A DNA stretch of 64,000 bases from Minisyncoccota bacterium (GTDB taxonomy: Bacteria; Patescibacteriota; Minisyncoccia; Phycocordibacterales; JBAYLF01): the NCBI GenBank assembly GCA_041664205.1, contig JBAYLF010000005.1:7063-71062 (forward strand), in the 5' to 3' direction. This document shows positions 1-64,000 of the stretch, piece by piece. Each line of letters opens with the position of its first letter. Within the stretch, counting starts at the first letter, position 1. The notes below the pieces were generated by a model, which searched no databases, was not told the origin of the DNA, and was given only the letters and a program-made list of their open reading frames with translations. Made by a program: the position numbers and the translations under genes.

Positions 1-2177
1 ATTTAAATGCTTTGACAGGACACGGCGTTCATATAGTTACTGTTAATGATTATCTTTCAAGAAGAGATGCAGTATGGATGGGAGAAATTTATTCTTTTCT
101 AGGACTTTCAGTTGGTGTTATAAACCACGATCTATCATTTATTTACGATCCATCGCATGTTGAAAAAGATGAAGAAAGAGACAAAGTCGGATCTTTTAAA
201 GTTGTATATGATTATTTGCGACCATGCACAAGAAAAGAAGCTTATGCTGCTGATATAACTTATGGAACCAACAATCAATTTGGTTTCGATTATCTTTTTG
301 ATAATACTGAATATGAATTTAGATCAGTAAGACAGCGTGAATACAATTTCGCAATCGTTGACGAAATAGATTCTATTTTAATTGATGAAGCTCGAACTCC
401 GCTTATTATCTCAATGCCAACAGTTGAGTCTGAGGATCTTTATGTTAGATTTGCGGGGATTGCAAACAGGATGAAACCAGAAGTTCATTATAAAGTTGAT
501 GAAAAATTCAAATCAATTTCTATAACAGACGAAGGAATAGATTTTGCAGAAAAAGAACTTGGTGTTGAAAATATTTACACAGAAAAGGGAATTAAATATG
601 TTCATCATTTAGAAACTGCTGTTAGAGCGAAAGCACTTTTCAGTAATGATGTTGATTATGTCGTTCGTGAAGATGAAATTATTATCGTAGACACTTTTAC
701 AGGAAGGCTTCAGCCGGGCAGACGCTGGTCAGATGGCTTGCATCAGGCAATAGAAGCAAAAGAAGGTGTAAAAATTCAGAGAGAATCTCGAACATTCGCT
801 TCTATTACATTTCAAAACTATTTCAGACTTTATAAAAAATTAGGAGGTATGACAGGAACCGCGATAACTTCTCAAGAAGAATTTTTGAAAGTTTATGGCT
901 TGGATACTATTGCTGTTCCGACAAATAAAATAAACCAAAGAAAAGACCACAACGATCTTATTTTCCAGACCGAATCTGGCAAATTTTCTGCTGTTGCAAA
1001 AAGAGTTAAAGAACTAAATAAAAATGGTCAGCCTGTTTTAATAGGAACTGTTTCAATTGAAAAGAACGAAATTCTTTCTGAATTTCTAAAGAGCGAAGGA
1101 GTCCAACATCAAATACTTAATGCAAAAAATCATGAACGCGAAGGAGAGATTATTGCTCAAGCCGGCCGTCGTGCGCAAGTGACGGTTGCAACAAACATGG
1201 CTGGACGAGGTATCGACATCAAGCTTGGTGGCGTGCCCTTCGATCAAGAAGAATATGATAAGGTAAAAAATTTAGGAGGATTGGTCGTTATAGGAACAGA
1301 GCGTCACGAGGCACGCAGAATAGATAATCAGCTTCGAGGACGTGCAGGAAGACAAGGCGATCCTGGAGAAACGCAATTTTTCGTTTCGCTAGAAGATTCG
1401 CTTATGAGAATTTTTGCTACCGATACTCTTAAAACAATGATGGGAAGATTTAATATTCCTGAAGATCAGCCGATAGAAAATGGAATAATCACGCGATCAC
1501 TCGAGGCAGCTCAGACAAAGATCGAAGGCTTCCATTTTGATTCTAGAAAACAAGTTCTTGAATATGACGATGTGTTAAACCATCAACGAAAGACTGTTTA
1601 TGACAGACGAAGAAAGATATTGAGTGGAAATCCGGAAGAAATCAAAGTAGTGCTCCAAGAAATGTTTGCGGACGATGACGACACTTTAGATGTTTTAGAC
1701 AAAAGAGTAGAACTTGTCGGCGAAGCGGAATTTTATCCTGCGGTAAAGCGCTTATTGCTTCAAACGATCGATTTGTTCTGGGTAGACCATTTGGAAATGA
1801 TGGATTATTTGCGAGGAAGCGTAAATTTGCGCGCTTACGGGCAGCGTGACCCATTAGTTGAGTATAAGAAAGAAGGTCTTAAACTTTTCCGCGATATGCA
1901 GGTTTCAATTGCAGACCAAGTTGCTAAATTTATTCCAGAACTTGGTGCTGGCGCTTTGATAAGAGAAGAAGAAAAGGCAAAAGAAGCGCATAAGCATATT
2001 GTTGCTGTGGGCGGTTCTGACTCATCCGGAGATTCTGTTGCTTCAAAAATCATACATTCAAAAAACAGCAATCAAAATCAAAACAATCCTTCTACTTCTT
2101 CGGACGAAAAACTCGGCAGAAACGATCCTTGCCCATGTGGAAGCGGAAAGAAATATAAAAAGTGCTGCGGAAAGTAA
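1..2177 (+). CDS. secA: Preprotein translocase ATPase SecA, 5'-truncated at the window edge (reading frame begins at nt 3)
   Basis: Translation ...LNALTGHGVHIVTVNDYL... matches SecA motor-domain motifs. C-terminal CPCGSGKKYKKCCGK is the SecA zinc-binding tail. TAA stop at 2175-2177. Confidence 0.9.
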   Translation, partial: LNALTGHGVHIVTVNDYLSRRDAVWMGEIYSFLGLSVGVINHDLSFIYDPSHVEKDEERDKVGSFKVVYDYLRPCTRKEAYAADITYGTNNQFGFDYLFDNTEYEFRSVRQREYNFAIVDEIDSILIDEARTPLIISMPTVESEDLYVRFAGIANRMKPEVHYKVDEKFKSISITDEGIDFAEKELGVENIYTEKGIKYVHHLETAVRAKALFSNDVDYVVREDEIIIVDTFTGRLQPGRRWSDGLHQAIEAKEGVKIQRESRTFASITFQNYFRLYKKLGGMTGTAITSQEEFLKVYGLDTIAVPTNKINQRKDHNDLIFQTESGKFSAVAKRVKELNKNGQPVLIGTVSIEKNEILSEFLKSEGVQHQILNAKNHEREGEIIAQAGRRAQVTVATNMAGRGIDIKLGGVPFDQEEYDKVKNLGGLVVIGTERHEARRIDNQLRGRAGRQGDPGETQFFVSLEDSLMRIFATDTLKTMMGRFNIPEDQPIENGIITRSLEAAQTKIEGFHFDSRKQVLEYDDVLNHQRKTVYDRRRKILSGNPEEIKVVLQEMFADDDDTLDVLDKRVELVGEAEFYPAVKRLLLQTIDLFWVDHLEMMDYLRGSVNLRAYGQRDPLVEYKKEGLKLFRDMQVSIADQVAKFIPELGAGALIREEEKAKEAHKHIVAVGGSDSSGDSVASKIIHSKNSNQNQNNPSTSSDEKLGRNDPCPCGSGKKYKKCCGK

Positions 2178-2178
2178 C

Positions 2179-2706
2179 ATGAGATACATTACTGATAAAA
2201 ATGAAAAAATTGTTGCTGATAAATATATCGAAGAAGCAAAAATAATGGCCCAAAAAGCAACATGCAGCCGTGCGAAATGCGGAGCTGTAATCGTAAAAGA
2301 CGAGGAAATTATTGGTAGAGGTTTTAACTCTCCTCCATATAACGATGAAAAAGAGCGCAGATGCGAAAACAAAAAGAATGAATATGATATAAAGGTTACC
2401 GATAAAACATGTTGCATGCATGCTGAACAGCGAGCGATTATGGATGCTTTACGTAACCATGCAGATAAATTAGAAGGATCAAAACTTTATTTTTCTCGTT
2501 TTTATTCTAATGGAAAGCAGCGGCTTACTGGAGGAAGGGAAGGAAAAAATCAATTATATTGCACAGTTTGTACAAAAATGATGTTTGATGTCGGTGTCGC
2601 AGAATTTATTCTTCCACATGTAAAAGGTATTGGTGTATATCTTGCAGAAGAATATTTGGTCAGATCATTTGGTTATGGTAAGTATGATGTAGAAAAATTA
2701 AAATAA
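2179..2706 (+). CDS. CMP/dCMP deaminase family zinc enzyme (ComEB-like)
   Basis: ATG at 2179, immediately after the secA stop. Carries CMHAEQRAI (HAE zinc/catalytic motif) and downstream CTVC (PCxxC-like). The longer 1999 ORF start is rejected because it overlaps secA. Confidence 0.65.
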   Translation: MRYITDKNEKIVADKYIEEAKIMAQKATCSRAKCGAVIVKDEEIIGRGFNSPPYNDEKERRCENKKNEYDIKVTDKTCCMHAEQRAIMDALRNHADKLEGSKLYFSRFYSNGKQRLTGGREGKNQLYCTVCTKMMFDVGVAEFILPHVKGIGVYLAEEYLVRSFGYGKYDVEKLK

Positions 2707-2710
2707 GCTT

Positions 2711-3280
2711 ATGAAAATTATTTTAGGATCACAATCAAAAGGAAGAAAGCAGATTTTTGAGGAAATGGGTTATCAGTTTGAAGTAATGTCTTCAAATATA
2801 GATGAAAAGGCAATTAGATTTGAAGATCCAAAGGAACTTACACTTGCTCTCGCTAAAGCAAAAGCAGAAGCTCTCAAACCGCAGATATTAGAATCTGCGA
2901 TTCTTATTACTTCAGATCAAGTAGTTGTGTGGAATAATGAAATTAGAGAAAAACCGCAGGATGAAAAGGAAGCCAGAGAATATTTGGAAGGCTACAATAT
3001 TTATCCCGCAGAAACAGTAACTGCTGTTGTGGTGACAAATCTTGCTACAGGTAAACAAGCAGAAGGAATAGATATTGCAAAAGTGCATTTTAATGAATTT
3101 TTAGAAAAAGATATTGAAGACATTTTGAATGATGGAAGAACATTTGAAATAGCTGGAGGATTTACAGTAGACGGCGAATTATGGGAGTCTCATATAAAAG
3201 AGATCGAAGGAACTAGAGATAGCGTAATAGGATTACCAAAAGAACTTACCGAGCGATTGATGAACGAAGTTTTGGAATAA
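2711..3280 (+). CDS. maf: Maf-like nucleoside triphosphate pyrophosphatase / septum formation protein
   Basis: N-terminal IILGSQSKGRKQIF is the Maf ILASxSPRR-type motif. 189 aa is typical of the family. Confidence 0.75.
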   Translation: MKIILGSQSKGRKQIFEEMGYQFEVMSSNIDEKAIRFEDPKELTLALAKAKAEALKPQILESAILITSDQVVVWNNEIREKPQDEKEAREYLEGYNIYPAETVTAVVVTNLATGKQAEGIDIAKVHFNEFLEKDIEDILNDGRTFEIAGGFTVDGELWESHIKEIEGTRDSVIGLPKELTERLMNEVLE

Positions 3281-3303
3281 ATTAAAATCAGAGACAAAAA
3301 ATC

Positions 3304-3339
3304 AAAGCCTAACTCATAGAGTTAGGCTTTGTGTTGTTT
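3304..3339. terminator. Intrinsic terminator hairpin (AAAGCCTAACTC-ata-GAGTTAGGCTTT) with T-rich flanks on both strands
   Basis: Perfect 12-bp inverted repeat followed by GTGTTGTTT on the + strand. On the - strand it is followed by TTTGATTTTTTG. Confidence 0.6.
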
Positions 3340-3345
3340 AACAAA

Positions 3346-3519
3346 TTATTTTTCTGCTTTAGGAACATTTTGTAATTCATTAAATTCGCGAACTTGTTCA
3401 AGAAGATCGACTAATGTTGAAACAAGATATTTCTTGCTGACTTCTGTAGAAATTTTTATCCCAGGACGAATGAGTGGGGAAGTGACCTCAACAGTGTATG
3501 TTTCGTTAGTTCTATTCAT
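3346..3519 (-). CDS. Small hypothetical protein (57 aa)
   Basis: Minus-strand ORF MNRTNETYTVEVTSPLIRPGIKISTEVSKKYLVSTLVDLLEQVREFNELQNVPKAEK, too short for the supplied ORF track. Hydrophilic, protein-like composition. It ends at the 3304-3330 hairpin with a T-tract. The antisense + ORF 3329-3550 is Cys/Ser-rich low complexity. Confidence 0.25.
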   Translation of the reverse strand: MNRTNETYTVEVTSPLIRPGIKISTEVSKKYLVSTLVDLLEQVREFNELQNVPKAEK

Positions 3520-3569
3520 AATTTTATCTATTGAAAAGCATACTATTTAAAAATAAAAATTACAATAAA

Positions 3570-3605
3570 AAATCGCCTTTTTATGTTAAGGCGATTTTCA
3601 TTTTA
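3570..3605. terminator. Bidirectional intrinsic terminator (AAATCGCCTT-loop-AAGGCGATTT) downstream of the Cys-rich repeat gene
   Basis: 10-bp inverted repeat 3570-3579/3589-3598 with T/A-rich flanks. It sits 12 nt past the stop of the minus-strand gene ending at 3610. Confidence 0.55.
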
Positions 3606-3609
3606 TCTG

Positions 3610-5697
3610 TTATTTGATGAGTAATAATGTTTTAAAAATATCTACTACCGAAGCTCCAAAGTTGTATAAAGTATTCATCGAAACTGGCGAAGTTGGTTCA
3701 GGTGGTGGAGGTGGTGTTTGAACTGGCGGAGCAGATTCCATCGGCATAGGAGGTGGTGGCTGCATCTGGGGTTGAGGTGATTGCATTAAGGTTGGGTTTG
3801 CAGGCATCATTTGGCCTTCACCTCCAGTGGTGCTATTTGATGGTGGTTGCATCATTTCTCCGGAAGATGGCATTGAGCCACCTCCAGTTGTTCCTTGTGG
3901 AGGTTGCTGGTACTGCTGGTAATTTTCTTGTGGTGGTTGCATTTGCGGACAATTTTCACCTTCGCATTTAATCATTGTTGTCGGAGGAACAGGCCCTCCA
4001 GAGCTTCCAGCAGGAGCTCCACAGTTTGTAGGATTTGACTCGCAGTATTTTTGGCACTCTTCAGGACTACTGCATCCACCTGGACCCTTCATTGTTTGCT
4101 GCATTTGATAACCACCGCTAGTACTACCAGATGTTCCTGGCGCCATTTGATTTTGGATATTTTGAGTTCCAAAGTTTTTGCATTCTTCCTGATTTGATTC
4201 ACAATATTTCTGACATTCTTCGGGGCTGCTACATCCGCCTGGGCCTTTCATCATTTGTGGTTGTTGATAGTTGCTGTTATTGCCAGGAGCTCCAGGCATA
4301 ATTTGATTTTGGCCATCACCTTGTGGTCTAAAATTGGCACACTCTTCTTTATTTGATTCGCAATATTTCTGACACTCTTCAGGACTGCTGCATCCACCCA
4401 GACCCTTCATCATTCCTCCATTAAAAGTAGAAGATCCATTACCTCCTTGTCCTGGAGGAGTCATATTTTGAAAGTTTTTCATATTTGATTCAAAACAAGT
4501 TCGTATTTTATCACCGATAGATTGGGTTGCAGGACCTGATCCACTTTTTAATTTATTCATAGCTTCAGTTCCGATTTGTGCTTCCAAACAAGTTAATACT
4601 TCTGGTGGAGCTTGTTTTAACGATTCGTTAAAACGTGCTGTTCCTTCCTCCATTCTTTTTAGATCTTCAGGACTTATTAATCCGTTCTCTTTTCCAAAAT
4701 CAAAGCATGTTTGTTGATTGTCAGGATTATTACAAAAGGCATCACATTCTTGTTTATTTTTGCACCCGCCAGGACCTTTACCTTTTGTTTTTTTGGCCAT
4801 AGTTGCTTCTTCTGGTGTCATAAATCCTGCAGCTTCGGCAAAAGCTGAACATTCGTCAAAATGTTCTTCAGCACCGCAATAAGCATCGCATGCTTCTTTT
4901 CCTTTGCAGTTTGGCATTTTAACTCCTTTTTTAATTGCCGCCAGTACTTTTTGAGAATCAGCTTTTTCTTGATCGCTCATAAAGCCTGCTTCTATGGCGA
5001 AGTTCATACAAACTTCCATATGTGATGAATCATTGCAGTATACATCGCAAGCTTCCTTGCCGTTGCATGGCGGAGGCACAGCACCTTTTTTAACTGCTGC
5101 GACCATTTTTTTAGCATCTTCAAGTTCTTTGCCTTGTATAAAACCTGCAGCTTCGCCAAAAGCGATACATGCTTCCATGTGACTCGAATCATTGCAGTAA
5201 GTATCACACTCTTTTTTGTTATTACATGGCAGAGGTTTTATGCCACTTGTTAGAGCTTTTTGAACTTTTTTTGCTTCTTCCAGTTGGTCTGGAGGCATTA
5301 TGTCATTTTTTTCAGCAAAGGAGACGCATTCATCAATATGGCTCATATCGTTGCAGTATTGCTCACAACTATTTTTATCCTTGCATCCACCTGGCCCCTT
5401 GTTGCCGGCAGCTTTAAATTTTTTTGCTACAGACAGATCTTCTTTGGACATAAGATTATTTTTTTCTGCAAAGTTTAAACATACTTCCATGTGAGCTGAA
5501 TTGTCGCAATATGTTTTGCACGCAGCTTTATCTTTGCAATTTCCCAGTTCTTTGACCGGATATTGAACGCTTTCTATTCCAGTAATTTCGGTGGTAGTTT
5601 GAGCAATAACAATATTTATGAAAAATGCTGATGCTATTGTTAAAAAACCAAGAGTAACTAATTTAGTTAAATTTTTTGTATTCATATTTTTATTCAA
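3610..5697 (-). CDS. Secreted Cys-rich tandem-repeat protein (695 aa): signal peptide, about 6 repeats of C-x5-C-x3-C-x6-H-x3-C, 3 repeats of GPGGCSSPEECQKYCESN, Pro/Gln-rich tail
   Basis: Long uninterrupted ORF. N-terminal hydrophobic signal LVTLGFLTIASAFFINIVIAQ. Repeat units about 53 aa (type A) and about 51 aa (type B) are visible in the translation and as near-identical DNA blocks. The C-terminus is PQPQMQPPPPMPMESAPPVQTPPPPPEP. Confidence 0.8.
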   Translation of the reverse strand: MNKNMNTKNLTKLVTLGFLTIASAFFINIVIAQTTTEITGIESVQYPVKELGNCKDKAACKTYCDNSAHMEVCLNFAEKNNLMSKEDLSVAKKFKAAGNKGPGGCKDKNSCEQYCNDMSHIDECVSFAEKNDIMPPDQLEEAKKVQKALTSGIKPLPCNNKKECDTYCNDSSHMEACIAFGEAAGFIQGKELEDAKKMVAAVKKGAVPPPCNGKEACDVYCNDSSHMEVCMNFAIEAGFMSDQEKADSQKVLAAIKKGVKMPNCKGKEACDAYCGAEEHFDECSAFAEAAGFMTPEEATMAKKTKGKGPGGCKNKQECDAFCNNPDNQQTCFDFGKENGLISPEDLKRMEEGTARFNESLKQAPPEVLTCLEAQIGTEAMNKLKSGSGPATQSIGDKIRTCFESNMKNFQNMTPPGQGGNGSSTFNGGMMKGLGGCSSPEECQKYCESNKEECANFRPQGDGQNQIMPGAPGNNSNYQQPQMMKGPGGCSSPEECQKYCESNQEECKNFGTQNIQNQMAPGTSGSTSGGYQMQQTMKGPGGCSSPEECQKYCESNPTNCGAPAGSSGGPVPPTTMIKCEGENCPQMQPPQENYQQYQQPPQGTTGGGSMPSSGEMMQPPSNSTTGGEGQMMPANPTLMQSPQPQMQPPPPMPMESAPPVQTPPPPPEPTSPVSMNTLYNFGASVVDIFKTLLLIK
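4030..4420. repeat. In-frame tandem repeats (about 153-nt period) encoding type-B modules MMKGPGGCSSPEECQKYCESN
   Basis: Near-identical DNA blocks around 4037-4090, 4181-4250 and 4335-4405. Confidence 0.65.
4587..5550. repeat. In-frame tandem repeats (about 159-nt period) encoding Cys/His-rich type-A modules of the secreted protein
   Basis: Recurrent blocks encoding C..K..C..YCNDSSHMEVC..FAE..GFM...AKK....KG. Confidence 0.6.
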
Positions 5698-5971
5698 AAG
5701 GATTAGTTTTTACATCTTTAAAAGGATTTGCTTTGTCAACCGGATTAATATCTGGCTTATTTTCAAGAGGGTTTGTTGTGACTGAAGGTAAAACTCCCTT
5801 TGAGGCCGAGTCAGTAATTACCTTAGCGGATTCACTTGCTGCTTTGTCAGCATTTTGTTCAATGTTGGTTTTGATATTATTTTTATTTACCAGATAAAAA
5901 TAAATTACGACCGAAAAAACTATAATTATTACAATAGCCACTGAGGAGATTGTAATCGATTTTTTGTTCAT
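5690..5971 (-). CDS. Small membrane-anchored hypothetical protein (93 aa). Its stop overlaps the start of the Cys-rich repeat gene by 8 nt.
   Basis: N-terminal TM helix ITISSVAIVIIIVFSVVIYFYLV. 8-nt overlap with the downstream gene suggests translational coupling. Confidence 0.5.
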   Translation of the reverse strand: MNKKSITISSVAIVIIIVFSVVIYFYLVNKNNIKTNIEQNADKAASESAKVITDSASKGVLPSVTTNPLENKPDINPVDKANPFKDVKTNPFE

Positions 5972-6073
5972 GTTAATTGATAATTATTTTATAATCTTGC
6001 TACTTATTATATAATGATTGATGTTTTTATGTTTGGAAAACTGTGAATAAAAATTAAAGTTTTATAAAATAAT

Positions 6074-6499
6074 ATGAATGATCAAATACCAAGAGTGGGC
6101 GTTGGAGTAATGATTTTTAAGGATGGAAAAATTTTACTAACTAAGCGCAAGGGTGCGCATGGCGCTGGCGAATACTCATTTCCAGGAGGTCATTTGGAAT
6201 ATATGGAATCATTTGAAGAATGTGCGAGACGAGAAACGAGGGAAGAGGCGGGTATAGAAATTCAGAATCTAAGATTTTCTTATGTTACAAATTCAAAAAA
6301 ATATACTCCGAAGCATTATATTCACATCGGACTTATTGCAGATTGGAAAAGTGGCGAGCCTAAAATAATGGAGCCTGAAAAGTCTGAAGAGTGGAAGTGG
6401 TATGATTTGGACAATTTACCAGAACCGCTTTTTGAGTTTTCGGAATTTGCTGTTGAGGCTTATAAAAACGGCGAAAATTATATAAAATTATTTGAATAA
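6074..6499 (+). CDS. NUDIX hydrolase
   Basis: Nudix box GGHLEYMESFEECARRETREEAGI matches Gx5Ex7REUxEExGU. Confidence 0.8.
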   Translation: MNDQIPRVGVGVMIFKDGKILLTKRKGAHGAGEYSFPGGHLEYMESFEECARRETREEAGIEIQNLRFSYVTNSKKYTPKHYIHIGLIADWKSGEPKIMEPEKSEEWKWYDLDNLPEPLFEFSEFAVEAYKNGENYIKLFE

Positions 6500-6501
6500 A
6501 A

Positions 6502-6540
6502 AACAGGCTAATCTCTAAATGAGATTAGCCTGTTGGGTTG
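6502..6540. terminator. Bidirectional terminator hairpin AACAGGCTAATCTC-taaat-GAGATTAGCCTGTT
   Basis: 14-bp perfect inverted repeat between convergent genes. Confidence 0.6.
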
Positions 6541-6558
6541 TAATGTGCGTCCAGATCT

Positions 6559-6813
6559 CTAGATCAGAGGACTGGTGCTTGTCACTACTTTTCTGCCACA
6601 TGAACAGCCATAAAGATTATGGTTTGTTCTGATGCCGTTGGTTTTAGTATACTCGGGACCGTATTTTTCGTTCCACTCTTCGTGTTCGAATTCGTGTTGA
6701 TGCATCGGATCTCCGGCTTCAACCACGTTACCTTTCAATATATCAGGTGTTTCTTTTGGCATATTTTTATTTCTGCTGTTAAATAAATTATAGTATATAT
6801 GTATGTTTGTCAA
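6559..6813 (-). CDS. Small hypothetical protein (84 aa, or 67 aa from the internal Met at 6762)
   Basis: Supported only as an ORF between a terminator and a promoter-like AT-rich region. Sequence ...HEFEHEEWNEKYGPEYTKTNGIRTNHNLYGCSCGRK. No recognisable family. Confidence 0.3.
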   Translation of the reverse strand: MTNIHIYYNLFNSRNKNMPKETPDILKGNVVEAGDPMHQHEFEHEEWNEKYGPEYTKTNGIRTNHNLYGCSCGRKVVTSTSPLI

Positions 6814-6885
6814 GTAGCTATGTTGAGTTCATGTGATTTTGATACTTATAAATACAGTTTAAAGATGCTATAATAAATTTTAATT

Positions 6886-7800
6886 ATGTTTTGGAAAAGA
6901 AAAAAGTCTCTTAAAGTTGTTACTCACTGTGGCGGATTTCACGCGGACGATGTGTTTGCAACAGCTACACTATTTATAGTTTTTGGAGAGGATAATATTG
7001 AGGTTATCCGAACACGTGATCCTGAGATCATAAAAAATGCGAACATTGTTTTTGATGTTGGTCATATATACGATGTTGAAAAAAATCGTTTCGATCATCA
7101 TCAAGGAGGAGATGACTTAATGAGAAAAAATGGAATTCCTTATGCATCATTTGGTTTGGTTTGGAAAAATTTTGCTTCCAGAATCATTCCTCATCAAGAA
7201 ATAATAGACGCTATCGATAAAAATCTGGTTCAGCCCGTAGACGCAGGAGACAACGGTGTTGTTATTGCAAAAAGTCTGTTTGACGAAATCACGGAGTATG
7301 AAATTTCAGATGTTATAGAAGCTTTTAATAACACTTGGAAAGAAAAGCACTACGATCTAGATAAAGAATTTTTAAATATGGTTCACTTTGCTAAACAACT
7401 CTTGGAAAGGGAAATCGCTCACGAAAGTTCGAAATTTGAAGCTTATCAAATTGTCCAAAAGATTTATAACGAAACTTCTGATAAAAGAATTATAATTTTA
7501 GATCATTATTATCCTTGGAAAAATTTTATTACAAAATGTCCAGAACCTCTTTTTGTTATCGCTCCTTATTTTGAAAATTATGGTGTTCATGCCGTTCCTG
7601 TGGAAGAAAAAAGTTTTGATACAAGAGTAAAAATGCCTGTAGAATGGGGTGGAAAAGAAAAAGAAGAGTTAGCTTTGGCATCAGGTATTCCTGACGCTAT
7701 TTTTTGTCATAAAGGTAGGCATTTTGCTGTTGTAGAAACTAAAGAAGGCGCATTGGAAATGGCAAAAAAAGCGATACAAGCAATTGACGGAAGTTATTAA
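6886..7800 (+). CDS. MYG1/UPF0160 family metal-dependent protein hydrolase
   Basis: N-terminal VVTHCGGFHADDVFATATL and DHHQGG resemble the MYG1 HxGxFHxDE and DHHQ signatures. Confidence 0.7.
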   Translation: MFWKRKKSLKVVTHCGGFHADDVFATATLFIVFGEDNIEVIRTRDPEIIKNANIVFDVGHIYDVEKNRFDHHQGGDDLMRKNGIPYASFGLVWKNFASRIIPHQEIIDAIDKNLVQPVDAGDNGVVIAKSLFDEITEYEISDVIEAFNNTWKEKHYDLDKEFLNMVHFAKQLLEREIAHESSKFEAYQIVQKIYNETSDKRIIILDHYYPWKNFITKCPEPLFVIAPYFENYGVHAVPVEEKSFDTRVKMPVEWGGKEKEELALASGIPDAIFCHKGRHFAVVETKEGALEMAKKAIQAIDGSY

Positions 7801-7827
7801 TTAATATAATCTTTTTTTAGAATATTT

Positions 7828-8286
7828 ATGGAAGAGAAAAAAGTTGTAGTTATAAGCGGAGGTTTTGATCCAATTCATGTTGGTCACATTAGAATGATCC
7901 ATGAAGCGGCTGAGTTAGGAGATGAACTTATCGTTATTGTAAACAATGACAACTGGCTTCGAAAGAAGAAAGGTTTTGCTTTTATCGACGAAGGGGAGCG
8001 AATGGAGATCGTTAAAGCTATAAAAGGTGTTGATAAAGTTGCGCTTTCCGAACATGGTCCAAATCCAACCGACATGAGCGTTTGCGCTGAACTTGAGAAG
8101 ATCAAGCCTGATATTTTCGCTAACGGTGGAGATCGCACAGACAAAAATATTCCAGAGATTCCTGTTTGTGAGAAGATTGGATGTAAAATGGTGTTCGGTG
8201 TAGGGGTCGGAGGTAAAGTTCAAGCGAGTTCTGATCTTCTTAGAAGATACGCTGATTTTTTGAAAAGAAAGGAGAAAGGTGAATAA
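7828..8286 (+). CDS. Cytidylyltransferase-like nucleotidyltransferase (RfaE domain II / TagD-like, HIGH-type motif)
   Basis: VVISGGFDPIHVGHIRMI is the (T/H)xGH nucleotidyltransferase motif. Downstream NGGDRT resembles the KGGD motif of heptose-1-phosphate adenylyltransferases. Confidence 0.6.
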   Translation: MEEKKVVVISGGFDPIHVGHIRMIHEAAELGDELIVIVNNDNWLRKKKGFAFIDEGERMEIVKAIKGVDKVALSEHGPNPTDMSVCAELEKIKPDIFANGGDRTDKNIPEIPVCEKIGCKMVFGVGVGGKVQASSDLLRRYADFLKRKEKGE

Positions 8287-8488
8287 ATATCCTGTTAATG
8301 AGGTTAATAATCCAAATTGCTTTGTTTGTCGAAATGAAGATGGTGAAGTTTCAATTTGGCCTAAATTCAAAGATATAACCTTGCAAGAATTAATGGAAAT
8401 TTTGGAGCAGGAATTTCCGAATGTTCCAAGCACTGATATAAAAATCAAAACTCTTGCTATGTATGTGAAGAAAAGCGAACCGAAATAA
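8279..8488 (+). CDS. Small hypothetical protein (69 aa), GTG start overlapping the upstream stop by 8 nt
   Basis: ORF with a GTGAATAA overlap on the preceding gene. Followed by a strong terminator. Confidence 0.4.
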   Translation: MNKYPVNEVNNPNCFVCRNEDGEVSIWPKFKDITLQELMEILEQEFPNVPSTDIKIKTLAMYVKKSEPK

Positions 8489-8506
8489 CGGTTCGCTTTT
8501 TGTTTT
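8474..8506 (+). terminator. Intrinsic terminator AGCGAACCG-aaataa-CGGTTCGCT followed by TTTTTGTTTT
   Basis: 9-bp GC-rich stem plus T-tract. The stop codon of the small ORF lies in the loop. Confidence 0.65.
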
Positions 8507-8540
8507 GCAATACTGCTAAAATAAGCTATATTTTAAGCAT

Positions 8541-9509
8541 ATGTTAATAGATGAATTAGAGGTTTATATAAAAGCAGGCCGAGGTGGTAATGGTGTAGTT
8601 CGCTGGCTTCATGAGAAAGGGAAAGAGTTCGGTGGTCCTTCAGGAGGTAATGGCGGAAAAGGTGGCGATGTTTATGTTCACGCTATACGTGATATCGGTC
8701 TTCTTGCTAAATACAGAAACAAAAAAAGTTTTGAGGCGCAACGTGGCGAAGATGGTAGAAAAAATTCCATGCACGGAAAAGATGGCAAAGACATCACTAT
8801 CGATCTTCCTGTAGGTTCAGTAATCACTAACTTAAAAACTGGCAAAAAAATCCAACTTCTTTCTGAAGGAGAAACCGTTATGATATTAAGAGGTGGAAAC
8901 GGTGGACTTGGTAATGAACACTTTAAAGCATCAACAAATGTTCGACCTATAGAATTTACCTTAGGTAAGGAATGCGAAGATGCAGATTTTTTTATTGAGC
9001 TCGAACTTGTAGCAGATGCAGGACTCATAGGTTTCCCAAATGCTGGAAAATCAAGTTTGCTTAATGATCTTACAAATGCGAATGCAAAAGTTGGAAGCTA
9101 TCAGTTTACGACTCTTGAGCCGAACTTGGGAGATATGCACGGATTTATTTTAGCTGACATTCCAGGACTTATTGAAGGCGCTTCACAAGGCAAAGGTTTG
9201 GGTCATAAATTTTTACGTCATATAAAAAGAACAAGACTTCTTATTCATCTTATTTCACTCGAAGAGGATGATGTTTTATCAAAATATGATGTGATCCGTA
9301 AAGAGCTCGAAGATTTTGATAAAGATCTTTCTGAAAAAGAAGAAGTCGTGGTTCTCACAAAAACAGATCTTGTTACTGAAAAAGAATTAAAAGAAAAAGT
9401 TAAGCAGATAAAAAAGAGAAATAAAAAAGTTTTTACCGTTTCCATTTTAGATGATGAAGCTATGAAGAATTTAAAAGACGAATTGGTGAAGATTTTAAGA
9501 AAAATTTAA
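8541..9509 (+). CDS. obg: GTPase Obg/CgtA
   Basis: N-terminal glycine-rich Obg fold (GGNGGKGGDVY). G1 GFPNAGKSSLL and G3 DIPGLIEGA motifs. Confidence 0.9.
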   Translation: MLIDELEVYIKAGRGGNGVVRWLHEKGKEFGGPSGGNGGKGGDVYVHAIRDIGLLAKYRNKKSFEAQRGEDGRKNSMHGKDGKDITIDLPVGSVITNLKTGKKIQLLSEGETVMILRGGNGGLGNEHFKASTNVRPIEFTLGKECEDADFFIELELVADAGLIGFPNAGKSSLLNDLTNANAKVGSYQFTTLEPNLGDMHGFILADIPGLIEGASQGKGLGHKFLRHIKRTRLLIHLISLEEDDVLSKYDVIRKELEDFDKDLSEKEEVVVLTKTDLVTEKELKEKVKQIKKRNKKVFTVSILDDEAMKNLKDELVKILRKI

Positions 9510-9558
9510 AATTTACTAGTCATCTTTCTTCTGTTTAAGAAAGTGATAAAATAATTTT

Positions 9559-10974
9559 ATGAAAGATTATAAAACTACAATTGGTTTGGAAATACATGCA
9601 GAACTCAAAACAAAGACAAAGATGTTTTGTAATTCCAAGAACGATCCCGATGAAGACAAACCTAATGTAAATATCTGCCCTGTATGTATGGGTCATCCTG
9701 GAACTTTGCCTGTTGTAAATAAAGAGGCAGTTAGGCATGTGCTTAGGGTTGGAGTTGCTGTGGGTGGAAAAATTGCCGATTTCACAGAGTTTGATAGAAA
9801 AAACTATTTTTATCCTGATATTCCTAAGGGCTATCAGATAAGCCAATACAAATATCCGCTTGTTAGCGGAGGAATGCTTCGTGGAATAGAAATTACTCGC
9901 GTTCATCTTGAAGAAGATACAGGAACCTCACTTCATGAAGAAGGCGATTACTCTCTATTAAATTACAACCGTGCAGGCGTTCCTTTAATGGAGCTTGTTA
10001 CTGAACCAGTAATTCATACTGCCAAAGACGCTTCGGATTTTGCCCGCGAACTTCAGCTTCTTTTGCGCTATTTGGGCGCAGGTGAGGCCAATATGGAAAA
10101 GGGCGAGATGCGAGTTGAGGCAAATATTTCTGTAAGCGCAGATGAAAAATTAGGCACAAAAGTTGAGGTAAAAAATCTAAACTCATTTAAGACAGTTGAA
10201 AAGGCGATTGAGTATGAAGTAAAAAGACATATCGAAGCGTTGGAGAACGGTGAGCAGATCGTTCAAGAAACAAGAGGTTGGGACGAAGTAAAGCAAGCAA
10301 CTTTCTCTCAGCGAAAAAAAGAGGATTCACACGATTATCGTTATTTTCCTGATCCTGATATTCCAAAATTTAAATTATCAGAATTTCCTGAGTTTAGAGT
10401 TGAAGAAATCAAAAAAGGATTACCGGAACTTCCATGGGAAAAAAGAAAGCGCTATGAAGAAAAATACGGTATAAAGCTTGAAGATGTTGAAATATACGTT
10501 CGCGATAAAAAGTGGGCAGATTATTTTGAAAAAGTTACAGCCGAGTTTAAGGGTGATGTTGAGCTTATTAAACTCGCATCAAATTACATCACTTCAGATC
10601 TTGTTGGGCTTATTAAATCAATAGGTGAAGCAAAATTTCCAGAAGCAATGTTGCTTGCGAAACTTATAAAAATGACGAAGGATTCAATGGTTTCTTCTCG
10701 TGGAGCAAAAGATATTCTAAAAATTATGTATGGTCATGGTGGCGATCCAGAAGAAATTGCAAACAAGGAAGGCTTATTGCAAAAGAGCAATGAAGAAGAA
10801 CTTAAGGCGACTGCAGAAAAAATCATTGCAGCTAATTCTCAAGTCGCAGCCGATTACAAAGCAGGCAAAGAATCTTCTCTTCAGTTTTTGATCGGACAAG
10901 GAATGAAAGAAACAAAAGGAAGCGCAAATCCTCAAGTTCTCAGAAAGATATTTATGGAATTATTGAAGAATTAA
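9559..10974 (+). CDS. gatB: Asp-tRNA(Asn)/Glu-tRNA(Gln) amidotransferase subunit B
   Basis: MKDYKTTIGLEIHAELKTKTKMFC... is the canonical GatB N-terminus. 471 aa. Confidence 0.9.
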   Translation: MKDYKTTIGLEIHAELKTKTKMFCNSKNDPDEDKPNVNICPVCMGHPGTLPVVNKEAVRHVLRVGVAVGGKIADFTEFDRKNYFYPDIPKGYQISQYKYPLVSGGMLRGIEITRVHLEEDTGTSLHEEGDYSLLNYNRAGVPLMELVTEPVIHTAKDASDFARELQLLLRYLGAGEANMEKGEMRVEANISVSADEKLGTKVEVKNLNSFKTVEKAIEYEVKRHIEALENGEQIVQETRGWDEVKQATFSQRKKEDSHDYRYFPDPDIPKFKLSEFPEFRVEEIKKGLPELPWEKRKRYEEKYGIKLEDVEIYVRDKKWADYFEKVTAEFKGDVELIKLASNYITSDLVGLIKSIGEAKFPEAMLLAKLIKMTKDSMVSSRGAKDILKIMYGHGGDPEEIANKEGLLQKSNEEELKATAEKIIAANSQVAADYKAGKESSLQFLIGQGMKETKGSANPQVLRKIFMELLKN

Positions 10975-11008
10975 AAAAATATTTTTTCTGTCATTTCACT
11001 TTCTCTTG

Positions 11009-11078
11009 TCATTCCCGCGAAGGCGGGAATCCAGATTAAACAGAGATAAACTAGATTCCCGCCTTCGCGGGAATGACA
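11009..11078. repeat. GC-rich palindromic intergenic element, copy 1: GTCATTCCCGCGAAGGCGGGAATC - 22-nt loop - GATTCCCGCCTTCGCGGGAATGAC
   Basis: The 70-bp core matches 48537-48606 with a single mismatch; 24-bp inverted arms. An extra partial duplication of the left end lies at 10988-11008. Confidence 0.7.
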
Positions 11079-11093
11079 GATTTTTAAAATAAA

Positions 11094-11128
11094 AAAAGAC
11101 CGTCTGTAATAGTCGGTCTTTTTGTATT
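11094..11128. terminator. Bidirectional terminator AAGACCG-loop-CGGTCTT between gatB and the convergent 95-aa gene
   Basis: 7-bp stem flanked by an A-tract upstream and TTTTTG downstream. Confidence 0.5.
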
Positions 11129-11414
11129 ACGATATTTCTTTTTGCTTTTGCCATTCTTCTGAATTGCACCATTCGAGACTGAATAACTCTTTCTTTACAC
11201 TTTTTTTGCCATTTACTATTATTTCAACTTCTATTCTTACAAATTGATTTTTAGCATCTGACTCTAAATGTTTCGTTACTACAGCTCTATTTCCGCGATA
11301 TTCGCCACTTCTTATGTATATTATTCCACCAATCGGAGCATTTCTTTCAATTCTGTCCCTCAGCTGATTATTGTATGATTTATCAGCTTCTTTTAATCTA
11401 TCTTTATCATTCAT
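11127..11414 (-). CDS. Hypothetical protein (95 aa)
   Basis: ORF preceded by a strong SD (GGAGGT 6 nt upstream of ATG on the minus strand). No recognisable family. Confidence 0.5.
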   Translation of the reverse strand: MNDKDRLKEADKSYNNQLRDRIERNAPIGGIIYIRSGEYRGNRAVVTKHLESDAKNQFVRIEVEIIVNGKKSVKKELFSLEWCNSEEWQKQKEIS

Positions 11415-11609
11415 GTTTTAACCTCCTAAGGCTAGATTTATCGTTAAAATTTAATCTACGATATTCCAATGTCATTATAAGGCATAGACAGGAATAATTA
11501 AAATAATTTAAAATATTCAACAAAAGATATTAACTTCGTCAACACTTAAGTCTTTTAAAGATATTAGTTATAATATAGGAATAATTTATATTTAAAATTA
11601 AATTTCAAT

Positions 11610-12638
11610 ATGGCAAAACTAAAAGTAGCAATTAATGGTGCAGGAAGGATCGGTCGGGCATTTTGTAAGATGGCTCACAAAAGAGAGGGGCTTGATATTG
11701 TCGCGATAAATGATCTAGGAAGTATTGAATCTGTCGCATATCTTTTAAAATATGATACTGCATATGGCATAAGTGATTTATCAGTGAGTGTAAATAAAGA
11801 TAAGACGGCGATTATAATTGATGGTAAGGAAGTAAAATATCTAAGTGAGAAGGATCCTAACAATCTTCCTTGGAAAGCACTTGATGTGGATGTTGTTGTA
11901 GAATCAACAGGTTTGTTTACAACATATGAAAAGGCAAGAGCACATATTAATGCTGGTGCAAAAAAGGTTGTTATAACAGCTCCAGTAAAAGGTGATTCAA
12001 AAGATGAGACAGAAGCAACAGTGCTTTTGGGTATCAATGAAGAAAAATTAAAAACTTGTGTTATTAGCTCAAATGCTTCTTGCACAACAAACGCAGGATC
12101 ACCTCTTATGGCAATTCTTCACGAAAATATTGGTATTGAAAAAGCAATTTTAAATACTGTTCATGCTTATACTGCAAGCCAATCAATAGTTGATGGAATT
12201 AACAAAAAAGATCTAAGAGAAGGACGAGCCGCAGCACAAAACATTGTGCCTTCTTCTACTGGTGCCGCGATTGCAGTTACTAAAGCTTTGCCAGATCTTT
12301 TGGGAAAATTTGATGGAATATCAATGAGAGTGCCAGTAGTCGTAGGTTCAATAGTTGACGTTACATTTATTGCTAAAAGAAATACAAGTTCTGAAGAAGT
12401 AAACGAAATTTTGCAAAAGGCTGCACAAGATCCAAGATGGAAAAATATTTTTACAGTTACAGACGAGCCAATAGTTTCCTCGGACATCAGAGGCAACATT
12501 TATGCATCAATTGCCGATTTGTCTTTTACTCGCGTAGTTGATGGAAATTTGGTAAAGGTTTTGGCGTGGTATGATAATGAAATGGGGTATACGTATACGT
12601 TGGTGGAGCATGTTATAAAGACAGGACAATACTTATAA
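11610..12638 (+). CDS. gap: Glyceraldehyde-3-phosphate dehydrogenase (type I)
   Basis: NAD-binding INGAGRIGR. Catalytic SNASCTTN. Confidence 0.9.
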   Translation: MAKLKVAINGAGRIGRAFCKMAHKREGLDIVAINDLGSIESVAYLLKYDTAYGISDLSVSVNKDKTAIIIDGKEVKYLSEKDPNNLPWKALDVDVVVESTGLFTTYEKARAHINAGAKKVVITAPVKGDSKDETEATVLLGINEEKLKTCVISSNASCTTNAGSPLMAILHENIGIEKAILNTVHAYTASQSIVDGINKKDLREGRAAAQNIVPSSTGAAIAVTKALPDLLGKFDGISMRVPVVVGSIVDVTFIAKRNTSSEEVNEILQKAAQDPRWKNIFTVTDEPIVSSDIRGNIYASIADLSFTRVVDGNLVKVLAWYDNEMGYTYTLVEHVIKTGQYL

Positions 12639-12668
12639 TTTTTATTAGCCATAAAATATTTAAAACAT

Positions 12669-13121
12669 ATGAAAATTTTTATTGCCAGTGATCATGCCGG
12701 ATTTAATTTAAAAAAAGAACTTATTGGGCATCTTCGCGAACTAAATTATGACGTTGAAGATAAGGGCGCTTTAACTCTTGATGAGAATGATGATTATCCA
12801 GATTTCATTTCTTTGGTTGCAGAAGAAGTTGCAAAGAATCCCATTGAACATAGAGGTATTGTATTGGGAGGTTCAGGCCAAGGCGAAGCTATAGTAGCAA
12901 ATAGATTTCCAGGTGTTTATGCCGCACTATATTATGGTTCAAATATCGATATCGTAAAATATTCTAGAGAGCATAATAATGCAAATATTCTTTCTCTTGG
13001 TGCAAGATTTCTTTCAGAAGAAGAGGCATTAGATGCAGTTAAGTTATGGTTAGAAACCGATTTTAGTAATGATCCAAGACATGTTCGCAGAATTGGAAAA
13101 ATAGATCAACTTTTAAAATAA
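12669..13121 (+). CDS. rpiB: Ribose-5-phosphate isomerase B (RpiB/LacAB family)
   Basis: MKIFIASDHAGFNLKKEL... matches the RpiB N-terminus. 150 aa. Confidence 0.85.
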   Translation: MKIFIASDHAGFNLKKELIGHLRELNYDVEDKGALTLDENDDYPDFISLVAEEVAKNPIEHRGIVLGGSGQGEAIVANRFPGVYAALYYGSNIDIVKYSREHNNANILSLGARFLSEEEALDAVKLWLETDFSNDPRHVRRIGKIDQLLK

Positions 13122-13130
13122 ATTAATGGG

Positions 13131-13796
13131 ATGGAAATTATTCCTGCTATAATACCACAAAGTTTAGATGATCTGCGAGAAAAATTATCGCTTGTTGTTG
13201 ACCGTGTTCCTTTTGTTCAGATAGACGTTACGGATGGACATTTTGTTCACTCAAAAAGTTGGCCATATGATGATAATGGTGAAGAATTTAATCGCATAGT
13301 AAATGGTGATGAAGGACTGCCTTTTTGGGATAAAATTAATTTTGAAATTGATATGATGGTGGAATATCCTGAAGATAAAATCGAGCAGTGGATAAGCGCA
13401 GGAGCTTCAAGAATAGTTTTTCATATAGAAAGCACAAAAAATCCTGAGATCGTTATTGATCATTTAAAAGAGTTGGGTGTAGAAGTTGGAGTCGCTTTAA
13501 ATATTGGCACGCCAGCAGAAATTTTAGATCCTATTGCAGAGAAGATCGATTTTATACAGTGTATGGGAATTGGGAGGATTGGTTTTCAAGGGGAAACTTT
13601 TGATGAACAGGCTATTTCAAAAGTTGCAGATCTAAAAGAAAAATATCCTAACATTCCGATAAGTGTTGATGGTGGAGTTAATTTTGAAAATATAGAAGAA
13701 CTTCGCAATGCTGGAGCAACACGTTTTGTTGTCGGTTCTGCAATATTCGAAAGCGGAGACGTCGAAGATTCTATCGAACAATTTAAAAATTTATAA
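13131..13796 (+). CDS. rpe: Ribulose-phosphate 3-epimerase-like protein
   Basis: IDVTDGHFVHS resembles the Rpe DxMDGHFVPN motif. Location between rpiB and transketolase supports the call. Divergent, with insertions. Confidence 0.6.
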   Translation: MEIIPAIIPQSLDDLREKLSLVVDRVPFVQIDVTDGHFVHSKSWPYDDNGEEFNRIVNGDEGLPFWDKINFEIDMMVEYPEDKIEQWISAGASRIVFHIESTKNPEIVIDHLKELGVEVGVALNIGTPAEILDPIAEKIDFIQCMGIGRIGFQGETFDEQAISKVADLKEKYPNIPISVDGGVNFENIEELRNAGATRFVVGSAIFESGDVEDSIEQFKNL

Positions 13797-13846
13797 ATAA
13801 GATTTACGAGTTTGACACATCTCTTTGTCACTCGCTTATAATAATT

Positions 13847-14716
13847 ATGTCTATCGATGATAAAAAAATAAAAGAATTGGAAATTAAAGCTAATCTTATT
13901 CGCGAATCTGTTATAGAGATGTTGCTTGAGGCTGGCTCAGGTCATACTGCAGGTCCACTAGGAATGGCAGACGTTTTCACATATCTTTATTTTCATGCTT
14001 TAAAGTATGATCCTAAAAATCCATTATGGTCTGATCGTGACAGATTAGTAGTTTCAAACGGTCATATCTGCCCAGTGCTTTATGCATCTATGGCTGCTGC
14101 TGGATATTTTCCATATAGTGAACTTTTAACTCTTAGAAAATTTGGTTCGATTCTTCAAGGTCATCCTCAACGCGAAAAGCTTCCTGCTGTTGAAACAAGT
14201 TCGGGTCCTTTAGGTTCAGGTCTTTCTCAGACTGTAGGAATGGCTTTAGCCTCTAGAATTGATAATGGAAAAAATACTTTTAAAAATTTTTTCTATTGCA
14301 TAATGAGCGATGGTGAGCTTGATGAAGGACAAAGTTGGGAAGCGATTATGCTTGCTGGAAAAGAGAAGATTGGAAATTTGATTGCGATTGTTGATCGTAA
14401 TTATATTCAGATAGGTGGTTCTACCGAAGATGTTATGCCTCTTTCTCCGTTATCTCAAAAATGGGAATCATTTAATTGGCATGTTCAAGAAATAGATGGG
14501 CACAACTTCGAAGCTCTTGATATTGCATTTGGACGAGCAAAAGCAGAATTCGAAAAGCCTTCTGTAATTATTGCCCACACTATTCCAGGAAAAGGCGTAG
14601 CAGAATTTGAACGCAATTTTGAGTGGCATGGCAAACCTCCAAGTAAGGAAGAAGCTAAGAGGGCTCTTACTGAACTACGAACGTTGGGTGGAAAGATTAT
14701 AAGCGAACATCAATAA
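13847..14716 (+). CDS. Transketolase, N-terminal subunit (split transketolase)
   Basis: GSGHTAGPLGMADV thiamine-diphosphate binding region. 289 aa. Confidence 0.85.
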   Translation: MSIDDKKIKELEIKANLIRESVIEMLLEAGSGHTAGPLGMADVFTYLYFHALKYDPKNPLWSDRDRLVVSNGHICPVLYASMAAAGYFPYSELLTLRKFGSILQGHPQREKLPAVETSSGPLGSGLSQTVGMALASRIDNGKNTFKNFFYCIMSDGELDEGQSWEAIMLAGKEKIGNLIAIVDRNYIQIGGSTEDVMPLSPLSQKWESFNWHVQEIDGHNFEALDIAFGRAKAEFEKPSVIIAHTIPGKGVAEFERNFEWHGKPPSKEEAKRALTELRTLGGKIISEHQ

Positions 14717-14723
14717 AATAAAT

Positions 14724-15719
14724 ATGATTCCAGATTCAAAAAAACTTAATCCAAAAATTTTTGACAACGATGTTGAAAGAATATCTGTTCGCGTTGGATT
14801 TGGTCAAGGTTTACTTGCGGCGGGGGAATTGGACGAAAAAGTTGTGGGGCTTTGCGCAGATCTTACCAATTCAACTCAAATGAACCTCTTTGCAAAGAAA
14901 TTTCCCAATCGTTTTATAGAGGTTGGGGTTGCAGAACAAAATCTTGCCAGCGTTGCATCTGGTGTGGCAGCAATGGGGAAAATACCATTCATTGCTTCTT
15001 ATGCAATGTTTAATCCTGGACGCAATTGGGAACAAATACGCACGACTATTTGTTTCAATAATGTGCCGGTAAAAATAATAGGTTCTCACGTTGGTGTTTC
15101 AGTTGGTCAAGACGGAGGAACGCACCAAGCTCTTGAGGATATTGCTATGATGCGAGTTCTTCCAAATATGGTTGTAATCTCTCCTTGCGATTCTTTAGAA
15201 GCAAAAAAGGCAACTATGGCTTGCGCAAAAACCAACATACCGACATATATCAGGTTGGCTAGAGAAAATACTCCAATTATTACTACAGAAGAAACTCCTT
15301 TTGAGATAGGAAAGGCACAAGTTTTTTTTGAGCCTTCTTCTGGAAAGGTAGATGTAGGGATAATTGCAACAGGCACTTTAGTTTACAAGGCATTGGTTGT
15401 GGCAAAAAAATTAGAAGCAGAAGGAATGGGAGTTAAAGTTCTTAATCTTTCAACTATCAAGCCGATAGACGCAGATGCTATTATTTCACTTTCAAAAGAA
15501 GCAGGTGCGATTGTCACTGTAGAAGAACATCAGATACAAGGCGGGATGGGGAGTGCGGTGTGCGAAGTTCTAACAATGAATAATCCAGTTCCAGTTGAGT
15601 TTGTGGGTGTTAACAATCAATTCGGACAATCTGGAAAACCAGAAGAACTTCTAGAATTTTACGGAATGGGTGAGAGTCATATTATTGAAGCTGTTAAAAA
15701 GGTTGTGAAAAGAAAGTAA
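14724..15719 (+). CDS. Transketolase, C-terminal subunit (split transketolase)
   Basis: Pyrimidine-binding region VGVAEQNLASVASGVAAMG. 331 aa. Adjacent to the N-terminal subunit. Confidence 0.85.
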   Translation: MIPDSKKLNPKIFDNDVERISVRVGFGQGLLAAGELDEKVVGLCADLTNSTQMNLFAKKFPNRFIEVGVAEQNLASVASGVAAMGKIPFIASYAMFNPGRNWEQIRTTICFNNVPVKIIGSHVGVSVGQDGGTHQALEDIAMMRVLPNMVVISPCDSLEAKKATMACAKTNIPTYIRLARENTPIITTEETPFEIGKAQVFFEPSSGKVDVGIIATGTLVYKALVVAKKLEAEGMGVKVLNLSTIKPIDADAIISLSKEAGAIVTVEEHQIQGGMGSAVCEVLTMNNPVPVEFVGVNNQFGQSGKPEELLEFYGMGESHIIEAVKKVVKRK

Positions 15720-15741
15720 TTCTATTAAACTATACCGAGAT

Positions 15742-15960
15742 ATGGAAATAATCGCAGGTGGAATTTATCAACATTTCAAAAACAAAAAGTTTTATAAAGT
15801 CATAGGCGTTGGCAAGAACAGCGAGACTATGGAGGATGTTGTTATATACGAACCTCAGTATGAATCAGAAGTTAAATTTTGGGTTCGTCCAATAAAAATG
15901 TTTTGTGAGGAATTGGAGCATGAAGGTATAAAACAGCCAAGATTTAAATTCATAAAATAA
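15742..15960 (+). CDS. DUF1653-like small protein (72 aa)
   Basis: YQHFKNKKFYKVIGVGKNSETMEDVVIYEPQY...WVRPIKMF follows the DUF1653 pattern HYKGGxYxVxGxAxHSETxExxVVY...WVRPxxMF as I remember it. Confidence 0.5.
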   Translation: MEIIAGGIYQHFKNKKFYKVIGVGKNSETMEDVVIYEPQYESEVKFWVRPIKMFCEELEHEGIKQPRFKFIK

Positions 15961-15966
15961 AATACA

Positions 15967-15998
15967 AAAAACTCTGACAGAATTTGTCAGAGTTTTTT
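15967..15998. terminator. Bidirectional terminator AAAACTCTGACA-gaatt-TGTCAGAGTTTTTT
   Basis: 12-bp perfect stem flanked by an A-tract and a T-tract. Confidence 0.65.
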
Positions 15999-16006
15999 AA
16001 TTTAAT

Positions 16007-16483
16007 TTATTTTATAGGACCGATCCTTGTGATAATTAATGAATTGATCTCGATCATTATTTTTTCGGTTTCTCTTTTAAGTTCTCCTAAACGTTTTTCT
16101 AGATCTACCTCTTTTAATAAAACGTCATCAGTTTTATTTTCAAAGTCTTTTAATAGTTCTTTTAATTTTTCTATTCTTTCTTTTTCCTCATTAGATAGTT
16201 CGTCTATTTTTTTTATATCATCGCCATACTGATCATAAATCTTGGTTATATTTTTGATAATTTCATCTCTTTCTGCTTCAAGATGCTCAAGATTTGTTTG
16301 AATTAGTTGAGCTTCTGTTATGGCAGTTTCAAGATCCTTCTTTAATTGTTCTCCTCTAAGAACTTTTTCAGTATCAGATTTAATTTTTTCAGCTTCTCTA
16401 AGTATGCTTTGTGTTCGAGGATCTTTTAAAAGTTCGTTTTCATTATCATGTTCATCTTGCGGGTCAAAATTTTCTTTTGTCAT
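16007..16483 (-). CDS. Coiled-coil hypothetical protein (158 aa)
   Basis: Highly charged, heptad-like E/K-rich sequence. No family assigned. Confidence 0.45.
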   Translation of the reverse strand: MTKENFDPQDEHDNENELLKDPRTQSILREAEKIKSDTEKVLRGEQLKKDLETAITEAQLIQTNLEHLEAERDEIIKNITKIYDQYGDDIKKIDELSNEEKERIEKLKELLKDFENKTDDVLLKEVDLEKRLGELKRETEKIMIEINSLIITRIGPIK

Positions 16484-16519
16484 TTTATTAAATTTCTAAC
16501 TTATATCTTTAATCCAGAT

Positions 16520-16942
16520 TTATTTGCCTGCTTTTTTAGAATGGATTACAGAAAATCTTTGTGCTACTAATCTTAATTGTGAAGCAAGTTCGTTTAATTC
16601 ATTTCCTATTTGAGCCGCTTGTGCGAGTGCCTCACTCAGATCTTTTTTTGAATCTTCGATTACTCTATTTAACAGAGTTTTTTCAGATATTTCTTCTGGT
16701 GTGGGTTCTTCTTTTGCAACTAAATCAAGATATCTTTCTGTGGCATCATTCATATCAGCGATAATTTTATCAGTTTCCGCTTTGATCTCATTTAGTTGTT
16801 CTTTTAGTTTTTCTTGTTCTACTGCTAATTTTCTGTAATTAGCGTCCTTGTTTTCTGGCGTTTGTTGTGTCGATTCAGGCGTTTTTTTTACTTGTTCTTG
16901 TGGAACTGGATTATTTTCAATACCTTCAAGTTTATTTGTCAT
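16520..16942 (-). CDS. Coiled-coil hypothetical protein (140 aa)
   Basis: Charged helical sequence with a disordered N-terminus. Tandem with the previous coiled-coil gene. Confidence 0.45.
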   Translation of the reverse strand: MTNKLEGIENNPVPQEQVKKTPESTQQTPENKDANYRKLAVEQEKLKEQLNEIKAETDKIIADMNDATERYLDLVAKEEPTPEEISEKTLLNRVIEDSKKDLSEALAQAAQIGNELNELASQLRLVAQRFSVIHSKKAGK

Positions 16943-16961
16943 ATTAGTTTATTTTTTAAAT

Positions 16962-17966
16962 TTATAATTTTTTTGGTTTATAATCTGCTGGCGCTTCAGC
17001 TAAGTATTTTTCTAATTGCGCTAGTGTTAGAAGTCCTTTTTGTGCGCCTATCTGTTGAACAACGGACATGGAATTTATCGGAGCCCATTGCAATGCTTCT
17101 GGAATTGATTTTCCAAGAATTATTGCGCTTGTAAATGTTGATGAAAAAGCATCACCTGCGCCAGTTCGGCTTATTGGTGGTCTTGGATCAGGATACATTG
17201 GTCCGAACCATATGTCAGTGCCATCATAAGCGTAAGCGCCATTGGGTCCGTCGGTTATCGATATAATTTTAGGTCCAAGATTTCTAAGGCCGATCAGTAA
17301 ATCTTTTATATCTTTATTAAATGTTCCTAAAATTCTTTGAGCTTCTTCTTTATTGCAGAAAAATAATTCAGAATTTTTATAAATTTTCTTAAGTTTCTCG
17401 TAACCTATTTTTATTTGAAAAGTTCCTGGTTGGAATACCATTTTGGTTTCTGGATGAGCTTCGACATAATCAGCAATCTGTTGTTGGTATGGTAGGGAAT
17501 TTTCTGCAAGGGAACTTAAATAAATCCAACGTGGAGGAATAGCAATATTGGGGAAATTATAATCATACAAATGGTGTTTTACCAAAATTGTTCGTTCATC
17601 TTTAAAACGTAAGACATAGTGATAGTTAGTTTCTTCGCCTTTTTGCGTCGTGACAAATTCGGTGTTGATGCCTTCTTTTTCTAATTGTTCTAAACATTCT
17701 CTGCCGTTATCATCATCGCCTATGTGTGTAACGATTGCAGAATTGAGTCCTAATCTATGTGCTGACACAGCTGCATTCGTGCTGTTTCCTACTGCTGGCA
17801 CTACTTCAACGGATTCATAAGGAATCTTGTCTCCAAAACTCATGCATAATTTTTTTTCTGATTTTGCATCATCATATTCGATCTCTGCCTCTTTAAGTAA
17901 AATAAAAGCATCAGTTACGATATCGCCGAATCCCAAAAAATCAATTTTTTTTTCAACATTTTCCAT
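16962..17966 (-). CDS. PfkB-family carbohydrate/nucleoside kinase (ribokinase-like)
   Basis: C-terminal TGAGDAFSSTF is the PfkB signature 2. Confidence 0.75.
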   Translation of the reverse strand: MENVEKKIDFLGFGDIVTDAFILLKEAEIEYDDAKSEKKLCMSFGDKIPYESVEVVPAVGNSTNAAVSAHRLGLNSAIVTHIGDDDNGRECLEQLEKEGINTEFVTTQKGEETNYHYVLRFKDERTILVKHHLYDYNFPNIAIPPRWIYLSSLAENSLPYQQQIADYVEAHPETKMVFQPGTFQIKIGYEKLKKIYKNSELFFCNKEEAQRILGTFNKDIKDLLIGLRNLGPKIISITDGPNGAYAYDGTDIWFGPMYPDPRPPISRTGAGDAFSSTFTSAIILGKSIPEALQWAPINSMSVVQQIGAQKGLLTLAQLEKYLAEAPADYKPKKL

Positions 17967-18033
17967 ATTATTAATATTAGTTATGTATTTCTAATCATTT
18001 TAACATAATTATAAATTTTGCTACAATACGCGT

Positions 18034-18918
18034 ATGGAAAACGAAAATAAGGACATACAACAAAAAATAAGGGAAATCGAGGAGAAAATGCAGTCTTCTG
18101 ATTTTTGGCAAGATAAGGAGAAGGCACAAGCTTCAGTAAGAGAACTTCAAGATTTAAAGCAGGAAGCAGAAGGTGTGGGTCAGTATGATAAAGGTGGAGC
18201 AATAATTACTGTTTTTTCTGGCGCAGGCGGTGATGATGCAGAGGATTTTTCAAAAATGCTTGTTGAAATGTATCTTAAATATATCCAGAATAAAAAATGG
18301 GAAGTTCAGCTAATTCATGAAAATAAGAATGATCAAGGCGGTTTTAGGAATATTACTTTTGAAGTTCTTGGACATAATGTATATGGCACACTTAAAAATG
18401 AATCAGGAGTTCATCGCTTAGTTAGAATTTCTCCCTTCAATGCAAAGAAATTGCGCCACACATCGTTTTCGCTTGTTGAGGTTATTCCTAAATTTGAAAA
18501 AACAATCGATATAGATATTCCAGAATCTGAACTCGAAGTAAGCTTTGCACGATCAAGCGGGCCGGGCGGTCAGAATGTAAACAAGCGCGAGACCTCCGTG
18601 AGAGTTGTTCATAAGCCTACAAAAATATCTATTCACGTTGAATCAGAAAGATCTCAAGCTCAAAATAAAGAAAAAGCAATACAAATTCTTAAGGGTAAAC
18701 TATATAAAATGAGAGAAGACGAACGTATTGCTAAAGAAAAGGGTATGTATATTTCAAAAACAACAGACATAGAATGGGGAAATCAGATACGTTCATACGT
18801 GCTTCATCCATACAAAATGGTTAAAGACCACAGAACTAATGTAGAAACAGGCGACGTAGAATCGGTTTTGGAAAGAGGAAATTTAGATGAATTTATTGAG
18901 GCTGAAAATAAGCTGTAA
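18034..18918 (+). CDS. prfB: Peptide chain release factor 2 (short N-terminal domain, single ORF with no frameshift)
   Basis: RISPFNAKKLRHTSFSLVEV and SGPGGQNVNK (GGQ motif). 294 aa. I find no upstream in-frame CTT-TGA frameshift site. Confidence 0.8.
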   Translation: MENENKDIQQKIREIEEKMQSSDFWQDKEKAQASVRELQDLKQEAEGVGQYDKGGAIITVFSGAGGDDAEDFSKMLVEMYLKYIQNKKWEVQLIHENKNDQGGFRNITFEVLGHNVYGTLKNESGVHRLVRISPFNAKKLRHTSFSLVEVIPKFEKTIDIDIPESELEVSFARSSGPGGQNVNKRETSVRVVHKPTKISIHVESERSQAQNKEKAIQILKGKLYKMREDERIAKEKGMYISKTTDIEWGNQIRSYVLHPYKMVKDHRTNVETGDVESVLERGNLDEFIEAENKL

Positions 18919-19035
18919 GTGCTATTTATTTGTGCTTATGCAGGCTTTTCTTTCACTACTGATTAGTTGTATAATAGGATTACATTCGTAATAATTTCAC
19001 AAAATAAAAATTGTGAGGTTAATTAACTTGTTATT

Positions 19036-19716
19036 ATGATATATTTCGACAAAGTATCAAAAATTTATCCTGACGGTTCAACTGCGCTTGAAGACGTGAG
19101 TTTTACTATCGAACCGGAAGAATTTGTATCTATAGTTGGGCACTCTGGCGCTGGAAAGACAACTCTTATAAAGATGCTTCTTGCAGAAGAAAAACCGTCA
19201 TCAGGCGGAGTCTTTTTTGAATCAGTTGATGTTCACGATTTGAAAAATAAAGAAATAAATAATCTTCGTAGGCGCATCGGCACCGTATTTCAGGATTTTA
19301 AATTATTACCGCACAAAACAGCTTATGAAAATATTGCCTTTGCTATGGAAGTTGCAGGAAAGACCGAAGAAGAAATAGCCGCAGATGTTCCACATGTTCT
19401 TGATTTAGTTGATCTTGGAGATAAAATGCTAAATTTCCCTCATCAACTTTCTGGTGGAGAGAAGCAACGAGTTGCAATCGCACGTGCTATCGTCAATCAT
19501 CCAGATATTGTCATTGCAGACGAACCAACTGGAAACTTAGATCCTGTAAATACTCAAGATGTAATCAGATTGCTAAAAAAAATAAACGATCTTGGAACAA
19601 CAGTTATTTTAACTACTCACAACAAGGGCGTGATCGACTCTCTTGGCAAACGAGTGGTTACTATTGAAAAAGGAAAAGTTGTTAGAGATGATAAAAAGGG
19701 TCATTACATTTTATAA
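19036..19716 (+). CDS. ftsE: Cell division ABC ATPase FtsE
   Basis: Walker A GHSGAGKTT. ABC signature LSGGEKQRVAIARA. 226 aa, upstream of ftsX. Confidence 0.9.
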   Translation: MIYFDKVSKIYPDGSTALEDVSFTIEPEEFVSIVGHSGAGKTTLIKMLLAEEKPSSGGVFFESVDVHDLKNKEINNLRRRIGTVFQDFKLLPHKTAYENIAFAMEVAGKTEEEIAADVPHVLDLVDLGDKMLNFPHQLSGGEKQRVAIARAIVNHPDIVIADEPTGNLDPVNTQDVIRLLKKINDLGTTVILTTHNKGVIDSLGKRVVTIEKGKVVRDDKKGHYIL

Positions 19717-19736
19717 TAAAATCAACAAATAAAATT

Positions 19737-20663
19737 ATGCTTTGGGTAAAAATAAAACGTGGTATAAAATCTGGTCTAATAAGCTTTTTACGTAATGGCT
19801 ATGTATCATTGGCAGCTATACTCATAATGGTTATTACTCTTTTTATGATCAGCGGTATCATATTTGCTAAAGCCACATTTGAATCAACCCTCGATGTAGT
19901 AAAAAATAAAGTTGACATAAACATATATTTTATTCCTGAAGCGCCTGAAGATGATATTATCGCAATTAAAAAACAAATAGAAAATTTACCAGAAGTTTCT
20001 AAAGTAGATTACATTTCTCGCCAAGATGTTTTAGACAATTTCAAAACAGCTCACGCAGATGACGAGACCAACCTACAGGCTCTTCAAGAGCTTCCAGATA
20101 ATCCATTTGGAGCAAGGCTCAATATAAAAGCCAAAGAGCCTTCACAATATGCAGGAGTTGCCACTTTCTTGGAAAATCAGCATCTTCTATCGAAAGATGG
20201 AATACCGATAGTTGAAAAAGTAAATTACCAAAAAAATAAGCTCGTTATTGACAGACTATCTAACTTCATTAATTCCGCCGATAGAATAGGATACTTTCTA
20301 ACTCTTTTATTTATCATTGTTTCAATAGCTATTACTTTCAACACTATCCGACTCGCCATTTTTATTTCTAAGGACGAAATCGCAGTTATGAAGCTTGTGG
20401 GGGCTAGCAATAGATATATCAGATGGCCTTTTGTTGTGAGTGGTGTGGTGTATGGCTTTCTATCAGCACTCATAGTTCTTATTCTGCTTTATCCGATTAC
20501 ATTCTGGCTGGGGCCCAAGACGCAGGACTTTTTTGCAGGTATGAATGTATTTAAGTATTACGCTTCAAATTTTGGACAAATCTTTCTTATACTAATGAGC
20601 TCTGGAATCTTTATAGGAGCCATCTCAAGTTATCTAGCAGTTAGAAAACATCTAAAGGTCTAA
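19737..20663 (+). CDS. ftsX: Cell division permease-like protein FtsX
   Basis: Four-TM FtsX topology with a large first extracellular loop. Immediately downstream of ftsE. Confidence 0.85.
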   Translation: MLWVKIKRGIKSGLISFLRNGYVSLAAILIMVITLFMISGIIFAKATFESTLDVVKNKVDINIYFIPEAPEDDIIAIKKQIENLPEVSKVDYISRQDVLDNFKTAHADDETNLQALQELPDNPFGARLNIKAKEPSQYAGVATFLENQHLLSKDGIPIVEKVNYQKNKLVIDRLSNFINSADRIGYFLTLLFIIVSIAITFNTIRLAIFISKDEIAVMKLVGASNRYIRWPFVVSGVVYGFLSALIVLILLYPITFWLGPKTQDFFAGMNVFKYYASNFGQIFLILMSSGIFIGAISSYLAVRKHLKV

Positions 20664-20737
20664 CTCTACTTTAAACAGTTTTTAAATTTAACTGCGCAAA
20701 GAGAGTTTAGCGCATTGTAATTTTTTAATTCAATCAA

Positions 20738-21766
20738 ATGACATATAAAAAAATAATAATATTTTATATTTTCACGATATCAGTATTCTTTAGTTTTTTT
20801 GCTATACGTTTTCCGTATGTTTTTGGAATTCGTGCTGATCAAGGAGCCTCATTGGCAGATTCTTCTTTAGATGTATCTGATGGATCAAGTAATGCAAATA
20901 AATCTGGGAATGATAGTTTATCATCTTATGACGGAAAGCCTCTAACTGTTCTTATTGCAGGCGATGTTATGTTTGATAGATACATAAGAAGAAGCTCTGA
21001 ACAAAGAGGAGGGGACTATATTTTTTCATGCGTGAATTATCTGCTTACAAGTAGCGATATAGCTTTAGCTAATCTTGAGGGTCCGATAACTTCAAACGAT
21101 TCTTTAAGCCGTTCAACTCACGAAGGTGATAATCACAATACAACTTTCACATTTGCTACTTCAACTGCACAACTTTTGATTGAAAATAATATAAAAATTG
21201 TAAGCATAGGCAACAATCATATTTTAAATTTTGGAAAAGATGGTCTTTTAGAAACAAGAAATTGGCTTAATGGCGCAGGGGTAAGATTTTTCGGAGATCC
21301 TTACGATGACAATTATAAAGAGTTTCAAATGATGACAAAAAAGATTTTTTTAACTTTTATTAATTACAACGAGTTCGGAGGCGATAAAAAAGAGCGGGTT
21401 TTAGAAAGAATAAAAGAAGCTTCAAAGCTTGGAGGAATTGTAATTGTTTATACTCATTGGGGAGATGAATATTTACCTGTTCCACCGCGTGTAAAAGATT
21501 TGGCACGTCAGTTTGTTGATGCTGGTGCTGATATTGTTGTTGGCTCGCATCCTCATATTGTGCAGGAAAACGAAACATATAAAGGCAAAAAAATTTATTA
21601 CTCGCTAGGTAATTTTATCTTTGATCAGTATTTTGACGATAATGTTATGGAGGGTTTGACGTTGCGTCTGACAATAAATCAAGATCGATCAATTGATGTT
21701 CAAGAAATTCCAGTTCAGCTCGAAAAAGACGGCAGAACCTGCATTAAAGGCCTGCACACATGGTAA
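20738..21766 (+). CDS. CapA/PGA_cap family metallophosphatase (capsule biosynthesis-like)
   Basis: N-terminal TM. LIAGDVMFDR... and IVSIGNNHILNFG match CapA motifs. Confidence 0.7.
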   Translation: MTYKKIIIFYIFTISVFFSFFAIRFPYVFGIRADQGASLADSSLDVSDGSSNANKSGNDSLSSYDGKPLTVLIAGDVMFDRYIRRSSEQRGGDYIFSCVNYLLTSSDIALANLEGPITSNDSLSRSTHEGDNHNTTFTFATSTAQLLIENNIKIVSIGNNHILNFGKDGLLETRNWLNGAGVRFFGDPYDDNYKEFQMMTKKIFLTFINYNEFGGDKKERVLERIKEASKLGGIVIVYTHWGDEYLPVPPRVKDLARQFVDAGADIVVGSHPHIVQENETYKGKKIYYSLGNFIFDQYFDDNVMEGLTLRLTINQDRSIDVQEIPVQLEKDGRTCIKGLHTW

Positions 21767-21795
21767 TTGAGAACTTTTCAAGGATTAGTGAAGAT

Positions 21796-21960
21796 TAGTG
21801 AATAAGATAGTTTAGCGCTGCGCCTACATAGTAAGGCCAAATAGCTATAGCTAAAACTCCTTGCCAGAAGGATAGTTTTAAAAATCCTATAGTAAATAGC
21901 CATGCTCCTAACCACAAACCTCCTGAAAATACGTTATTTTCGATTTTTATTTTTTCCATA
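21796..21960 (-). CDS. Small two-TM hypothetical protein (54 aa)
   Basis: Minus-strand ORF MEKIKIENNVFSGGLWLGAWLFTIGFLKLSFWQGVLAIAIWPYYVGAALNYLIH. Below the 60-aa ORF-track cutoff. Confidence 0.3.
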
Positions 21961-22029
21961 TAATTGTATTTTAATTAGTTATCTTTAATAAATCAATATT
22001 GTTTTATGCTGAAACTTGATGCGGTCTAA

Positions 22030-23046
22030 TTATTTTAACGAAAAGATTGGCACACTTATTCCTTTTTCATTATGCTGTTTTTGCTTTTCAAAATAATCTT
22101 TAAACTTCGAACTAGCATCACTTAATCTACAAACGCCATGCGAAGACATGAACTTTGGATCTGTGTGCCTGAATTTTTTATGAGTTATCTCATTTTCAGT
22201 AGATGAGAATAACATTTTCTTTTTTGAAAGAATCTTTAGAATAGCTTTGATTTCTGGATTTTTTGTTTTTAAAAGCTTCTTAATAACATGCTGATCATTT
22301 TCAGAAAAGTCAGCCAGATTTATTGTGCCTTCTTTAATAGCGAGCTTTAATGCATGAGAAAATAATTTATATCTTGAGACTGCTTCAAAACCACCCCAAT
22401 GATCTTTTTGTAATTTCAAAAAGTTTGTGGCAAAAATATATGCGGAATTTTTATCTTTAAATATCATTTCATTATTATTATTCATAAGCGATTTGAATAA
22501 TAATTTAGCAACAGGAATAGGTAATTCTCTTAAGGCATAATCAACTCTATCTGCACACAGATCAGGCGGATCTTTCTCAAGTAGCGAGAAATTATGATAA
22601 TTAGATATTATTCTTGAACTGGAGTCGTATTTTTCAAGGATATTTTTTATTTCTTCAGAATTGATTATTTTTTTATGATGATTGTCCTGATATGATTCAC
22701 CGCAAGCTTCGTTGCCGATAACCCAATCTATAATATGAGAAAAAGCGGTATGCGATACATCATGAAGCAAACCCGCAGCTTGTTCCTCAAGAGATCCTCC
22801 AAGTGTTTTTATTAATATCATAACACCCACAGAATGTTCATATCTGCTAAAACTTTTCAGATGATAATATTTGTCTGGAATTCCAAACTGACTTATTTTT
22901 TTTAGACGTTGAACAATTTTCGATTCCAATAATTCAATAAGTAATGGCTCGGTAATTATGTGAGTCCCGTATATTCTATCTTTGATAATAACTTTTTTTT
23001 GCATATACGTTTTGATATTAGTAGGGTAATGTTGTTTAAATTCCAT
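22030..23046 (-). CDS. HD-domain phosphohydrolase of the SAMHD1/dGTPase-like (dNTP triphosphohydrolase) type, 338 aa
   Basis: DRIYGTHIITEPLLIELLESKIVQRLKKISQ...SRYEHSVGV...LLHDVSHTAFSH...ADRVDYALRE parallels the SAMHD1-family pattern DPIHGxI...FQRLRxIxQLG...RFEHSLGV...HDxGHxPFSH...DxxDYxxRD. Confidence 0.6.
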   Translation of the reverse strand: MEFKQHYPTNIKTYMQKKVIIKDRIYGTHIITEPLLIELLESKIVQRLKKISQFGIPDKYYHLKSFSRYEHSVGVMILIKTLGGSLEEQAAGLLHDVSHTAFSHIIDWVIGNEACGESYQDNHHKKIINSEEIKNILEKYDSSSRIISNYHNFSLLEKDPPDLCADRVDYALRELPIPVAKLLFKSLMNNNNEMIFKDKNSAYIFATNFLKLQKDHWGGFEAVSRYKLFSHALKLAIKEGTINLADFSENDQHVIKKLLKTKNPEIKAILKILSKKKMLFSSTENEITHKKFRHTDPKFMSSHGVCRLSDASSKFKDYFEKQKQHNEKGISVPIFSLK

Positions 23047-23302
23047 TTATATCACCGTCCAGAAACCATTTATCTTTAACTCGGACTAATTTGATTGTCT
23101 CTCCAGATGAAGTTCTACAAATGCCGTATTCGTCAGTTTTTTCAACCAGCTGAAAACAGCCTCTGAAATTGTAATAGTTTGTAAATGAACTATGAGCAAT
23201 TTGTAAGGTGTGTATTTGATAGATTCCAGCAGTAAGAAATACAACAGCTAAAACGATAATAAAGCCAATAGTTTTGCCTGTATAAAATTTCCTTAAGTCC
23301 AT
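23036..23302 (-). CDS. Small membrane-anchored hypothetical protein (88 aa). Overlaps the HD gene start by 11 nt.
   Basis: N-terminal TM IGFIIVLAVVFLTAGIY. AGGAG-like SD and an extended -10 (TTTTATAATAT) upstream on the minus strand. Confidence 0.4.
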   Translation of the reverse strand: MDLRKFYTGKTIGFIIVLAVVFLTAGIYQIHTLQIAHSSFTNYYNFRGCFQLVEKTDEYGICRTSSGETIKLVRVKDKWFLDGDINGI

Positions 23303-23370
23303 ATTTGTTATTGTATCACTCCTAGAACTGTTGACAGAAATAACAAAAGTATATTATAAAAAAGTTTAAC

Positions 23371-23892
23371 TTATTTCACTTTTTTGATGCTTTTCGGAAT
23401 GTTATTAAATAGGGTTTTTTCGATCTCTGGATTGGGCCATAAAACTATTTCCAACGGATCAAATTTGTCATCAATATCTAGGATTAGTTTTCTGATTTCA
23501 CCAGAAAGAGTTCTGATATCCTTCGCATCAGCTTTCATTTGTAATCTAGCCATAATATCAGTTAGTAATTTTTTGTCTTTAATCCAAAGAGATATTTCAA
23601 TCGACATCTGATTTAACTCCTCATAAAAATTTATAAGCTCACTTTTATTCAAATAAGTTGACTCATTACCTCTATATTTTATCCATCTTGCAAACAAACG
23701 AGCAATTGTCTCTGCTTTCTGTCGTTGTAATTGTTGGAATTTATACTCTTCTAATTTTCTATCGTATTCATGTTGAATTGATTTTTCCAACCTCGCTGAT
23801 ACCCACTTAGTTAATAGCCATTGAACCAACCCAAGACAAAAGGCAATAATTAAGCTACTTGTTAAAATTTGAATAAATGTAAGTTGAATCAT
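23371..23892 (-). CDS. Single-pass membrane protein with a helical soluble domain (173 aa); partner of the SIR2-like gene
   Basis: TM LTSSLIIAFCLGLVQWLL followed by a charged helical region. 22 nt downstream of the SIR2-like gene on the same strand. Confidence 0.5.
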   Translation of the reverse strand: MIQLTFIQILTSSLIIAFCLGLVQWLLTKWVSARLEKSIQHEYDRKLEEYKFQQLQRQKAETIARLFARWIKYRGNESTYLNKSELINFYEELNQMSIEISLWIKDKKLLTDIMARLQMKADAKDIRTLSGEIRKLILDIDDKFDPLEIVLWPNPEIEKTLFNNIPKSIKKVK

Positions 23893-23914
23893 CTATGTTA
23901 TTTTTTAACTTTAA

Positions 23915-24814
23915 TTAAAAACATTTTTCAATTAGTTCGATACATGTAGAATATACTTTTATCTCTGTTTCTGGCTTGCCATATTCTTCACTTAGAAATT
24001 TAAGTATATCAGCTTTTTTAGATGTATCTTTAATTGTTACATGAATTTCAGATATTTGATTTTCGAAGTTAATTTTACCAAGATTGACTTGTAAACCTCC
24101 TCCTAAACCAAGAAAATACAATTTTATATTTGAAACATAATTGATTTTAAAGATGGAATGGTTTTTGCTATCATGACAAGAGACCATATTTATATATTCT
24201 CTATTATCACTTTTTATGGTATCTGACTGTGTGTATATTTGGGAGATATCATATAGTTCTTCTTTATATGAAATATGACCATGAGGATGAATAGATTGAA
24301 CATTTACTCCGGATAAGTAACTTAGTCTTGGTTTGTGTGTAAGGCGTCTCTCTTTGTCTGATAAATGTCCAAACTTAAGAAAATTTCTATTTAAAACATT
24401 ATCATAATTATAATTTATAAATGCAATCCGGTGTTCCAAACTGTTTTGTGTGTTATGCAGAATTTTCTCGTTTAGCACTTTTATCCAACCATTATTATTA
24501 TCTTTATATCTCTCATTTAAGATATCCTCCATTATTAAAAAGATATGATCTTCTATTTTATCACCATCGGAATGATGTTTAACCGATTCTTTTGCTATAC
24601 ATTCATCAATAGTGTTATATTCTTTATTTTCACCAATTTTATCTATCCAAGCCAAAATTTCTTTATGATATTTATATCGGACTTCTTTATCACTATTAAT
24701 TTTATCTTTGATTAACTGATCCAGTTCTTTCCATGTAGGTAAACCATACTCTACAGAAGCTCCCGCACCCAAAATTAAGAGATGTTCAATTTTGTTATTA
24801 AGTTCAAATCTCAT
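23915..24814 (-). CDS. SIR2-like (SIR2_2 family) putative NAD+-hydrolase domain protein, 299 aa
   Basis: N-terminal LLILGAGASVEYGLPTWKEL matches the SIR2_2 hallmark FLGAGxSxxxGxPxWxxL. INYNYDNVLN resembles the TTNYDxLLE motif. IHPHGHIS resembles the catalytic KxHG(S) motif. Starts 38 nt downstream of the tRNA 3' end. Confidence 0.6.
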   Translation of the reverse strand: MRFELNNKIEHLLILGAGASVEYGLPTWKELDQLIKDKINSDKEVRYKYHKEILAWIDKIGENKEYNTIDECIAKESVKHHSDGDKIEDHIFLIMEDILNERYKDNNNGWIKVLNEKILHNTQNSLEHRIAFINYNYDNVLNRNFLKFGHLSDKERRLTHKPRLSYLSGVNVQSIHPHGHISYKEELYDISQIYTQSDTIKSDNREYINMVSCHDSKNHSIFKINYVSNIKLYFLGLGGGLQVNLGKINFENQISEIHVTIKDTSKKADILKFLSEEYGKPETEIKVYSTCIELIEKCF

Positions 24815-24852
24815 TTTATTTTATTAGCTTAACTCTTTAGTTATTCGAATTT

Positions 24853-24925
24853 AGCTCAACTCGGCTGCGGGTCAGGGACTCGAACCCCAATTAATCGCTC
24901 CAGAGGCGATCGTCCTACCATTAGA
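24853..24925 (-). tRNA. tRNA-Gln (anticodon CUG). CC of the CCA end is encoded, the A is not.
   Basis: Manual cloverleaf: acceptor TGCGGGT/ACCCGCA (U1-A72, G73 discriminator); D arm GTCT-AATGGTA-GGAC; anticodon stem ATCGC/GCGAT with loop CU-CUG-GA; T loop TTCGAGT. Confidence 0.7.
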
Positions 24926-25062
24926 CGAACCCGCAATATACTTAAAATACTTTAAATTCGGTAATTATTCAAGTAAAACCATTTGTGAGATTTTTTTAAT
25001 TAAAACTCTAATATGATAATATATTTAAAAGGTATCTTATAAATTACTAATTAAAAATTATT

Positions 25063-25704
25063 ATGGAAAAATCATTAGATTCAGAATTAAATCATAAAGA
25101 AGGAGAAAATGAAGAAGAAGTTATTAACTTAGAAGAAAATACTAAAATTTTGGAAGAAATAAAAAGAGGGGATTTTGATCATGTGAACGAATTAACTTCT
25201 CTTGGTAATGATAATGAAATAGCTGAACTTCTTTCAAAACACGAAGGCCCTCTTTATCTTGGAGGTCTTAAATCTATCACTGATGGGCAAGCAGAACTTT
25301 TATCAAAACATGAGGAAGGTCTTTATGAAAGAAAACTTCTTCCACGCCAAGGCGGACTTGATCTTTCTGGGCTTGAATTTATAAACGACATGCAAGCAGA
25401 GTTTTTATCAAAACATGAAGGCGATCTTGATCTTTCAGGACTTAAATCTATTACCGACGAACAGGCGCAGTCTTTTTCAAATCGCAGAGGTGGTTGTCTT
25501 TACCTTGACGGGCTTGATTCTATTACTGATGAGCAAGCCAAGTCTTTAGGATCAAGATCTAATTATTCAGTTTCTCTTAAAGGTCTTGCTTCTATTAATG
25601 ATGAACAAGCAGAGCATCTTTCAAAAATTACTGACCTGACTGTCTCAAAAGAAGTTATTGAACTTATTGTTAGTAAAAAAAATAAAAAACCTCGGGAAAT
25701 ATAA
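25063..25704 (+). CDS. Acidic tandem-repeat protein (213 aa) with about 22-aa repeats L.GL.SITDEQAE.LSKHEG
   Basis: Six or more degenerate 22-aa repeats, mirrored by 66-nt DNA repeats at about 25225-25640. Confidence 0.55.
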   Translation: MEKSLDSELNHKEGENEEEVINLEENTKILEEIKRGDFDHVNELTSLGNDNEIAELLSKHEGPLYLGGLKSITDGQAELLSKHEEGLYERKLLPRQGGLDLSGLEFINDMQAEFLSKHEGDLDLSGLKSITDEQAQSFSNRRGGCLYLDGLDSITDEQAKSLGSRSNYSVSLKGLASINDEQAEHLSKITDLTVSKEVIELIVSKKNKKPREI

Positions 25705-25722
25705 AATAATTTTTAATCAACA

Positions 25723-25757
25723 AAAACCTCCGCAGTTTTGCGGAGGTTTTTGTTTTA
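25723..25757. terminator. Bidirectional terminator AAAACCTCCGCA-gtttt-TGCGGAGGTTTTTGTTTT
   Basis: 12-bp perfect stem flanked by A/T tracts, between convergent genes. Confidence 0.7.
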
Positions 25758-25777
25758 TAAGTATTTTTAGCGGTCGA

Positions 25778-28177
25778 TTATTTTGAATTTACTCGCATGC
25801 AATAGAAACTTCTCCAAACGAATACAAGTGCGACTGCAAATAGGAGCGTGCCTACATAAGGAGCGATTGAACGGAATCCTTCAGAGATTGTTATTTCCAT
25901 CGCCAAAAGTCCGAATAGCGTGGTGAATTTAATGATAGGGTTTAGCGCGACGGAAGTTGTGTCTTTGAATGGATCTCCGACAGTGTCGCCGACTACTGTG
26001 GCATTGTGCAAAGGAGTTCCTTTTTCTTTTAGATCTACTTCAACTACTTTCTTTGCATTGTCCCATGCGCCTCCTGCGTTTGCCATAAAGATCGCTTGGA
26101 ATAATCCGAAGAATGCGATGCTCATGAGATAGCTTACGAAGAGCGCGATCGGCTGTGCGTTAGTTGCAGAAGGTGCTGACCAAAAAGCGAACGCGAGGGT
26201 AAATGTAAATAGCGCGACGAAAATATTTATCATTCCTTTTTGTGCGTATTGAGTGCAGATCTTTACAACTTCTTTTGATTTTTTTATCGATTCTTCCTGA
26301 TCCTGCTTTTCATCAAGGCTGATATTTTTTCTGATGTATTCAACTGCTCTGTATGCTCCCGCGGTTACTGCTTGGATAGATGCACCAGAGAACCAATATA
26401 TAACTGCACCGCCCAAGAGCCATCCGAAGATTGTGAACGGATTTAGAAGGTTCAAGATAGTTTCTGGTTCTACTCCAAGTTTATTTTTTATCAAGATGAT
26501 CAAAGAGAAGATCATTGTTGTTGTTCCTGCGACGGCTGTGCCGATGAGCACTGGCTTTGCTGTGGCTTTGAAAGTGTTTCCTGCACCGTCGTTTGCTTCA
26601 AGATAATATTTTGCCTTTTCAAAGTCTGGTTTGAAGCCGAATTCTTTTTCGATGTCATATGTTGCTTTGCTGATATTGTTTTCTATGCCAGATAATTCGT
26701 AGACGCTTTGTGCGTTGTCTGTTATTGGTCCATAGCTATCAACGGCGATTGTAACTGGTCCCATACTTAAGAATCCGAAAGCGATCAATCCGAAGGCGAA
26801 GACAACAGGGTAGATCATGAAAGTCGCGAGTCCGAAAGTGCTTGCGTAGAATGCTGTAAACATAAGGCCGAAAAATACTAAACCGTTCCAGAATGCGCTG
26901 AAGTTACCAGCGACTAATCCGGAAAGAATTGTAAGAGATGCTCCGCCTTCACGGGAGGCCTCAACTACTTCTTTAACATGTTTTGATTTTGGACTTGTGA
27001 AAATCTTTGTTACTTCTGGAATAATTGCTGCTCCTAATGTTCCACAGCTTATTATTATTGAGAGCACAAACCAAAGATTATTTGGTAAGGCTCCAAGAAG
27101 CATTTTGCTGACGATGAAAGTCACAATGATAGAAAAGATTGAGGTAAGCCAAACGAGATTTGTTAGAGGCTTTTCAAAATCAAGGTCGTCAGTTTTTCCA
27201 TAAAGAACTTTGCTTAATCCATTGTTCAGCCAGAATGATGAAATAGATGTGATGACCATGAGTATTCTCATAACGAAAATCCATGTAATTAATTCTGCTT
27301 GGTATTGTGGAATTACTGCTAGAACGATGAAGCTGATAAGCGCTACAGCTGTTACTCCGTAAGTTTCAAAACCGTCTGCTGTAGGTCCGACGCTGTCTCC
27401 TGCGTTGTCTCCTGTGCAGTCTGCAATAACTCCTGGGTTTCTTGGATCGTCCTCTTTAATCTTCAAGAAAATTTTCATTAAGTCTGATCCGATGTCGGCG
27501 ATCTTTGTGAAGATGCCTCCGCAGATTCTAAGGACGCTCGCGCCTAATGATTCACCGATAGCAAAACCTATGAAGCATGCGCCGGCAAATTCTTTTGGAA
27601 TGTAATTAAGAATGAAAAGCATCAAGAAGAGTTCAACAGAAACAAGAAGAACTCCGATAGCCATTCCTGAACGTAGGGGAATGTTTAGGAGCTTCAAAGG
27701 TTTTCTTTCAAGTGATGAAAATGCCATTCTGCTGTTTGCGAGAGTATTTACTCTGATGCCGAACCAAGCGACTCCGTATGAGCCGAGAATTCCGATAGTT
27801 GTCCAAGACAATATCAAAGCTACTCCTTTTAGTCCGACTGATTGGAGGTATCCAAAATAGAAGCCAATGAATATTGCAATCAAAACAAAAAGTGAAAGGA
27901 TAAGTTTACCTTGCTGAATAAGATAAGTTTTGCATGTCTCAAAAATAATTTTGGAAACATCGCCCATAGATTCGTGAGTTGGCATTTTTTTAACCTTGAG
28001 GTATTGGTAGACGCCAAAGATAATTCCCAAGATACACACTACAAAACCGATCTTAAATAGGTTTTGCTGGCCACTAGATAGGTCAGGTATCTTTAAGTCG
28101 GCTTCGCTCGCGAGAGCGGTATTAAAGGAGGTTAATAAAAGAAAGAGTGTGAAAAACAATTTTGTTATGATTTTCAT
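25778..28177 (-). CDS. hppA: Membrane-bound proton-translocating pyrophosphatase (H+-PPase)
   Basis: ANAGGAWDNAKK and DCTGDNAGDSVGP signatures. 799 aa polytopic. Confidence 0.9.
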   Translation of the reverse strand: MKIITKLFFTLFLLLTSFNTALASEADLKIPDLSSGQQNLFKIGFVVCILGIIFGVYQYLKVKKMPTHESMGDVSKIIFETCKTYLIQQGKLILSLFVLIAIFIGFYFGYLQSVGLKGVALILSWTTIGILGSYGVAWFGIRVNTLANSRMAFSSLERKPLKLLNIPLRSGMAIGVLLVSVELFLMLFILNYIPKEFAGACFIGFAIGESLGASVLRICGGIFTKIADIGSDLMKIFLKIKEDDPRNPGVIADCTGDNAGDSVGPTADGFETYGVTAVALISFIVLAVIPQYQAELITWIFVMRILMVITSISSFWLNNGLSKVLYGKTDDLDFEKPLTNLVWLTSIFSIIVTFIVSKMLLGALPNNLWFVLSIIISCGTLGAAIIPEVTKIFTSPKSKHVKEVVEASREGGASLTILSGLVAGNFSAFWNGLVFFGLMFTAFYASTFGLATFMIYPVVFAFGLIAFGFLSMGPVTIAVDSYGPITDNAQSVYELSGIENNISKATYDIEKEFGFKPDFEKAKYYLEANDGAGNTFKATAKPVLIGTAVAGTTTMIFSLIILIKNKLGVEPETILNLLNPFTIFGWLLGGAVIYWFSGASIQAVTAGAYRAVEYIRKNISLDEKQDQEESIKKSKEVVKICTQYAQKGMINIFVALFTFTLAFAFWSAPSATNAQPIALFVSYLMSIAFFGLFQAIFMANAGGAWDNAKKVVEVDLKEKGTPLHNATVVGDTVGDPFKDTTSVALNPIIKFTTLFGLLAMEITISEGFRSIAPYVGTLLFAVALVFVWRSFYCMRVNSK

Positions 28178-28292
28178 TCTATAATTTTGCCAAAAAATGG
28201 CTTATTTATTACTTTTAATAAAAATATTCTGAATGGTTAATTCAGAATTAGGTAAGTTCTAATTTAGCAAAATGTAGGCATATTTGCAATGT

Positions 28293-29123
28293 TTATTTAT
28301 CAAGCATTTTCCAGACATTGTTTTTTTCAACGAATTTTTTTGTTGAAGCTATGTCGAAGTTTGAAAGTGACTCATTTCCGGCGTAATTATCCACAACAAT
28401 TTCTTTGTGTCTTATCTTTAGAACGTTGAAAGACACAGGTTCGCCTCTGTATCTTTTTGATATCGCAGTGCCTGCTTGAACAATTATTCCATTGTAACCA
28501 TCTATTTTATAACGGCTGGCAGTATCTCCAATATGAGAAATATGAATGTGTCCTGATAGAAAAACATCAATATTATATTTTGACAATCTTTCCATTGCTA
28601 TTTTTGAGTGAGCAACTACTTTATGAGTCGTTTTTTTATTAATAGGTATATCAAAAGGATGATGACAAACAACTATTTTAATTAATTTAGAATCAACATT
28701 TTGCAAGATTTTTTCAGCTTCTTCCAATTGTTCTTTACTGATTTTTCCTGAAGAGACAGTGAAATTTCTTACTGAATTTATGGCGACAATAGCTATATCG
28801 TTGTCGCGATAAAAAGGTGATATGTCAGGAGAAATAAATTTCGAATATTTTCTAAAAGGAGAGTGAAAGCGTTCTAAAATATTATATAAAGGTATGTCAT
28901 GATTTCCAGGAATAATAAAAGTCGGTCTATTTAGCGACTTTATAAATTTGCGAGCTTCAAGGTATTCTCTTTCTTTTGCTCTCTGGGTAAGATCTCCAGA
29001 AATAATGACAAGCTCAGGGTTTATTGCTTCTATATTTCTAATAAGTGGTTGGATCGCTTTTCTTTCTACTCTGCCAAAATGTAAGTCTGAAATTTGGACG
29101 ATTGTTTTTGTTTTCATAAACAA
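28293..29123 (-). CDS. Calcineurin-like metallophosphoesterase
   Basis: SDLHFG ... GDLT ... GNHD motifs. Confidence 0.75.
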   Translation of the reverse strand: MFMKTKTIVQISDLHFGRVERKAIQPLIRNIEAINPELVIISGDLTQRAKEREYLEARKFIKSLNRPTFIIPGNHDIPLYNILERFHSPFRKYSKFISPDISPFYRDNDIAIVAINSVRNFTVSSGKISKEQLEEAEKILQNVDSKLIKIVVCHHPFDIPINKKTTHKVVAHSKIAMERLSKYNIDVFLSGHIHISHIGDTASRYKIDGYNGIIVQAGTAISKRYRGEPVSFNVLKIRHKEIVVDNYAGNESLSNFDIASTKKFVEKNNVWKMLDK

Positions 29124-29313
29124 GGATTGTTTTTAACGATAACAAAGTATATCAGATTTGATAAAAATTCGGTATATTGCGTTTTATTATTAAGTGACTC
29201 AAAGCTTTGTTGTAAGCGTCTATATTAGTGTATAATAATATATGTTCGCTAATTTAAAATGTTATTAGTGAGCATGTTTTTAAAAATCATTATTAAATTA
29301 TATTTAAAACCCA

Positions 29314-29607
29314 ATGTCATCAATATCAAAAGTAATAGTATTTTTCATTGTCATTATACTGCTAGCTTGTGGAATATTGTGGTATTTTAATCAGCCAGAA
29401 GCTAATCCTAATGTAAATGTTCAATCTCAAGATATAAGCTCAGAACAACAAACAGCAGATAACTCAAAAAGTGCTCCTTTAGATAATTCTGATGAATCAA
29501 TAGATAATGATCTATCAACTATTGATAATCAGTTAAAGACCCTTGATTCAGATGTAAAAAATATCGATAGCGGAATTAATGATGTTCCTGTCTCTCAGGC
29601 GGAATAA
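29314..29607 (+). CDS. Small membrane-anchored acidic hypothetical protein (97 aa)
   Basis: N-terminal TM VIVFFIVIILLACGILWYF, then a D/S/N-rich tail. Confidence 0.45.
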   Translation: MSSISKVIVFFIVIILLACGILWYFNQPEANPNVNVQSQDISSEQQTADNSKSAPLDNSDESIDNDLSTIDNQLKTLDSDVKNIDSGINDVPVSQAE

Positions 29608-29634
29608 AAATATTAATTTTAATTTTAAAAATAT

Positions 29635-30438
29635 ATGAAAACTAAAAAAAGTATAATCGCATTGATCCCGTTAACAATTATTTTATTTGTAGCAGGAGTT
29701 TTTGTACCTAATGCTGGAGCTCAAACTGAAAATGTAGCATCGACTACCAAAACTGCTAAACAACTGGCCAGTGAAAAAAAGTTGATGGTAAAGATAATAG
29801 ATCGTGCTAACAAGGAAATAGACCGAAGAGTTACAGCTCTTGATGCTTTAGCAGCTCGAGTTCAGGAAATGAAAAAAGTTTCAGATAATGAAAAAGCAAC
29901 AATTGCTTCTGATGTTCAATCTCAAAATAGCATTCTCGTAAGTCTAAAAGCTAAAATTGCCGCAGATACAGATATAGAAACTATGCGCGCTGATGTTAAA
30001 TCAATCACAGGAACATACAGGGTTTTTGCACTTATTATTCCTAGAGGACATATTGTTGCTTCTGCAGATAAAATTAATACTGTGGCCGATCTGTTCACCG
30101 CTATAGTTACCAAGCTTGAAGCTAAAATAGTCGTAGCAAAATCAGCAGGAAATGATGTAGCAGTTTTGGAATCGACTCTTGCCGATATGAAAGCTAAAAT
30201 TGCTGATGCAAAAGTTCAAGCGCAGAATGCAGATGCTAAAGTTGCTCCGTTAACTCCAGATCAAGGAGATACGGCGAAACTTCAAGCAAATAAAACTGCT
30301 TTATCACAAGCAAGAACATCGATTAAGGTGGGCAATGACGATCTTAAGAAGGCCAGACAAGATGCAACCCTTATTGTTAAAGAGTTAAAAGCATTCAAGG
30401 TAAATACAGCAACGACTACTCCAGCTTCTGTTCAATAG
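29635..30438 (+). CDS. Secreted alpha-helical hypothetical protein (267 aa)
   Basis: Signal peptide ending AGAQ. Ala/Lys-rich helical body. Confidence 0.5.
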   Translation: MKTKKSIIALIPLTIILFVAGVFVPNAGAQTENVASTTKTAKQLASEKKLMVKIIDRANKEIDRRVTALDALAARVQEMKKVSDNEKATIASDVQSQNSILVSLKAKIAADTDIETMRADVKSITGTYRVFALIIPRGHIVASADKINTVADLFTAIVTKLEAKIVVAKSAGNDVAVLESTLADMKAKIADAKVQAQNADAKVAPLTPDQGDTAKLQANKTALSQARTSIKVGNDDLKKARQDATLIVKELKAFKVNTATTTPASVQ

Positions 30439-30467
30439 AATATTTTTCTAGTTTAATACCAAAACAA

Positions 30468-30497
30468 AAAACCTCTAATGTAAATTAGAGGTTTTTG
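30468..30497 (+). terminator. Intrinsic terminator AAAACCTCTAAT-gtaa-ATTAGAGGTTTTTG
   Basis: 12-bp perfect stem plus T-tract. Confidence 0.65.
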
Positions 30498-30546
30498 TTA
30501 TAGGGCTTATAATAGACTTGTCGTAAAATAACCTATAAATAAATTT

Positions 30547-31764
30547 ATGAACCCTTTTGAAAATGCACTTAAACAACTTGATCGAGTTGTGAAAGTAAAA
30601 GTTTTTGATGAAAATTTTATTACTAAACTTAGATTGCCTGAGCGCGAGATAAAAGTTTCTATCCCTGTGAAAATGGATGATGGAAATGTTAAGGTTTTTG
30701 AAGGCTACAGAGTTCAATATTCAAATGCTCGCGGACCATATAAAGGAGGGATTCGTTTTCATCCTGATACAGAGATAAACGAAGTTCGAGCGTTGGCATT
30801 TTGGATGGCGCTTAAATGTGCAGTAGCAGGAATTCCTATGGGTGGGGGAAAAGGCGGAGTTACAGTTGATCCAAAAAAATTATCAAAAACGGAGCTTGAA
30901 AAACTCTCACGCGGATTTGTTAAGATGCTTCATCTTGTAATTGGCCCGCAAAAAGATGTTCCTGCTCCAGATGTTAATACTACGCCAGAGATAATGGCGT
31001 GGATGTCAGATGAATATGAAAAGCTGTCAGGAGACAAAAGTGGAGCAACATTTACCGGAAAGTCGGTTGAGCGAGGCGGATCAGAAGGAAGAGGTGTTGC
31101 AACAGGACTGGGAGGTTTTTATGCTTTTGATGTGTTGAGAGAGAAATTAAAGTTGCCTAAGAAATCTACGGTTGTTATTCAAGGAATGGGAAATGTCGGA
31201 GGAAATGCCGGAAAGATATTTAACAAGAACGGACACAAAGTTATTGCAATTTCAGATTCTAAAAGTGGAATTTACAATAAAGATGGAATTGATGTAAATG
31301 AGGTTGAAGAATATAAAAAGGCCAATGGCTCGCTTGCAGGGTTTCCTAATTTTAAAAAGATAAGCAACGCAGAGCTTTTAGAACTTTCATGCGATGTTTT
31401 AATACCTGCAGCACTTGAAAATCAGATAACAAAAAACAACGCTTCAAAAATTAAGGCAAAAGTTATTTTGGAACTTGCTAATGGTCCAACAACAACGGAA
31501 GCAGATGATATTTTATTTAAGAGAAAAATAAAAGTCATCCCAGATATTTTAGCGAACTCTGGCGGAGTGATCGTTTCAACATTTGAATGGGAACAGAATT
31601 TAAAAGGCGAGCATTGGAGTGAGAAAAAAGTTTTAGATAAACTAAAGAAAATTATTGATAGGGAATCGATAAATGTTTGGAATACTGCTAAGAAAAACAG
31701 AACAGATATGAGAAGGGGAGCGTTTATTGTTGCGTTGGATCGTTTAGAAAAATCGATGAAATAA
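30547..31764 (+). CDS. gdhA: Glutamate dehydrogenase (Glu/Leu/Phe/Val dehydrogenase family)
   Basis: YKGGIRFHP and GIPMGGGKGG signatures. Rossmann GMGNVGG. Confidence 0.9.
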   Translation: MNPFENALKQLDRVVKVKVFDENFITKLRLPEREIKVSIPVKMDDGNVKVFEGYRVQYSNARGPYKGGIRFHPDTEINEVRALAFWMALKCAVAGIPMGGGKGGVTVDPKKLSKTELEKLSRGFVKMLHLVIGPQKDVPAPDVNTTPEIMAWMSDEYEKLSGDKSGATFTGKSVERGGSEGRGVATGLGGFYAFDVLREKLKLPKKSTVVIQGMGNVGGNAGKIFNKNGHKVIAISDSKSGIYNKDGIDVNEVEEYKKANGSLAGFPNFKKISNAELLELSCDVLIPAALENQITKNNASKIKAKVILELANGPTTTEADDILFKRKIKVIPDILANSGGVIVSTFEWEQNLKGEHWSEKKVLDKLKKIIDRESINVWNTAKKNRTDMRRGAFIVALDRLEKSMK

Positions 31765-31771
31765 TTTTTAT

Positions 31772-31812
31772 AAAAAAATGAGCCCGACGCATAGCGTCGG
31801 GCTCTAAGGTTT
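31772..31812. terminator. Bidirectional GC-rich terminator hairpin GAGCCCGACGC-ata-GCGTCGGGCTC (copy A)
   Basis: 11-bp perfect GC-rich stem between convergent gdh and the metallophosphoesterase gene. Flanked by an A-tract and T-rich sequence. Confidence 0.7.
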
Positions 31813-31828
31813 ATAAAATTAAAAGGTA

Positions 31829-32542
31829 TCAATTTTCATGATTTATTTTAACCCCATTTTCATCGATGGTGATCAAACTTGATGGAATGCTTGTCCAGTC
31901 GCCGGTGTTGTAGTATTCAATCCCATTGATTGTCCAATGGAGTTCTTGATGAGTGTGTCCGCAAAAAACAAAATCAGCTCCATAAGGTTTGCTGTGACGA
32001 ACTGCTCCTTCGGCAATTTTACGAGAAACTCTCAGCCATTTTTTGCTCATCTTTTTTACATAACGGCTGAAACGATGAGTTTTTTTGTCCAACTTCTGAA
32101 GAAGTTCGTAAAAAATTGTTGCCAATTCGCTAAGCAACCAATTATTTTTCATAAAGCTGTCGAATTGGTGACCATGAATAGCAAAATAAATCTTTCCTTG
32201 ATAAGCCCAGGAATATTCTACTTTAGTTCTGATACCAACGAGGTGTGCCATTACGTCAGCAAGAGCTTCGTCATGATTTCCTAATACCCACACAACTTCA
32301 ATATTTCTTTTCGGATTTGAAAGAAGACGGATATAAGAAATAAGTTTCCAATGCTCCTTTTTTAATCTTTTAAAATTAAGATCATCAAACATATCGCCTA
32401 AAATGATCAATCGTTTGAAACGATAACGTTTTAGAACTTGAAGAAGTGTGCTGGCTCGGCTTACTTCAGAACCTAGATGAACGTCAGAAAAAATAAGCGT
32501 GTCAACTTCCGTTATAGGTATAGCAGTTTGTGTTTGTTCCAT
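31829..32542 (-). CDS. Metallophosphoesterase (LpxH-like calcineurin-fold), 238 aa from the internal Met
   Basis: DVHLG...GDMFD...GNHD...GHTH motifs. The longer ORF to 32683 would contain the 32597-32621 terminator hairpin and a non-protein-like N-terminus, so the start at 32542 is preferred. Confidence 0.65.
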   Translation of the reverse strand: MEQTQTAIPITEVDTLIFSDVHLGSEVSRASTLLQVLKRYRFKRLIILGDMFDDLNFKRLKKEHWKLISYIRLLSNPKRNIEVVWVLGNHDEALADVMAHLVGIRTKVEYSWAYQGKIYFAIHGHQFDSFMKNNWLLSELATIFYELLQKLDKKTHRFSRYVKKMSKKWLRVSRKIAEGAVRHSKPYGADFVFCGHTHQELHWTINGIEYYNTGDWTSIPSSLITIDENGVKINHEN

Positions 32543-32596
32543 ATCTAACTCTCTTTTTCTGAGGTCAGTATAGCTTATTTGTAAAATAAAAAAAGT

Positions 32597-32629
32597 GAGC
32601 CCGACGCTATGCGTCGGGCTCATTTTTTG
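32597..32629. terminator. GC-rich terminator hairpin GAGCCCGACGC-tat-GCGTCGGGCTC + TTTTTT (copy B, inverted relative to copy A)
   Basis: Stem identical to 31780-31804. Downstream of the PAP2-like gene that ends at 32640. Confidence 0.65.
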
Positions 32630-32639
32630 ATTTGTTAAA

Positions 32640-33287
32640 TTAAGATCTGACGCCTTCATAGAACATTTTCCTGTCTTTTTCAAAGAATTTTTCTGCTATG
32701 TGATGAATTGAGTAAGTGATGAAGAACGCTGCAAATACATCAATTGTGTAGTGAAGGTGACCCAGAAGAACAACAGCGCCAAAGAAGACCGCATTCGCTA
32801 TAAAAAATATTTTAAGTATTTTATTTTTTTCAAAAATTAAGGCCAGTAAAAACGGCAAGCCTGTGTGAGCGGAGAAAAATAGATCTGCTCCAAAAGTGAA
32901 GTTGTTTATCCAACTTTCTGGATTAAGCGCTATTTGATCTGGATAAGGACCGATATGTGTCATCGTAAGAAAAACAGATCTAATGATAACAAAAAGCGCA
33001 ATGCTTTTTAAGATAAAAGGTATGCGTTTTGGTTCATGAACACAAAGGAGGGTAACGTAAAACCATAAAATCAAAGGTCCATAAATGAATATAGTATTCA
33101 TGTTAAAAACTGGCGTATTACTGAGGATTATGTCTTGCACAGGACTACTAGCACTTTCTGAAGCATAAGTGCCAGCATAGTAATTTATAACGAGACTAAT
33201 TAAAATAAATACCAAACCTAAAAAAGAAGATAGCATGAACGATTTATTAGAAAGATAGAGTTTGTATTTTTTAGTAAGTGTTTTCAT
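32640..33287 (-). CDS. Polytopic membrane protein, PAP2-superfamily-like (phosphatase/phosphotransferase)
   Basis: Six or more TM segments. FFSAHTG and GHLHYTIDV resemble the PAP2 PSGH and SRx5Hx3D motifs. Confidence 0.45.
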   Translation of the reverse strand: MKTLTKKYKLYLSNKSFMLSSFLGLVFILISLVINYYAGTYASESASSPVQDIILSNTPVFNMNTIFIYGPLILWFYVTLLCVHEPKRIPFILKSIALFVIIRSVFLTMTHIGPYPDQIALNPESWINNFTFGADLFFSAHTGLPFLLALIFEKNKILKIFFIANAVFFGAVVLLGHLHYTIDVFAAFFITYSIHHIAEKFFEKDRKMFYEGVRS

Positions 33288-33424
33288 TTATTTAAATTTA
33301 CTATAAAGGTTAAATATTATTTGTTAAATTATATCAGATTTTAAATTTTAGTATAAGTTAAAAATTCTAAAATATTTATAAATTTTTACCTCATAGACAT
33401 AATTATGGTTTTATTCTTTTAATT

Positions 33425-33461
33425 AGCCACAACTTTAATTTTCAAAGTTGTGGCTAATTGA
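33425..33461. other. Perfect 15-bp inverted repeat hairpin ATTAGCCACAACTTT-aattttc-AAAGTTGTGGCTAAT
   Basis: Seen directly between two minus-strand genes. No strong U-tract on either strand. Confidence 0.5.
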
Positions 33462-33484
33462 TTATTGATGTTAAAAAGTGATTG

Positions 33485-33973
33485 TTAATTTGCTGTTGGT
33501 TGTTGTGGTTGTGGTTGTGGCTGTGGCTGTGCTGCTCTAATTTGAACGGTTTGAGCTGTTATGCTTCCGTCTGAGTTTGCACTTCCTGAGGCAACTACTT
33601 GAACACCATTAGATAGATCATTCTTTGAACCTTCGGTATCTTTTGTAACTTTTGTTGAATCAGAAAGGAAGACAATTTTTGATCCGCCGTTAGTAAGTTT
33701 TATTGTTATACTTTTATCATCTTTGGAAAGTATTTCGCCTGCTGCGAAACCTCCGTTTCCATTCATCATATTGTTTCCGTTGTGAGCTGTTCCTTTTTGG
33801 TTTAAATTAAATCCCGCACCACCCATTTGCTGGAATTTTTGACCTCTAGTAGCTGACTGATTACTTTGGTCGTATTTCATGCCAGCATAAAAAGATCCAC
33901 TTCCTACAACTATTAAACTTATAATGACTGAAATTAATATTTTTTTATCCATACCATATATTTTATTATTCAT
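33485..33973 (-). CDS. Secreted Gly/Asn-rich hypothetical protein with a C-terminal PQ repeat (162 aa); last gene of the efflux operon
   Basis: N-terminal TM/signal. C-terminal PQPQPQPQPQQP. Confidence 0.5.
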   Translation of the reverse strand: MNNKIYGMDKKILISVIISLIVVGSGSFYAGMKYDQSNQSATRGQKFQQMGGAGFNLNQKGTAHNGNNMMNGNGGFAAGEILSKDDKSITIKLTNGGSKIVFLSDSTKVTKDTEGSKNDLSNGVQVVASGSANSDGSITAQTVQIRAAQPQPQPQPQQPTAN

Positions 33974-34005
33974 ATTTTTTGTTATTAATTGATAATGTTA
34001 ATAAT

Positions 34006-35229
34006 TTATTCGTAACGTAATGCCTCTATTGGATTCAATGATGCGGCATGACGAGCAGGATAATAACCAAAAACAATTCCTATTGTTGCTGAAACTCCAA
34101 ATGCTAAAAGTATTGAATAAAGTGAAACTGAAGCTGTAATAATATTGAAGTAAGTTACAGCAAAAGATATTAGCCACCCTATTATTACTCCTAGAATTCC
34201 TCCTAGAAATGTAAGCGCAACAGCTTCAGCTAAAAATTGTAAATTTATATCGCGTTTTTTTGCACCAATAGCTTTACGTAATCCGATCTCTCTTGTTCTT
34301 TCTGTGACTGTCGTAAGCATCATGTTCATAATTCCGATTCCGCCGACTACAAGCGAGATGCCAGCAATTGCCGCGAGTAGTGTTGTAAAAGTTGTCGCCA
34401 TGCTTGAAGCTGCGGAAACTATATCAGCTTGGTTCATTGTGCTGAAGTCTGCGAGAGTTGAATCAGATATATGGTGGCGAGTTAATAGAAGATCAGTAAT
34501 TTGCTGTTGAACTTCAGATAATGTTTCCGAATCCTGTCCTTCAACGCTTATTGTAGTTACATAAGTATTTCCCGCTAGAAATTTTTGAGCAGTTGAAATT
34601 GGAATAAAAATTATATCATCCTGACTCCCAAAGCCAGATCCACCTTTTGCTTTGGTTACTCCTATTACTTTAAATTCTATTCCTTTGATACGTAATACTT
34701 GACCTACTGCATCTGTGTCGGTTCCAAAAAGATCATCACGAGTTGTAGGTCCTATTACAGCAACTTTTGCCATACTACTAACTTGTTGATCAGTTATAAA
34801 ATAACCCTGATCTACTTCAATCTTTCTAACTTCAGGATATGAAGAAACTGTTCCAGTAACGGAAGTGTTTGTGTTTGTTCCTTTTGCTGTTATTTGGTAT
34901 CTTCCTGAAACTTCAGGAGCGATAGCTTTTATGGAAGTTATTTCTTTTGCGATTGCGTTAGCATCTTCTTGAGTGAGTGATTGGGCCGAACCTCTTCCTG
35001 AGCTCACTTGCATTCCAGGCCCTTTTTGAGTTCCTGGAGTAACTAATATAAGATTTGAACCAATTGATTGAATGCTTGATTGTATGGAATCTTTTGTGCC
35101 TTGTCCGATTGCAACCAATGCAATAACAGAACTAATACCAATAACAATACCAAGAACTGTAAGTCCTGACCTTATTTTGTTTGCTGATAGGGCAGCATAT
35201 GTTTCTTGTAGTATATCTAAGGTTGTCAT
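34006..35229 (-). CDS. ABC transporter permease, MacB/FtsX-like
   Basis: N-terminal TM, large periplasmic domain, three C-terminal TM helices (FtsX fold). 407 aa. Confidence 0.85.
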   Translation of the reverse strand: MTTLDILQETYAALSANKIRSGLTVLGIVIGISSVIALVAIGQGTKDSIQSSIQSIGSNLILVTPGTQKGPGMQVSSGRGSAQSLTQEDANAIAKEITSIKAIAPEVSGRYQITAKGTNTNTSVTGTVSSYPEVRKIEVDQGYFITDQQVSSMAKVAVIGPTTRDDLFGTDTDAVGQVLRIKGIEFKVIGVTKAKGGSGFGSQDDIIFIPISTAQKFLAGNTYVTTISVEGQDSETLSEVQQQITDLLLTRHHISDSTLADFSTMNQADIVSAASSMATTFTTLLAAIAGISLVVGGIGIMNMMLTTVTERTREIGLRKAIGAKKRDINLQFLAEAVALTFLGGILGVIIGWLISFAVTYFNIITASVSLYSILLAFGVSATIGIVFGYYPARHAASLNPIEALRYE

Positions 35230-35940
35230 CTATTTGTTGTGGTTAATTAATCTTCTTTTATGATCCTTACTATCGCTTACTATAAGACCGTCTCTGATAT
35301 GAATAATTCTTTGGGCATGTTCTGCAACGTCATGTTCGTGAGTAATAAGTATGATCGTTCTGCCCATTTCTTTATTTAATTTTTGAAATGTTCCCAAAAC
35401 AATTTCTCCAGTTTGAGTATCTAGGTTTCCTGTTGGCTCGTCTGCAAGAATAAGTGTCGGATTGTTTACAAGAGCTCGGGCAATCGCGACACGCTGAATT
35501 TGTCCTCCTGAAAGCTGATTTGAAAGATGGTGAAAATGTTCCTCGTCTAGTCCTGCCGCTTTGAGTGATTTTTTAGCAACATCATTTCGTTCCTGTTCAT
35601 CAACACCAGCGTAAATTAAAGGAAGCATCACGTTTCGCAATACTGTTGCTCTGGGAAGAAGATTGAAAGACTGAAATACGAAACCAATTTTGTCTCTTCT
35701 GATGTCAGCTAATTCATCGTCACTTAATTTTGAGACATCTTTTCCATCTAGAAAATATGTGCCAGCAGTTGGGTTATCAAGCGCACCTAAAATATGCATG
35801 AGTGTTGATTTACCAGAACCTGATGGTCCCATGATCGCAACGAACTCTCCATCTTCAATTTTGAAACTCACACCTTTTAAAGCTTGTGTTTCAAAAACTT
35901 CACTTTTATATATTTTTGTTATATCTTTAATCTCAATCAT
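35230..35940 (-). CDS. ABC transporter ATP-binding protein (MacB/LolD-type)
   Basis: Walker A GPSGSGKST. Signature LSGGQIQRVAIARA. Walker B ILADEPTGNLD. Confidence 0.9.
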   Translation of the reverse strand: MIEIKDITKIYKSEVFETQALKGVSFKIEDGEFVAIMGPSGSGKSTLMHILGALDNPTAGTYFLDGKDVSKLSDDELADIRRDKIGFVFQSFNLLPRATVLRNVMLPLIYAGVDEQERNDVAKKSLKAAGLDEEHFHHLSNQLSGGQIQRVAIARALVNNPTLILADEPTGNLDTQTGEIVLGTFQKLNKEMGRTIILITHEHDVAEHAQRIIHIRDGLIVSDSKDHKRRLINHNK

Positions 35941-35949
35941 TTTTTTTGT

Positions 35950-37764
35950 TTAATCAACTCTTGGGATTTTAACGGCGCCACTTGCACTACCTCCATTTCT
36001 TGCGCCTCCACCTCCAAACAAACTTGTGGCCGTTGTTGTTTTTGTTGTAGCTGAAGAAGCTGTGATTGTTTTGGTTACAATTTGATCACCTTCTTTAAGA
36101 CCTGAAATAATTTCAATTGATGTGTCGTCAGACAATCCTACTTCTACTGTTTGTTGTTTAGGTGCTGTTGCAGAAGGAGTTCCTTGAGTACCAGAAGTTG
36201 CGGTTAGTGCCGGAGAAAATATTTCAACATAAGATGTGCCATTTTGTGATTTTACAGCACTACTTGGAACTACAAGAACATCTTGTTTTGAATCTGTAAT
36301 GATTGAAGCAGACACACTCATTCCTGATTTTACTCTGTCATCTTGAGTATCAAAATTAATTTTTATGGCATATGTTACAACTCCTTGACTAACTGTGCCG
36401 ATTGAATCTACTTGAGATACTTGTCCGGCAATGCTTAGATCGGAAATGGCATCAAATGTTAATGTTGCTTTTTGTCCAACTTTCACTTTTGCAGCATCAA
36501 CTTCATTAAGTGATAGCTCCGCTATTTTTTGTTTAGTTACAAGAGTTGCGACAGAAGTTCCGCTTGATACTGAATCTAATGCTGTTATGTTTATTTTTGC
36601 AACGACGCCATCAAATGGAGCTCTGATGTAATAATTTGCAAGAGTGTCTTGAGCATCAAGAAGCGCATTTTCTCGTTGTTTAATAGAAAGTTCTGAAGAC
36701 TGTATATCTAATGTGTCGGCTCCAGCTTGAAGTTTTTTTAAAGATTCGGTTTTTTCTTGAATTGTAAGATCACTATTTGCGATTGAGTTTTTATCGTTTT
36801 TAATAGTGTTTATCATGTTTAAAAGCGATAACAAGTTCGAGTTTGCTTTACTTGTATATGTTCCAAGACTTGTTTGATCAGTGGTTAGTTGAGAAGGAAA
36901 ATTTCTATTGTGTGTTGTGAGCTGATCTTTTACAAAACTTAATAGGTCACTGCTGCTTTTTACTGATTCTGAAATTGATTTTGTTGTAGCATAAGTTTCG
37001 TTTAATAATTTTTCGATTGTTTGAGTGTCAGCATATCTACTGGTTGATTTATAGTCTAGAAAATTTTTATCATATGCAGTTCTGGCTGTTTGATAAGTTG
37101 ATGCTGCATTGTCTCTGTAGTTTGATACATTTGTATCCCAGCTTTGCACAAGGTCGTTGTAATATGAAATATTGCTCTGACTACTACTGTAGTCATTGTC
37201 ATAAAGCACTGATTGAACTCCTGTGATAACTGTTGGTAAATCTAGAAAGGCGTTTGAAATTGCAGTGAAGGCATCATCGTAGGCTTTGTTAAGATCGTCT
37301 TGTGCTTGTTTCTTTGATTGTTCCGCATTAGTAATAGCATTTTGAGCTTGAAGTAAAGAAAGTGTATCCGCAGGTTGTTTGGTTTTTTCAAGCGAAAGTT
37401 TTGCGCTATCAAGGTTTGCTTGAGCATCACGCACAGTTTTGTCTGCACTTGTTGTATCAAGTCTTGCAATCAATGTTCCAGATTTTACGCTTTGGCCTTC
37501 AAGGTTAGCAAGATAAACAACATCACCCGATGCTTTTGATTTTAATTCTACTGTGTTTGAAGCTGATACTTGACCGCTTCCTGTTACAGAAGAAATTATC
37601 GTTCCTTTTTTAACGGTATCTAAAACATAGCGTGTTTCTCCGCTAGTGCTTGTTAGTTTGTTATATGACCAATAGCTTCCGTAGACTAAAATAATAAGAA
37701 CGACGATGCTTATAATCTTATGTGCAATAGCGTAGGTTTTTATTTTTAAGAAAAGATTTTTCAT
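35950..37764 (-). CDS. Periplasmic adaptor (membrane fusion protein, HlyD/MacA-like) with an extended coiled-coil hairpin and a Gly-rich C-terminal tail
   Basis: N-terminal TM, biotinyl/lipoyl-like hairpin halves, long helical insert. 604 aa. Confidence 0.7.
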   Translation of the reverse strand: MKNLFLKIKTYAIAHKIISIVVLIILVYGSYWSYNKLTSTSGETRYVLDTVKKGTIISSVTGSGQVSASNTVELKSKASGDVVYLANLEGQSVKSGTLIARLDTTSADKTVRDAQANLDSAKLSLEKTKQPADTLSLLQAQNAITNAEQSKKQAQDDLNKAYDDAFTAISNAFLDLPTVITGVQSVLYDNDYSSSQSNISYYNDLVQSWDTNVSNYRDNAASTYQTARTAYDKNFLDYKSTSRYADTQTIEKLLNETYATTKSISESVKSSSDLLSFVKDQLTTHNRNFPSQLTTDQTSLGTYTSKANSNLLSLLNMINTIKNDKNSIANSDLTIQEKTESLKKLQAGADTLDIQSSELSIKQRENALLDAQDTLANYYIRAPFDGVVAKINITALDSVSSGTSVATLVTKQKIAELSLNEVDAAKVKVGQKATLTFDAISDLSIAGQVSQVDSIGTVSQGVVTYAIKINFDTQDDRVKSGMSVSASIITDSKQDVLVVPSSAVKSQNGTSYVEIFSPALTATSGTQGTPSATAPKQQTVEVGLSDDTSIEIISGLKEGDQIVTKTITASSATTKTTTATSLFGGGGARNGGSASGAVKIPRVD

Positions 37765-37787
37765 AATTTATTTATTAATTTAAAAAA

Positions 37788-38264
37788 TTATTTATTACGT
37801 GTACTTGTTCCCATTATTGGTGGAGTTGGTATGAGTCTGATAAGTTTTGCTTCGATTTGTGATTTACTATTAGGTTCTCCGACAACAACTATAGAATCGT
37901 TAATCTTAAGATTTTCTGGTTTTATTTTTTCTCTGAATTGATTGATTAAGGTATCGTCTGTTATAAGAACTATTTTTTCAATATTATCTGGTCCCAAAAC
38001 TATTATTGAAGGTAATTCAATTTTTATAATTTTTCCTATTGCTCCGTGAGATGTTGGAAAATCATCTCCCATAGGTGAATTCATCATAGGTTCTCTATGA
38101 GGATTTCCGAATGTTTGATAATAGTTATTTCCCCACATGTATGAAAATTCTGCTTTTTTGTAACCAACAAATTCTCCTGCTTGAAAAACAACAAGAATTA
38201 AAACTAATACTCCTACGCAATAAATGATTATTTTAAATTTTTTTGATTCAAAGATTTCTTTCAT
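37788..38264 (-). CDS. Membrane-anchored hypothetical protein (158 aa)
   Basis: Single N-terminal TM. Positioned between the anti-sigma-like gene and the MFP gene. Confidence 0.45.
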   Translation of the reverse strand: MKEIFESKKFKIIIYCVGVLVLILVVFQAGEFVGYKKAEFSYMWGNNYYQTFGNPHREPMMNSPMGDDFPTSHGAIGKIIKIELPSIIVLGPDNIEKIVLITDDTLINQFREKIKPENLKINDSIVVVGEPNSKSQIEAKLIRLIPTPPIMGTSTRNK

Positions 38265-38294
38265 GATAATTTAATTAATTTTTATTAAAGATTA

Positions 38295-38717
38295 TTAAGC
38301 TGGTCGACTTGATAAAAATAATACCTTAGTATTTTTTTCAACAAATTTTAATGAGCCGAGCATTACGAATATTACCGAAAGTAATGCTGCAAAGCCTAAT
38401 ATTGGAAGAGACTCAACTAGTGATAGTGCGATTTCTTTCCAATAGCTCAAAATCAATGTTCCTTCCGATAAAAGTGAAAGGTATTGATAAAATCCTGATT
38501 GACTAAATCCGATCATTAAATATTGATATGCAGGAACAATAAGAACTAAAGAAACTAAAGTCACAGATGAAAAGAAGGCTAATTGTATAATTGCTTGTCT
38601 TCTTTGTGCGATTTCAATTCTGTGTAAAATAGCAGAAAATAACAGAGGTGAAGGTTCCGCCTGTTTTAAATCTGCAAACAATTCTTCATATTTTTTATCC
38701 ATATTGTCCATATACAT
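38295..38717 (-). CDS. Putative anti-sigma factor (membrane protein downstream of the ECF sigma)
   Basis: Cytoplasmic N-terminal helix followed by TM segments. Gene order is sigma then anti-sigma. No sequence family assigned. Confidence 0.4.
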   Translation of the reverse strand: MYMDNMDKKYEELFADLKQAEPSPLLFSAILHRIEIAQRRQAIIQLAFFSSVTLVSLVLIVPAYQYLMIGFSQSGFYQYLSLLSEGTLILSYWKEIALSLVESLPILGFAALLSVIFVMLGSLKFVEKNTKVLFLSSRPA

Positions 38718-38759
38718 ATACTTATACGAAAAAGACTTGTGTTTTGGTGCTTTTTCGAC

Positions 38760-39359
38760 TTAATTAATAATTTTTTGTATTTTTTGTTTGTCTATGATTT
38801 TTCTAAGCATTATAAGTGCTCGTCTATGCTGGCTTTTTACTGTATCTGTGGATTTGTTTAGTATTTTCCCCATATCGCTGAAAGTCAGCTGTTCGTTGTA
38901 ATGAAGGAAAAGTATTTCCTGATAAAGAGGCGATAGTTGTTTTAGTAAATCTTCTATAAGTTTTTTATCTTCAATTATTGCAATCAGTTCATCTGATAAT
39001 GGTTCCGGATCGGTAATATTTTCTTCAAAAGTATTGCTGCCGTCTTTGTTCTCAAAATCGGAAAATGTGAGATTTTTCTTTTTACGCAGCCAGTCTATTG
39101 TTGTATTTCTTGCGATAGTGAAGATCCAAGTTTTAAAATTTTCTCCCTTTCTATATTTTTTGATATTTTTCCATACTTTCAAAAAAGTTTCTTGGGTTAT
39201 ATCTTCGGATTCTTGAGTATTTTTCGTTAGACGAAAAATAAAATTATAAATAGGTTTTAAGTAATCTTTAACAAGTTCTGAAAATGCTTCATTGTCTCCA
39301 TTTAAGTAGTCAATGATAAGTTGCTCATCATTTTCTTGATTGTTTTTAATAAGTACCAT
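38760..39359 (-). CDS. RNA polymerase ECF-type sigma-70 factor
   Basis: Region 2 DITQETFLKVWKNIKKY and region 4 helix-turn-helix LSPLYQEILFLHYNEQLTFSDMGKIL. Confidence 0.85.
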   Translation of the reverse strand: MVLIKNNQENDEQLIIDYLNGDNEAFSELVKDYLKPIYNFIFRLTKNTQESEDITQETFLKVWKNIKKYRKGENFKTWIFTIARNTTIDWLRKKKNLTFSDFENKDGSNTFEENITDPEPLSDELIAIIEDKKLIEDLLKQLSPLYQEILFLHYNEQLTFSDMGKILNKSTDTVKSQHRRALIMLRKIIDKQKIQKIIN

Positions 39360-39477
39360 ATTTGGATTTTTTATTTATACCATTAAATTTGATAACGGTC
39401 TAACTAGAGTAATTTTTGTTTGACTCATATTCTGCGCAGTCATATAATATGCATTATTATCAAATTAGAAATATTTT

Positions 39478-39711
39478 ATGAAAAAAATTACTATTTATTC
39501 AACTCCAACTTGTGTTTATTGCAAAATAGCAAAAGATTTTTTTAAGGCTCATGATCTAACTTACACAGAAAAAAATGTTCTTGCAGATCCAGCGTCTAGA
39601 AAAGAAGCAGTTGATAAGTCTGGCCAGATGGGTGTTCCTGTTATAGATATAGAAGGAAAGATAATTGTTGGTTTTAATGAAGATCAGATCTCTAAAGAGC
39701 TCGGAATATAA
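39478..39711 (+). CDS. Glutaredoxin/NrdH-like thiol-disulfide redoxin (77 aa)
   Basis: CVYC active-site CxxC in an ITIYSTPTCVYCKIAK context. Confidence 0.75.
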   Translation: MKKITIYSTPTCVYCKIAKDFFKAHDLTYTEKNVLADPASRKEAVDKSGQMGVPVIDIEGKIIVGFNEDQISKELGI

Positions 39712-39713
39712 TT

Positions 39714-40475
39714 ATGACTCAAAAAAATTCTTCCTGGGACAGCGTTTCTGAATGGTATGACGAATATTTGGAAGTTTCTGAAGATAGTTTTCAGAAAAAA
39801 GTTATACTACCCAATATTTTAAGGATTATTGATATTAAAAAGGGAGATAAAGTTCTTGATCTTGCTTGCGGACAAGGTTTTTTTTCCAGAGAATTTTATA
39901 ATGCAGGCGCAGAAGTATCGGGTGTAGACATTTCTCCTAAATTAATAGAAATAGCAAAAACAAAATCTCCAAAAGATGTAAGGTTTGAAGTTGCTTCAGC
40001 AGACAAGCTGTCTTTTATTAAAGACGGCTCTTTTGATCGAGCCGTTATAATTTTAGCTCTTCAAAATATTGAAAATTTAAATGGCGTAATAGGAGAGTGT
40101 TCCAGAGTTTTGAAAAAAGGCGGAAGATTTATTTTTGTGCTTAATCATCCAGTTTTTAGATTACCTAAAAAATCCAGCTGGGGCTGGGATGATGAAAATA
40201 AAATTCAGTATCGTCGCTTAGATAGCTATCTTAGTGAATATAGTTCGCAAATAGAAATGCATCCAGGAGAAAGATCAAAAGAACACACGATAAGTTTTCA
40301 CAGATCGCTCCAAGTGTATTTAAAAGCTCTTATAAAAAATGGTTTTTGTCTAACTAATTTTGAAGAGTGGATCTCTCACAAAAAAAGCGAACCAGGACCT
40401 CGTGCTAAGTCTGAAGATACTGCTAGAAAGGAATTTCCGATGTTTTTATGCATCGGAGCGACTAAGCTACTATAG
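39714..40475 (+). CDS. Class I SAM-dependent methyltransferase
   Basis: Motif I VLDLACGQGFF. Motif post-II GGRFIFV. Confidence 0.8.
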   Translation: MTQKNSSWDSVSEWYDEYLEVSEDSFQKKVILPNILRIIDIKKGDKVLDLACGQGFFSREFYNAGAEVSGVDISPKLIEIAKTKSPKDVRFEVASADKLSFIKDGSFDRAVIILALQNIENLNGVIGECSRVLKKGGRFIFVLNHPVFRLPKKSSWGWDDENKIQYRRLDSYLSEYSSQIEMHPGERSKEHTISFHRSLQVYLKALIKNGFCLTNFEEWISHKKSEPGPRAKSEDTARKEFPMFLCIGATKLL

Positions 40476-40534
40476 CTTTGATTAGGCGCTAGTTTTTTAA
40501 ATAATCTGGAGTATTATTTACACAGAGGTGATTT

Positions 40535-41278
40535 ATGTTTGATCCTATTACTTTTAATTCGCCATTGAGAAGTTTTCTTTTAAAATCAAAAGAAGCTTTG
40601 GATCTAAAAGAACAAATTAGTGTTGTTCGTGATGCTATTGTATTTACAAAGCAACATTTCAAAGGATATTTAAGATTCTATTCTATACGAAATATTCTTT
40701 TTCAGCTGAATAATTTACCATTTCTTTATATTAATGATAATGATACTCAGTTTTATCGCGTTAAAACTGAATTAAGGCAAGCTGATATCGGAGAGATTTC
40801 TTATGATACACTTTGCTTGTTTCTTACCATTAATGATGATTCTAAGGTTTCTGAAAAAATTAAATGTGACGGAATAATATCACTTCAAAATGAAGGATTG
40901 CTGTCTCATTTTATTTTATTGACTGATGACGGAAGGTTAATTTATTGGAGAGCTAGGTTTAAATTTGTTCCCAGGGACGATCTGCGAGTTCGAGAATGCA
41001 AAGAAGCAGTGTCCGAGATTTTTCAAAAACCTGCAAACTTTACACCTAATGAATGTGTAGAAATTATCTTTAACACACTTTATTGTCCGGAAGAAAGAAG
41101 GGATAGAAGGTGTAAGTGGAGTTATTTTCACCATCACATAGAACTTGCCAATGAATTTGGAGTGATAGATGATTTTGCACTTTGGGAATTGTTCAATAAA
41201 AATCAGTTCATCGCATTTGATATTGTAAGCAAATTAGATATTTATCTGCTTAAAGCAGAACATAGAAAAATTCGTTAA
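40535..41278 (+). CDS. Hypothetical protein (247 aa)
   Basis: Clean ORF ending at a terminator. No recognisable motifs. Confidence 0.45.
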   Translation: MFDPITFNSPLRSFLLKSKEALDLKEQISVVRDAIVFTKQHFKGYLRFYSIRNILFQLNNLPFLYINDNDTQFYRVKTELRQADIGEISYDTLCLFLTINDDSKVSEKIKCDGIISLQNEGLLSHFILLTDDGRLIYWRARFKFVPRDDLRVRECKEAVSEIFQKPANFTPNECVEIIFNTLYCPEERRDRRCKWSYFHHHIELANEFGVIDDFALWELFNKNQFIAFDIVSKLDIYLLKAEHRKIR

Positions 41279-41283
41279 TTTAA

Positions 41284-41362
41284 AACAGCAGACATATTTA
41301 GTCCGCTGTTTTTTATTTTGTATTAAAAATAAAAACGAGGATTAATTAATCCTCGTTTTTAA
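41284..41362. terminator. Two consecutive terminator hairpins (CAGCAGAC...GTCCGCTG+T6, then the palindrome ACGAGGATTAATTAATCCTCGT+T5) between convergent hypothetical genes
   Basis: Inverted repeats read directly. The second is a perfect 22-bp palindrome. Confidence 0.6.
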
Positions 41363-41392
41363 ATTTTTAAAAAAGATCTTATCATTTTTTAT

Positions 41393-41932
41393 CTAAAGTT
41401 TAACCGGAATTACTATATATTCAGGATCTAGCCAAATAGTATTCAGGTCATCTGCAATTTCAGGAACATCTTTTACATCAAAAATACAATGCCACGCGCT
41501 GTGTTTTTTCGCACATCTTTTTTTAGAAATATTATTGTTATGGCGCCTCTCTTTTTTTACTTCTTTAAAGAGATATCTAGGCCTTCTGTGGTGCTTAGTG
41601 CTTTTCGGTTCTGCTTCTTCATCGCTCTTAGCTTCTCGGCGTTTAATGAAATCTTGCAAAATATCTGGATCGATTCTGTCTTTTTCTATTGAAAGAGGAT
41701 TGGCATCTTTTCCATATTCTTTTAAAAAATCTTCTTTCGTCATTAAAATTAAAATATATAGAAGATCGAGAAAAGGCTCATTTATTTCATCTATGACTTG
41801 TAAAGGATCTTTATTGCCAAAGTTTATATACCAAGCTTTTTTCTTGTTTAGATTAACCCAAGAGGTATTTTTTTTGCTTTTATCTCCCCCTAATTTTAAG
41901 GGTTTTCTATAGTGAGGCACTTCGTCGTTCAC
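41393..41932 (-). CDS. Basic hypothetical protein (179 aa)
   Basis: ORF with lysine/arginine-rich segments. No family assigned. Confidence 0.45.
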   Translation of the reverse strand: MNDEVPHYRKPLKLGGDKSKKNTSWVNLNKKKAWYINFGNKDPLQVIDEINEPFLDLLYILILMTKEDFLKEYGKDANPLSIEKDRIDPDILQDFIKRREAKSDEEAEPKSTKHHRRPRYLFKEVKKERRHNNNISKKRCAKKHSAWHCIFDVKDVPEIADDLNTIWLDPEYIVIPVKL

Positions 41933-42090
41933 GTGTTCATCCTTTCTTTGTGAGTTGTCCCTGTGTTTTTATGTGAATTTTTTAAAGATCAAAATGTTGA
42001 CTACATTATATACTGATAAAAAAATTAAGTAAATTTATTAGCCAATAACTTCTAAAGACATCATTATTATAGTGTGTTATTATTTAGGTT

Positions 42091-42561
42091 ATGAAAAACA
42101 AGAAAATATTTACTGTAATTTTATTAATGATTATTGCTTTAGTCGGCTTTTCTGTTTTTGTTTGTTTTAAAAAAGATCAGGTTGAGGTAATGCCAGTTTT
42201 AAATACTAATATTAAAGACGTGGGAAATTCAGTAGAACATTCTGACTTGATCAGAGTTGGTGCACCAAAAGCAAATGATGTTATTAAAAGCCCCTTAATT
42301 ATTTCCGGAGAGGCTAGAGGAACCTGGTATTTTGAAGCGAGTTTTCCTGTGAAATTAATCGATGCTAATGGAAATGTTGTTGCTAGTGTGCCAGCTCAAG
42401 CTCAAGGCGAGTGGATGACGGAGAATTTTGTGCCTTTTAAAGCAGAACTAAAATTTAATATACCTTCCACTGATTATGGCACACTGATTTTAGAAAAAGA
42501 TAATCCGTCAGGATTGCCTGAAAATAATGATGAAATAATAATTCCTATTAGATTTAAGTAG
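42091..42561 (+). CDS. Membrane-anchored Gmad2-like immunoglobulin-like domain protein
   Basis: N-terminal TM. ISGEARGTWYFEASFPVKLIDANGNVVA...GEW...F resembles Gmad2/GerMN-type Ig-like domains. Confidence 0.45.
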   Translation: MKNKKIFTVILLMIIALVGFSVFVCFKKDQVEVMPVLNTNIKDVGNSVEHSDLIRVGAPKANDVIKSPLIISGEARGTWYFEASFPVKLIDANGNVVASVPAQAQGEWMTENFVPFKAELKFNIPSTDYGTLILEKDNPSGLPENNDEIIIPIRFK

Positions 42562-42606
42562 AACTTATTACTATTTGTTTATCTATTTATATTGTAAAAT
42601 AATTTT

Positions 42607-43542
42607 ATGATCAATATGGTCAAAAAAATTATTGTTATCATTCTCGTCCTATTTTTTGTAAGAGGAATTGTTTTCTATTGGAATGATGTTGGATTTTCTT
42701 CGATATTTTCAACAAATAGTGATTTAGCTATTATAAAAGATGATATTTCAAAATTAAATAATGATATTTCTAGCACGACAAATAAATTTTTTGGACAAAA
42801 TTTAGAAAAGATAAAATCTCAAATTTTTACTCCTTCTCCTCTAAAATCTACTTCAAAAGATGAAACCAACAATTCAGCAGTTCTTACACAGCAAGGCGTT
42901 CTAGATTCGACAAATAAAGCTAGAATTGATAATAAAGAGAAATCTCTTACGTTTAATAAAACATTAAATGCTATTGCTCTAAAAAAGACGAATGATATGT
43001 TTGAAAAAGGATATTTTGAACACATATCGCCATCTGGAGTAGGAGTTTCCGATTTAGCCAAAGAAGCAGGCTACGAGTATGTTATTTTAGGAGAAAATCT
43101 TGCTTCCGGAGATTTTAAAGACGATGAAGCTTTAGTTGATGCTTGGATGGCAAGTCCTGGGCATCGCGCAAACATTTTAAATTCACGTTTCCAAGAGATA
43201 GGTATTGCTGTTAAGAAAGGAAAATTTAAAGGTGAAGATGTGTGGCTCGCAGTTCAAACATTCGGCACTCCGCTTTCCGCATGCCCCGCAGTTGATCAGA
43301 GTTTAAAAATGACAATTGAGAATAATACTAAAATTATCAGTGATATGGAAAAACAATTACAGATCGTAAAAAATAATATAGACAAACTTACTTCGAATGA
43401 TAAGCAAACAAATAGCCAGATGCTCGATTTGTATAATCAGTTAGTTGCAAAATATAACGATCTAGTAAATGAAACAAAAATTAAGGTTTCAACGTATAAT
43501 AAAGAGGTCAAAGAATTTAATTCTTGTGTCGGATCTAATTAA
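42607..43542 (+). CDS. CAP/SCP (PR-1-like) domain protein with N-terminal TM and C-terminal coiled coil
   Basis: GYFEHISPSG ... WMASPGHRANIL matches the bacterial CAP-domain consensus. Confidence 0.7.
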   Translation: MINMVKKIIVIILVLFFVRGIVFYWNDVGFSSIFSTNSDLAIIKDDISKLNNDISSTTNKFFGQNLEKIKSQIFTPSPLKSTSKDETNNSAVLTQQGVLDSTNKARIDNKEKSLTFNKTLNAIALKKTNDMFEKGYFEHISPSGVGVSDLAKEAGYEYVILGENLASGDFKDDEALVDAWMASPGHRANILNSRFQEIGIAVKKGKFKGEDVWLAVQTFGTPLSACPAVDQSLKMTIENNTKIISDMEKQLQIVKNNIDKLTSNDKQTNSQMLDLYNQLVAKYNDLVNETKIKVSTYNKEVKEFNSCVGSN

Positions 43543-43569
43543 AAAAATTTAAAATTAAAAATCAAAAAT

Positions 43570-44799
43570 ATGAACTATCTAACATCATTAACGAATTCTC
43601 TATTACAAGTAGATATTCAAAAGATCTGGGAATTTATGCCAGTAGTGCTTTCTAATATCCAAGTTAAAGATATTTTCGACATAGTTGTCGTAGCATTTTT
43701 TATTTACCTTATATTTTTGTTTATAAAACAAACGCGATCATTCTCTGTTCTTTTTGGCACTTTTTTACTTTTTATCTTGTATTATCTTTCCGTGGTTTTT
43801 AATTTGGTGCTGACTAGGCAATTCTTTCAGCAGATAGTTACTTTCTTATTGGTTATTTTTATTATTGTTTTTCAAAGAGAAATCCGTCGCTTCTTTCAAT
43901 GGTCATTTGCTTCCAGAGGACCAATTTATAATCAACTTCGTTTGGAACAAACCTCAACCGAAATTTCTGAACCGATAGTTACCGTCGCTATGGAAATGGC
44001 TCACAAAAGAATTGGAGCAATAATGGTATTAACAGGGGATTATCCTTTAGGTGATTTAATGGAGGGGGGTTTTGCACTAGATGGAATGGTTTCTGTTCCT
44101 ATACTTTTAAGTATTTTTGATTCAAATTCTCCTGGGCATGATGGAGCTGTTATTCTTGAAGATGGGCTTATAAAAAGATATGGAGTTCATTTACCATTAG
44201 CAGAGAATTTTAAGGGGATTACAAAAGTTGGAACACGTCATAGAGCGGCCGCTGGAATAACAGAAAGAACAGATGCTTTAGCAATTGTAGTTTCTGAAGA
44301 GAGAGGTGAAGTATCGATTATGGAAGATGGACAAATGACCGTTATTAACGATAGAGATAAATTATTTGAAATAGTAAAAAAATTCCTAAAAGAAAATATT
44401 GATGAGCCAAAAAGTTTTTGGAGTTATTTCTTTGCAAAAAACTTTTTGGAAAAAGTTTTTGCTATTTTGTTAGCTATTGTTCTATGGTTTTCATTTGCGT
44501 TTCAAACTGGTGTTGTAAATCAAGATTTTTCTATTCCCGTTGAATATCAATTTTTATCTAACAATTATGTAATTTCTGATACTAGCACTAAGGAGATAAA
44601 GGTTACCTTGGCTGGAAGCAATAAAGATTTTAACACTGCTACCGACGAATCTGTTAAGGTTGTGGTTGATCTTAAAGATAGAACCGATGGAACTTATAAG
44701 ATACCTATTGGTGAAGAAAATATTTTACATCCTTCTTACTTTAATTTTGTTGATGTAAATCCTAAATACGTCTGGGTTACGGTAAAGAATAGTCAATAA
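43570..44799 (+). CDS. cdaA: Diadenylate cyclase CdaA (3 TM + DAC domain) fused to a C-terminal TM and YbbR-like domain
   Basis: DAC motifs DGAVIL and GTRHRAAAGITE...VSEERGEVS. C-terminal beta-rich repeats (KVTLAGSNKD...VKVVVDLKD) resemble the YbbR/CdaR domain. Confidence 0.75.
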   Translation: MNYLTSLTNSLLQVDIQKIWEFMPVVLSNIQVKDIFDIVVVAFFIYLIFLFIKQTRSFSVLFGTFLLFILYYLSVVFNLVLTRQFFQQIVTFLLVIFIIVFQREIRRFFQWSFASRGPIYNQLRLEQTSTEISEPIVTVAMEMAHKRIGAIMVLTGDYPLGDLMEGGFALDGMVSVPILLSIFDSNSPGHDGAVILEDGLIKRYGVHLPLAENFKGITKVGTRHRAAAGITERTDALAIVVSEERGEVSIMEDGQMTVINDRDKLFEIVKKFLKENIDEPKSFWSYFFAKNFLEKVFAILLAIVLWFSFAFQTGVVNQDFSIPVEYQFLSNNYVISDTSTKEIKVTLAGSNKDFNTATDESVKVVVDLKDRTDGTYKIPIGEENILHPSYFNFVDVNPKYVWVTVKNSQ

Positions 44800-44812
44800 A
44801 ATAAGGAAACTA

Positions 44813-44842
44813 AAAACACCGACTAATTGTCGGTGTTTTTTA
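44813..44842. terminator. Bidirectional terminator AAAACACCGAC-taatt-GTCGGTGTTTTTT
   Basis: 11-bp perfect stem between convergent cdaA and cysS. Confidence 0.7.
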
Positions 44843-44850
44843 TTGAATCG

Positions 44851-46251
44851 TTATATTTTTTTGATCTTTAAATCTTCTCCTGACGAGTTATCTTCAACTT
44901 CATATCCAAGATTTTTTATTTCTTCGCGTAGTGAATCGGCTTTTGACCAGTCTTTGTTTTTTCTGGCTTCTTCTCTTTCTTCTGCGAGCTTTTTTATTTC
45001 TTCAGGAATTTCTTCAACTGAAGCAGCTTTCTTTTCTGCTTCTACTTTTATATTAAGTCCTAGCGCCAGATCAAAATAATCTAGCGTGGCTTTTTTATCA
45101 GCTGGAGATATGTTGTCATCTTTTATTAATTCCCAAAGCAACGCGATGGCTTGTGGGGTGTCGAAATCATTATTTATATGTTCTAGGAATTTTTCAGAAT
45201 AATTTTTATCAGCAGTTCCCGCTGTGTCGCCGAGAGAACTGTAAGTATTTAGCAATTTATCAAATGCTTTTTGCGCACCTTCTACTGCTTCCCATGTGAA
45301 GTTTGCAGGAGTGCTGTAATGGCTTGTAAGAAGCCAATAGCGATAGGCGAGAGGATTCAAACCTTTTTCCTCTAGATCTTTAATATAAAATTCATTATGA
45401 AGGGATTTTGCGAAACGCTGACCTTCGACTGTTATGAAGTTTGCGTGTATCCAATAGTGAACGAAAGGCTTTCCGGTAGCAGCTTCACTTTGAGCGATTT
45501 CGTTATTATGATGAACAGGAATATGATCTATTCCTCCAGTATGAATATCAAAAGTTTCTCCCAGATATTTCATACTCATTGACGAACATTCGATGTGCCA
45601 GCCAGGGAAACCTTTTCCCCAAGGAGAATCCCAACCTAGTTTTTCGTTGAATTTCCAAACAGCAAAGTCGGTATGATGTTTTTTTTCTGGGTTTGCTACT
45701 ACTCGCGCGCCTTCCTTAAGTTTTTCGATATTTATATTTCCAAGTTTTCCATATCCTTCAAATTTAAAAGTATCAAAATAAACTCCGTCACTTGTTTTGT
45801 AAGCGAAGCCTTTTTCCTCAAGTCGTTTTATAAGTTCGATGTTGTCGGAAATATGTTCACTTGCTTTTGATATTATGTCTGGAATTTCAATATTTAATTT
45901 TTTAGTATCTTTTGCGAATGCTTCTGCATAAAAATCTGCCACCTCTTTCATCGCTTCCAATGTGAGCGGTTTTCCTTCGCGTTTCAATGCAAGGGTCATC
46001 TTGTCCTCGCCTTCATCTGAGTCTGAAGTGAGGTGTCCGACATCGGTGATGTTCATTACTTGCTTAACCTGATATTTATTTATTTCAAAAACTCGCCTTA
46101 TTGTGTCGGCAAAAACGTACGCTCTAAGATTGCCAATATGAGCGTAGTTATAAACAGTAGGTCCGCAATGATACATATAAACAAACCCGGGTTTAACGGG
46201 TTCGAATACTTCGACTTTCTTTGTTAATGTATTGTGAATTTTTATGTCCAT
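44851..46251 (-). CDS. cysS: Cysteinyl-tRNA synthetase
   Basis: HIGN (HIGH) motif. KMSMK (KMSKS-type). Cysteine-binding CGPTVY. 466 aa. Confidence 0.9.
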
Positions 46252-46266
46252 TATTTCGCTATTGTT

Positions 46267-47199
46267 TTAAAGCCATTTTTTATATTTGAAGAACCCAAAC
46301 ATTACGGTAATTATTGCTAGCATTATACCCATAATAATCCAAAAGTCATTATGCATTCCGATTATTGGCAAATGCGTAGTATTCATTCCAAAAATTGACG
46401 CAACAAGAGAAAGTGGAAAAGTTACAAATGCTAGAATAGTAAGAACCTTCATTGTTTCGTTTTGTTTTGTTGTCAGTAAGGAATCGTTGGTTGTTCTTAA
46501 TTCGTCTAAAAATTCTTTATTATCTTGAATTGCTTGTTTTATTTTTAAATATTCATTAAGTATTGCTTCACTGTGATAGCTGAATGATTCACCAAAAAAC
46601 TTTTTTGATGCGCCAACAAAAGATTCTAATACACTTTTGTGGAGTGATGATGCTTGCTTGAAGTCTAAAAGGTCTCTGCTTAATTGAGATATTTCAGATA
46701 CCATTTCACGTTCCTCTCCTTCAAATATTTTTTCTTCTATATCTTTTATGTCTTTTTCAATATAATTAATTTCTGATTCCAAAGAATGATAAATCTCTCT
46801 TATCATGTAATAAAAGATAAATCCGGCATGATCTCCGATATTACTATGATCAATTCTTGAGCTTACTTCAAAAATTTTAGAGAAATTATGCAATGGCTCT
46901 ACTTCTCCATAATGAGTTGTTATGATGAAATTTTTACTAATAATAAAATCAATCTCAGTCCCATGTTTATTAGCGTTTATGTATCTAAAAGGAGGGAAGT
47001 GCAACACTAAGTAGATATAATTTGAATAAAGATCAACTTTTGATTTTGGACTAGGTATCATTAATTCATCAGCGACGATAATTGCCAAAGAATATTCCTC
47101 CATTACTTCTTTGATATCGTCTGATGTTGGATTTTCTAGATCAATCCAAGTGAGTTTTTTGTAAGTATATTTTTTTAACATACTTATCATTATATACAA
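46267..47199 (-). CDS. corA: CorA-family Mg2+/Co2+ transporter
   Basis: C-terminal two TM helices with the GMN signature (IFGMNTTHLP). Confidence 0.8.
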   Translation of the reverse strand: MYIMISMLKKYTYKKLTWIDLENPTSDDIKEVMEEYSLAIIVADELMIPSPKSKVDLYSNYIYLVLHFPPFRYINANKHGTEIDFIISKNFIITTHYGEVEPLHNFSKIFEVSSRIDHSNIGDHAGFIFYYMIREIYHSLESEINYIEKDIKDIEEKIFEGEEREMVSEISQLSRDLLDFKQASSLHKSVLESFVGASKKFFGESFSYHSEAILNEYLKIKQAIQDNKEFLDELRTTNDSLLTTKQNETMKVLTILAFVTFPLSLVASIFGMNTTHLPIIGMHNDFWIIMGIMLAIITVMFGFFKYKKWL

Positions 47200-47283
47200 T
47201 TTGATGTGTAACGAGCAATGTGCAAAAGGTGGATTTTGTTAGTTTGACCATATTGTTGTTTTTTGTAATAATTTACATTAAGA

Positions 47284-48507
47284 ATGAAAATAAAAGAACT
47301 CTTCTCAAAGAAAAGTCTAGTTATAATATTCGCACTTCTTATTATTGGAAGTTCTTTTTTTCTTGGTGTGTTTGTAGGAGCTGAAGTTCGTTCTGATGTG
47401 GACAGAGTTGCTAGTTTGAGTAATAAAGAAGACGTTACAGTGCCCGTTGATTTCGCTCCTTTTTGGAAAGCTTGGAATATTTTAAAAGAAAAGCATATTT
47501 CTGGAACTACAACTCCTGATCAAACAAAAGTTTGGGGTGCTATACAAGGACTTGCATCATCATTTAATGATCCATATACCACTTTCTTTCCACCACAGGA
47601 GGCTAAAGTTTTCAAAAGTGAGATAAGCGGTAATTTTGAAGGTATTGGTGCGGAAATAGGAATTAGAGATAATTTAATTACAGTTATATCTCCATTAAAA
47701 GGATCGCCTGCTGAGAAAGCTGGAATGCTTCCAGGAGACAAGATAATTAAGATTGATGACAAAGATGTTATTAAGACAAGCGTTGAGGATGCTGTAAAAC
47801 TTATTCGTGGAGATAAAGGAACAAAGGTTAAGATTACAGTTACAAGAGCAGGAGTAAAAGAATCGATAGAACTTTCTGTTACACGTGATGTTGTTGATAT
47901 ACCTACTGTTGAAACTAAAAAAAGAAGCGATGGTATTTTCGTGATTAGTCTTTATAGTTTCTCGGCAACCTCAGCAGATCTTTTTAGGAAGGCTTTAAGA
48001 GAATTTGTTATTTCTAAAGATGATAAGCTTATTTTGGACTTGCGTGGCAATCCAGGTGGATATTTGGAAGCAGCTGTTGATATGGCAAGTTGGTTTTTAC
48101 CATCAGGTGAGGTTATTGTGAGTGAAAACTATGGAGGACATCACGAATCAGATTTTTATAGAAGTAAAGGATACAACATATTTAACAAAAATCTTAAATT
48201 TGTTATATTAGTCAACAATGGTTCCGCTTCTGCTAGCGAGATTTTATCTGGAGCGTTGCAGGAGTATGGTATAGCAAAGCTTGTTGGAACTAGGACTTTT
48301 GGTAAAGGCTCAGTCCAAGAATTGGTAAGTATAACGCCTGAGACATCTCTAAAAGTAACAATTGCTAAATGGTTTACTCCAAAAGGCAGATCAATCTCAG
48401 ATGGGGGATTAACGCCAGATTTTGAAGTTAAAATGACAGAAGAAGATTTTAAAAATGGCAAAGATCCTCAAATGGATAAGGCTATAGAGGTTGTTAAGAA
48501 TATGTAA
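47284..48507 (+). CDS. Carboxyl-terminal processing protease (S41 peptidase with PDZ domain)
   Basis: PDZ GIGAEIG...GSPAEKAGMLPGDKII. S41 catalytic region LDLRGNPGG and VNNGSASASE. Confidence 0.85.
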   Translation: MKIKELFSKKSLVIIFALLIIGSSFFLGVFVGAEVRSDVDRVASLSNKEDVTVPVDFAPFWKAWNILKEKHISGTTTPDQTKVWGAIQGLASSFNDPYTTFFPPQEAKVFKSEISGNFEGIGAEIGIRDNLITVISPLKGSPAEKAGMLPGDKIIKIDDKDVIKTSVEDAVKLIRGDKGTKVKITVTRAGVKESIELSVTRDVVDIPTVETKKRSDGIFVISLYSFSATSADLFRKALREFVISKDDKLILDLRGNPGGYLEAAVDMASWFLPSGEVIVSENYGGHHESDFYRSKGYNIFNKNLKFVILVNNGSASASEILSGALQEYGIAKLVGTRTFGKGSVQELVSITPETSLKVTIAKWFTPKGRSISDGGLTPDFEVKMTEEDFKNGKDPQMDKAIEVVKNM

Positions 48508-48536
48508 GAATACGCATGTTGTTCTGGCGGTTTTCT

Positions 48537-48606
48537 GTCATTCCCGCGAAGGCGGGAATCCAGATTAAACAGAGATGAACTAGATTCCCGCCTTCGCGGG
48601 AATGAC
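48537..48606. repeat. GC-rich palindromic intergenic element, copy 2
   Basis: Matches 11009-11078 except one base (G vs A in the loop). 24-bp inverted arms; each arm also forms a TCCCGC-GAAG/CTTC-GCGGGA hairpin. Confidence 0.7.
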
Positions 48607-48663
48607 AGCGAATAAGTAAGTTTTTAATAATAAGTTTAATTAAAAGTATTAATAAAAAATAAT

Positions 48664-49113
48664 ATGAAAGTAATACTACTTAAAGATGTTCCAAAGATTG
48701 GAAAAAAGTTTGAATTAAAAAATGTTTCGGAAGGACATGCATTAAATTTTCTTATCCCAAAAGGTTTAGCAGAAAATGCTACTCCTTCAGCATTAAAGAA
48801 AATGGATCAAAGCAGAAAAGTAGAAGACGAAAAGAGAAAAATTCAGGAAGCTTTATTGGCCCAGAATCTTTCAAGTGTTTCCTCAGTTGTAATTGAGTTC
48901 AAAGAAAAGGCAAACGAAAAAGGTCACCTTTTTGCTGGAGTCAACAAAGAAGAGATTGCAGAAGAACTTAAAAAGCAAACTCATTTGGATATTCCTGCTG
49001 AATACATAGACTTGGAAAAGCCGATCAAAGAAGTAGGCGAATATGATGTAGAAGTTAAAATTGGCAATAAGACAGGAAAGTTCAAAGTAAAAGTTGAAGC
49101 ATTAGTTGAATAG
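48664..49113 (+). CDS. rplI: Ribosomal protein L9
   Basis: MKVILLKDVPKIGKKFELKNVSEGHALNFLIPKG canonical L9 N-terminal domain. Confidence 0.9.
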   Translation: MKVILLKDVPKIGKKFELKNVSEGHALNFLIPKGLAENATPSALKKMDQSRKVEDEKRKIQEALLAQNLSSVSSVVIEFKEKANEKGHLFAGVNKEEIAEELKKQTHLDIPAEYIDLEKPIKEVGEYDVEVKIGNKTGKFKVKVEALVE

Positions 49114-49134
49114 AGCTACTCAAAAATCTAAACA

Positions 49135-49164
49135 AAAACACCGGCTTCAAGCCGGTGTTTTTGT
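49135..49164. terminator. Bidirectional terminator AAAACACCGGC-ttcaa-GCCGGTGTTTTTG between rplI and rpmA
   Basis: 11-bp stem plus flanking A/T tracts. Confidence 0.7.
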
Positions 49165-49181
49165 TTAATTTGTTTGAGATT

Positions 49182-49454
49182 TTATATTACTTCTGCAACT
49201 TTCTTGGTCAAAACTTGTCCGTTGAAGTTCTTTTTTCTTTTATCTTTATAGGAAACGGTGCCAGCTTTAATTGCGAACAAAGTATGGTCTTTACCAACTT
49301 TTACATTGCGTCCTGCAAGTATTTTTGTTCCTCTTTGGCGCACCAAAATTGAACCAGTTTTTGCTTGTTCTCCAGAATATAGCTTAACTCCTAAGTATTT
49401 AGGGTTTGAATCTTTTAGGTTTTTAGCTGAACCTCCAGCTGCTTTATGTGCCAT
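49182..49454 (-). CDS. rpmA: Ribosomal protein L27
   Basis: [12 protein letters not shown]...LGVK...RQRGTK...GKDHTLFA canonical L27. Confidence 0.9.
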
Positions 49455-49579
49455 AGTGGTTTAAATGAATTTATGATATATATAAACTTACAATGAGTAT
49501 ACGAGAAATTGCTTATAAAATCAAGGGGTTGTGACAAAATCTTCTAAATAATATAGAAGGCGACTATTATGTAGTAATC

Positions 49580-49921
49580 TTGATAGTTTTAGTGAGTTTC
49601 GGGTCATTTGGACTAGGAAGACTTTCTGTTTTAGAAGAAAAAAAGTCTCCAGTCCGTATTGAGTATAACGAAAATACTTCGAGCACAGCCAGTGCCTCTA
49701 ATTTTATTGCAGGATCCTCGAAAAAGACTACTAATAGCTCTGTAAAAGCAATCGGAACAAATTCTGAGGTTGTTGTTGCTTCAAAAAATGGCAAAAAATA
49801 CTATTTACCATGGTGTTCTGGAGTAAATCGGATAAGTGAGAAGAATAAAATTGAGTTTGCTTCTAAAAAAGAGGCGGAAAATGCTGGGTATACTCCGGCA
49901 AGTAATTGTAGCGGTCTGTAG
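49580..49921 (+). CDS. Small secreted/membrane-anchored hypothetical protein with C-terminal motif YYLPWCSG...F.S..EAENAGYTPASNC
   Basis: TTG/GTG start inferred. Hydrophobic N-terminus. The C-terminal ~40 aa loosely resemble the Ada-type metal-binding YxxPxC...F.S..EA..AGYRPC pattern but keep only two Cys. Confidence 0.4.
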   Translation: MIVLVSFGSFGLGRLSVLEEKKSPVRIEYNENTSSTASASNFIAGSSKKTTNSSVKAIGTNSEVVVASKNGKKYYLPWCSGVNRISEKNKIEFASKKEAENAGYTPASNCSGL

Positions 49922-50067
49922 CAGATTCCTTTCTCGGTCGGGTATCAAATTTTATAATCAGAGTTATGCTACATTTGAGTAATAATGTAAAGGCTAAAAA
50001 AACAAAAAACCCTTTATTTAAGCCATCAGGCTAACTATTGACAAAGTGCATAAAATATTACATTTGC

Positions 50068-50096
50068 TTGACTTCGGCTACTAAAAATGCTAATCT
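50068..50096 (+). promoter_or_regulatory. Sigma70-like promoter: TTGACT - 17 bp - TAATCT
   Basis: Canonical -35 hexamer and 17-bp spacer read directly. About 125 nt upstream of the transglycosylase-like gene. Confidence 0.5.
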
Positions 50097-50107
50097 TTAG
50101 GATAGAT

Positions 50108-50135
50108 ACTCGGAGTAATTCCGAGTTTTAATTTG
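50108..50135 (+). terminator. Hairpin ACTCGGA-gtaat-TCCGAGT followed by TTTTAATTTG, starting about 7 nt after the predicted TSS (candidate attenuator or short sRNA terminator)
   Basis: 7-bp perfect stem plus U-rich tract immediately downstream of the promoter -10. Confidence 0.4.
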
Positions 50136-50230
50136 TCTGTAAACCAGATGGGAACATTAATGATTTGTTATTTAATTAAACTCTAACAAAGATTATTTAT
50201 TTAATAGATCTAGCGCAATATGAATGAGTT

Positions 50231-50746
50231 TTGGATGCGTTATTACCAACTAAGAAATGGCTTATTTTATCTTTAACACTATCTTTACTGTTTATTGCTA
50301 ATAATATTGCACCTTTTCAAAACACCACATATCCTACCGTATCTCTTGCTTCTACAACTTCAATAGCTTATGAACAAACTGATGTTCAAGCCCTAAAAAA
50401 TCATTTACCAGAAAGATCAGAAATTGAAGCTCTCGTTAGAAAATATTTCAAAGATATTCCAATACTTATCGAAATCGCAAATTGTGAATCTGAATTTAGA
50501 CACTATACACCTGACGGTGAAGTGATTAGAGGAAAGATAAACAACCAAGATGTCGGAGTAATGCAAATAAATGAGAAATATCACTTGGAAGAAGCTAATG
50601 ATCACGATATAGATATATATACTCTTGAAGGAAATATGCGATATGCTAGAAAGCTTTACGAAAAAGAAGGAACCAAACCTTGGACCTCTTCAGCAAAATG
50701 CTGGCGTAATAATACCAACAAAACATTAGCCTTAAATACAAAATAA
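50231..50746 (+). CDS. Secreted lytic transglycosylase-like (SLT/lysozyme-like) protein, TTG start inferred
   Basis: Signal/TM WLILSLTLSLLFIANNIA. CESEF...DVGVMQINEKYH resembles the SLT E-S ... G-L-M-Q-I catalytic core. Confidence 0.5.
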   Translation: MDALLPTKKWLILSLTLSLLFIANNIAPFQNTTYPTVSLASTTSIAYEQTDVQALKNHLPERSEIEALVRKYFKDIPILIEIANCESEFRHYTPDGEVIRGKINNQDVGVMQINEKYHLEEANDHDIDIYTLEGNMRYARKLYEKEGTKPWTSSAKCWRNNTNKTLALNTK

Positions 50747-50781
50747 ATAATCTCTACCAACTGGTAGAGATTATTTATTTG
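50746..50781 (+). terminator. Terminator AATAATCTCTACC-act-GGTAGAGATTATT + TATTTG
   Basis: 13-bp perfect stem. Confidence 0.6.
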
Positions 50782-50855
50782 TGTGTGTAATGTATAACTT
50801 GTATAAGTTAGATTTTTGATATAATCTTCAGGAAGATCAAAAGATATTTCTAATT

Positions 50856-51860
50856 ATGAAAATACGAGTAAATACAGCTCGATGCATTGAAATTGCAGAG
50901 TATATCAAAACAGTAGGAGGTGTTCCTCTAGATATTGAAGATCCAATGGCTTATTCTTTTCCAAGCAATATTGTTCATAATGCTTGGTGGGCGGTGGTAG
51001 CTATCAATCAGCAAACTACTCCTGTTGCAGGTTTGCCTTTATGCGGTAGTGTAATGGGGAAAAAATTACGAGGATGGGACTATTTGCTTCAAAAAGCTAT
51101 ATTTTGTTCAAACAAAAATTCAGAACTTTTTACGAAAAAATGGCTCTTGGAAGTTTCGCCGGATGAATTGCGAAAAATTTATCACGATGAAGAAGTAGGT
51201 GATACTCTAAACCAGATTAGCACAAGAGCTTCTCTTCTTAATGGTTTGGGAAAACTTTTGAATGAACTTGAGTGTGAAAGTATAAATTACGCATATCTAA
51301 TATCCGAAGGTTTTATTATACGAAGTGACGGGAAGGGTATTGCGCAGATACTTTCTAAAACTAGAGCTTATAGCGATCCTGTGCAGAAAAAAACTTTTTA
51401 TTTTCTAGCGATCATGCGTAATCAAGGTTTGTGGTCTTACAAGGATGAGTTAAATTTAAGTGCGCCGGTTAATTATCACGAACAGAGGGGGAGTTTTAGA
51501 TTGGGCACTGTGACTATTGCAGATGAAGAGCTTAAACGCAAAATAATGGCGAGAGAAAATATTACAGACGAAGAAGATATTGAAATTCGACTCGCTGTAA
51601 GAAGGGCGTTGGAGTTCATTGCGCAATATTTAGATGTTTCTCCATCACGTTTGCATTATTATTTTTGGAATCATATACGAAATTGTTGCAGTCGCGAACA
51701 TCCGCACTGTAAATCTTGTGATTCTTCTTGCACACTTCCAAAAAGATATAGAGTGAATGGTGATGAAAAATGTATATTTGAATCTGTATGCTCAAACGCA
51801 TTATTGTCTGTAAATCAAATGCTTATCGAGCCAAGACTTGATACTACGATTTGGCAGTAA
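50856..51860 (+). CDS. Hypothetical protein with C-terminal Cys cluster C-x6-C-x2-C-x3-C (possible HhH-GPD-like DNA glycosylase or queuosine-salvage-like fold)
   Basis: Helical 334-aa protein. CCSREHPHCKSCDSSC resembles an endonuclease III-type [4Fe-4S] loop. The assignment is a weak guess. Confidence 0.4.
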   Translation: MKIRVNTARCIEIAEYIKTVGGVPLDIEDPMAYSFPSNIVHNAWWAVVAINQQTTPVAGLPLCGSVMGKKLRGWDYLLQKAIFCSNKNSELFTKKWLLEVSPDELRKIYHDEEVGDTLNQISTRASLLNGLGKLLNELECESINYAYLISEGFIIRSDGKGIAQILSKTRAYSDPVQKKTFYFLAIMRNQGLWSYKDELNLSAPVNYHEQRGSFRLGTVTIADEELKRKIMARENITDEEDIEIRLAVRRALEFIAQYLDVSPSRLHYYFWNHIRNCCSREHPHCKSCDSSCTLPKRYRVNGDEKCIFESVCSNALLSVNQMLIEPRLDTTIWQ

Positions 51861-51882
51861 AATTTATAATTAGTGAAATTTA

Positions 51883-51910
51883 AAAACAGAGATAATATCT
51901 CTGTTTTTTT
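51883..51910. terminator. Bidirectional terminator AAAACAGAGATA-at-TATCTCTGTTTTTTT
   Basis: Palindrome between convergent genes. Confidence 0.6.
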
Positions 51911-51959
51911 ATATCATACTTATAACTCGAATTGTATCAAAATACTAAAATTCTATTTT

Positions 51960-53132
51960 TTATCGCGTGTCTTTGAGAGCGAAAGCATAATACACTCCTA
52001 AAAGCATTAAAAGTCCAAGAACTATGAAAATATACTGAAAAGAAAGAAATGCAAGAACAAAGAAGGCTATTATGGGACTTATTATGTATGGAAGTTCTCG
52101 CAACATTCTGAATAAGCTTATAAGATTAACATCATCTTTTTTAATTTTTTTGAAAAAGTATGATTCTGTGCCGAGTTCTATAAAACTTGCACCTGTTCTT
52201 GTCGCGAAAAGTATAACCGTCCATAAAATAAAATTATTTTCTCTAATGAAGGGGATAGCGAGAGTCGATATTCCAGCAATAATTGATCCCGTAATTAAAA
52301 TCTCCTTTTCACCTAGTTTTTTATCGGCAAGATATCCTAAAGGATATTGGAATAAAACAAATGGCGTCAGCATTATACTGAACATTATTCCTATCTCTGT
52401 CCATGTAAAATGCACAAATTGAACTAGATAGATAGGAACATAAATTGCCATCCATGAATAGAAGAAGTTTAAAAGAAATGTGTTTGCGATAATGTCGAAA
52501 ATATCTTGATTTTTGCCTACTTTTTTTAAGGTTTTAAAAATAGATATTTCTTGATACGATTCATCTTCGAAATTTTTGAATTTAAAATATATTAATAAAA
52601 ACAAAGGAATGACAAGAATAAAGGCTGTTATATATAGGTATGAGAATGAATATTTATCCAAAATAATTCCTGATATAAAAGGTGCAACAATTACAGGTAA
52701 GTTCAACATTGTAAGATAAACACCTCGAATACGGCCAACATTTTTTTCTTTAGAATATTTTTTTAAGAATATATCAATTCCAAAAATAAGCAGTGGATTG
52801 GTGGCGAAATGAATTAGAAAAAGTGGGGCGACGATTCCAAGAGTCTTTCCAAAAGCTAATCCTAATAAGGAAGTTGCTTCAAGAAATAGAAGCACCATAA
52901 AAAATTTGAAGTTGCCATATCTTTGCAGAAGTTTAGGTGCGGATAAAAATAGAAATACATTGATTATTGCGGCGGCTGCATATGCAAAACCAACATATTG
53001 ATCTGGAATGAAGGTGCTTAAAAAAGTTGAGTTTATGAAAAAAACGAAATAGTAATGAAACGACAGAAAAAATGTTGCAATATATAACGTAAGAAGAAAA
53101 CCGTTTTCAGTGTGAGAATTTTTATTTTCCAT
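51960..53132 (-). CDS. Major facilitator superfamily transporter
   Basis: 12-TM hydrophobicity pattern. 390 aa. Confidence 0.75.
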   Translation of the reverse strand: MENKNSHTENGFLLTLYIATFFLSFHYYFVFFINSTFLSTFIPDQYVGFAYAAAAIINVFLFLSAPKLLQRYGNFKFFMVLLFLEATSLLGLAFGKTLGIVAPLFLIHFATNPLLIFGIDIFLKKYSKEKNVGRIRGVYLTMLNLPVIVAPFISGIILDKYSFSYLYITAFILVIPLFLLIYFKFKNFEDESYQEISIFKTLKKVGKNQDIFDIIANTFLLNFFYSWMAIYVPIYLVQFVHFTWTEIGIMFSIMLTPFVLFQYPLGYLADKKLGEKEILITGSIIAGISTLAIPFIRENNFILWTVILFATRTGASFIELGTESYFFKKIKKDDVNLISLFRMLRELPYIISPIIAFFVLAFLSFQYIFIVLGLLMLLGVYYAFALKDTR

Positions 53133-53177
53133 TCCTTAATTATATAAAATTTAGTGTTTTATGCATAACGAGTTGTT

Positions 53178-53216
53178 AAAAAAACCGTTACGAATGTAAC
53201 GGTTTTTTTATTTTTA
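53178..53216. terminator. Terminator AACCGTTAC-gaat-GTAACGGTT with T-tracts on both sides (downstream of RNase J)
   Basis: 9-bp stem flanked by A7 and T7. Confidence 0.65.
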
Positions 53217-53225
53217 AAAATTGTT

Positions 53226-55292
53226 TTATACTCCAATCAGGACAGGTATGACTATTGGTCTCTTTGCTGTCTTTTGGAAAAGAAATCTGCCGAGATTATC
53301 GCTTACGATGTTTTTTACATAATCAAAGTTTATAGGATGCATTCCTTCAGTAGATTCTTCAACAGTTTTTTTGATTAGATTGCGGGCATCTTTTAGCAAA
53401 TCTTGTGATTCTCTTAGATATACGAATCCGCGCGAAATAATGTCCGGAGATTTTTTGAGTTTGCCTGTGCTTGTGTTTATGCTTGCTACTATGACAACGA
53501 ACCCATCTTCTGCAAGCATCTGGCGATCTCGTATAACAACCTCTTGGATATCTCCAATTGCAAATCCATCAACCATCACAATTCCAGACGGAGCTTTTAC
53601 AGGAAGCTTAACCATTTTATTTCCATTATCTTGAATTTCAATAATACTTCCATTATCTGGAACTATTATATTTTCTGATGGCACTCCAAGATTATTTGCG
53701 AGTTCTGCATGTAATCTAAGCATGTAATGTGAACCGTGAATTGGTATAAAGAATTTTGCTTTGATTTTTTTATGTAGCCATTCAATTTCACCTCTGTTTC
53801 CATGTCCTGTTGAGTGAATAAATACATCTGATGTTCTGTAATGAACGATCTTTACTCCCTGTCTTGCAAGGTTGTCTTTAAGCTTTTGAACTGACTTTTC
53901 ATTTCCTGGAACAATCGATGACGAAAGCACTACAGTATCACGTTCGTTTATTCGGATATTTTTATGCGCTTTATTTGCCATTCTCATAAGTGCTGCGAAT
54001 TCTTCACCTTGTCCACCAGTAGCAAGAATGACAACTCTGTCGGGTGGGTAGCTATCCATATTCTGTGAAGAAACAATAGTATCTTTTTTAACAGTGAGGA
54101 GTCCTGCTTGGATAACTATTTCAACGTTATTTTTCATACTTCTGCCTTCGAGGAATATTTTTTTGCCATACTTCTCAGCAACTTGAATAACGCTAACAAT
54201 ACGAAGAATATGTGAAGCAAACATTGTCATGATTAAGCGTCCTTTTGTATTTACTACAATATCCTCAAGATTTTTTTGAACAATTTTTTCTGGAGTAGAA
54301 AAGCCTGGATTTTCAATGTTTGTAGAATCTGTAAGAAGAAGAAGATTTTTTTCATTATCAAATATTTTGTAAACTTCTTCCTCATTTTCTGTAGGTATTC
54401 CATTTTCATGATCAAGTTTATAGTCGCCAGGAGTTACGATGTTGCCATAAGGAGTTCTGATAATAATTCCCATACAGTCAGGAATTGAGTGCATAACACC
54501 GAAGAATTTTACTTTTAAGCCTCCAATCGAAATTTCCTCATTATTTTCTATAACCTTAAAATCAATAGGATCTAGGTGTGGAAATTCTGACTGTCTTTTT
54601 TTTATCATTAAAGAAGTAAGATTTCTTGTGTAAATTGGAGGATTTCCAATTCTATCCATAATGTAAGGAATTGCACCAACATGGTCTAAGTGTCCATGAG
54701 TTATGAAAAGTGCACGAACCTTATTTTTTCTTGTTTCAAGATATTTTGTGTTCGGTAGTATGTAGTCAATTCCTGGGGTTTCTTCTTCTTTAAATTGAAA
54801 TCCAGCATCGATAACAACAATGTCATCATTGTATTCTATGAGAGTCATGTTTTTGCCTATCTCTTCAACACCGCCAAGTGGAATAATTCTTATATTTCCT
54901 CTCTCTAAAGGTGGAATTATCGCAGAACTCTCTTTTTTGTTTATTGGATCTCTGTGCTGTTTTGGGTTTTGATGAGCGCGTTTTCCTAAGTCTTTGCTTT
55001 TGATATTTATGGTGGATACTTCACGTTTAACTATAGGAGGAGATAATCTTTTGTTGAAATTTCTATTTGGATTTTTATTGGCGGTTCTAGGATTGTTATT
55101 ATTTATTGGTGGTTTAGGACTAAATGATCTAGCTAACGCGGAATATGGTTCCGAGTGATTAGTTGTCTGCTTAGTTAAATTAGCAGCTCGTTTTTCTTCT
55201 TCTGGGCTAATTGTTGAATATGTTCGTGTTGTAAATCTTCTTACACGATTAACTCCGTCTTGTCTTTGATTGTTTTGATTTCTATTGTTCAT
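53226..55292 (-). CDS. rnj: Ribonuclease J (metallo-beta-lactamase/beta-CASP) with a roughly 140-aa basic low-complexity N-terminal extension
   Basis: ITHGHLDHVGAIPYIM zinc motif and beta-CASP region. N-terminal N/R/K/P-rich extension. Confidence 0.85.
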   Translation of the reverse strand: MNNRNQNNQRQDGVNRVRRFTTRTYSTISPEEEKRAANLTKQTTNHSEPYSALARSFSPKPPINNNNPRTANKNPNRNFNKRLSPPIVKREVSTINIKSKDLGKRAHQNPKQHRDPINKKESSAIIPPLERGNIRIIPLGGVEEIGKNMTLIEYNDDIVVIDAGFQFKEEETPGIDYILPNTKYLETRKNKVRALFITHGHLDHVGAIPYIMDRIGNPPIYTRNLTSLMIKKRQSEFPHLDPIDFKVIENNEEISIGGLKVKFFGVMHSIPDCMGIIIRTPYGNIVTPGDYKLDHENGIPTENEEEVYKIFDNEKNLLLLTDSTNIENPGFSTPEKIVQKNLEDIVVNTKGRLIMTMFASHILRIVSVIQVAEKYGKKIFLEGRSMKNNVEIVIQAGLLTVKKDTIVSSQNMDSYPPDRVVILATGGQGEEFAALMRMANKAHKNIRINERDTVVLSSSIVPGNEKSVQKLKDNLARQGVKIVHYRTSDVFIHSTGHGNRGEIEWLHKKIKAKFFIPIHGSHYMLRLHAELANNLGVPSENIIVPDNGSIIEIQDNGNKMVKLPVKAPSGIVMVDGFAIGDIQEVVIRDRQMLAEDGFVVIVASINTSTGKLKKSPDIISRGFVYLRESQDLLKDARNLIKKTVEESTEGMHPINFDYVKNIVSDNLGRFLFQKTAKRPIVIPVLIGV

Positions 55293-55307
55293 TTTTTAAT
55301 TATTAAT

Positions 55308-57077
55308 TTAAATTGTTTTATTTTTAACGAATATATCCCACACTTTTTCTGTCTCTATATACCAGTTATATACGTTGTTAAATCGTTCTGCTGGAATTGC
55401 GAGTCCTCCAATTGAAAACCCTTTTACTTTTTGTGGAACTATGTAAATGAAATCGGGTGAATAAAGAAAAATAGCAGGAATATCTTTCTTTATTTCTGTT
55501 TCAAAATTTTTATATTGATTAAGTCGTTTTTGCTTATCATATATTAGGCGTCCATTTTCCAGTAATTTATCAATTTTAGGATTTACATATTGAGCGATAT
55601 TTAATCCGGGATCATTTCTTTGTGATGAATGCCAAAATGCATAAAGATCTAAATCTCTTCCTATTATTTCACCAAATAGAAGGGCATCGTATTTTCTAGG
55701 TCTTATTACGTTTTGGTTAAGATCTCCAGGTTCGAATATTTTTACATCAACTTTTGCTCCGATCCTTTCATATTGTGTTTTGAGTATTTGAGCAACCGTT
55801 TTTAATTCAGGTGAATTTGATGTTGATATTGAAAATTCCAAAGTCTTGGTTTCTTTTTTACTTATATTTTTTACCCTTACTCCATCGGAATTAATTTTCC
55901 ATCCATTTTTATCCAAAAGCGTTTTTGCATTTTCTATGTTTTGATCATTGTTTTCAGTTCCTTTTGCTTTATCTGTTGATGATTCTAAAACAGCTCTTGG
56001 AATAGGACTATTGTCTTCTACTCCATATCCTTGAAGGATTTCGTTTATAATTTGTTCTCGATTGACTGACATATCTAGGGCTTGTCTCACTTCTTTATAT
56101 GATAAAACTGGCGATTGGTTTTGATTTAAAAATAATCCGAATATTCTTGGAAGTGGAGATGTTTCGATTCGTGCGCCAGTTTTTTCAAAAATTTTTGCAT
56201 TTGATGGTGATACGCTGTTCATACTTTCGATTTCTCCTCTTTCATATGCAGCTATTAGATTTTTTTCATCAGAGTAAAATTTGATAATAATATTTTTTAT
56301 ATAAGGTTCTCCTAAAGCAAAATTATTAAAAGCGGTAAGTTCATAGTATTCAGGTAAACCTGAGGATGTTCTTTTTATTTTTGAAATTTTATATGGACCG
56401 GAACCGATCGGTTCTATGTTGAATTGACTGAATGTAAACTGATCAGATGTTATATTCCCCCAAATATGCTTTGGTAATATTCCTAATGTTGTGTTTTCTG
56501 TAAAGGGTGCATAAGGGCTTTTTAATGTAAATTTTATTTGTTTATCATTTATTTTTTCTACCGTAACACCATCCCAGTTTGCTCGCTTGGTGCTTTTTAA
56601 AGTAGAATCTTGAGCTTTTTTGATCGTGAATTCAATATCATCTGTTGTTACTGGAGTTCCGTCATGGAAATAGATATTGTCCTTAAGTGTAAAAGTGTAG
56701 ATTAGTCCATCCGAAGAGATAGTATAATCTTTTGCTAAGTCAGGAATAAGATTGCCATTCTCATCTGTTCTCATAAGTCCTGAATAAACAAGAGCAGTTA
56801 AATCATTGCCAGGTTCTGAACCGAACAGAAGGGGATTAATGAAGGGTGGGTATCCTATGACGCCCTCAGTAAGAGTGCCTCCTCTGGAAGGTATTTCCAT
56901 AAGAAAGTTATTATTTAGTTTGATCGCGATCCAAAATGCGCTTAAAGAAAAAATTCCAACAAACACAAAGAATATGAGCTTTTCGAATACTGAGAAATAG
57001 GAAACAACGCCATTTAGTTTATCTAAATAGTCTACATGAATTTCCTTATTTAAAATTTTTTTAATTTTTTCGTTCAC
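55308..57077 (-). CDS. ABC transporter substrate-binding protein, family 5 (oligopeptide/dipeptide-type), membrane-anchored
   Basis: N-terminal TM. About 590 aa with an SBP_bac_5-like organisation. Confidence 0.75.
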   Translation of the reverse strand: MNEKIKKILNKEIHVDYLDKLNGVVSYFSVFEKLIFFVFVGIFSLSAFWIAIKLNNNFLMEIPSRGGTLTEGVIGYPPFINPLLFGSEPGNDLTALVYSGLMRTDENGNLIPDLAKDYTISSDGLIYTFTLKDNIYFHDGTPVTTDDIEFTIKKAQDSTLKSTKRANWDGVTVEKINDKQIKFTLKSPYAPFTENTTLGILPKHIWGNITSDQFTFSQFNIEPIGSGPYKISKIKRTSSGLPEYYELTAFNNFALGEPYIKNIIIKFYSDEKNLIAAYERGEIESMNSVSPSNAKIFEKTGARIETSPLPRIFGLFLNQNQSPVLSYKEVRQALDMSVNREQIINEILQGYGVEDNSPIPRAVLESSTDKAKGTENNDQNIENAKTLLDKNGWKINSDGVRVKNISKKETKTLEFSISTSNSPELKTVAQILKTQYERIGAKVDVKIFEPGDLNQNVIRPRKYDALLFGEIIGRDLDLYAFWHSSQRNDPGLNIAQYVNPKIDKLLENGRLIYDKQKRLNQYKNFETEIKKDIPAIFLYSPDFIYIVPQKVKGFSIGGLAIPAERFNNVYNWYIETEKVWDIFVKNKTI

Positions 57078-57258
57078 GAGAAACTAATAACAAGTTTATT
57101 TAATTGAAGAATAAGTAAAATATTAAAAACAAAATGAGTTTTTATATTTTAGTTATGAATTAGATAGATCGAATCAAATTTAAAGACAGAAAAGTAAACA
57201 ATAAAATTTGTAAATTTTTATATGTTTTTAATTACGTCAGAAGCCTTAAGTTTGGCTA

Positions 57259-57495
57259 TTATTTTATAGTTAAAGCTAAGAATGAAGAAATTGTAAGCAA
57301 AATTGCAAATAAGATTGTGGCATTGAAAAGCACCTTTTCAAATCCGCGTCGGGTGTGATATGCACTGCTGAAACTGTCTCCACCACCAAAAGCTCCTCCT
57401 GCACTTGAAGATGTTTGCTGAAGCAAAATGGCAACTATCAATAAAACTGAAAGCCCAATTTGAATATATGGTAAAAATGGGATTATAAAATTCAT
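57259..57495 (-). CDS. secG: Preprotein translocase subunit SecG
   Basis: Two TM helices separated by the Gly-rich loop SSAGGAFGGGDSF, typical of SecG. 78 aa. Confidence 0.7.
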   Translation of the reverse strand: MNFIIPFLPYIQIGLSVLLIVAILLQQTSSSAGGAFGGGDSFSSAYHTRRGFEKVLFNATILFAILLTISSFLALTIK

Positions 57496-57540
57496 AAGTA
57501 ATAATAGTATACATGAAATACTTGAAAGAGCAATAGTTTA

Positions 57541-57569
57541 GCCCCCGTCTCATAAAAAATGAGACGGGG
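57541..57569. other. GC-rich hairpin CCCCCGTCTCAT-aaaaa-ATGAGACGGGGG with no U-tract
   Basis: 12-bp perfect stem between two minus-strand genes. Confidence 0.5.
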
Positions 57570-57587
57570 GCGTGGTTACGGTGTTTG

Positions 57588-57791
57588 TTAGCTATTTTCT
57601 ATCCGAAGAAGTTGAAAATTAAGGATTACTACTATATCATGCTTTTTTAGATTAAAGCTATCAGCAATTCTTTTTCCTAACTGATGAATTTGTTCTTGAG
57701 TAGTAATTCTTCCATCTTCTGTTACATATGCATTGCCAAATCTACTATCTGCTTGGAACGCAACAAAATATACATACTTTTTCTTTTTCAT
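57588..57791 (-). CDS. Small hypothetical protein (67 aa)
   Basis: ORF only. MKKKKYVYFVAFQADSRFGNAYVTEDGRITTQEQIHQLGKRIADSF... Confidence 0.3.
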   Translation of the reverse strand: MKKKKYVYFVAFQADSRFGNAYVTEDGRITTQEQIHQLGKRIADSFNLKKHDIVVILNFQLLRIENS

Positions 57792-57903
57792 ATCTTCTAT
57801 AAAAAAGAGTAAGGTAATATTAAAATTTTGTCAATAGTACGAACGTCCTGAATTTTTTTGACCCCTATTGATTTTGATGTTATTCTCTAAATTAGAAAAC
57901 GTA

Positions 57904-58443
57904 ATGAGAGCACATCAAATTGTCCTAATTAAACACGACAGAAGTTTAAATGAACCTAATCATCATAAACTTCAGTTGTTAACAGAAATGCTGAAATCGT
58001 ATCTTGATGGTGGGGTGCCACTTGTAATATCTTCTACTACTCCACATGCGATTCAAAGCGCAGAATTTGTTGCAGAAAGTTTTTCAGTAAAATTAAGGAA
58101 GAGTAAATTACTATATGATGCTAATCAGGATCACGAGAGACTTGAAAAAGTTTTTTCTATGATCAGAAATTTAAGTCATAAACATGATGCGAATGTAATT
58201 ATTTTAGTAACACATCATCTTTGTGTAACTGAATTTCCAGTGTTCGTTGCTAATAAAGTTTTCGGATCGAAACTCAAGAGGAACTTCGAAGTAAAACCTA
58301 ATGAGGCAGTGATCGTAAATTTAGACGAACATCATCCTTCTTTTTTAATGATGAGGCCAAAAAAATTGGATTTACATGAGTATCTTAAACATCACAATTA
58401 CGTTGTAAATTTACCATTTCGTAGACCGAATGCTTCTTCATAG
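57904..58443 (+). CDS. Histidine-phosphatase-superfamily-like protein (SixA/PGM-like) with KHD in place of RHG
   Basis: IVLIKHD..., PLVISSTTPHAIQSAEF and IILVTHH parallel the RHG..., ...SPlxRAxQTA and ...VxHG blocks. Start chosen at the Met of MRAHQIVLIKHD; the ORF-track start is 57868. Confidence 0.4.
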   Translation: MRAHQIVLIKHDRSLNEPNHHKLQLLTEMLKSYLDGGVPLVISSTTPHAIQSAEFVAESFSVKLRKSKLLYDANQDHERLEKVFSMIRNLSHKHDANVIILVTHHLCVTEFPVFVANKVFGSKLKRNFEVKPNEAVIVNLDEHHPSFLMMRPKKLDLHEYLKHHNYVVNLPFRRPNASS

Positions 58444-58455
58444 TTCTTTTTATAT

Positions 58456-58487
58456 AACCCACCTTTAATAAAAGGTGGGTTTTTTTA
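58456..58487 (+). terminator. Terminator AACCCACCTTT-aataa-AAGGTGGGTT + TTTTTT
   Basis: 11-bp stem plus T7. Confidence 0.7.
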
Positions 58488-58489
58488 AA

Positions 58490-58518
58490 TTGCAAAAGGT
58501 TGGCAAATAAGTATAATA
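58490..58518 (+). promoter_or_regulatory. Sigma70-like promoter TTGCAA - 17 bp - TATAAT upstream of groES
   Basis: Canonical -10 and near-canonical -35 read directly. No CIRCE-like inverted repeat found. Confidence 0.5.
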
Positions 58519-58584
58519 TAGGCCTCTTCAGAGGTTATCTGGGAGGCAAAATTAATTAAAATTATTAGTAACTTTAAATAAGAT

Positions 58585-58926
58585 ATGAAGAAACAAGAAA
58601 AAAAAGAAGAAAGATTCGCATCAAAAAGTATTATCGTTCCATTAGGGGATAAAGTTTTAGTAAAACCGCTATCTGAAGAAGATATGCACAAAAAAACTGC
58701 TTCAGGAATAATAATTCCTGACACTATAAGTAAGGAAAAGCCAGAACAAGGAAAAGTTATCGCAGTAGGTGAAGGAAAATATGACGACAACGGAAAATTA
58801 ATTCCTATGCAGGTAAAAGTTGGCGACAGAGTTTTATTTTCAAAATATGGATTTGATGAAATCAAGATCGACGATGAAGAATATTTTATATTAAGTGAGT
58901 CAAGTGTATTAGCAATAATAAAGTAA
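58585..58926 (+). CDS. groES: Co-chaperonin GroES (with a short basic N-terminal extension)
   Basis: IVPLGDKVLVKP...ASGIIIPD...GKVIAVGEG...VGDRVLF canonical GroES. Confidence 0.85.
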   Translation: MKKQEKKEERFASKSIIVPLGDKVLVKPLSEEDMHKKTASGIIIPDTISKEKPEQGKVIAVGEGKYDDNGKLIPMQVKVGDRVLFSKYGFDEIKIDDEEYFILSESSVLAIIK

Positions 58927-60708
<1,782 letters not shown>

Positions 60709-60734
60709 TTTCTCTGCTAATTATTTTTTAAGGC

Positions 60735-60768
60735 AAAATCATCCGAATAATCGGATGATTTTGTTTTC
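60735..60768 (+). terminator. Terminator AAATCATCCGA-ataa-TCGGATGATTT + TGTTTT
   Basis: 11-bp perfect stem plus T-tract. Confidence 0.7.
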
Positions 60769-60813
60769 ATGTTGAAATGCTAGATTTTTAATATTTATGT
60801 ATAATAGTGGAAT

Positions 60814-61413
60814 ATGGACAAGAATTTTTCAGCAATTTTAGGAGTAGCTCTAATTCTTATTGTTTTAATAAGTGGCGTTATCAATACTGTAAAAACTAAA
60901 ATTAATCAGACGCCCAATGAAAATTATTCATTGTCTGAAACTTCAATTTTATACAAAGATAAGACAAATGGTTATTCGATTTATTATCCCAAAGATTTTT
61001 CTATGATAGAAACCGATGATACAAAAACATTTGATATTCCGATAAAAAATTATTTTAATACTATACTTGCAAATGAAGCGCGATTAACTATTAGCAAACC
61101 TTCTTCAAAATGTCCGCAATCGGAAGGTGATCAAATAGTTTCTGCAGGTGAAATAAAATCAGGCGACATTGTTTTTAAAAAGGATAATTGGTCTGGAGTT
61201 GGAGCGGGGCAATTATATGTCGGTGCCGATTATACGACTTTAAAAAACGGACTATGCTATTCAATCCATATTTTTACACATAGCACTAATGGCGCAGGTT
61301 TTTATATAGATGATCCAGTTGAAATAAAGAAAATCGACGACGAGCATGCTGCTGATATGAAAAAGTTTTTAGAAGCCATAGATGGCATAGTTTCAACTTT
61401 TAAGTTTTTATAA
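60814..61413 (+). CDS. Membrane-anchored extracytoplasmic hypothetical protein (199 aa)
   Basis: N-terminal TM AILGVALILIVLISGVI. Beta-rich body. Confidence 0.5.
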   Translation: MDKNFSAILGVALILIVLISGVINTVKTKINQTPNENYSLSETSILYKDKTNGYSIYYPKDFSMIETDDTKTFDIPIKNYFNTILANEARLTISKPSSKCPQSEGDQIVSAGEIKSGDIVFKKDNWSGVGAGQLYVGADYTTLKNGLCYSIHIFTHSTNGAGFYIDDPVEIKKIDDEHAADMKKFLEAIDGIVSTFKFL

Positions 61414-61502
61414 ATGCATTATCTTTTGCGCGGTTATCCGATAGCTTTTTTATTGCCAGTAATTTGATATAATGCAATTATTATTTTAAATAATTTAAAT
61501 AT

Positions 61503-62060
61503 ATGAACACTACATTATGGATAATTTTAGGAATAGCTATTGTCTTGGTTTTGTGGCTAGTTTCAAGCTATAACAGATTTGTTACTCTTTTAACTCGAAC
61601 TAAAGAAGCTTGGGCGGACATTGATGTCCAACTCAAACGCCGATATGACTTGATCCCAAACTTAGTAAATACTGTAAAAGGTTATGCCGAACACGAAAAA
61701 GGAGTTTTTGAGAAAGTAACAGAAGCAAGAGCTAATGCTATTGGTGCGCAAAATGTAGGAGATAAAGCTAAAGCAGAAGATATGCTTTCCGGTGCATTAA
61801 AAAATCTTTTCGCTGTAGCTGAAGCTTATCCTGATTTAAAGGCGAACCAAAATTTTCTAGAACTTCAGCGAGAACTTTCTGATACAGAAAACAAGATCCA
61901 AGCCGCAAGAAGATTTTACAATGGCAATGTTCGCGATCTAAATATCAGCATAGATGTTTTCCCAGGAAACATTATTGCAGGTGCATTTCATTTTTCAAAA
62001 ATGGAATTTTTCCAGCTTGAAAACGAAGCTGAAAAGCAACCTGTTGAAGTTAAGTTTTAA
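61503..62060 (+). CDS. lemA: LemA family protein
   Basis: N-terminal TM then YNRFVTLLTRTKEAWADIDVQLKRRYDLIPNLVNTVKGYAEHE, the LemA signature. Confidence 0.8.
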   Translation: MNTTLWIILGIAIVLVLWLVSSYNRFVTLLTRTKEAWADIDVQLKRRYDLIPNLVNTVKGYAEHEKGVFEKVTEARANAIGAQNVGDKAKAEDMLSGALKNLFAVAEAYPDLKANQNFLELQRELSDTENKIQAARRFYNGNVRDLNISIDVFPGNIIAGAFHFSKMEFFQLENEAEKQPVEVKF

Positions 62061-62072
62061 TTTTTTACTTTA

Positions 62073-62534
62073 ATGGATAAGGAACTTCATCGCATAGCTA
62101 TAACCGCCATCATCTATAGAGATGATGGTCGGTTTTTAATTACTAGACGAAACTTAAACAAAAAAGCTTCTCCTGGAAAATGGACAGTGCCTGGAGGTGG
62201 TTTAAATGTCGATGATTACGTTGATACTCCGAAGACTCACGAAAATCAATGGTATAACACTGTTGAAAAAACTTTACGAAGAGAAGTGAAGGAAGAGGTT
62301 GGACTTGAAATAGAAAAGCCAGAATATCTTACAGATTTAACTTTTATAAGACCGGACAATATTCCTGTGCTTGTTTTGAGTTATTACGCTAAATATTCTT
62401 CAGGTGAAGTTGTGCTTAATGAAGAAAGCATAGATTTTAAATGGGTAAGTGTAGAAGAAGCAAAGAGTCACGATCTCATTGATGGGATTTTGGAAGAGAT
62501 AGAAATGGTAGATAAAAAATTGCGAGCCAAATAA
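62073..62534 (+). CDS. NUDIX hydrolase
   Basis: Nudix-like box PGGGLNVDD...LRREVKEEVGLEI, with an insertion. Confidence 0.65.
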   Translation: MDKELHRIAITAIIYRDDGRFLITRRNLNKKASPGKWTVPGGGLNVDDYVDTPKTHENQWYNTVEKTLRREVKEEVGLEIEKPEYLTDLTFIRPDNIPVLVLSYYAKYSSGEVVLNEESIDFKWVSVEEAKSHDLIDGILEEIEMVDKKLRAK

Positions 62535-62600
62535 CAATACCGCTTTGTTTGACATGAATAACGGCGGTGCTATCGTTATGTCAGAAAGGAGGTGGACATT

Positions 62601-63107
62601 ATGATTATATTTGCAGAAGGTTTGGGAGATCGATACCCAATTATTCCTTGTAGTGTTGCGCGATGGCTTTTTGAAAGAAGCTGGCAAAATTTAAAAGTTG
62701 TTTGCGAGATTGATTGGGATCCTGCTCCACAAGTAGCTATTTTAGATTACGAAAAAGTTCTTTGTCGATATTCAAAAATATATTATTTTAATGAAGAAGG
62801 CGGATGCACTAGAGTGTTGTTTCTTTATGAAAAGCAGGTTTGGATAGTCGATATAGTAGGGAAATACACAGTGGGTGATAATTTTTTGATACCAATACCA
62901 GTTTGTATTCGCAGAGAAGACCTTAAACCACTGTCTTTTCAGGAAAGGAATTATTTCTCAGGACTTAATAATATTAAGTATCTCCGTCCTATTGGTAAAC
63001 ACAGGCTTAAAAATGAAACAGCTTCAATTGTGAGTGATGGCTATAGTTTAATAGCTGTTCATGCCAAATGGAAAAAGAATGGAATTCAAGAAGAAGACTT
63101 CATTTAA
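62601..63107 (+). CDS. Hypothetical protein (168 aa) with a strong SD
   Basis: AGGAGG 8 nt upstream of ATG 62601. The ORF-track GTG start at 62592 is rejected. Confidence 0.5.
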   Translation: MIIFAEGLGDRYPIIPCSVARWLFERSWQNLKVVCEIDWDPAPQVAILDYEKVLCRYSKIYYFNEEGGCTRVLFLYEKQVWIVDIVGKYTVGDNFLIPIPVCIRREDLKPLSFQERNYFSGLNNIKYLRPIGKHRLKNETASIVSDGYSLIAVHAKWKKNGIQEEDFI

Positions 63108-63146
63108 AACTCCGGCCACTAGAGGTCGGAGTTTTTGCTTTTTTAT
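63107..63146 (+). terminator. Terminator AACTCCGGCC-loop-GGTCGGAGTT + TTTGCTTTTTT
   Basis: Imperfect 9-bp stem plus T-tract. Confidence 0.55.
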
Positions 63147-63185
63147 TAAAATATTGTAAAATTTTACTACATTAAACATTTAAAT

Positions 63186-64000
63186 ATGGCAACATTATAT
63201 ACACAACAATCTTCGAATATTAGAAAAACTTGGATTTTAATGACATTTTTTTTCGTCGTTATAATCTTTCTTGGGTGGGGATTCAGTTATATTTATGACA
63301 ATCAGGTGATTTTATATGGTGCTGTTTTATTCAGCATAATAATGAATTTTGTAAGTTTTTGGTATTCGGACAAGATAGCTCTTGCGACCGCTGGAGCAAG
63401 GCCTGCTACGCGCGAAGAATTTTTTGATTTGTATACCGTTACTGAAAATCTTGCGATAACCGCAGGACTTCCAATGCCAAAAATTTTTGTTATCAATGAT
63501 TCGGTCCCCAACGCTTTTGCAACCGGTAGAAACAAAGAACATGCAGCTATCGCTGTAACAGCAGGACTTCTTCGAGACTTGAACAGAACCGAGCTTGAAG
63601 GCGTTATTGCTCACGAACTTTCACATGTTGGCAATCGAGACATTTTACTTTCAACAGTCGTTGTCGTTCTTGTCGGATTTATTGCGCTAATTTCAGATAT
63701 GTTTTTAAGAATGTCATTTTGGGGTGGTGGATCAAGAGATAGAGAAGAGGGAAACTTGGGCATAGTAGTAATGTTGCTCGGAGTTATTTTTTCAATTCTT
63801 TCTCCGATTATTGCAACAATTATTCAACTCGCAATTTCTCGAAAAAGAGAATTTCTAGCTGATGCTTCTGGCGCGCTTTTGACCCGTTATCCTGAAGGAC
63901 TTGCAAGCGCTCTCGAAAAGATAAGTAAATTTAGCGCGCCAATGCAACATGCAAATAATGCAACAGCGCATCTTTATATTTCAAATCCATTTGGCGCAAA
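63186..64000 (+). CDS. htpX: M48 zinc metalloprotease HtpX, 3'-truncated at the window edge
   Basis: Two N-terminal TM helices. HELSHV zinc motif. Open reading frame runs to nt 64000 without a stop. Typical lemA-htpX neighbourhood. Confidence 0.85.
   Translation, partial: MATLYTQQSSNIRKTWILMTFFFVVIIFLGWGFSYIYDNQVILYGAVLFSIIMNFVSFWYSDKIALATAGARPATREEFFDLYTVTENLAITAGLPMPKIFVINDSVPNAFATGRNKEHAAIAVTAGLLRDLNRTELEGVIAHELSHVGNRDILLSTVVVVLVGFIALISDMFLRMSFWGGGSRDREEGNLGIVVMLLGVIFSILSPIIATIIQLAISRKREFLADASGALLTRYPEGLASALEKISKFSAPMQHANNATAHLYISNPFGA

What the first reader, a model, noticed from the sequence alone, without database searches (positions are those of the whole stretch)
22030..23302. Short SAMHD1-like HD dNTPase homolog translationally coupled to an 88-aa membrane protein
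The HD protein shows the dGTPase/SAMHD1 motif series but is only 338 aa; housekeeping Dgt enzymes are larger. Its start overlaps by 11 nt the stop of a small TM protein that has its own SD/-10. Defensive dGTPases that deplete dNTPs are known. A membrane-protein pairing is not known to me.
Basis: partly seen in the sequence, partly recalled or inferred. Interest (0 to 1): 0.55.

Follow-up and report, generated by a model that had tools for sequence, protein, structure and literature searches.

The report
Ordinary small HD nucleotide hydrolase gene
The gene encodes a compact SAMHD1/EF1143-like HD enzyme from a family common in ultra-small bacteria and archaea, and in those relatives it usually sits beside DNA-replication and nucleotide-metabolism genes; its position next to a tiny membrane protein is peculiar to this genome, so there is no sign of a new defence system.

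Summary
Both ORFs exist as described on the minus strand: HD 22030-23046 and an 88-aa single-pass membrane protein 23036-23302. The 11-nt overlap holds only if the longest HD ORF is used. NCBI's call, 19 aligned homologs, the seven closest loci and the structure model all favour a start at Met15 (23004), which leaves a 31-nt gap. The genome does not use Shine-Dalgarno sites, so the SD-like motifs say nothing.

The HD protein belongs to a large, uncharacterised family of about 320 aa found in Patescibacteria and DPANN archaea. It keeps the SAMHD1/EF1143 catalytic residues and fold (TM 0.63-0.69 to EF1143). It does not match Dgt-type or defensive dGTPase models.

Neighbours of homologs are housekeeping genes: NUDIX, tRNA synthetases, GTPases and, in five loci, replicative polymerase genes (DP1-HD-DP2, HD-DnaE).

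The pairing is not conserved in either direction. None of 85 HD loci carries a relative of the 88-aa protein, and none of 80 loci of the 88-aa family carries the HD.

Best reading: a dNTP-pool enzyme of the known EF1143/SAMHD1 type, next to an unrelated small envelope protein. Low interest. Side note: two genes upstream lies a stand-alone defence-type SIR2-like gene that sits directly after tRNA-Gln in 4 of 4 close loci.

The parts
22030..23004 (-). HD-domain protein, most likely CDS (324 aa, start Met15 at 23004). A member of the ~320-aa Patescibacteria/DPANN family of EF1143/SAMHD1-like HD phosphohydrolases.
   Evidence: ORF; Pfam HD; identical 324-aa NCBI protein P0001; family alignment and invariant residues; PDB profile hits to 2HEK, EF1143 and SAMHD1; AF2 pLDDT 89 and Foldseek TMq 0.63-0.69 to EF1143.
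23005..23046 (-). Optional 14-codon N-terminal extension of the HD ORF (Met1 at 23046). Using it creates the 11-nt overlap with the upstream ORF. It is probably not translated.
   Evidence: Not conserved in 19 homologs. The ORFs of the 7 closest loci start at the Met15 column. pLDDT is below 50 for residues 1-13. Prodigal-type calls on other assemblies do use it (338 aa), so it is not excluded.
23036..23302 (-). 88-aa single-pass membrane protein: an N-terminal TM helix followed by a ~50-aa outward-facing domain with two conserved cysteines (AHSxFxNY..FRGC...C...KWYLDGD). It is a real gene of a small Patescibacteria family and is not a conserved partner of the HD gene.
   Evidence: ORF; hydropathy; 54 representative homologs in the exhaustive search; alignment with conserved H37, Y43, C49, C62, W79; 259 metagenome loci, with 0 of the 80 fetched carrying an HD relative; varied neighbours.
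21795..21959 (-). 54-aa hydrophobic ORF downstream of the HD gene (context only).
   Evidence: ORF; called as a gene on two other assemblies; no homolog in any HD-family locus.
23371..23892 (-). 173-aa protein with an N-terminal TM segment, upstream of the 88-aa gene (context only, function unknown).
   Evidence: ORF; hydropathy; no Pfam, NCBIfam or PADLOC assignment; absent from all other loci examined.
23915..24814 (-). 299-aa stand-alone SIR2-like protein of the anti-phage type (context, independent of the HD gene).
   Evidence: PADLOC SIR2 E 3.9e-6; profile hit to the KomC SIR2 NADase with GAGxS..LPxW and NYD..HG motifs; AF2 pLDDT 92, with all top-50 Foldseek hits being defence SIR2 domains; ~124 homologs, none next to an HD relative in 5 loci.
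24863..24935 (-). tRNA-Gln(CTG), immediately 5' of the SIR2-like gene on the same strand.
   Evidence: ARAGORN; Rfam tRNA at 56 bits.

Best explanation
The HD ORF is an ordinary member of a large, so far uncharacterised family of ~320-aa HD phosphohydrolases found in Patescibacteria (CPR bacteria) and DPANN archaea. The family is a trimmed version of the EF1143/SAMHD1 (COG1078-type) dNTP triphosphohydrolase.

Inferred mechanism: a metal centre held by H71, H95, D96 and D166 binds the dNTP. R68, Q53, Y170 and E174 position the triphosphate and deoxyribose. H104, D107 and H124 act as the acid/base group. The P-alpha-O5' bond is cut, giving a deoxynucleoside plus triphosphate.

Inferred role: control of the dNTP pool during replication in organisms that live largely on salvaged nucleotides. 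It is not phage defence.

The 88-aa gene upstream encodes an unrelated small envelope protein with an outward-facing, probably disulfide-bonded domain. The two genes are neighbours only in this genome. They are probably co-transcribed but separated by 31 nt, because the HD most likely starts at Met15.

Shown here: family membership, conserved catalytic residues, the fold, the taxonomic spread, the neighbourhoods of relatives, and the non-conservation of the pairing. Inferred: the substrate, the reaction and the physiological role.
For: Sequence: Pfam HD. The family profile hits 2HEK (E 2e-15, nearly full length), EF1143 (2e-14), 2Q14 and SAMHD1 (~1e-10). The residues aligned to the EF1143/SAMHD1 catalytic set are invariant in 20 family members. 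EF1143 residue roles are taken from PMC3190883.

Structure: AF2 pLDDT 89.2. The top Foldseek hits are EF1143 (TMq 0.63-0.69), then SAMHD1.

Distribution: more than 3,500 hits, all ~316-336 aa. 399 species genomes matched, including many DPANN archaea. 22 of 23 archaeal sequences fall in one clade of a neighbour-joining tree.

Context of relatives: NUDIX as an immediate neighbour 9 times, AlaRS 5, PheRS-beta 3, GTPases 7, dCTP deaminase 1. DP1-HD-DP2 occurs in L074 and L091, DP1-HD in L081, NT5C-HD-DP2 in L089, and HD-DnaE in L022.

Not defence: no PADLOC hit for the HD. The dGTPase equivalog scores 16.8 bits against a cut-off of 494. There are no viral homologs. Neighbours give only generic or NUDIX PADLOC hits.

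Pairing: 0 of 85 HD loci have a relative of the 88-aa, 173-aa, 54-aa or SIR2-like proteins. 0 of 80 loci of the 88-aa family have the HD, and 50 of those hold at least 1.1 kb downstream. The locus of the first homolog found also lacks an HD.

Start codon.
Against: No member of this family has been assayed, and the closest solved relative (2HEK) is itself functionally uncharacterised (PMC3190883).

Some residues differ from EF1143. The gating Ser52 is an invariant Pro57 here, and His61 is Phe/Tyr66. The protein is ~120 aa shorter, so regulation, oligomeric state or even substrate may differ.

The family is patchy rather than universal in these phyla; the count is pattern-limited.

In this genome the HD lies two genes from a defence-type SIR2-like gene that follows a tRNA, and SIR2-dGTPase fusions are known elsewhere (PMC13519002).

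The Met1 start, and with it the overlap, cannot be excluded; two other assemblies aa.
Confidence: 0.7

Rival explanations
1. One reading: a two-gene anti-phage module. The 88-aa membrane protein senses infection or envelope damage and controls a dNTP-depleting HD effector, and the two are translationally coupled.
For: The genes are on the same strand and overlap by 11 nt, or lie 31 nt apart. dNTP-depleting dGTPases are established defence effectors (PMC13519002). A defence-type SIR2-like gene lies nearby.
Against: The pairing is absent from 85 HD-family loci and from 80 loci of the 88-aa family. No PADLOC match for either protein. Relatives of the HD sit among replication, translation and nucleotide genes. 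The conserved domain of the 88-aa protein faces outward with two conserved cysteines, so little of it could contact a cytoplasmic enzyme. The likely start at Met15 removes the overlap.
Confidence: 0.04
2. The whole minus-strand run from tRNA-Gln through the SIR2-like, 173-aa TM and 88-aa TM genes to the HD is one genome-specific defence islet. It would combine an NADase and a dNTPase effector.
For: The SIR2-like protein resembles anti-phage SIR2 domains. It lies at a tRNA gene. Intergenic gaps are short (22, 68 and 31 nt). G+C is slightly lower here (0.30 against ~0.345). SIR2-dGTPase fusions exist elsewhere (PMC13519002). Distant SIR2-like homologs sit among restriction-modification, helicase and transposase genes.
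Against: In 5 other loci the SIR2-like gene stands alone, with different flanks and no relative of the HD, the 88-aa or the 173-aa protein. HD relatives never carry it. There is no integrase and no att-like repeat of the tRNA. The G+C value lies within the window's normal range.
Confidence: 0.06
3. A housekeeping HD enzyme, but not a dNTP triphosphohydrolase. It could be, for example, a hydrolase for NTPs or for modified or damaged nucleotides, a nucleotidase, or a nucleic-acid phosphodiesterase, using the same metal centre.
For: The family and its nearest solved relative 2HEK are unassayed. Positions that recognise deoxyribose in EF1143 differ (His61 to Phe/Tyr66, Ser52 to Pro57). There are family-specific invariant motifs (HWGG 216-219, KKFR 290-293). 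Recurrent NUDIX, ASCH/DUF3850, HAD and NT5C neighbours fit nucleotide sanitation as well as they fit pool control.
Against: The full EF1143/SAMHD1 catalytic set, including the acid/base residues specific to the triphosphohydrolase reaction, is invariant. Whole-length fold matches are to dNTPases. Operons with replicative polymerase genes point to dNTPs.
Confidence: 0.2

Closest known systems
EF1143 of Enterococcus faecalis (PDB 2O6I, 3IRH, 4LRL), a tetrameric dNTP triphosphohydrolase activated by dGTP
   Same: Best structural match (TMq 0.63-0.69, E 2.5e-10) and a profile hit at E 2e-14. The two share the metal ligands, R63/R68, Q48/Q53, the acid/base pair E122/D107, the DxxDY motif and D191/E174.
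   Different: The window protein is ~120 aa shorter, and identity is only 15-16%. The gating Ser52 is an invariant Pro. His61 is Phe/Tyr. Allosteric dGTP sites and tetramer contacts were not demonstrated here.
O67745/Aq_1910 of Aquifex aeolicus (PDB 2HEK, 371 aa)
   Same: Best sequence-profile match, nearly full length (profile positions 7-284, E 2e-15). Similarly compact.
   Different: 2HEK has no assigned function (PMC3190883). It is a tetramer with GDP at its interface sites; whether the CPR/DPANN family does the same is unknown.
Human SAMHD1 catalytic core
   Same: Same HD fold (TMq ~0.55). The catalytic motif series aligns in the N-terminal half.
   Different: The window protein has no SAM domain and is ~150 aa shorter than the SAMHD1 catalytic core. 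The allosteric-site residues are not evidently conserved. SAMHD1 is eukaryotic and acts as an antiviral restriction factor; no such context is seen here.
Dgt-type dGTPases, including the defensive bacterial dGTPases (Tal et al. 2022, from my own knowledge; Vdg octamers, PMC13519002)
   Same: The same superfamily and the same proposed chemistry (dNTP to deoxynucleoside plus triphosphate).
   Different: The window protein fails the curated models: NCBIfam NF002329 scores 16.8 bits against a cut-off of 494, and no PADLOC model matches at E 0.01 or better. The family has no defence-island context.

Membership tests
EF1143/SAMHD1-type (COG1078-like) HD dNTP triphosphohydrolases | HD domain with the H...HD...D metal-binding tetrad | tested here: met
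   Pfam PF01966 at 35 bits against a cut-off of 22. H71, H95, D96 and D166 are invariant in 20 family members and align to the ligands of 2HEK, EF1143 and SAMHD1.
EF1143/SAMHD1-type (COG1078-like) HD dNTP triphosphohydrolases | Extended catalytic series: QxG, RxxH, HDxxHxxxSHxxD/E, a downstream His, and DRxDYxxRD/E | tested here: met
   Q53, R68, H99, H104, D107, D166, R167, Y170 and E174 are invariant and H124 is nearly invariant. They are aligned residue by residue. EF1143 residue roles come from PMC3190883.
EF1143/SAMHD1-type (COG1078-like) HD dNTP triphosphohydrolases | Whole-length fold similarity to solved dNTPases | tested here: met
   Model pLDDT 89.2. Foldseek gives EF1143 at TMq 0.63-0.69 and SAMHD1 at ~0.55, both at probability 1.00.
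EF1143/SAMHD1-type (COG1078-like) HD dNTP triphosphohydrolases | Hydrolysis of dNTP to deoxynucleoside plus triphosphate | not testable with these tools
   Needs an enzyme assay. Only contextual support exists: operons with PolD or DnaE, NT5C, dCTP deaminase and NUDIX.
EF1143/SAMHD1-type (COG1078-like) HD dNTP triphosphohydrolases | Tetramer with nucleotide-binding allosteric sites at the subunit interfaces | tested here: inconclusive
   The protein is ~120 aa shorter than EF1143, and the gating Ser52 position is an invariant Pro57. No multimer modelling was possible.
Dgt-type and defensive dGTPases | Score above the curated dGTPase model thresholds (NCBIfam) or a match to PADLOC dGTPase models | tested here: not met
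   NF002329 at 16.8 bits against a cut-off of 494. No PADLOC family at E 0.01 or better.
Dgt-type and defensive dGTPases | Recurrent location among defence genes or on mobile elements | tested here: not met
   The 160 immediate neighbours of 80 homologs are dominated by housekeeping families. PADLOC hits among them are only NUDIX-like PDC-S07 (6) and generic enzymes. No viral contig carries the family.
Conserved two-gene system (HD plus small membrane partner) | Co-occurrence of the two gene families in other genomes | tested here: not met
   0 of 85 HD loci hold a relative of the 88-aa protein. 0 of 80 loci of the 88-aa family hold an HD relative. Only 3 of 82 HD homologs have any small TM ORF close upstream on the same strand, and none of those is related to the 88-aa protein.
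Defence-type SIR2 (SIR2_2-like NADase), for the neighbouring 299-aa gene only | GAGxS Rossmann motif, NYD and HG catalytic motifs, and a SIR2 fold | tested here: met
   Invariant G16-A-G-x-S20, N136-Y-D138 and (H178)-G179. KomC profile hit at E 2.6e-4. PADLOC SIR2 at E 3.9e-6. All top-50 Foldseek hits are defence SIR2 domains, but with weak TM scores of 0.3-0.47.

The most novel reading that the evidence does not exclude
In this one genome the run from tRNA-Gln through the SIR2-like gene, the 173-aa and 88-aa TM genes to the HD gene acts as a single defence islet. In it, membrane proteins would couple envelope-level sensing of infection to two metabolite-depleting effectors, an NADase and a minimal dNTPase recruited from a housekeeping family.
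Probability: 0.04. Interest if true: 0.65.

Novelty: new member of a known kind. Interest (0 to 1): 0.2.

Why it matters
As flagged, the finding matters little. It is not a new defence system, and the membrane-protein pairing is an accident of gene order.

The residual value lies in the family. A compact EF1143/SAMHD1-like enzyme is shared by the two great groups of ultra-small, salvage-dependent symbionts (CPR bacteria and DPANN archaea). It is sometimes encoded between the two subunit genes of the replicative polymerase.

An assay of one member would show how these organisms balance dNTP pools. It would also show what the minimal, possibly unregulated, core of a SAMHD1-type enzyme can do.

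Tried and rejected
1. Defence annotation. PADLOC, PHROGs and NCBIfam scans of the HD, the 88-aa, 173-aa, 54-aa and 213-aa proteins gave nothing for the HD or the 88-aa protein.

2. 'The 88-aa protein is an orphan.' The word-indexed search found only one homolog. The exhaustive search overturned this with 54 representatives.

3. Viral origin. Scans of viral contigs for the HD, SIR2-like and 88-aa families found no relatives.

4. Integrated island at tRNA-Gln. There is no direct repeat of the tRNA 3' end in 20.5-25.2 kb and no integrase. G+C of 0.30 is within the window's range.

5. Shine-Dalgarno evidence for the start codon. A GGTGAT lies before Met1 and an AGGAGTGAT before the 88-aa ORF. These were rejected as evidence because the genome as a whole shows no SD signal.

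6. Promoter and terminator scans gave counts at chance level. Rfam found only the tRNA.

7. A first attempt to scan metagenomes with the broad 23-sequence alignment failed because it had no conserved stretch. The scan was repeated with 8 closer sequences.

8. A literature search for a described CPR/DPANN HD dNTPase found nothing.
Full report
**The observation**

The window comes from a Candidatus Paceibacterota (Patescibacteria) metagenome-assembled genome. Identical proteins are annotated under that name.

On the minus strand the ORF list gives a 338-aa ORF at 22030..23046 and an 88-aa ORF at 23036..23302. The DNA shows the shared 11 nt, ATGGAATTTAA. The 338-aa product has a Pfam HD domain (E 1.9e-8). 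The 88-aa product has one strong hydrophobic segment at residues ~12-30. The described objects therefore exist.

**Start codon and 'coupling'**

The overlap exists only if the HD protein starts at Met1. Four lines of evidence favour Met15 instead:
- NCBI's annotation of the identical protein is 324 aa and begins MQKKVIIKD, which is Met15 with its ATG at 23004.
- In an alignment with 19 homologs of 45-66% identity, most begin within a few residues of that column. Three carry short extensions that are not conserved.
- In the seven closest loci the ORF cannot be extended upstream of that column.
- The AlphaFold model has pLDDT below 50 for residues 1-13.

The SD-like GGTGAT before Met1 and the AGGAGTGAT before the 88-aa ORF carry no weight. 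46 genes of the window have a median anti-SD duplex energy of -0.55 kcal/mol, weaker than random positions at -2.5. Their leaders are simply A/T-rich, as is the leader before Met15. Promoter-like hits equal the shuffled expectation, and no terminator-like site was found.

The likely arrangement is two genes on the same strand, 31 nt apart. They are plausibly co-transcribed, but translational coupling is not demonstrated. Two other assemblies call the 338-aa form, so Met1 is not excluded.

**What the HD protein is**

*Sequence.* A single-sequence search of solved structures finds 2HEK, 2Q14, EF1143 and many SAMHD1 entries at E around 1e-6 to 1e-7. A profile of the family raises this to 2HEK at E 2e-15 over nearly the full length, EF1143 at 2e-14, 2Q14 at 4e-12 and SAMHD1 at ~1e-10.

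*Structure.* The model is confident (pLDDT 89.2, pTM 0.87). Its best structural matches are EF1143 (TMq 0.63-0.69) and then SAMHD1 (~0.55).

*Catalytic residues.* The residues that align to the EF1143/SAMHD1 catalytic set are invariant or nearly so in the family:
- Q53, R68 and H71;
- H95-D96, H99 and H104;
- D107, at the position of EF1143 Glu122;
- H124;
- D166-R167, Y170 and E174.

The roles of the EF1143 residues are taken from PMC3190883. The differences are an invariant Pro57 where EF1143 has the gating Ser52, Phe/Tyr66 where it has His61, about 120 fewer residues, and family-specific invariant motifs (HWGG, KKFR).

*Exclusions.* The protein does not belong to the Dgt branch. The NCBIfam dGTPase equivalog scores 16.8 bits against a cut-off of 494. 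No PADLOC defence model, including those for dGTPases, matches at E 0.01 or better.

Shortness is not anomalous in itself. That NCBIfam model is 342 positions long, and 2HEK has 371 residues.

**Distribution of the family**

The large protein collection returns more than 3,500 hits. The best 120 are all 314-336 aa and, where named, are Patescibacteria 'HD domain-containing protein'.

A scan of one genome per species found 399 genomes with a relative. This used only two strict peptide patterns, so it is a lower bound. The best 80 include Saccharimonadia, Roizman-, Levy-, Shapiro- and Woesebacteria and Parcubacteria. Unexpectedly, they also include many DPANN archaea: Woese-, Pace-, Aenigmat-, Micr-, Parv- and Nanoarchaeota, at 41-48% identity.

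In a quick neighbour-joining tree, 22 of 23 archaeal sequences fall in one 24-tip clade. This is approximate and has no support values. It looks like mostly vertical descent after few inter-domain transfers, not the scattering typical of defence genes. No viral contig carries the family.

**Neighbourhoods of relatives**

Five close homologs (60-66% identity) have different upstream genes: NUDIX, a glycosyltransferase, an MliC-domain protein, DUF3850/ASCH and an ArsP permease.

I took the ORF immediately upstream and the ORF immediately downstream of 80 homologs and scanned all 160 against Pfam. The recurrent families were:
- NUDIX (6 upstream, 3 downstream);
- alanyl-tRNA synthetase (5);
- PheRS beta (3);
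- GTPases (7);
- PolD subunits (3 upstream, 3 downstream);
- single cases of DnaE, dCTP deaminase, FtsZ and penicillin-binding proteins.

Direct checks confirmed five polymerase-linked arrangements:
- DP1-HD-DP2 in L074 and L091;
- DP1-HD in L081;
- a deoxy-5'-nucleotidase (NT5C)-HD-DP2 in L089;
- HD-DnaE in L022.

PADLOC scans of the same 160 neighbours gave only NUDIX-like PDC-S07 (6) and generic enzymes. This is a replication and nucleotide-metabolism context, not an island context.

**The 88-aa protein and the pairing**

The word-indexed search suggested a near-orphan with one homolog, P0122. The locus of that homolog has no HD gene. The exhaustive search corrected this to 54 representative homologs of 69-581 aa.

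The shared architecture is a TM helix followed by AHSxFxNYxxFRGC...C...KWYLDGD, with H37, Y43, C62 and W79 invariant and C49 nearly so. Some members carry an N-terminal DUF5808 or extra TM segments. The positive N-terminus and the paired cysteines suggest an outward-facing, disulfide-bonded domain; this is inference. It is a real gene of unknown function.

A metagenome scan found 259 loci. Of the 80 fetched, none encodes a relative of the HD protein, and 50 of them hold at least 1.1 kb downstream. Their neighbours are heterogeneous.

Conversely, none of 85 HD-family loci contains a relative of the 88-aa, 173-aa, 54-aa or SIR2-like proteins. Only 3 of 82 have any small TM ORF close upstream on the same strand. 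The pairing is specific to this genome.

**The local surroundings**

The minus-strand run reads: tRNA-Gln(CTG) at 24863-24935, a 299-aa gene, a 173-aa TM gene, the 88-aa gene, the HD gene and a 54-aa hydrophobic ORF. FtsE, FtsX, CapA and a release-factor gene lie on one side; an H+-pyrophosphatase, a metallophosphatase and a glutamate dehydrogenase lie on the other.

The 299-aa protein is a stand-alone SIR2-like protein of the anti-phage kind. The evidence is:
- PADLOC SIR2 at E 3.9e-6;
- invariant GAGxS, NYD and HG motifs;
- a profile hit to the KomC NADase;
- a confident model (pLDDT 92) whose top 50 structural matches are all defence SIR2 domains, though with weak TM scores of 0.3-0.47.

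It has about 124 homologs, all in Patescibacteria. In three other loci with homologs of 45-51% identity it again lies directly 3' of a tRNA-Gln on the same strand, while both outer flanks differ. Two distant homologs (39-42% identity) instead sit among methyltransferase, NYN, helicase, Cas4-like and transposase genes, without a tRNA. None of these five loci has a relative of the HD, the 88-aa or the 173-aa protein.

The window shows no att-like repeat and no integrase. The local G+C of 0.30 is within the window's range. I therefore treat the SIR2-like gene as an independent accessory gene that happens to lie near the HD gene. SIR2-dGTPase fusions do exist in other lineages (PMC13519002), so I keep a small probability for a local functional link.

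**Mechanism and verdict**

The best-supported reading is a metal-dependent dNTP triphosphohydrolase of the EF1143/SAMHD1 type, in a trimmed form. It would serve dNTP-pool control for replication in salvage-dependent, ultra-small cells.

What is shown: the family assignment, the conserved residues, the fold, the distribution, the context of relatives, and the non-conservation of the pairing. What is inferred: the reaction and the physiological role. Whether allosteric control is lost is open.

Relative to known systems this is a new member of a known kind. Interest in the flagged finding is low. The family itself is uncharacterised, is shared by CPR and DPANN organisms and is sometimes embedded in the PolD operon, so it would be a reasonable target for a simple enzyme assay.

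Noticed in passing
window 23915-24935 (-); also L092:4922-5957, L093:4749-5885, L094:4841-5909: A stand-alone ~300-aa SIR2-like protein of the anti-phage type lies directly 3' of a tRNA-Gln gene on the same strand, with gaps of ~50-180 nt. This holds in the window and in all 3 other loci with homologs of 45-51% identity, while the outer flanks are unrelated. Two distant homologs (L175, L176) lack the tRNA and sit among methyltransferase, helicase, Cas4-like and transposase genes. The family has ~124 members, all in Patescibacteria, with no Pfam model. Whether tRNA-Gln is an insertion hotspot or has a functional link is unexplained.
   Followed up: partly
L074:1875-8094, L091:2388-8456, L081:1565-4109, L089:3429-8479, L022:4034-8195: Homologs of the HD protein are encoded between the small (DP1) and large (DP2) subunit genes of archaeal DNA polymerase D in DPANN genomes. 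One lies after a deoxy-5'-nucleotidase and before DP2. One CPR genome has the homolog directly before DnaE. This is a tight link between the uncharacterised family and the replicative polymerase.
   Followed up: yes
L012-L091 (HD-family loci from species genomes): The ~320-aa HD family is shared by Patescibacteria and many DPANN archaeal lineages at 41-48% identity, and 22 of 23 archaeal sequences form one clade in a rough neighbour-joining tree. This suggests an old or rare inter-domain transfer between the two groups of ultra-small symbionts. I found no paper describing it.
   Followed up: partly
whole window (46 gene starts): The genome shows no Shine-Dalgarno signal. The median anti-SD duplex energy upstream of 46 genes is -0.55 kcal/mol, weaker than at random positions (-2.5). 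Leaders are A/T-rich. SD-based start-codon arguments are unreliable for this organism.
   Followed up: yes
window 23036-23302 (-); L095-L174: The 88-aa protein defines a small, unnamed Patescibacteria family: a TM helix plus a ~50-aa domain, AHSxFxNY..FRGC..C..KWYLDGD, with two conserved cysteines. Some members are fused to DUF5808 or to multi-TM N-termini. The word-indexed search missed nearly all members; the exhaustive search found 54 representatives, and a metagenome scan found 259 loci.
   Followed up: partly
L001:4730-5995 and five other HD-family loci: The NUDIX proteins that recur next to HD homologs (9 of 160 immediate neighbours) match the PADLOC candidate single-gene system PDC-S07 (6 hits, best E 1e-20). 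They probably reflect shared nucleotide-pool housekeeping, but the NUDIX-HD pairing was not examined further.
   Followed up: no
window 25063-25704 (+): A 213-aa acidic protein with no Pfam, NCBIfam or PADLOC match, built of ~6 tandem copies of a ~24-aa motif (L.GL.SITDEQAE.LSKHEG.L.L). It lies divergent from tRNA-Gln.
   Followed up: no
window 25686-25784: Weak, sub-threshold Rfam hits on both strands (BSnc120, rimP leader) lie between the convergent 213-aa gene and the H+-pyrophosphatase gene. This is most simply a bidirectional terminator hairpin.
   Followed up: no
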